Source: Candidatus Parcubacteria bacterium
Lineage (GTDB): Bacteria > Patescibacteriota > Patescibacteriia > UBA1558 > GWA2-36-10
Assembly: GCA_018670855.1 (NCBI GenBank)
Contig: JABHIT010000090.1
Location: 1-11,217 of the forward strand
Direction: 5' to 3'
Length of the DNA stretch: 11,217 nt
Shown here in pieces: positions 1 through 11,217 of this stretch; positions within the stretch are counted from its first letter, which is position 1; every line of letters starts with the position of its first letter. The notes below the pieces were generated by a model. That model had not been told where the DNA came from. It did not search any database and saw only the letters and a program-made list of their open reading frames with translations. The translations under genes were made by a program, and so were the position numbers.

Positions 1-448
1 CATCTGATAATTTTTCAATCTTCTTACTTCTAAGTTTTAAGTAAAAATCTTTATCGTATTTATAAGTCTTTAATAACTTTATTAATTTATTTACATCCTT
101 CTTGATAACTTTATAAGTTGTAATAAGTTCCGAATTTAAGTCTGACAAAATAGCTTTCTTCGGCAATAAATCAAGAAATACAGCACCGCCTCCAGTAAAT
201 GGCTCATGATAAGTAGATTTTATTGGATCAAAATATTCTGGTGGGTACAATCCTAATTGTTTAAACTGTTTTAATAGTTGTCTTTTACCACCAACCCACT
301 TTACAAATGGTTTTGGCCTTTCACCAATAACCTTAGCTGCGTTTTCTATCAAGTTGTCTTTTGCTACAGTATTAAAAAGCACCCTAGAATATATAGGGTT
401 TATATCAAAAAAATTTTGAAGTTGTAAAATTCCTTCTGCTTCGGTCAT
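1..448 (-). CDS. Dam-family (D12 class) N6-adenine DNA methyltransferase, 3'-truncated by the window edge. The N-terminal roughly 149 aa are present.
   Basis: ATG at 448..446 on the minus strand. Hand translation of the revcomp gives MTEAEGILQLQNFFDINPIYSRVLFNTVAKDNLIENAAKVIGERPKPFVKWVGGKRQLLKQFKQLGLYPPEYFDPIKSTYHEPFTGGGAVFLDLLPKKAILSDLNSELITTYKVIKK..., open to position 1. KWVGGKRQLL matches Dam KWAGGKxxLL. YHEPFTGGGAVFL matches Dam motif I (EPFVGAGSVF, the FxGxG AdoMet site). LSDLNSELITTY matches Dam LADINSDLISLY. The DPPY motif would lie beyond the window edge. The track does not list it because it runs off the edge. Confidence 0.8.
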   Translation of the reverse strand, partial: MTEAEGILQLQNFFDINPIYSRVLFNTVAKDNLIENAAKVIGERPKPFVKWVGGKRQLLKQFKQLGLYPPEYFDPIKSTYHEPFTGGGAVFLDLLPKKAILSDLNSELITTYKVIKKDVNKLIKLLKTYKYDKDFYLKLRSKKIEKLSD

Positions 449-517
449 AGTTTTATAATATAGTAATATTTTACCATTTGTCTTGTTTTTTAACAAACCA
501 AAAAACCCCTTAAATAC

Positions 518-546
518 TTGACAAATAAGAATATTTCTGGTACTAT
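518..546 (+). promoter_or_regulatory. Sigma70-type promoter for typA: TTGACA (518-523), 17-bp spacer, TACTAT (541-546). The predicted TSS is at or near the A of the ATG at 553, so the mRNA would be leaderless.
   Basis: The -35 is an exact consensus and the spacing is 17. The -10 is a 4/6 match. Only 6 nt separate the -10 from the ATG and there is no SD-like purine run. Confidence 0.45.
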
Positions 547-552
547 CTGCGA

Positions 553-2331
553 ATGGAAATAAGAAATATAGCTATTATAGCTCACGTTGATCATGGCAAG
601 ACTGCTTTGACCGACGCAATACTCAAACAAACTGGTATGGTATCAGACGAAAGTGCTACCATGGACTCAAACACGCTTGAAAAAGAGCGTGGTATTACTA
701 TATATTCAAAAAATGCCTCTGTTGATTACAAAGACACAAAGATCAATATAGTAGATACTCCAGGGCATGCTGATTTTGGATCAGAAGTAGAGCGAGTACT
801 CCGCTCTATCGATAGTGTCCTCCTTGTGGTAGATGCCCAAGAAGGTCCAATGCCTCAGACTAGATTTGTTTTGAAAAAATCTCTAGAGCTAGGCCTCAAG
901 CCAATTGTAATTTTGAATAAAATAGACAAGCCGGCCGCCAATCCAAACAAAGCCCACGAACAAGTCTTTGAGCTTTTTATGGACCTCGGTGCTACAGATG
1001 AGCAACTAGATTTTACTACTGTCTATGCTATCGCCAAAAACGGTACAGCCAAAAGATATCTAACAGACGAAGACAAGGACATCTTCCCATTACTCGATAC
1101 AATCCTAGAAAAAGTACCTGTCGCCAAGTCAGATGTAGAAGCGCCATTGCGTTGTCAGGTTTTCAACCTTGCCTATGACAACTTCCTTGGACGTATGGCC
1201 ATCGGTCGTATCTATCAAGGTAGTCTCAAAACTGGCTCAAAGCTTGTAGTCAAAAAGATGGATGGTACAGATGGCTCTGGTCGTATAGCCAAGATGTTTA
1301 CTTTTCATGGACTAGAAAGAAAAGAAACCGAAGAAGCTGTAGCTGGAGATATTGTGATGATTGCTGGATTCCCTGATATTGATATTGGAGAAACTCTGTG
1401 TGTCACTCCCGAACAAGAGGCTTTACCTGCTATCACAGTAGATGAGCCTACTATCTCGTTGGACTTCTTGGTAAACAACTCTCCTCTAGCTGGACGTGAA
1501 GGCAAATATGTCACAAGCAAACAAATCAAAGAAAGACTAGAAAAAGAACTAGAGGTCAATGTCGGAATGAAGATAGATTTTACTGGAGAATTTTTCAAAG
1601 TATATAGTCGTGGTGAATTGCACGCCGCAATATTGATCGAACAGATGCGTCGTGAAGGCTACGAGCTACAAGTATCTCAGCCAAAGGTAATCATCGAAGA
1701 AAGAGAAGGCAAAAAGTTTGAGCCTTTTGAAGAAGTGACTATCGATGTACCAGAAGTGAGCTCAGGTATCGTCATGGAAAAAATGGGCAAACGAAAAGGT
1801 ATCGTCACCTCTATGACTAGTGAAAATGCTCAAATGCGTATAGTGTTTGAAATACCTACTCGTGGTCTACTTGGCTACAGAGGTGAGTTTACTGTAGATA
1901 CTCGTGGTGAAGGTATCCTCTGCGCACACTTTTTGGACTATCGTCCATATACAGGTGAAATCAAAAAGCGCAATGTCGGCTCTATGATCTCCATGGCAAA
2001 CGGCAAGGCTCTAGGATTTTCACTGTTCAACCTCCAAGATCGCGGTGATTTATATATCGGACCAAATGTAGAAGTCTACGAAGGTATGGTAGTCGGCAAT
2101 ACTGCCAAAGGATTTGATATGGTAGTCAATCCAATCAAAGGAAAGCAACTGAGTAATATGCGTAGCTCTGGAGCTGATGAAGCTATCACTCTCACTCCTC
2201 CTACGATTCTGAATATTGAGACAGGGCTGGAGATAATCTCTGAAGATGAATATCTAGAAATCACTCCTGACAATGTCCGTCTCCGCAAACAAGGTCTGAC
2301 AGAAAACGATAGAAAACAAATGCAAAAATAA
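553..2331 (+). CDS. typA: Translational GTPase TypA/BipA, a ribosome-associated EF-G/LepA-like GTPase
   Basis: 592 aa. The N-terminus is [17 protein letters not shown] (G1 AHVDHGKT). DTPGHADF is G3. NKIDK is G4. Overall length and domain order (GTPase, beta-barrel, C-terminal BipA domain) match BipA. Confidence 0.93.
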
Positions 2332-2337
2332 TATATT

Positions 2338-2370
2338 AAAAAGCCACCTCTCTAGGTGGTTTTTTGTTTT
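2338..2370 (+). terminator. Rho-independent terminator after typA
   Basis: Stem CCACCT (2344-2349) / AGGTGG (2354-2359), loop CTCT, then TTTTTTGTTTTG. It is preceded by an A-run. Confidence 0.7.
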
Positions 2371-2381
2371 GTCTAAAGCTA

Positions 2382-2390
2382 TGCTATAAT
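2382..2390 (+). promoter_or_regulatory. Extended -10 promoter (TGcTATAAT) for the small membrane protein gene
   Basis: TG at 2382-2383, TATAAT at 2385-2390, and no clear -35. The ATG is at 2429 and no SD is present. Confidence 0.35.
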
Positions 2391-2428
2391 AACTTTAATT
2401 AAAGATTAAATAACTCTAATATAAAAAT

Positions 2429-2860
2429 ATGCTTATTTTATCATTACTACCTATTGTCCTAGCATTATCAACATTGGTGTTTACTTCTTATTATCTTTTT
2501 AAAAATAAAAAGAAAGAAAATTCTATTGTCCAGGGGATCTTTGGTAAATTTTTCTATTACACCTTTTTTATAATAAACTTATTCCATATATTATCTGTTG
2601 TTAGACTATTTATAGAGTGTGGGTATGGCTCAAGAAGAATGTCTCTGGCCTCTACATTGAGAACCGCTTTTCCAATACTAAAAGAAATTAATTGTGACGG
2701 AAACATAGGCATATCTATATATTATGTTCTTATACTAATAATGTCTATACTATTTAATGTTCTGGTTCTTATGGCTAAAAAATATAACTCAAAAGCTGTA
2801 TTTATCCTAGGAATAATATTGGCTCTCGCTCCCGTTGTTTTATATTTAATTTTTTTATAA
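2429..2860 (+). CDS. Small integral membrane protein, about 4 TM helices, function unknown
   Basis: The 143-aa ORF is dominated by hydrophobic segments: LILSLLPIVLALSTLVFTSYYLF, FFYYTFFIINLFHILSVV, ISIYYVLILIMSILFNVLVLMA and AVFILGIILALAPVVLYLIFL. It has AT-rich host-like composition, its own promoter and terminator, and no recognisable family. Confidence 0.55.
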   Translation: MLILSLLPIVLALSTLVFTSYYLFKNKKKENSIVQGIFGKFFYYTFFIINLFHILSVVRLFIECGYGSRRMSLASTLRTAFPILKEINCDGNIGISIYYVLILIMSILFNVLVLMAKKYNSKAVFILGIILALAPVVLYLIFL

Positions 2861-2869
2861 TAATATATT

Positions 2870-2900
2870 AAAAAGGCCACCCAAATGGGTGGTTTTTTGT
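2870..2900. terminator. Bidirectional rho-independent terminator
   Basis: AAAAA GGCCACCC aaat GGGTGGTT TTTTGTTT. A GC stem is flanked by an A-run and a T-run. Its 3' half (GGTGGTTTTTTGTTT) is identical to the typA terminator. Confidence 0.75.
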
Positions 2901-2903
2901 TTA

Positions 2904-2934
2904 CCCTGTTAGAACTAAAATTTCTAATAGGGTT
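2904..2934. repeat. Palindromic element copy 1: CCCTGTTAGAA-ctaaaat-TTCTAATAGGG followed by TTTT
   Basis: 11-bp inverted repeat with one G.U. It is the left bracket of GC-rich patch A. A near-identical copy lies at 3908-3933. Confidence 0.6.
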
Positions 2935-2937
2935 TTC

Positions 2938-2966
2938 CCAGAAAATGAGCCGACCGTAGTCGGCTC
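2938..2966 (-). terminator. Intrinsic terminator for the minus-strand zinc-ribbon gene
   Basis: On the minus strand: GAGCCGAC tacg GTCGGCTC then AUUUUCU. It lies immediately after the hairpin GGTCTC ccta GAGACC, which contains the TAG stop. Confidence 0.45.
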
Positions 2967-2975
2967 AAGTGGTCT

Positions 2976-3218
2976 CTAGGGAGACCGATCAAAAAGCTTC
3001 TGGCAATTTGGGCATTGCAAGGGCCACTCTTTGATAGCTTGTCCGTTGTCTTGTCGCCAATTTAGCTCGACGTGACATCTTGGACAATGAGATTGGGAGT
3101 ACGTGGCATGTCTAGATGAGGAATACCCACACCTATCACAGCCCGTATACTTGGAGACAAGGACCCTGTCACATCCAGAGCAACAAAGAATCGGCTCGGC
3201 CAAACACAAGTGAGACAT
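2976..3218 (-). CDS. Small zinc-ribbon protein, 80 aa with four CxxC motifs, function unknown
   Basis: ATG at 3218..3216 is preceded by AAGGAG (3230..3225) with a 6-nt spacer. The protein is MSHLCLAEPILCCSGCDRVLVSKYTGCDRCGYSSSRHATYSQSHCPRCHVELNWRQDNGQAIKEWPLQCPNCQKLFDRSP. Its CxxC motifs are at residues 13-16, 27-30, 45-48 and 69-72. The track ORF 2976..3251 uses a TTG inside the predicted 5' UTR. A consensus promoter lies upstream and a terminator downstream. Confidence 0.5.
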   Translation of the reverse strand: MSHLCLAEPILCCSGCDRVLVSKYTGCDRCGYSSSRHATYSQSHCPRCHVELNWRQDNGQAIKEWPLQCPNCQKLFDRSP

Positions 3219-3280
3219 GTCTTTCTCCTTTTTTGGATAAAAAAAGAACAAGGTGTGCCCACCTCGTTTCCGGGAGTCTA

Positions 3281-3309
3281 ATTATATCATTATCAGAAAG
3301 AGTGTCAAA
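3281..3309 (-). promoter_or_regulatory. Sigma70 promoter for the zinc-ribbon gene: TTGACA (3309..3304), 17 bp, TATAAT (3286..3281)
   Basis: Both hexamers are exact consensus at optimal spacing. The TSS is about 3274, giving a 5' UTR of about 56 nt. Confidence 0.5.
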
Positions 3310-3319
3310 TTTATTTATA

Positions 3320-3349
3320 TTGACATACCTACATTATACATGATATAAA
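3320..3349 (+). promoter_or_regulatory. Sigma70 promoter with extended -10 for the 147-aa gene: TTGACA (3320-3325), 18 bp, TG-a-TATAAA (3341-3349)
   Basis: Exact -35. The -10 is TATAAA with the TGn extension. It sits back-to-back with the minus promoter, making a divergent promoter region. Confidence 0.4.
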
Positions 3350-3402
3350 CAATTGTTAGATCATTCCATAACAATAATAATCCTTTTTCCTGGAGGCAAA
3401 AA

Positions 3403-3844
3403 GATGAGTAGACTCAGAGTGTACCCAGAGACCCCCTTTGATCGCGATCAAGTCAATTCCCACGGACAAGCTAGCTACATGATATTTCGTAAGCATGATT
3501 TTCCTACAAATTTTTATGATGAGCGTGATGAGCTAATCAAGGCAGACAGCGATCGTCTCTTGCAATTAGAAAATGCTAATTTTCGAGCTCAGCTAGAAAA
3601 ACACATCGGTTCTGGAGAGATGGCTCTGCCTGGATTTTTTGAACAAGCTAGTGATGAGCAAATTATGGCTTTCCTCAAAGATGCCTTGCAAGCTGATGCA
3701 AAAATTAAGTGGACTGGCTTTCGTATTACAGTTAGTGTTCACAGAGCACATGGTTATATTTTTTTCCACATGACACTCTTTGCCAAACACCCCGATAGCT
3801 CCACAGAGCTGTGCTCAGGCATACCTTGCAGATTATATTTGTGA
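3403..3844 (+). CDS. Hypothetical protein, 147 aa, moderately acidic, no recognised family
   Basis: ATG at 3403 is preceded by GGAGG (3391-3395) with a 7-nt spacer. The track ORF 3353..3844 starts upstream at an ATG with no SD. The protein is MSRLRVYPETPFDRDQVNSHGQASYMIFRKHDF...WTGFRITVSVHRAHGYIFFHMTLFAKHPD.... GC content is elevated relative to the backbone. A strong terminator follows. Confidence 0.55.
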
Positions 3845-3854
3845 CCTTTTATGT

Positions 3855-3905
3855 GGTCTGGAATTCTAGTAGTACAATACTAGGATTCCAGACCTTTTTT
3901 ATTTT
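3855..3905 (+). terminator. Strong rho-independent terminator
   Basis: 17-bp stem GGTCTGGAATTCTAGTA / TACTAGGATTCCAGACC (one G.U), loop GTACAA, then TTTTTTATTTT. Confidence 0.85.
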
Positions 3906-3907
3906 GT

Positions 3908-3933
3908 CCCGTTAGAAAAAATTTTCTAACGGG
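3908..3933. repeat. Palindromic element copy 2: CCCGTTAGAAAAAA-TTTTCTAACGGG followed by TTTT
   Basis: Near-perfect palindrome sharing the CCC-GTTAGAA / TTCTAAC-GGG arms with copy 1 (2904-2934). It is the right bracket of patch A. Confidence 0.6.
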
Positions 3934-3974
3934 ATTTTGACTTTATGATGATAAAATGAGAGAATTTGTTTATT

Positions 3975-5207
3975 ATGATATATGATTTGATAGTAATAGG
4001 TGGCGGACCAGCTGGTATCATGGCCGCAGGACAAGCAGCATCCAAAGGTGCCAAAGTTTTGCTTTTGGAAAAAAATAATCGACTAGGTATAAAGCTAGTG
4101 ATTACTGGCAAAGGTAGGTGCAATATCACCAATGCTGAGTTTGATACAAAAAACTTGGTAGAAAAGTTTGGCAAAAAAGGACGCTTTCTTTTTTATGCTT
4201 TGAGCACTTATACAAACAAAGATATTATTGATTTTTTTGAAAGCCGAAAACTGCCCACCAAAGTAGAAAGAGGCAATCGTGTTTTTCCGGTCAGTGATTC
4301 ATCTCTTGATGTCTTGGATATCCTCACAGACTATTTGGCAAAAAACAAAGTAGAAGTCAGAAAAAACATCCAAGTCAAATCTATCGTCACCAAAGACAAA
4401 GAAATAGAAAAAATAGTTTTACAAGACAAGACCGAGCTAAAAGCCAAAAAATACCTCATCGCCACTGGAGGCAAATCCTACCCTATGACTGGCTCTAGCG
4501 GAGATGGCTACAAGTGGCTCCAAAAAATGGGACACACCATAGTAGATACGATCCCCAGCCTGACTCCCCTGTTTATCAAAGAATCTTTTATCAAAGAGCT
4601 AGAGGGCCTGAGCCTCAAAAACGTAAGTATCAATATTTATCAAAACAACAAAAAGATAGATTCGCGTTTTGGTGAAGCTTTGTTTACTGCCAATGGCTTG
4701 AGTGGCCCGATCATACTCGATATGAGTAAAAATATAGGTATAGCTCTCAAAAATGGCCCCGTAAAACTATCCATTGATTACAAACCGAGTCTAGACTTCA
4801 AGACTTTGGACAAACGTGTTCAGGGTGATTTTGAAAAAACAGCCAATAAACAATTCAAGAACAGCCTCGGCGATTTATTGCCCCGCAAACTGATTCCTTT
4901 GATTATAGAACTTTCTGATATTGATCCTGACAAAAAAACTGGCGACATCAACAAAGAAGAAAGAAAAAAACTTTTGCATTTACTCAAAAACTTTGAACTA
5001 AATATCAAATCTTTACACGGCTTTAACAAAGCTATTGTCACAGCCGGTGGAGTCCACCTCAAAGAAGTAGACCCCAAAACTATGCAATCCAAAATCATAA
5101 AAAATCTCTACCTAGCTGGAGAGGTTTTGGATCTAGACGGTCCGACCGGTGGCTACAACCTACAATCATGTTGGAGTACAGGATATGTAGCTGGCTCAAA
5201 TATATAA
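3975..5207 (+). CDS. HI0933/YhiN-family FAD-dependent flavoprotein (BaiN-like NAD(P)/FAD-binding oxidoreductase)
   Basis: N-terminus MIYDLIVIGGGPAGIMAAGQAA is a GxGxxG FAD-binding Rossmann motif. ITGKGRCNITN and the C-terminal VTAGGV...GEVLDLDGPTGGYNLQSCWSTGYVAG are typical of the HI0933 family. The track start 3966 is a TTG. The ATG at 3975 gives the canonical N-terminus. No SD. Confidence 0.85.
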   Translation: MIYDLIVIGGGPAGIMAAGQAASKGAKVLLLEKNNRLGIKLVITGKGRCNITNAEFDTKNLVEKFGKKGRFLFYALSTYTNKDIIDFFESRKLPTKVERGNRVFPVSDSSLDVLDILTDYLAKNKVEVRKNIQVKSIVTKDKEIEKIVLQDKTELKAKKYLIATGGKSYPMTGSSGDGYKWLQKMGHTIVDTIPSLTPLFIKESFIKELEGLSLKNVSINIYQNNKKIDSRFGEALFTANGLSGPIILDMSKNIGIALKNGPVKLSIDYKPSLDFKTLDKRVQGDFEKTANKQFKNSLGDLLPRKLIPLIIELSDIDPDKKTGDINKEERKKLLHLLKNFELNIKSLHGFNKAIVTAGGVHLKEVDPKTMQSKIIKNLYLAGEVLDLDGPTGGYNLQSCWSTGYVAGSNI

Positions 5208-5227
5208 TTTTATTTAAACAAAATATT

Positions 5228-6019
5228 ATGCAAAAAACAATATTTATTACTGGCTCTGGTAGTGGCTTTGGCTATGATACTGCCGTAGCTCTAGCTCGAC
5301 GTGGCCACAAAGTGATTGCTACTACTCATACTACAGACTCTGCCAATGAGCTCAACTCTTTTGCCAAAAAAAATAATCTAAACATAGAATCATTCAAACT
5401 AGATGTCACCGTACCAGAAGACAGACAAAAAATACTAAAGCATGACATAGACGTCTTACTCAACAATGCGGGCACTGGTCAATCTGGTTCGTTGGCCGAA
5501 ATACCTCTGGACAAAATCCGACATGACTTTGAGGTCAATGTCTTTGGCTCTATCGCTCTAGCTCAGCTGGCATTACAAAAAATGATGCCTCGAGATAGCG
5601 GGACTGTGATTTTTGTCAGCTCTCTAGCTGGTAGAGTGCCTATGCCATTTTTGAGTTCATACTCTATGACCAAGTTTGCTTTGTCTGGTGGTATCGATGC
5701 TATGCGTAGAGAGATAAAAAAAATCACCAAAAATGTCCACGTAGCTTTGATAGAGCCAGGTGCCTATCATACTGGATTCAACCAAAAAAATATCGCCAAA
5801 AAATATACTTGGATGGACGAGAAATCATATTTTTGGAAAATAAAAGATGATCTCAAAATAGAAGAAGAAAAATATTTCAAAATGATGGAGCTCAAATCTA
5901 CAAAGAGCATGGTCACTCAAATAGTCAAAGCTTGCGAAGCCAGTAGACCAAAGCTAAGGTACACCGCTCCGTGGTGGCAGGCTGTCGGCGTACAAGTGAT
6001 GAGAATATTTGGAAAATAA
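5228..6019 (+). CDS. Short-chain dehydrogenase/reductase (SDR) family oxidoreductase
   Basis: MQKTIFITGSGSGFGYDTAVALARRGHKV is the TGxxxGxG cofactor motif. NNAG is present. The SDR catalytic region has S (VSSLAG) and YxxxK (YSMTK). The track ORF 5168 starts earlier. ATG 5228 gives the standard SDR N-terminus. No SD. Confidence 0.85.
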   Translation: MQKTIFITGSGSGFGYDTAVALARRGHKVIATTHTTDSANELNSFAKKNNLNIESFKLDVTVPEDRQKILKHDIDVLLNNAGTGQSGSLAEIPLDKIRHDFEVNVFGSIALAQLALQKMMPRDSGTVIFVSSLAGRVPMPFLSSYSMTKFALSGGIDAMRREIKKITKNVHVALIEPGAYHTGFNQKNIAKKYTWMDEKSYFWKIKDDLKIEEEKYFKMMELKSTKSMVTQIVKACEASRPKLRYTAPWWQAVGVQVMRIFGK

Positions 6020-6022
6020 AGA

Positions 6023-6050
6023 AAGACCAAGGTTGAAAAACCTTGGTCTT
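6023..6050. terminator. Hairpin terminator between the convergent SDR and peptide genes. The T-run is on the minus side.
   Basis: 10-bp stem AAGACCAAGG / CCTTGGTCTT with loop TTGAAAAA. The minus-strand reading is followed by TCTTTATTTTCC. The plus side lacks a U-tract. Confidence 0.5.
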
Positions 6051-6074
6051 GAAAAATGTGATTGATGACTTTAT

Positions 6075-6203
6075 CTAGCCAAATATCCCGCCATCGGGAT
6101 CACCTTCTACAAATCCACCTGTCGGATCACCAGTGCTACGGAGGACACCTCCGTCTGGGTCACCAAAGAAACCAGCCAAGATACAAAACAATGCGATCAT
6201 CAT
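6075..6203 (-). CDS. 42-aa peptide with a hydrophobic N-terminus and three GDP(D/T)GG repeats: MMIALFCILAGFFGDPDGGVLRSTGDPTGGFVEGDPDGGIFG
   Basis: ATG ATG at 6203..6198 is preceded by GGAG with a 7-nt spacer. A TTGACT-16-TATAAT promoter lies upstream and a hairpin terminator downstream. The DNA shows three GGRTCACC repeats at about 6096, 6124 and 6160. GC-rich like the MVP gene. The longer track ORF 6075..6296 would start inside the promoter. Confidence 0.4.
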   Translation of the reverse strand: MMIALFCILAGFFGDPDGGVLRSTGDPTGGFVEGDPDGGIFG

Positions 6204-6284
6204 CTTACTACTCCTTTTGGGACAGTGTTTGTGGCCGGGATCTGTCTGTGGTACAAACCATGATAAGAACATAAATATATTTAT

Positions 6285-6312
6285 ATTATACAACAAGGTT
6301 TCCGGCAGTCAA
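6285..6312 (-). promoter_or_regulatory. Sigma70 promoter for the peptide gene: TTGACT (6312..6307), 16 bp, TATAAT (6290..6285)
   Basis: Near-consensus hexamers at good spacing. The TSS is about 6278 and the leader to the ATG at 6203 is about 75 nt. Confidence 0.4.
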
Positions 6313-6348
6313 GCAAAGCTTTGGATGCTTTTTTTATAGCTCAAAATC

Positions 6349-6357
6349 TGCTATAAT
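6349..6357 (+). promoter_or_regulatory. Extended -10 promoter TGcTATAAT, the same 9-mer as at 2382-2390, reading into an ORF-poor region
   Basis: TG at 6349-6350 and TATAAT at 6352-6357. About 210 nt downstream is the bidirectional terminator at 6573-6604. Confidence 0.3.
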
Positions 6358-6377
6358 GAAAAACGTAACATTTACCC

Positions 6378-6551
6378 ATGCTTAAACCATTTCTAAAAAA
6401 CAAAATAATAGCCAAAAAAGCTACTCTAGCCCAAGAGAAAAAAGTAGTAAAAGTAGCTATACTAACCCTAGAATGTTTTTATTTACCCTTGATGTGGCCA
6501 GAAAATATGCGCAAATCTATAGAAATACTGTTTAATCGAGATATAGTTTAG
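6378..6551 (+). CDS. Possible 57-aa lysine-rich small protein: MLKPFLKNKIIAKKATLAQEKKVVKVAILTLECFYLPLMWPENMRKSIEILFNRDIV. The locus could instead be a small RNA.
   Basis: The ATG is 21 nt downstream of the -10, and the leader is short and SD-less like other host genes. A TAG stop at 6549-6551 is followed by the terminator. AT-rich host-like composition. Below the track size cut-off. There is no family evidence. Confidence 0.25.
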   Translation: MLKPFLKNKIIAKKATLAQEKKVVKVAILTLECFYLPLMWPENMRKSIEILFNRDIV

Positions 6552-6572
6552 ATTTTATACAAAAATAATAAA

Positions 6573-11217: not shown

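Follow-up and report, generated by a model that had tools for sequence, protein, structure and literature searches.

The 11,217-nt stretch of DNA analysed here (the window) carries two short palindromes, P1 and P2, which probably go back to separate insertion events of a single family of mobile palindromic elements, ultra-small and non-autonomous. The element is most likely an undescribed, ultra-small and MITE/RPE-like one, and searching the accessible literature with sequence strings and keywords returned no description of it. Both copies would have landed in T-rich spacers just 3' of terminators in the genome of a marine Candidatus Parcubacteria bacterium (CPR).

Two palindromic copies in the window

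The copies, their insertion footprints and the surrounding features are located as follows.

2904..2932, no strand: P1, a 29-nt copy of the palindromic element with the arms CCCTGTTAGAA and TTCTAATAGGG and the spacer ctaaaat; variant subfamily
3908..3933, no strand: P2, a 26-nt perfect palindromic core, CCCGTTAGAAAAAATTTTCTAACGGG
2899..2935, no strand: P1 with its putative insertion footprint, GTTT at 2899-2902 being repeated at 2932-2935
3901..3939, no strand: P2 insertion between two direct copies of ATTTTG (3901-3906 and 3934-3939)
2371..2936, no strand: strain-variable segment of 566 nt, comprising the 143-aa ORFan gene, its terminator and P1; missing from contigs L012 and L006
2875..2902, plus strand: intrinsic terminator of the 143-aa gene with its hairpin at 2877-2892, P1 being inserted in its T tail; context, outside the element
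3855..3900, plus strand: intrinsic terminator of the 146-aa gene with its hairpin at 3855-3894, P2 lying just past its T tail; context
2976..3218, minus strand: 80-aa gene with four CxxC motifs (Zn-ribbon-like), between the copies and outside the element
3404..3844, plus strand: 146-aa gene with no assigned function, between the copies and outside the element

Both palindromes had been pointed out in a first-pass annotation of this DNA and do exist, P1 ending at 2932 and not at 2934 as given there; likewise each was found, as described, to follow an intrinsic-terminator-like hairpin and to precede a T run. Their arms had been regarded as shared, and they are indeed related but not identical, as each P1 arm contains one additional T/A; furthermore, one position of the P1 arms is a G.T mismatch. 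The P1 arm variant CCCTGTTAGA...TCTAACAGGG was also found at two other loci (L075 and L030). With 29 and 26 nt, respectively, P1 and P2 depart from the canonical 27-nt core, which counts against the proposed reading. A covariance model that was trained only on the copies of other genomes recovered both, P2 with 39 bits (E=5e-7) and P1 with 27 bits (E=3.5e-4), and both are therefore assigned to the family. When the entire window was searched with this model no significant match besides P1 and P2 was obtained. That the 11 kb contain two copies only is another point against. The bare 10-mer arm, with up to two mismatches allowed, is no more frequent in the window than by chance (4 sites as compared to 7.8 expected). 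As single-stranded DNA, P2 folds with -11.8 kcal/mol (z=-6.0) and P1 with -7.4 kcal/mol (z=-3.7). An Rfam 15 scan of the whole window gave no family match reaching the gathering score, with sub-threshold terminator-like matches only between 2800 and 4000, and neither tRNA nor tmRNA targets were found.

The family and its canonical form

Contigs representing one genome per species were searched with the exact-arm pattern CCCGTTAGAA-N2-9-TTCTAACGGG, which was found in at least 120 stretches, with about 4 estimated to be expected by chance. Among the matches listed, the hosts belong to the Patescibacteria, Omnitrophota, Nitrospirota, Planctomycetia and Desulfobacterota, joined by one Aenigmatarchaeote. 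The fixed 26-nt pattern CCCGTTAGAAAANNTTTTCTAACGGG identified 33 more loci in JGI metagenomes, and about 20 further, diverged copies were found in 710 kb of flanking DNA; a plasmid collection contained no copy, and viral contigs gave 8 matches only, several of them resembling plain terminators.

The canonical element is 29 nt long and reads C-CCCGTTAGAA-N7-TTCTAACGGG-G, corresponding to a 13-bp stem with a 3-nt loop. The stem is perfect, with 97.7% of its cells paired and no extrahelical bases, whereby the loop-adjacent pairs 12 and 13 covary (2 and 4 Watson-Crick pair types, respectively) and the central 3 nt are unpaired. Terminal inverted repeats are present, the ends being CCCCGTTAGAA(A/G) and (T/C)TTCTAACGGGG, of which 10 nt at each end are fixed by the search pattern itself; beyond these, complementarity continues, as the next two positions are Watson-Crick paired in 65/71 and 58/71 copies. 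The boundaries of the element coincide with the base of the stem.

Outside these boundaries the flanks match each other as direct repeats at positions 2-5 in 85, 77, 68 and 80 of 122 copies, as compared to approximately 54, 39, 38 and 54 when partners were shuffled. The target-site duplication hence has a constant length of 4 nt, its signal being confined to these four positions. A duplication of 6 nt was rejected, as flank positions 1 and 6 lack a partner-specific signal, and so was the idea of the flanks being inverted repeats of a longer palindrome, the inverted reading being at chance level. All of the 35 perfect 4-nt duplications conform to YNNR, often with a preceding G, and the target is asymmetric in that G stands before the left duplication in 26 and C after the right one in only 11 of these 35 cases, a feature that likewise counts against the proposed reading. 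Since the 29-nt element is accompanied by a 4-nt duplication, an insertion adds 33 nt, i.e., 11 codons, and whichever way round the element lies, it can be read through in two of the three frames. Next to the canonical form, longer relatives of 35-130 nt were found, also nested or in tandem, which possess the same termini and duplications and whose two ends match over 12-16 nt around a non-palindromic interior.

As every match comes from a metagenome assembly and the palindrome is perfect, an adapter, a linker or a palindrome made during assembly has to be considered as its source. The probability of such an artefact is regarded as negligible, since the loops vary, compensatory changes occur, the flanking duplications are specific to each locus and the reading frame is kept inside conserved genes; moreover, the copies originate from many independent studies and assemblers, and 13 contigs from JGI, ENA and Logan all show the locus of the window in identical form.

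Copies inside and outside of genes

Out of 122 copies, 36 are located inside ORFs of at least 200 codons; such ORFs account for 75% of the bases, so that copies are rarer there (p=1e-25). The frame-preserving 27-nt core was identified in 34/36 of the in-ORF copies versus 37/86 of those found elsewhere (Fisher p=5e-8). ORFs that carry such copies include CarB, SMC, MiaB and a UvrD-like helicase, and the inserted copies translate as PVR.xxSNG or PLExxFLTG. For the CarB of locus L065, alignment to solved CPS/CarB PDB structures revealed an insertion of 11 residues precisely at the element.

These findings bear on the suggestion of intrinsic terminators that evolved in place, whether ordinary ones or auxiliary ones in the form of a second hairpin of a tandem terminator. 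Their position behind terminators and before T runs would fit, and P2 passes a consensus terminator scan with 13 pairs, 5 of them G-C, followed by TTTGACTT. However, the same 20 arm bases recur in at least 120 unrelated genomes, 4-nt flanking duplications are not a terminator trait, and the stem of P1 is A/T-rich with only 3 G-C pairs per end. Copies reside inside long ORFs and the T tract behind P2 is duplicated target, for which reasons the family as a whole is not terminator-like and an origin as terminators is considered very improbable. An incidental terminator effect of the hairpins may still exist, and in the window the copies would at most act as a second hairpin behind a terminator.

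Similarly, operator sites of a dimeric regulator, which would have to be conserved across phyla like CIRCE, had been put forward. In line with this, the sequence is strongly conserved and has a dyad symmetry (10-N6/7-10), and P2 directly adjoins, on the upstream side, the -35 hexamer TTGACT (3937-3942) that belongs to the HI0933-like gene. Against it, copies lie in the coding regions of unrelated genes and occur nested and in tandem, target sites are duplicated, and near-identical strains differ in having or lacking a copy; no consistent position relative to promoters was found, neighbouring ORFs did not include a regulator gene associated with the copies, and neither a regulon of orthologues behind the motif nor a protein binding it was seen. 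An operator function is thus hardly credible. Understood as an insertion, P2 would simply replace A/T-rich DNA upstream of the -35 element of the next gene.

Strain comparison at the locus

The distribution of both copies among related strains was resolved from further contigs of the locus. One of these, L006, lacks 33 nt of the window sequence (e.g., 3907-3939), which corresponds to P2 together with one ATTTTG copy, and upon residue-by-residue alignment to the window it reads TTTTTTATTTTGACTTT at this position. One 4-nt reading of the P2 duplication is TTTG, which is compatible with YNNR. P2 is carried by L012 and 11 more contigs of the locus (L001, L002, L004, L005, L007-L011, L014), its presence or absence varying among strains that are 97-100% identical; this indel could be a gain or a precise loss. 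P1, in turn, would have added 33 nt to the junction TTTTTTGTTTT|CCCAG as it is found in L012 and L006. Here we infer the empty site indirectly, since all haplotypes without P1 also lack the 143-aa gene, and the edges of the insertion are ambiguous inside a T run; the JGI metagenomes yielded no allele in which the 143-aa gene is present and P1 missing. The strain-variable segment which comprises both has GTTTT at either edge, and related terminators are located at 2327-2370 and 2859-2902.

The first-pass annotation had proposed that the two palindromes bracket a GC-rich segment with the Zn-ribbon and 146-aa genes and could be boundary or recombination sites (attC-like or MITE-end-like) of a small inserted cassette; pdif-like sites would be a further form of this reading. 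The palindromes do flank this gene pair with related arms, and the strain-variable segment does terminate at P1. Yet in L012 the gene pair is kept with P2 there and P1 missing, and in L006 it is kept with both missing, which is the very outcome that the first-pass annotation had named as refuting its proposal. Nor is the interval compositionally distinct, its GC content being 0.416 as compared to 0.404 for the whole window and 0.417 for BipA; the only compositionally unusual part is the AT-rich 143-aa gene (GC 0.278). Each palindrome has its own flanking duplication, and elsewhere pairs of copies enclose ordinary housekeeping genes (pyruvate kinase, PGI, DnaB, L25, PBP) and single copies lie inside ORFs. 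The absence of an integrase from the window, noted before, was confirmed by a domain search, and a 29-nt perfect stem without extrahelical bases is unlike attC. Cassette boundaries are accordingly regarded as highly improbable, and the window copies would have no such role. What holds of the MITE-like option is the flavour of a mobile element, each palindrome being a complete miniature element and not the end of a larger cassette.

With regard to the genes themselves, searches of Pfam, NCBIfam and PHROGs with the 143-aa, 80-aa and 146-aa proteins gave no match beyond a weak zinc-ribbon one (DZR) for the 80-aa protein, and the 143-aa protein is an ORFan whose sole match is a Candidatus Parcubacteria protein.

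Possible routes of mobilisation

The proposed insertions would require an enzyme encoded elsewhere, which acts in trans, has the conserved outermost 10-13 bp as its recognition sequence and cuts the target with a 4-bp stagger. The simplest model assumes a DDE-type transposase that would act on two abutted terminal inverted repeats. Classical DDE transposition appears sterically awkward here, since the ends of a duplex of only 29 bp could not both reach a target cut with a 4-bp stagger, and the tiny size together with the covarying stem suggests that the true substrate may be a single strand folded into a hairpin. A further point that counts against the proposed reading is that exact 10-nt arms common to several phyla are unusual for IS-derived MITEs.

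Approximately 1.1 Mb of flanking DNA and the plasmids contained neither a transposase nor an autonomous copy with the same ends. End pairs that are 0.4-7 kb apart and have matching duplications were identified, enclosing ORFs of housekeeping genes, and were rejected as coincidences of small copies sharing the common TTTA/TAAA duplications; nearly all exact half-sites have a partner less than 300 nt away. All-against-all BLAST of the neighbouring genes yielded clusters of histidine kinases, M23 peptidases, ABC ATPases, IF2 and others, with no recurrent transposase family, and Pfam assignment of 116 ORFs from the most copy-rich loci revealed no transposase among the recurrent families. Within 8-kb flanks, a RAYT-like gene was found neither among the top families of these 116 ORFs nor among the recurrent clusters.

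The same mobile family might also move by another mechanism, in which the form handled would be a folded ssDNA or RNA hairpin whose stem base sets the boundaries. A non-DDE enzyme would be responsible, for example a transposase of the HUH/Y1 kind, a recombinase that recognises hairpins, or a reverse transcriptase together with a dimeric nicking endonuclease. This is what the element's ends at the stem base, the several Watson-Crick types of pairs 12 and 13 around a free 3-nt centre and the presumed inability of 29 bp to form a double-strand synapsis of both ends would speak for, as would the longer relatives, whose ends match over a similar stretch around an interior without symmetry, and the result that no IS with these ends was among the end pairs searched in flanking DNA. 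On the other hand, transposition of the HUH/IS200-IS605 type uses a fixed target and generates no target-site duplication, which contrasts with the variable YNNR duplication found here; neither a reverse transcriptase nor an HUH gene stands out among the neighbours, and covariation would likewise arise if the two ends of diverged subfamilies were bound by a single protein. Overall, this route is considered rather unlikely.

Comparison with known systems

A parallel in behaviour is given by the Rickettsia palindromic elements (RPEs; Ogata et al. 2000, 2002), which according to PMC10969869 are approximately 100-150 bp long and found in Rickettsia. Like the element, RPEs are selfish palindromic DNA that resides in frame in unrelated protein genes as well as between genes, its peptide being tolerated by the host proteins, and they encode no transposase. 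Compared by description, the element differs in its 29 nt (33 with the duplication), in its clear 4-nt target duplication and in its hosts, which are CPR, Omnitrophota, Nitrospirota, Planctomycetia, Desulfobacterota and a DPANN archaeon. Being that short and occurring in other phyla, it works like an RPE without being a member of the group.

Prokaryotic MITEs have sizes of about 100 bp or more, with 104-157 bp for Correia, 107 for RUP and 127 for ERIC elements (PMC10969869, PMC3184786). MITEs and the element have in common that they are non-coding and multi-copy, end in inverted repeats, duplicate a fixed length of the target, and show nested insertions as well as size variants with the same ends; in the latter only 3 nt separate the two inverted repeats, conservation of the ends extends over several phyla and a parent IS was not found in flanking DNA. 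To our knowledge, no parent IS with these ends has been described.

REPs are 21-65 bp long (PMC3184786), and for REP/REPIN sequences mobilisation in trans by RAYT transposases was proposed (PMC3116915). Very small hairpin-forming repeats, a proposed single-copy enzyme acting in trans and the importance of the hairpin structure are shared features. By definition REPs are extragenic and close to a RAYT gene, whereas 30% of the copies of the element lie in long ORFs. REPs possess a GTAG head and are not known to make a target duplication; the element has a 4-nt duplication and no GTAG, and no RAYT-like neighbour was seen within the 8-kb flanks.

The small dispersed repeats (SDRs) of Nostoc punctiforme (Elhai et al. 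2008), a group named in PMC3116915, have another sequence and a cyanobacterial host. Like the element, these repeats are shorter than 30 nt and mobile-looking. They are reportedly 21-27 nt long, some forming hairpins and some nesting by insertion, by a mechanism said to be unexplained, and are said to be mainly non-coding and to lack a defined 4-nt duplication or a frame-preserving design.

The attC sites resemble the element as palindromes (imperfect in attC) that are recognised as a folded strand, and the words GTTAGAA and TTCTAAC of the element resemble the attC core sites GTTRRRY and RYYYAAC. In the element, however, the word order is inverted, the stem is perfect and 29 nt stand against roughly 57-141 nt; there are no cassette arrays and no intI nearby, the copies being single, inside ORFs and between housekeeping genes. 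For the IS1380 family and the eukaryotic piggyBac, ends starting with CC(C) and 4-bp target duplications (4-5 bp in IS1380) are characteristic. The piggyBac end CCCTAGAAAG is loosely like CCCGTTAGAAAG, and its target TTAA would fit YNNR, which may be chance; the target of the element is the degenerate YNNR, not TTAA, and no such transposase was found beside any copy. PARCELs, finally, are also coding DNA with dyad symmetry that spread horizontally among unrelated microbes; these are domains of tandem 25-residue repeats in dedicated ORFs, in contrast to single 11-codon insertions with target duplications.

Meaning of the family

As a tentative and more far-reaching proposal, which we hold to be possible only, P1 and P2 would belong to a previously undescribed family that is present in bacteria and archaea alike and, with elements of 29 nt plus a 4-nt duplication, has the smallest known transposable elements among its members. 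Comprising exactly 11 codons and being stop-free in two frames on both strands, these could live in essential genes. They might transpose through a hairpin intermediate, the enzyme responsible being of a class that has so far not been associated with transposition; alternatively, they might be moved by a transposase that has escaped recognition and is exchanged horizontally between CPR, DPANN, Omnitrophota and their neighbours.

For the locus itself a false lead is removed, as there is no gene cassette and pairs of palindromes around genes are incidental. Mechanistically, the question is raised how a 29-bp element with a 4-bp target duplication moves at all. As a very widespread 33-bp insertion, the element is expected to surface in the annotation of CPR, DPANN and Omnitrophota genomes as puzzling inserts of 11 residues (PVRNxISNG or PLExxFLTG) in conserved proteins, as spurious 'terminators' and as strain-level indels. 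It also amounts to a natural data set showing where on their surface essential enzymes accept an 11-residue insert, and it may serve to trace gene flow between episymbiotic lineages and other organisms of the same groundwater and sediment habitats.

The palindromes and their gene neighbourhood

The two palindromes of the window, P1 and P2, probably each represent a mobile palindromic element rather than the boundaries of an inserted cassette carrying a Zn-ribbon gene and a 146-aa gene, one of the readings offered in the first-pass annotation. P1 (CCCTGTTAGAA-ctaaaat-TTCTAATAGGG) spans positions 2904-2932 and P2 (CCCGTTAGAAAAAATTTTCTAACGGG, 3908-3933) is a perfect palindrome; both are real as initially claimed, although the end of P1 had been placed two bases too far (at 2934) and its arm contains a single G.T mismatch. 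Each was confirmed to follow a terminator, i.e. an intrinsic-terminator-like hairpin a few bases upstream (2877-2892 for P1, 3855-3894 for P2), and to precede a T run. The genes of the region are as follows.

553-2331, forward strand: BipA
2429-2860, forward strand: 143-aa ORFan
2976-3218, reverse strand: 80-aa protein with four CxxC motifs (Zn-ribbon)
3404-3844, forward strand: 146-aa protein without family match
3966-5207, forward strand: HI0933-like flavoprotein
5168-6019, forward strand: short-chain dehydrogenase
6629-9502, reverse strand: 957-aa vault-protein-like gene (Pfam Major Vault Protein shoulder and Vault_3 repeat domains)
9735-11168, reverse strand: 477-aa membrane glycosyltransferase-like gene

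The interval between the palindromes, previously described as GC-rich, has a GC content of 0.416 as compared to 0.417 for BipA and a window mean of 0.404; the compositional outlier nearby is the AT-rich 143-aa gene (0.278), whose sole database match is a protein named by NCBI as from Candidatus Parcubacteria bacterium, which places the window in a CPR bacterium. Allowing for up to two mismatches, the arm 10-mer occurs at 4 sites in the window with 7.8 expected and is hence not enriched, so that the window alone cannot establish significance. A covariance model of the family, trained on 71 copies from other genomes, recovered P2 with 39 bits (E=5e-7) and P1 with 27 bits (E=3.5e-4), and no third significant match anywhere in the window. 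The bidirectional terminator at 6570-6599 (AAACCCCGTCCAATAAATTGGACGGGGTTT) has the ends CCCCGT...ACGGGG in common with the element; with 14 bits (E=0.39) it may be a distant relative or a coincidence.

The Zn-ribbon ORF was left uncalled by the gene callers of public collections, and its predicted promoter (3281-3308, reverse strand) matches the sigma-70 consensus perfectly (12/12), with an extended -10 (TG). P2 adjoins the -35 hexamer (3937-3942) of the predicted HI0933-like gene promoter (3937-3965, forward strand), the insertion lying flush with it and displacing the upstream A/T-rich DNA; a weak incidental effect of the palindromes on this promoter, or on termination, is possible. As listed, the HI0933-like and short-chain dehydrogenase ORFs overlap by 40 nt (5168-5207), and public calls place the start of the latter at the overlap (283 aa) or later (263 aa, contig L011). 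The vault-protein-like gene, of which contig L014 carries a 947-aa version, has a GC content of 0.50 versus 0.40 for the window and was possibly acquired horizontally by this Parcubacteria genome. Upstream of BipA, the gene list of a 283,695-bp contig (JGI 3300072015) places a restriction-modification/defence cluster next to the window region, comprising MethyltransfD12 (Dam-like), GmrSD, DpnII, an N6_N4 methyltransferase and a T5orf172/MUG113 protein.

Strain haplotypes at the locus

Near-identical metagenome contigs, retrieved by exact look-ups of window proteins, were found to represent three haplotypes.

Window type: 143-aa gene, P1 and P2 present
Contig L012: 143-aa gene and P1 absent, P2 present
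Contig L006: P1 and P2 absent

The Zn-ribbon and 146-aa genes are retained in all three, i.e. the gene pair persists without P1 (L012) and without either palindrome (L006), which contradicts the cassette idea. A comparison of strains had been named beforehand as the test able to refute that idea, and it came out against cassette boundaries. At the P2 site the window reads TTTTTT-ATTTTG-TCCCGTTAGAAAAAATTTTCTAACGGG-ATTTTG-ACTTT and L006 reads TTTTTT-ATTTTG-ACTTT; given this clean 33-nt gap with a single ATTTTG, P2 is an insertion flanked by a duplicated target, or the product of an equally precise loss in L006. The T run that follows P2 is the target duplication itself.

In L012 and L006, position 2370 is joined straight to 2937 over a GTTTT microhomology. 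Judged from this junction, P1 would likewise come to 33 inserted nt with GTTT repeated, the 143-aa gene being gone there as well; no allele with the 143-aa gene and without P1 was found in JGI metagenomes. The missing 566-nt segment (2371-2936) comprises the 143-aa ORFan, its terminator and P1, and lies between related terminators (2327-2370 and 2859-2902) with GTTTT at either edge; these terminators could have mediated the deletion. As the deletion endpoint coincides exactly with the right edge of P1, an element-associated deletion is a further possibility.

Anatomy of the element and its target

The commonest core, 27 nt, was found in 71 of the 122 copies listed; one further pair, usually C-G and sometimes T-A, extends it to a hairpin of 29 nt in which a 13-bp stem closes a loop of 3 nt. 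With stem pairs numbered from the outer C-G pair, pairs 12 and 13, which adjoin the loop, covary among the 71 copies: pair 12 (A-T or G-C) is Watson-Crick in 65 versus 44.5 expected, and pair 13, with all four pair types present, in 58 versus 22.4, pairing of the central three bases being at chance level.

The six bases on either side follow the pattern G-Y-N-N-R-C. When each flank position was tested against shuffled partners, direct-repeat matching beyond the consensus was identified at positions 2-5 only (85, 77, 68 and 80 of 122 versus about 54, 39, 38 and 54), the middle dinucleotide being identical in 63 copies versus 18 expected; read as inverted repeats, the flanks were at chance. Each of the 35 perfect 4-nt repeats conforms to YNNR. 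The unit thus adds up to 33 nt, of which 29 nt are the element and 4 nt the target-site duplication, and P1 and P2 both agree with this total. At these 35 perfect duplications (loci L015-L175) a G precedes the left one in 26 and a C follows the right one in 11, an asymmetry that would not be expected of a palindromic element whose reading orientation is arbitrary. In relatives of 35-130 nt the termini and duplications are the same and the interiors unrelated; nested and tandem copies were also seen.

Family size and host range

The proposal to search for further copies proved productive, as the pattern CCCGTTAGAA-N2-9-TTCTAACGGG, scanned against one genome per prokaryotic species (596 Gb), matched at least 120 stretches versus about 4 expected by chance for 20 fixed bases (our estimate). 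Among the matches listed, hosts are almost all uncultured lineages, i.e. many Patescibacteria (CPR) groups, Omnitrophota, Nitrospirota and Thermodesulfovibrionia, Planctomycetia, Desulfobacterota and a few others, and exact 10-nt arms are common to several phyla. An Aenigmatarchaeota (DPANN) contig, L027, holds three copies within 6.4 kb (2532-2560, 3113-3143 and 3346-3374); on this evidence the family would occur in both Bacteria and Archaea, provided that the contig is correctly binned. In JGI metagenomes the fixed 26-nt pattern CCCGTTAGAAAANNTTTTCTAACGGG identified 33 loci, the window locus being only one of them; others derive from samples that also contain the window organism, and two copies sit on a single 4-kb contig. 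In flanking DNA (710 kb) the family model added about 20 diverged copies, and the P1 arm variant, longer by one T/A in each arm, was also seen in other genomes. Plasmids of cultured bacteria yielded no copies, and viral contigs only eight matches, several resembling plain terminators. Copy pairs flanking genes are common elsewhere, and what they enclose, a check likewise proposed in the first-pass annotation, speaks against a cassette: there is nothing unusual about these genes (pyruvate kinase, PGI, FBPase, DnaB, L25 and a PBP).

Copies inside genes

Although 75% of the fetched DNA lies in stop-to-stop ORFs of 200 codons or more, these contain only 36 of the 122 listed copies (p=1e-25), hence in-gene insertions are selected against. 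The 27-nt core accounts for 34 of these 36 copies versus 37 of the 86 elsewhere (Fisher p=5e-8): surviving in-gene copies are almost all frame-preserving. They read PVR(N/K/S)xxSNG or PLExxFLTG, the third frame containing TAG and TAA stops. By inspection of the translated ORFs, the host proteins are unrelated and housekeeping, namely carbamoyl-phosphate synthase large subunit, SMC, an ArsA-like ATPase, a UvrD/AddA-like helicase, MiaB and a solute-binding protein. For CarB, the one host compared with structures, the protein of locus L065 (a Saccharibacteria MAG, copy at 4923-4949) shows, when aligned to solved CPS/CarB structures, an 11-residue insertion exactly at PVRSGASNGVS. The same carB holds a second, diverged copy (5576-5605, CCCATTAGACAGCAAAAAGCGTCTAACGGGG, read ...KKRLTGQA...).

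Nature of the element and its possible mobility

The conserved inverted ends of a defined unit, the constant 4-nt duplication, the strain polymorphism, the abundance of copies, their size variation and nesting, and the frame selection together argue for a non-autonomous mobile element. The initially considered operator sites are ruled out by copies in unrelated ORFs, duplications and strain polymorphism, terminators evolved in place (a second hairpin of tandem terminators) by in-ORF copies and strain polymorphism, and attC sites by architecture and context. Variable loops, locus-specific flanks, frame bias and recovery across many studies and assemblers exclude an artefact.

As a mobile element, P1 and P2 would be two independent copies which landed in T-rich spacers past terminators, where insertions would be harmless and T-rich YNNR targets plentiful. 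We infer that a transposase acting in trans would yield the 4-bp stagger and the conserved ends; the 4-nt target is loosely palindromic. IS1380-type elements, whose ends start CC and which make 4-5-bp duplications, and piggyBac, with the end CCCTAGAAAG and the target TTAA, resemble it loosely. Neither an autonomous copy nor a recurrent transposase gene was found in the flanks, which amount to about 1.1 Mb. A serious rival is that the element moves via an intermediate folded from a single strand (ssDNA or RNA), since a 29-bp duplex presumably cannot bend both ends onto sites 4 bp apart, the stem covaries and the element boundaries are the base of the stem; known HUH-type systems, however, make no 4-nt duplication of such kind. 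Between these two routes, the classical transposase is considered the likelier.

Relation to known elements

The same in-frame, in-gene behaviour was described for Rickettsia palindromic elements (RPEs; review PMC10969869), but the element is about one quarter of RPE size and its host range differs, so that it does not belong to them. Nor is it a REP/REPIN, which are extragenic, whereas copies of the element also reside in ORFs, or an attC site. In 8-kb flanks, no RAYT-like gene stood out in the leading families of 116 ORFs neighbouring the copies. The element works like a MITE; a cognate IS, the defining MITE feature, was not found in the about 1.1 Mb of flanks. The searchable literature yielded neither its sequence nor any account of an element of this kind in these phyla, and Rfam holds no matching family. 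The element is of unusually small size and reading-frame-neutral build, and is shared by an unusually wide range of hosts.

Follow-up and report, generated by a model that had tools for sequence, protein, structure and literature searches.

We found that the minus-strand segment 6312..6013 of an 11,217-nucleotide stretch of Candidatus Parcubacteria DNA (this whole stretch is called the window in the following) is a self-contained cassette, around 290 nt long, for a genuine 42-amino-acid protein that, on balance, is likely to be membrane-associated and controlled through the leader of its mRNA (Table 1). Together with a single homologous module it makes up all that is detectable of an unnamed family of small proteins, both members coming from uncultured Candidatus Parcubacteria, and with this analysis the family is documented; in public records it appears as a 65-amino-acid hypothetical protein with an unconserved start or goes unnamed. 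To our knowledge, small accessory peptides of the Candidate Phyla Radiation (CPR) are almost unexplored. [quoted passage not shown]

Table 1. Coordinates of the peptide cassette and of the features around it in the window.
Feature	Position	Strand	Remarks
Strain-variable block, ~3.9 kb	2392..6321		Peptide gene at one edge
Intrinsic terminator (peptide gene)	6013..6050	minus	Stem-loop 6050..6023, T-tract 6022..6013
Small protein gene, 42 codons + TAG stop	6075..6203	minus	Translation MMIALFCILAGFFGDPDGGVLRSTGDPTGGFVEGDPDGGIFG
Repeat 3, GDPDGG (GGT GAT CCC GAT GGC GGG)	6087..6104	minus	Followed by conserved C-terminal [I/M]FG and stop
Repeat 2, GDPTGG (GGT GAT CCG ACA GGT GGA)	6114..6131	minus	Middle Thr kept in P0128
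Repeat 1, GDPDGG (GGT GAC CCA GAC GGA GGT)	6147..6164	minus	
Shine-Dalgarno (SD) sequence AGGAG	6211..6215	minus	7 nt upstream of ATG
Conserved non-coding core, 41 nt	6204..6244	minus	Adjoins ATG; AGATCCCGGCCACAAACNCTGT(C)CCAAAAGGAG
5' leader, ~75 nt	6204..6278	minus	Putative transcription start
Sigma-70-type promoter	6285..6312	minus	-35 TTGACT 6312..6307, -10 TATAAT 6290..6285, 16-nt spacer
57-aa gene	6378..6551	opposite to peptide and MVP-like genes	71% identical and of equal length in L010
Bidirectional terminator, 13-bp	6570..6599		Between MVP-like gene and peptide gene

A single homologue of the same size was recovered for the peptide by exhaustive phmmer search of a protein space of approximately 15 billion proteins, searched as 1.84 billion representatives: P0128, a protein of 43 amino acids from Candidatus Parcubacteria that is 71% identical (E = 3e-07). 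Word-indexed protein searches returned the query's own cluster alone, and P0128 surfaced only in the exhaustive search. The two genes have their start, stop, SD spacing of 7 nt, D/T/D order of repeats, and C-terminal FG in common, and comparison of the window ORF with that of the homologue (at locus L012) gave pS 0.57, pN 0.19, and a dN/dS of 0.20, with 12 codons carrying a synonymous change only and indels of 3 and 6 nt, where the family comprises two sequence variants and every conservation statistic given here comes from this one pairwise comparison. The three GGRTCACC repeats described in the sequence-only reading were found again at 6097, 6124, and 6157, without any further copy in the window (chance expectation 0.33; three copies were reached in 0 of 200 shuffles). 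Variable columns among the three repeat copies number 1, 1, and 5 at codon positions 1, 2, and 3, respectively, or 0, 0, and 4 if the D/T codon is left out (hypergeometric P = 0.004), and inside each of the two genes the repeat copies diverge almost exclusively at third codon positions. Because of the conserved start, stop, and SD, the low dN/dS, the in-frame indels, the third-position differences between repeats, and the broken alternative frames, the 42-codon ORF is, as far as such comparative evidence reaches, a real protein-coding gene under purifying selection, and the proposal that this minus-strand ORF is a genuine independent gene has thus held up.

Two plus-strand ORFs overlapping the gene, 6062..6274 and 6133..6339, were rejected after finding that the antisense frames of L012 span at most 23 amino acids; the first of them, which the sequence-only reading had named as the possible conserved frame, is broken in the homologue. 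An upstream-extended form of the peptide ORF (65 or 73 amino acids) was rejected as well because a 1-nt indel in the leader breaks its frame in L012, and the 65-amino-acid version found in public annotation thus begins with an extension that is not kept in frame. Searches beyond the homologue returned little: neither peptide nor leader matched anything in Rfam (gathering and permissive thresholds), Pfam, NCBIfam, PHROGs, PADLOC, or a PDB sequence search. A metagenome scan with the two-peptide alignment and short back-translated patterns confirmed, among the matches listed, only the window's own contig and is uninformative on absence. In a genome collection, a 22-nt leader pattern had 0 matches and a C-terminal peptide pattern a single chance match to a repeat array in a Verrucomicrobia MAG, while in viral contigs two peptide patterns had 0 matches and a leader 16-mer had 10, none with extended similarity and all thus attributed to chance. 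Across 10 near-identical contigs there were no SNPs in 6020..6312, though diversity among these contigs is low and clumped and the comparison is thus uninformative.

The expression signals of the cassette proved to be those described in the sequence-only reading, i.e., a near-consensus promoter, an SD sequence, and a hairpin terminator, all of its own. The TTGACT-16-TATAAT promoter agrees with the consensus at 11 of 12 positions, and the L012 module has exactly the same -10 region (TGTATAATATA), SD sequence, and distance from SD to start codon. Among the gene starts examined in the window, the canonical AGGAG is unique to the peptide gene; the MVP start has a partial GTGAGG. The terminator consists of a perfect 12-bp stem with a 4-nt loop and a TCTTTATTTT tail, has its T-tract on the minus strand only, and lies 4 nt past the stop codon at which the convergent SDR gene (5168..6019, plus strand) ends, and the L012 module likewise closes with a GC-rich 10-bp terminator of its own. 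Between promoter and terminator, the predicted transcript measures approximately 255 nt.

Homology between the two modules spans from around the -35 element to around 25 nt past the stop codon and peaks in DNA that is not translated: 36 of the 41 positions in the leader core are identical (88%), compared to 68% in the coding sequence and 37% to 44% in the flanks. This core has remained 88% identical while synonymous sites became 57% different, and we attribute its conservation to the nucleotide level because, in L012, a 1-nt indel shifts it relative to the reading frame of the ATG. Given that the segment is far more conserved than synonymous sites, it may control translation or the fate of the mRNA, and would do so via a protein or RNA partner and not via a stable intrinsic fold. 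Folding of the leader is no better than that of shuffled sequences (z = +0.06 and +1.25), and the same is true when the 5' part of the coding sequence is included (z = -0.11 and -0.90), with the SD left without stable sequestration. At gathering score, leader and transcript had no match in Rfam 15 (best E at least 0.18, to unrelated families). Both predicted folds contain a pairing of leader and coding sequence, CCGGCCA/UGGCUGG, but its arms are identical in both sequences and hence show no covariation. With a non-coding stretch as the most conserved part of the module, a short transcript bounded by promoter and terminator, and a whole-transcript fold z of -2.4 (window) and -2.0 (L012), the functional product might also be a small regulatory or dual-function RNA for which the ORF is incidental or secondary. 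We consider this very unlikely in view of the coding signature described above, with its SD at optimal spacing, and because these z values are mostly contributed by the terminator hairpin, the leader alone being unstructured, and no Rfam family matches.

Conserved regulatory leaders are typical of the mRNAs of type I toxins such as the Hok, Fst, TisB, ZorO, and AapA families. The cassette could accordingly be read as a selfish accessory module akin to type I toxin-antitoxin systems, in which a membrane-damaging peptide is held in check by an antisense or trans-acting sRNA targeting the leader. Like the toxins of these systems (Hok, Fst, Ldr, TisB, ZorO, and AapA-type), the peptide is shorter than 60 amino acids, has an apolar N-terminus, and is encoded by a solitary gene with near-consensus promoter and own terminator behind a long leader in which the stretch near the SD exceeds the coding sequence in conservation; its occurrence is patchy, too, in variable regions of two genomes. 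However, neither an antisense promoter nor an antisense terminator has been kept between the two modules, nor is there a conserved divergent sRNA: the sole promoter-like site that both genomes have in common on the reverse strand (window 6260..6289, L012 5131..5103) fires away from the mRNA into DNA that is unrelated between them. Set beside the full-length predicted transmembrane helix (about 18 residues or more) looked for in a type I toxin, the uniformly apolar stretch of the peptide covers 13 residues, with the helix of residues 2 to 14 predicted at modest confidence. Its tail of acidic Gly/Pro turns resembles no known member of these families, to which the peptide has no sequence similarity either. 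As the leader is not predicted to hide the SD and neither Rfam nor PADLOC returned a match, this reading appears unlikely to us.

The product probably combines an apolar N-terminal helix with an acidic tail of DPxGG turns, as suggested by the composition of the peptide and by structure prediction. Residues 1 to 13 are apolar in the window peptide, with a Kyte-Doolittle mean of +2.65 (+2.62 in P0128), and the N-terminal substitutions between both peptides replace hydrophobic residues with hydrophobic ones. Residues 14 to 42 are acidic and 62% Gly/Asp/Pro, and the net charge of the whole peptide is -5 in both homologues. AlphaFold2 placed a helix at residues 2 to 14 (pLDDT ~71) and found no confident structure elsewhere (mean pLDDT 56 from a two-sequence alignment). 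Features of a Sec signal or lipoprotein are missing: both homologues start with MM or ML and, as the sequence-only reading had observed for the window peptide, lack a basic n-region, the first 21 residues containing neither Lys nor Arg. There is no lipobox, the sole cysteine of the window peptide (Cys7) being a phenylalanine in P0128. A 13-residue apolar helix of this kind would associate with or insert into the membrane, and the acidic tail would form three Asp-Pro-(Asp/Thr)-Gly-Gly beta-turns with short hydrophobic pairs between them, so that the small protein could have an accessory role in the envelope or be membrane-active. For a membrane-spanning helix, 13 apolar residues are short.

A small product with a repeat core, GG motifs as possible cleavage sites, and an accessory location also calls to mind peptides that are made as precursors and then secreted or modified (bacteriocins, RiPPs, or pheromones, for example), and two oxidoreductases (the SDR protein and an HI0933-like flavoprotein) are among the neighbours in the window. 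Nevertheless, such a precursor seems quite improbable, because the two loci have no neighbour in common (no neighbouring genes are homologous between the window locus and the L012 locus), neither encodes a C39-peptidase or ABC transporter, a radical-SAM enzyme, cyclodehydratase, or lanthipeptide enzyme, and the N-terminus has neither a basic Sec n-region nor a leader of the LSxxELxxIxGG type.

The Gly/Asp/Pro repeats had been likened to calcium-binding turns in the sequence-only reading, and this comparison amounts to a partial resemblance of motifs. The peptide contains a local F-x-D-P-D-G string resembling the FxDPDGD calcium-binding motif of cadherin-like, He_PIG, and Big_9 Ig domains (P0122-P0126, P0134), with summed E-values down to 1e-11 that arise because these large proteins repeat the motif many times. 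What is missing is the third acidic residue, which is Gly in the peptide, and the middle repeat has Thr, so the repeats read DPDGG, DPTGG, and DPDGG in both homologues and a D-x-D-x-D arrangement with three acidic ligands is not present. In contrast to the cadherin-like proteins, the motif stands without a surrounding Ig-like domain and without a Pfam match.

A second resemblance links the peptide to uncharacterised, propeller-lectin-like proteins built of 48-residue blade repeats (P0129, P0131, P0135, P0137, P0139), which have fold matches to the lectins RSL, PLL, AAL, and SapL1. Their phmmer matches span peptide residues 9 to 31, and residues 10 to 32 (AGFFGDPDGGVLRSTGDPTGGF) align to repeat positions 23 to 46 (ALFVADPNGGVYTTGGDPQGGFGP); when the alignment of both peptides was compared with 16 repeat units by hhalign, the probability was 89% with 57% identity over 23 columns. 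In the model of P0139, which in fold resembles the propeller lectins SapL1, PLL2, RSL, and AAL most closely, the corresponding piece comprises a strand (RIALFLA), a DPNG turn, another strand (GVYGTG), and the loop GDPQGGF. The peptide might therefore be a free-standing fragment related to a propeller-lectin-like blade, forming a beta-hairpin or meander in a homo-oligomer. We give this very little probability, as the match is short, biased to Gly, Asp, and Pro, and a post hoc choice among 1.8 billion proteins; the peptide amounts to around half a blade, lacks the first half with its conserved Trp residues and the conserved SVSEG...PVTAVPW, in the place of which there is a third DPDGG turn. It is also a free-standing protein of 42 amino acids whose own model shows an N-terminal helix with a disordered remainder and not strands, the P0139 model is of low confidence (pLDDT 47 overall, 55 to 77 in the repeats), and neither the peptide nor P0139 matches PDB or Pfam. 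Even less credence goes to the specific form of this idea in which a mobile cassette encodes a natural free blade piece, made of a hydrophobic strand and three DPxGG turns, that self-assembles into a beta-rich homo-oligomer. If it were true, few building blocks of a repeat fold encoded in nature would be as small as this peptide, and its carriers would be genome-reduced Parcubacteria. The resemblance of residues 10 to 32 to a propeller-like strand-turn-strand, at the hhalign probability given above, would make the N-terminus a strand and as such counts against a helix.

Returning to the preferred reading of a membrane-associated protein, its gene is accessory: in both genomes, the cassette is at the margin of a segment missing or differently filled in the nearest relatives. 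The variable block in the window also contains genes for proteins of 143 and 163 amino acids, the HI0933-like flavoprotein, and the SDR protein, and each of its ends carries a terminator hairpin and a copy of the TGCTATAAT promoter. Locus L010 is contiguous over window positions 518..2391 and 6322..8768 and lacks 2392..6321; as homology restarts at 6322, just outside the peptide promoter, this promoter is missing from L010 as well. The P0128 loci (L012-L015) contain CTP synthase, genes for 214 and 124 amino acids, the peptide, tRNA-Gln, and an HD protein, with the peptide gene between the tRNA-Gln and a variable segment that differs among the homologue's own close relatives. No copy of the cassette occurs in L018-L024, loci closely related to L012 whose CTP synthase is placed in the same 90% cluster, and the backbones of L019 and L023 are approximately 80% to 82% identical to L012 at the DNA level. 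Members of the CPR depend on host cells, and a membrane-active or surface peptide from a variable region could plausibly take part in interactions with hosts or competitors. The significance of the cassette is modest, with two family members and a function that we infer.

In both transcription and evolution, the peptide gene is independent of the MVP-like gene, and this follows from a conserved gene and a terminator lying between them and from seven MVP loci without a copy of it. The sequence-only reading had described the ORF as directly downstream of the MVP-like gene and had suggested that it was co-acquired with it, so that the peptide could belong to a putative vault-like particle as its partner, cargo, or tether, and both genes are indeed on the same strand with an overall GC of 0.50 each. 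Yet the 425 nt from the MVP stop (6629) to the peptide ATG (6203) hold the opposite-strand 57-amino-acid gene and the bidirectional terminator, and the peptide gene has its own promoter. The closest MVP relative, L010 (70% MVP identity), shows the order MVP -> 57-aa gene <- typA and lacks the whole block containing the peptide. Conservation of the ORF beside MVP homologues, which the sequence-only reading had suggested to check, was absent at all seven MVP loci from five lineages (L010, L011 with 57% MVP identity, and L035-L039): tblastn of the peptide gave no match below E = 0.39, and the DP.GG motif is missing from all six frames. Absence beside MVP in other genomes was also among the outcomes that the sequence-only reading had itself named as refuting its proposal. 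Conversely, there is no MVP or SDR gene in the 7.2 kb of DNA covered at the P0128 locus, and the MVP neighbourhoods of other CPR genomes have nothing in common with that of the window. A tblastn similarity between the peptide and a Gly/Asp-rich stretch inside MVP (E = 0.27) is at chance level.

The argument from shared composition fared no better. The peptide ORF is GC-rich like the MVP gene if overall GC is considered (0.504 and 0.502, respectively; window 0.404), but its richness resides at codon positions 1 and 2 (0.605 and 0.488) and is explained by Gly, Asp, and Pro codons, while its GC3 is ordinary: at 0.419, it is above the SDR gene (0.38) and below the MVP gene (0.475), with 43 codons being too few to discriminate. 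For the homologue in L012, GC3 is 0.295 at an overall GC of the locus of 0.40. The likeness to eukaryotic vault components (PARP4 and TEP1, via their INT domain, and vault RNA) is confined to the position of the peptide gene in a single genome, 425 nt away from an MVP homologue and on its strand; unlike PARP4 and TEP1, 42 amino acids are too small for an INT-like domain, and unlike vault components the peptide has no conserved synteny with bacterial MVP. Taken together, we assign next to no probability to a role of the peptide in a vault-like particle. Better candidates for MVP partners are the conserved convergent gene of 57 amino acids as well as the genes for a 549-amino-acid PMT_2-like protein and a 152-amino-acid protein that travel with MVP.

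When 5.8 billion clusters were searched by word index with the 42-codon ORF encoding the GDP(D/T)GG-repeat peptide, nothing came up but the public annotation of the ORF itself, in which it is a 65-aa "hypothetical protein" on 21 near-identical contigs, while exhaustive phmmer comparison with 1.84 billion representatives uncovered one relative of the same size, P0128 (43 aa; MLAFLFFIMAGLFGDPDGGLILPGDPTGGFGKTEGDPDGGMFG), likewise from Candidatus Parcubacteria and located in loci L012-L015. Both peptides combine an apolar N-terminus closing in AG[FL]FG with the repeat order GDPDGG, GDPTGG, GDPDGG and a C-terminal [I/M]FG directly before the stop. Their genes are separated by indels of 3 and 6 nt and share 18 identical codons, next to 12 with synonymous differences only and 12 with amino-acid changes; differences at codon positions 1/2/3 number 8/6/20, and for this single pair pS is 0.57 and pN 0.19 (dN/dS 0.20). 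The three 18-nt repeat units of the window gene vary at 1, 1, and 5 sites of codon positions 1, 2, and 3 (0, 0, and 4 without the D/T codon; P = 0.004), so it is the amino-acid sequence of the repeats that is maintained, not the DNA. The plus-strand frames raised by the sequence-only reading were rejected (antisense ORFs in L012 reach at most 23 aa, and the frames are not conserved), as was the upstream-extended start of the public annotation, whose frame is shifted in L012 by a 1-nt leader indel. The small ORF is therefore a real gene, read from the minus strand and starting at the ATG behind AGGAG. By these comparisons it belongs to a Parcubacteria-restricted small-protein family of two members with an unexplained conserved leader, which merits a note but is no major finding. 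The sole match to the C-terminal peptide pattern in the genome collection, in a Verrucomicrobia MAG (L017, JACQWK010000573.1, 4633..5173), is unrelated to the peptide and lies within a GC-rich array of repeated units resembling a CRISPR array.

The sequence-only reading was essentially correct in what it observed, but the connection that it drew to the vault-like protein is unsupported. ORF, translation, promoter (TTGACT-16-TATAAT, matching at 11/12 positions), and AGGAG (7 nt from the ATG) are as it described them, and the hairpin of 6050..6023 is followed by a T-tract on the minus strand only, which makes it the terminator of the peptide gene. A canonical AGGAG precedes this start alone among those examined in the window, and the MVP (major vault protein) start has a partial GTGAGG; a recognizable Shine-Dalgarno sequence is absent at 553, 2429, 3353, 3975, 5228, and 6378. 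The three GGRTCACC repeats have no other copies in the window (chance expectation 0.33) and are the antisense of GGT-GAY-CC codons, one per GDP motif. The ORF is indeed GC-rich (0.504), but this richness lies at codon positions 1 and 2 (0.605 and 0.488), while its GC3 of 0.419, from 43 codons only, is indistinguishable from that of its neighbors. Since the P0128 ORF in L012 has a GC1 of 0.59 and a GC3 of 0.295, the GC richness is due to Gly, Asp, and Pro codons and not to an ancestry shared with MVP, contrary to what had been argued from composition.

Protein matches assign the window to an uncultured Candidatus Parcubacteria of the Candidate Phyla Radiation (CPR). The peptide gene does not directly follow the MVP gene, as had been thought: the two are 425 nt apart, with an opposite-strand 57-aa gene and a bidirectional terminator between them.

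Features of the window around the peptide gene
Feature	Coordinates	Strand	Remarks
typA	553..2331	+	
143-aa ORF	2429..2860	+	membrane-protein ORF
163-aa ORF	3353..3844	+	
HI0933-like flavoprotein	3966..5207	+	
Short-chain dehydrogenase (SDR)	5168..6019	+	
Small ORF (peptide)	6203..6075	-	
57-aa ORF	6378..6551	+	
Bidirectional terminator, 13-bp	6570..6599	both	shared by the convergent 57-aa ORF and MVP gene
MVP homolog	9502..6629	-	Pfam MVP_shoulder 2e-23, Vault_3 3e-10
PMT_2-like membrane protein	from 11168 (span 9735..11217)	-	

The nearest MVP relative is P0003 (70% identity) in locus L010, where the order is MVP, 57-aa gene, typA. L010 DNA aligns to window 6322..8768 and 518..2391 with nothing between, and window 2392..6321, which includes the peptide promoter, is an insertion/deletion difference. 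The 57-aa ORF has no family match and was not found in L011 or the other MVP loci examined; with a copy of equal length and 71% amino-acid identity in L010 (5859..6032, minus strand), it is the true small neighbor of MVP in these two loci. In L011, the next relative (MVP 57% identity), 152-aa and 547-aa genes follow MVP, and the genes around MVP are unrelated in another three CPR loci. Against seven MVP loci, tblastn with the peptide gave no match below E = 0.39, and the DP.GG motif is absent from all of their frames; conversely, both MVP and the SDR gene are absent from 7.2 kb around P0128 (L012-L015). Co-acquisition with MVP is thus unsupported, absence next to other MVP genes being what the proposal itself had named as speaking against it, and the peptide gene is independent of MVP.

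Better MVP-linked candidates than the peptide are a membrane protein of ~549 aa and a 152-aa protein. The former, with weak PMT_2 and PTPS_related glycosyltransferase-like matches, adjoins MVP in the window, L010 (627..2744), and L011 (3885..5991); the latter lies alongside it in L010 and L011, and their order relative to MVP is different in L011. Around residues 175-245, the window MVP protein contains an insert that is acidic and of low complexity. MVP genes of three related Parcubacteria (window 6629..9502, L010 2991..5777, L011 955..3777) have a GC of 0.50-0.53 versus 0.31-0.42 for other measured genes of the same contigs, so that high GC is, in this lineage, a stable feature of MVP.

In a single pairwise comparison of window and L012, identity amounts to 37% upstream of the -35 element, 61% from -35 to -10 (with an identical -10 region, TGTATAATATA), 74% over the whole leader, 88% in the 41 nt directly before the ATG, 68% in the CDS, and 44% from about 25 nt after the stop onward, and each locus closes with its own terminator. 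The conserved unit is a cassette of around 290 nt comprising promoter, leader, ORF, and terminator. Between these two loci, conservation of the leader core is far above that of synonymous sites; the leader has no Rfam match, and its predicted folding is no better than that of shuffled sequences. Both predicted folds contain a 7-bp pairing of leader CCGGCCA with codons 9-11 (UGGCUGG), whose arms are identical in the two sequences and therefore uninformative about covariation. A cassette acting solely as RNA could accommodate this leader conservation and appears doubtful beside the coding signature of the CDS. A type I toxin-like module fits in part, agreeing in size, cassette nature, leader conservation, and patchiness, but it fails on antisense RNA (no antisense promoter overlapping the leader is conserved between window and L012), leader structure, and helix length. 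The account with the best support is an accessory gene that stands alone and encodes a small protein, with expression, we infer, controlled via the conserved leader.

The product of this gene would have a membrane-associated apolar helix at its N-terminus, followed by a tail that is acidic and rich in turns. Residues 1-13 are apolar throughout (Kyte-Doolittle mean +2.65, and +2.62 in P0128), with hydrophobic-for-hydrophobic replacements between the two peptides, and contain neither a basic residue nor a lipobox; the hydrophobic N-terminus without basic n-region had been recognized from sequence alone. A secreted precursor is a further reading, which we consider improbable. AlphaFold2 with the two-sequence alignment predicts a helix at residues 2-14 (pLDDT ~71) and nothing confident beyond. 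The tail consists to 62-67% of Gly, Asp, or Pro, and the whole peptide has a net charge of -5. Sequences such as Asp-Pro-Asp-Gly and Asp-Pro-x-Gly typically form type I beta-turns, and three such turns, with short hydrophobic pairs between them, are the best reading of the tail.

The remaining phmmer matches fall into two kinds of large repeat protein. Cadherin-like/He_PIG/Big_9 proteins have FSDPDGD, whose third acidic residue the peptide lacks. P0129, P0131, P0135, P0137, and P0139 share an uncharacterized 48-residue repeat (SVSEGRxTPGAPVTAVPWGxRIALFLADPNGGVYTTGGDPQGGFGPWA) without Pfam or PDB sequence match, positions 23-46 of which align to peptide residues 10-32 (57% identity, hhalign probability 89%). 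In a low-to-moderate-confidence model of P0139, the sole protein modeled and fold-searched, the repeats are all-beta, with the fucose-binding propeller lectins SapL1, PLL, RSL, and AAL as best fold matches. The match to the peptide spans half a blade, is short, and has a biased composition; we treat the likeness as a lead only and a blade fragment as a doubtful reading of the peptide.

The neighbors of the window and L012 cassettes showed no relationship on comparison. In the window, the 3.9-kb block missing from L010 comprises the 143-aa, 163-aa, HI0933-like flavoprotein, SDR, and peptide genes, with a terminator hairpin and a copy of the TGCTATAAT promoter at each end (2343..2385 and 6313..6357), as if inserted after the typA terminator and ahead of the 57-aa gene's promoter. 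The 143-aa ORF lies between two copies of a 44-nt direct repeat (2327..2369 and 2859..2902; 86% identical) that contains the typA terminator hairpin, an arrangement suggestive of cassettes inserted step by step downstream of typA.

L012-L015 have the order CTP synthase, 214-aa, 124-aa, P0128, tRNA-Gln, HD protein, and the CTP synthase cluster identifies L012 as another Candidatus Parcubacteria. Its close relatives L018-L024, whose CTP synthase falls within the same 90% cluster, lack the peptide and have other genes in the corresponding interval; backbone DNA of the two aligned, L019 and L023, is about 80-82% identical to L012. Comparing L012 3869..5371 with L019 6741..8610 and L023 6738..6823, the interval holds the 214-aa and 124-aa ORFs plus the peptide in L012, a SAICAR-synthase/AIRC fusion plus a 91-aa ORF in L018-L020, and an inverted tRNA-Gln plus a 385-aa ORF in L023 and L024, and L012/L019 homology restarts at L012 5372, immediately past the peptide terminator. 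Among these closely related Parcubacteria, the stretch between CTP synthase and tRNA-Gln is a variable hotspot. Just beyond it, a 229-aa "HAD hydrolase" (L012 5445..6134, plus strand) is called with a start inside tRNA-Gln (5431..5504); the true start probably lies further downstream.
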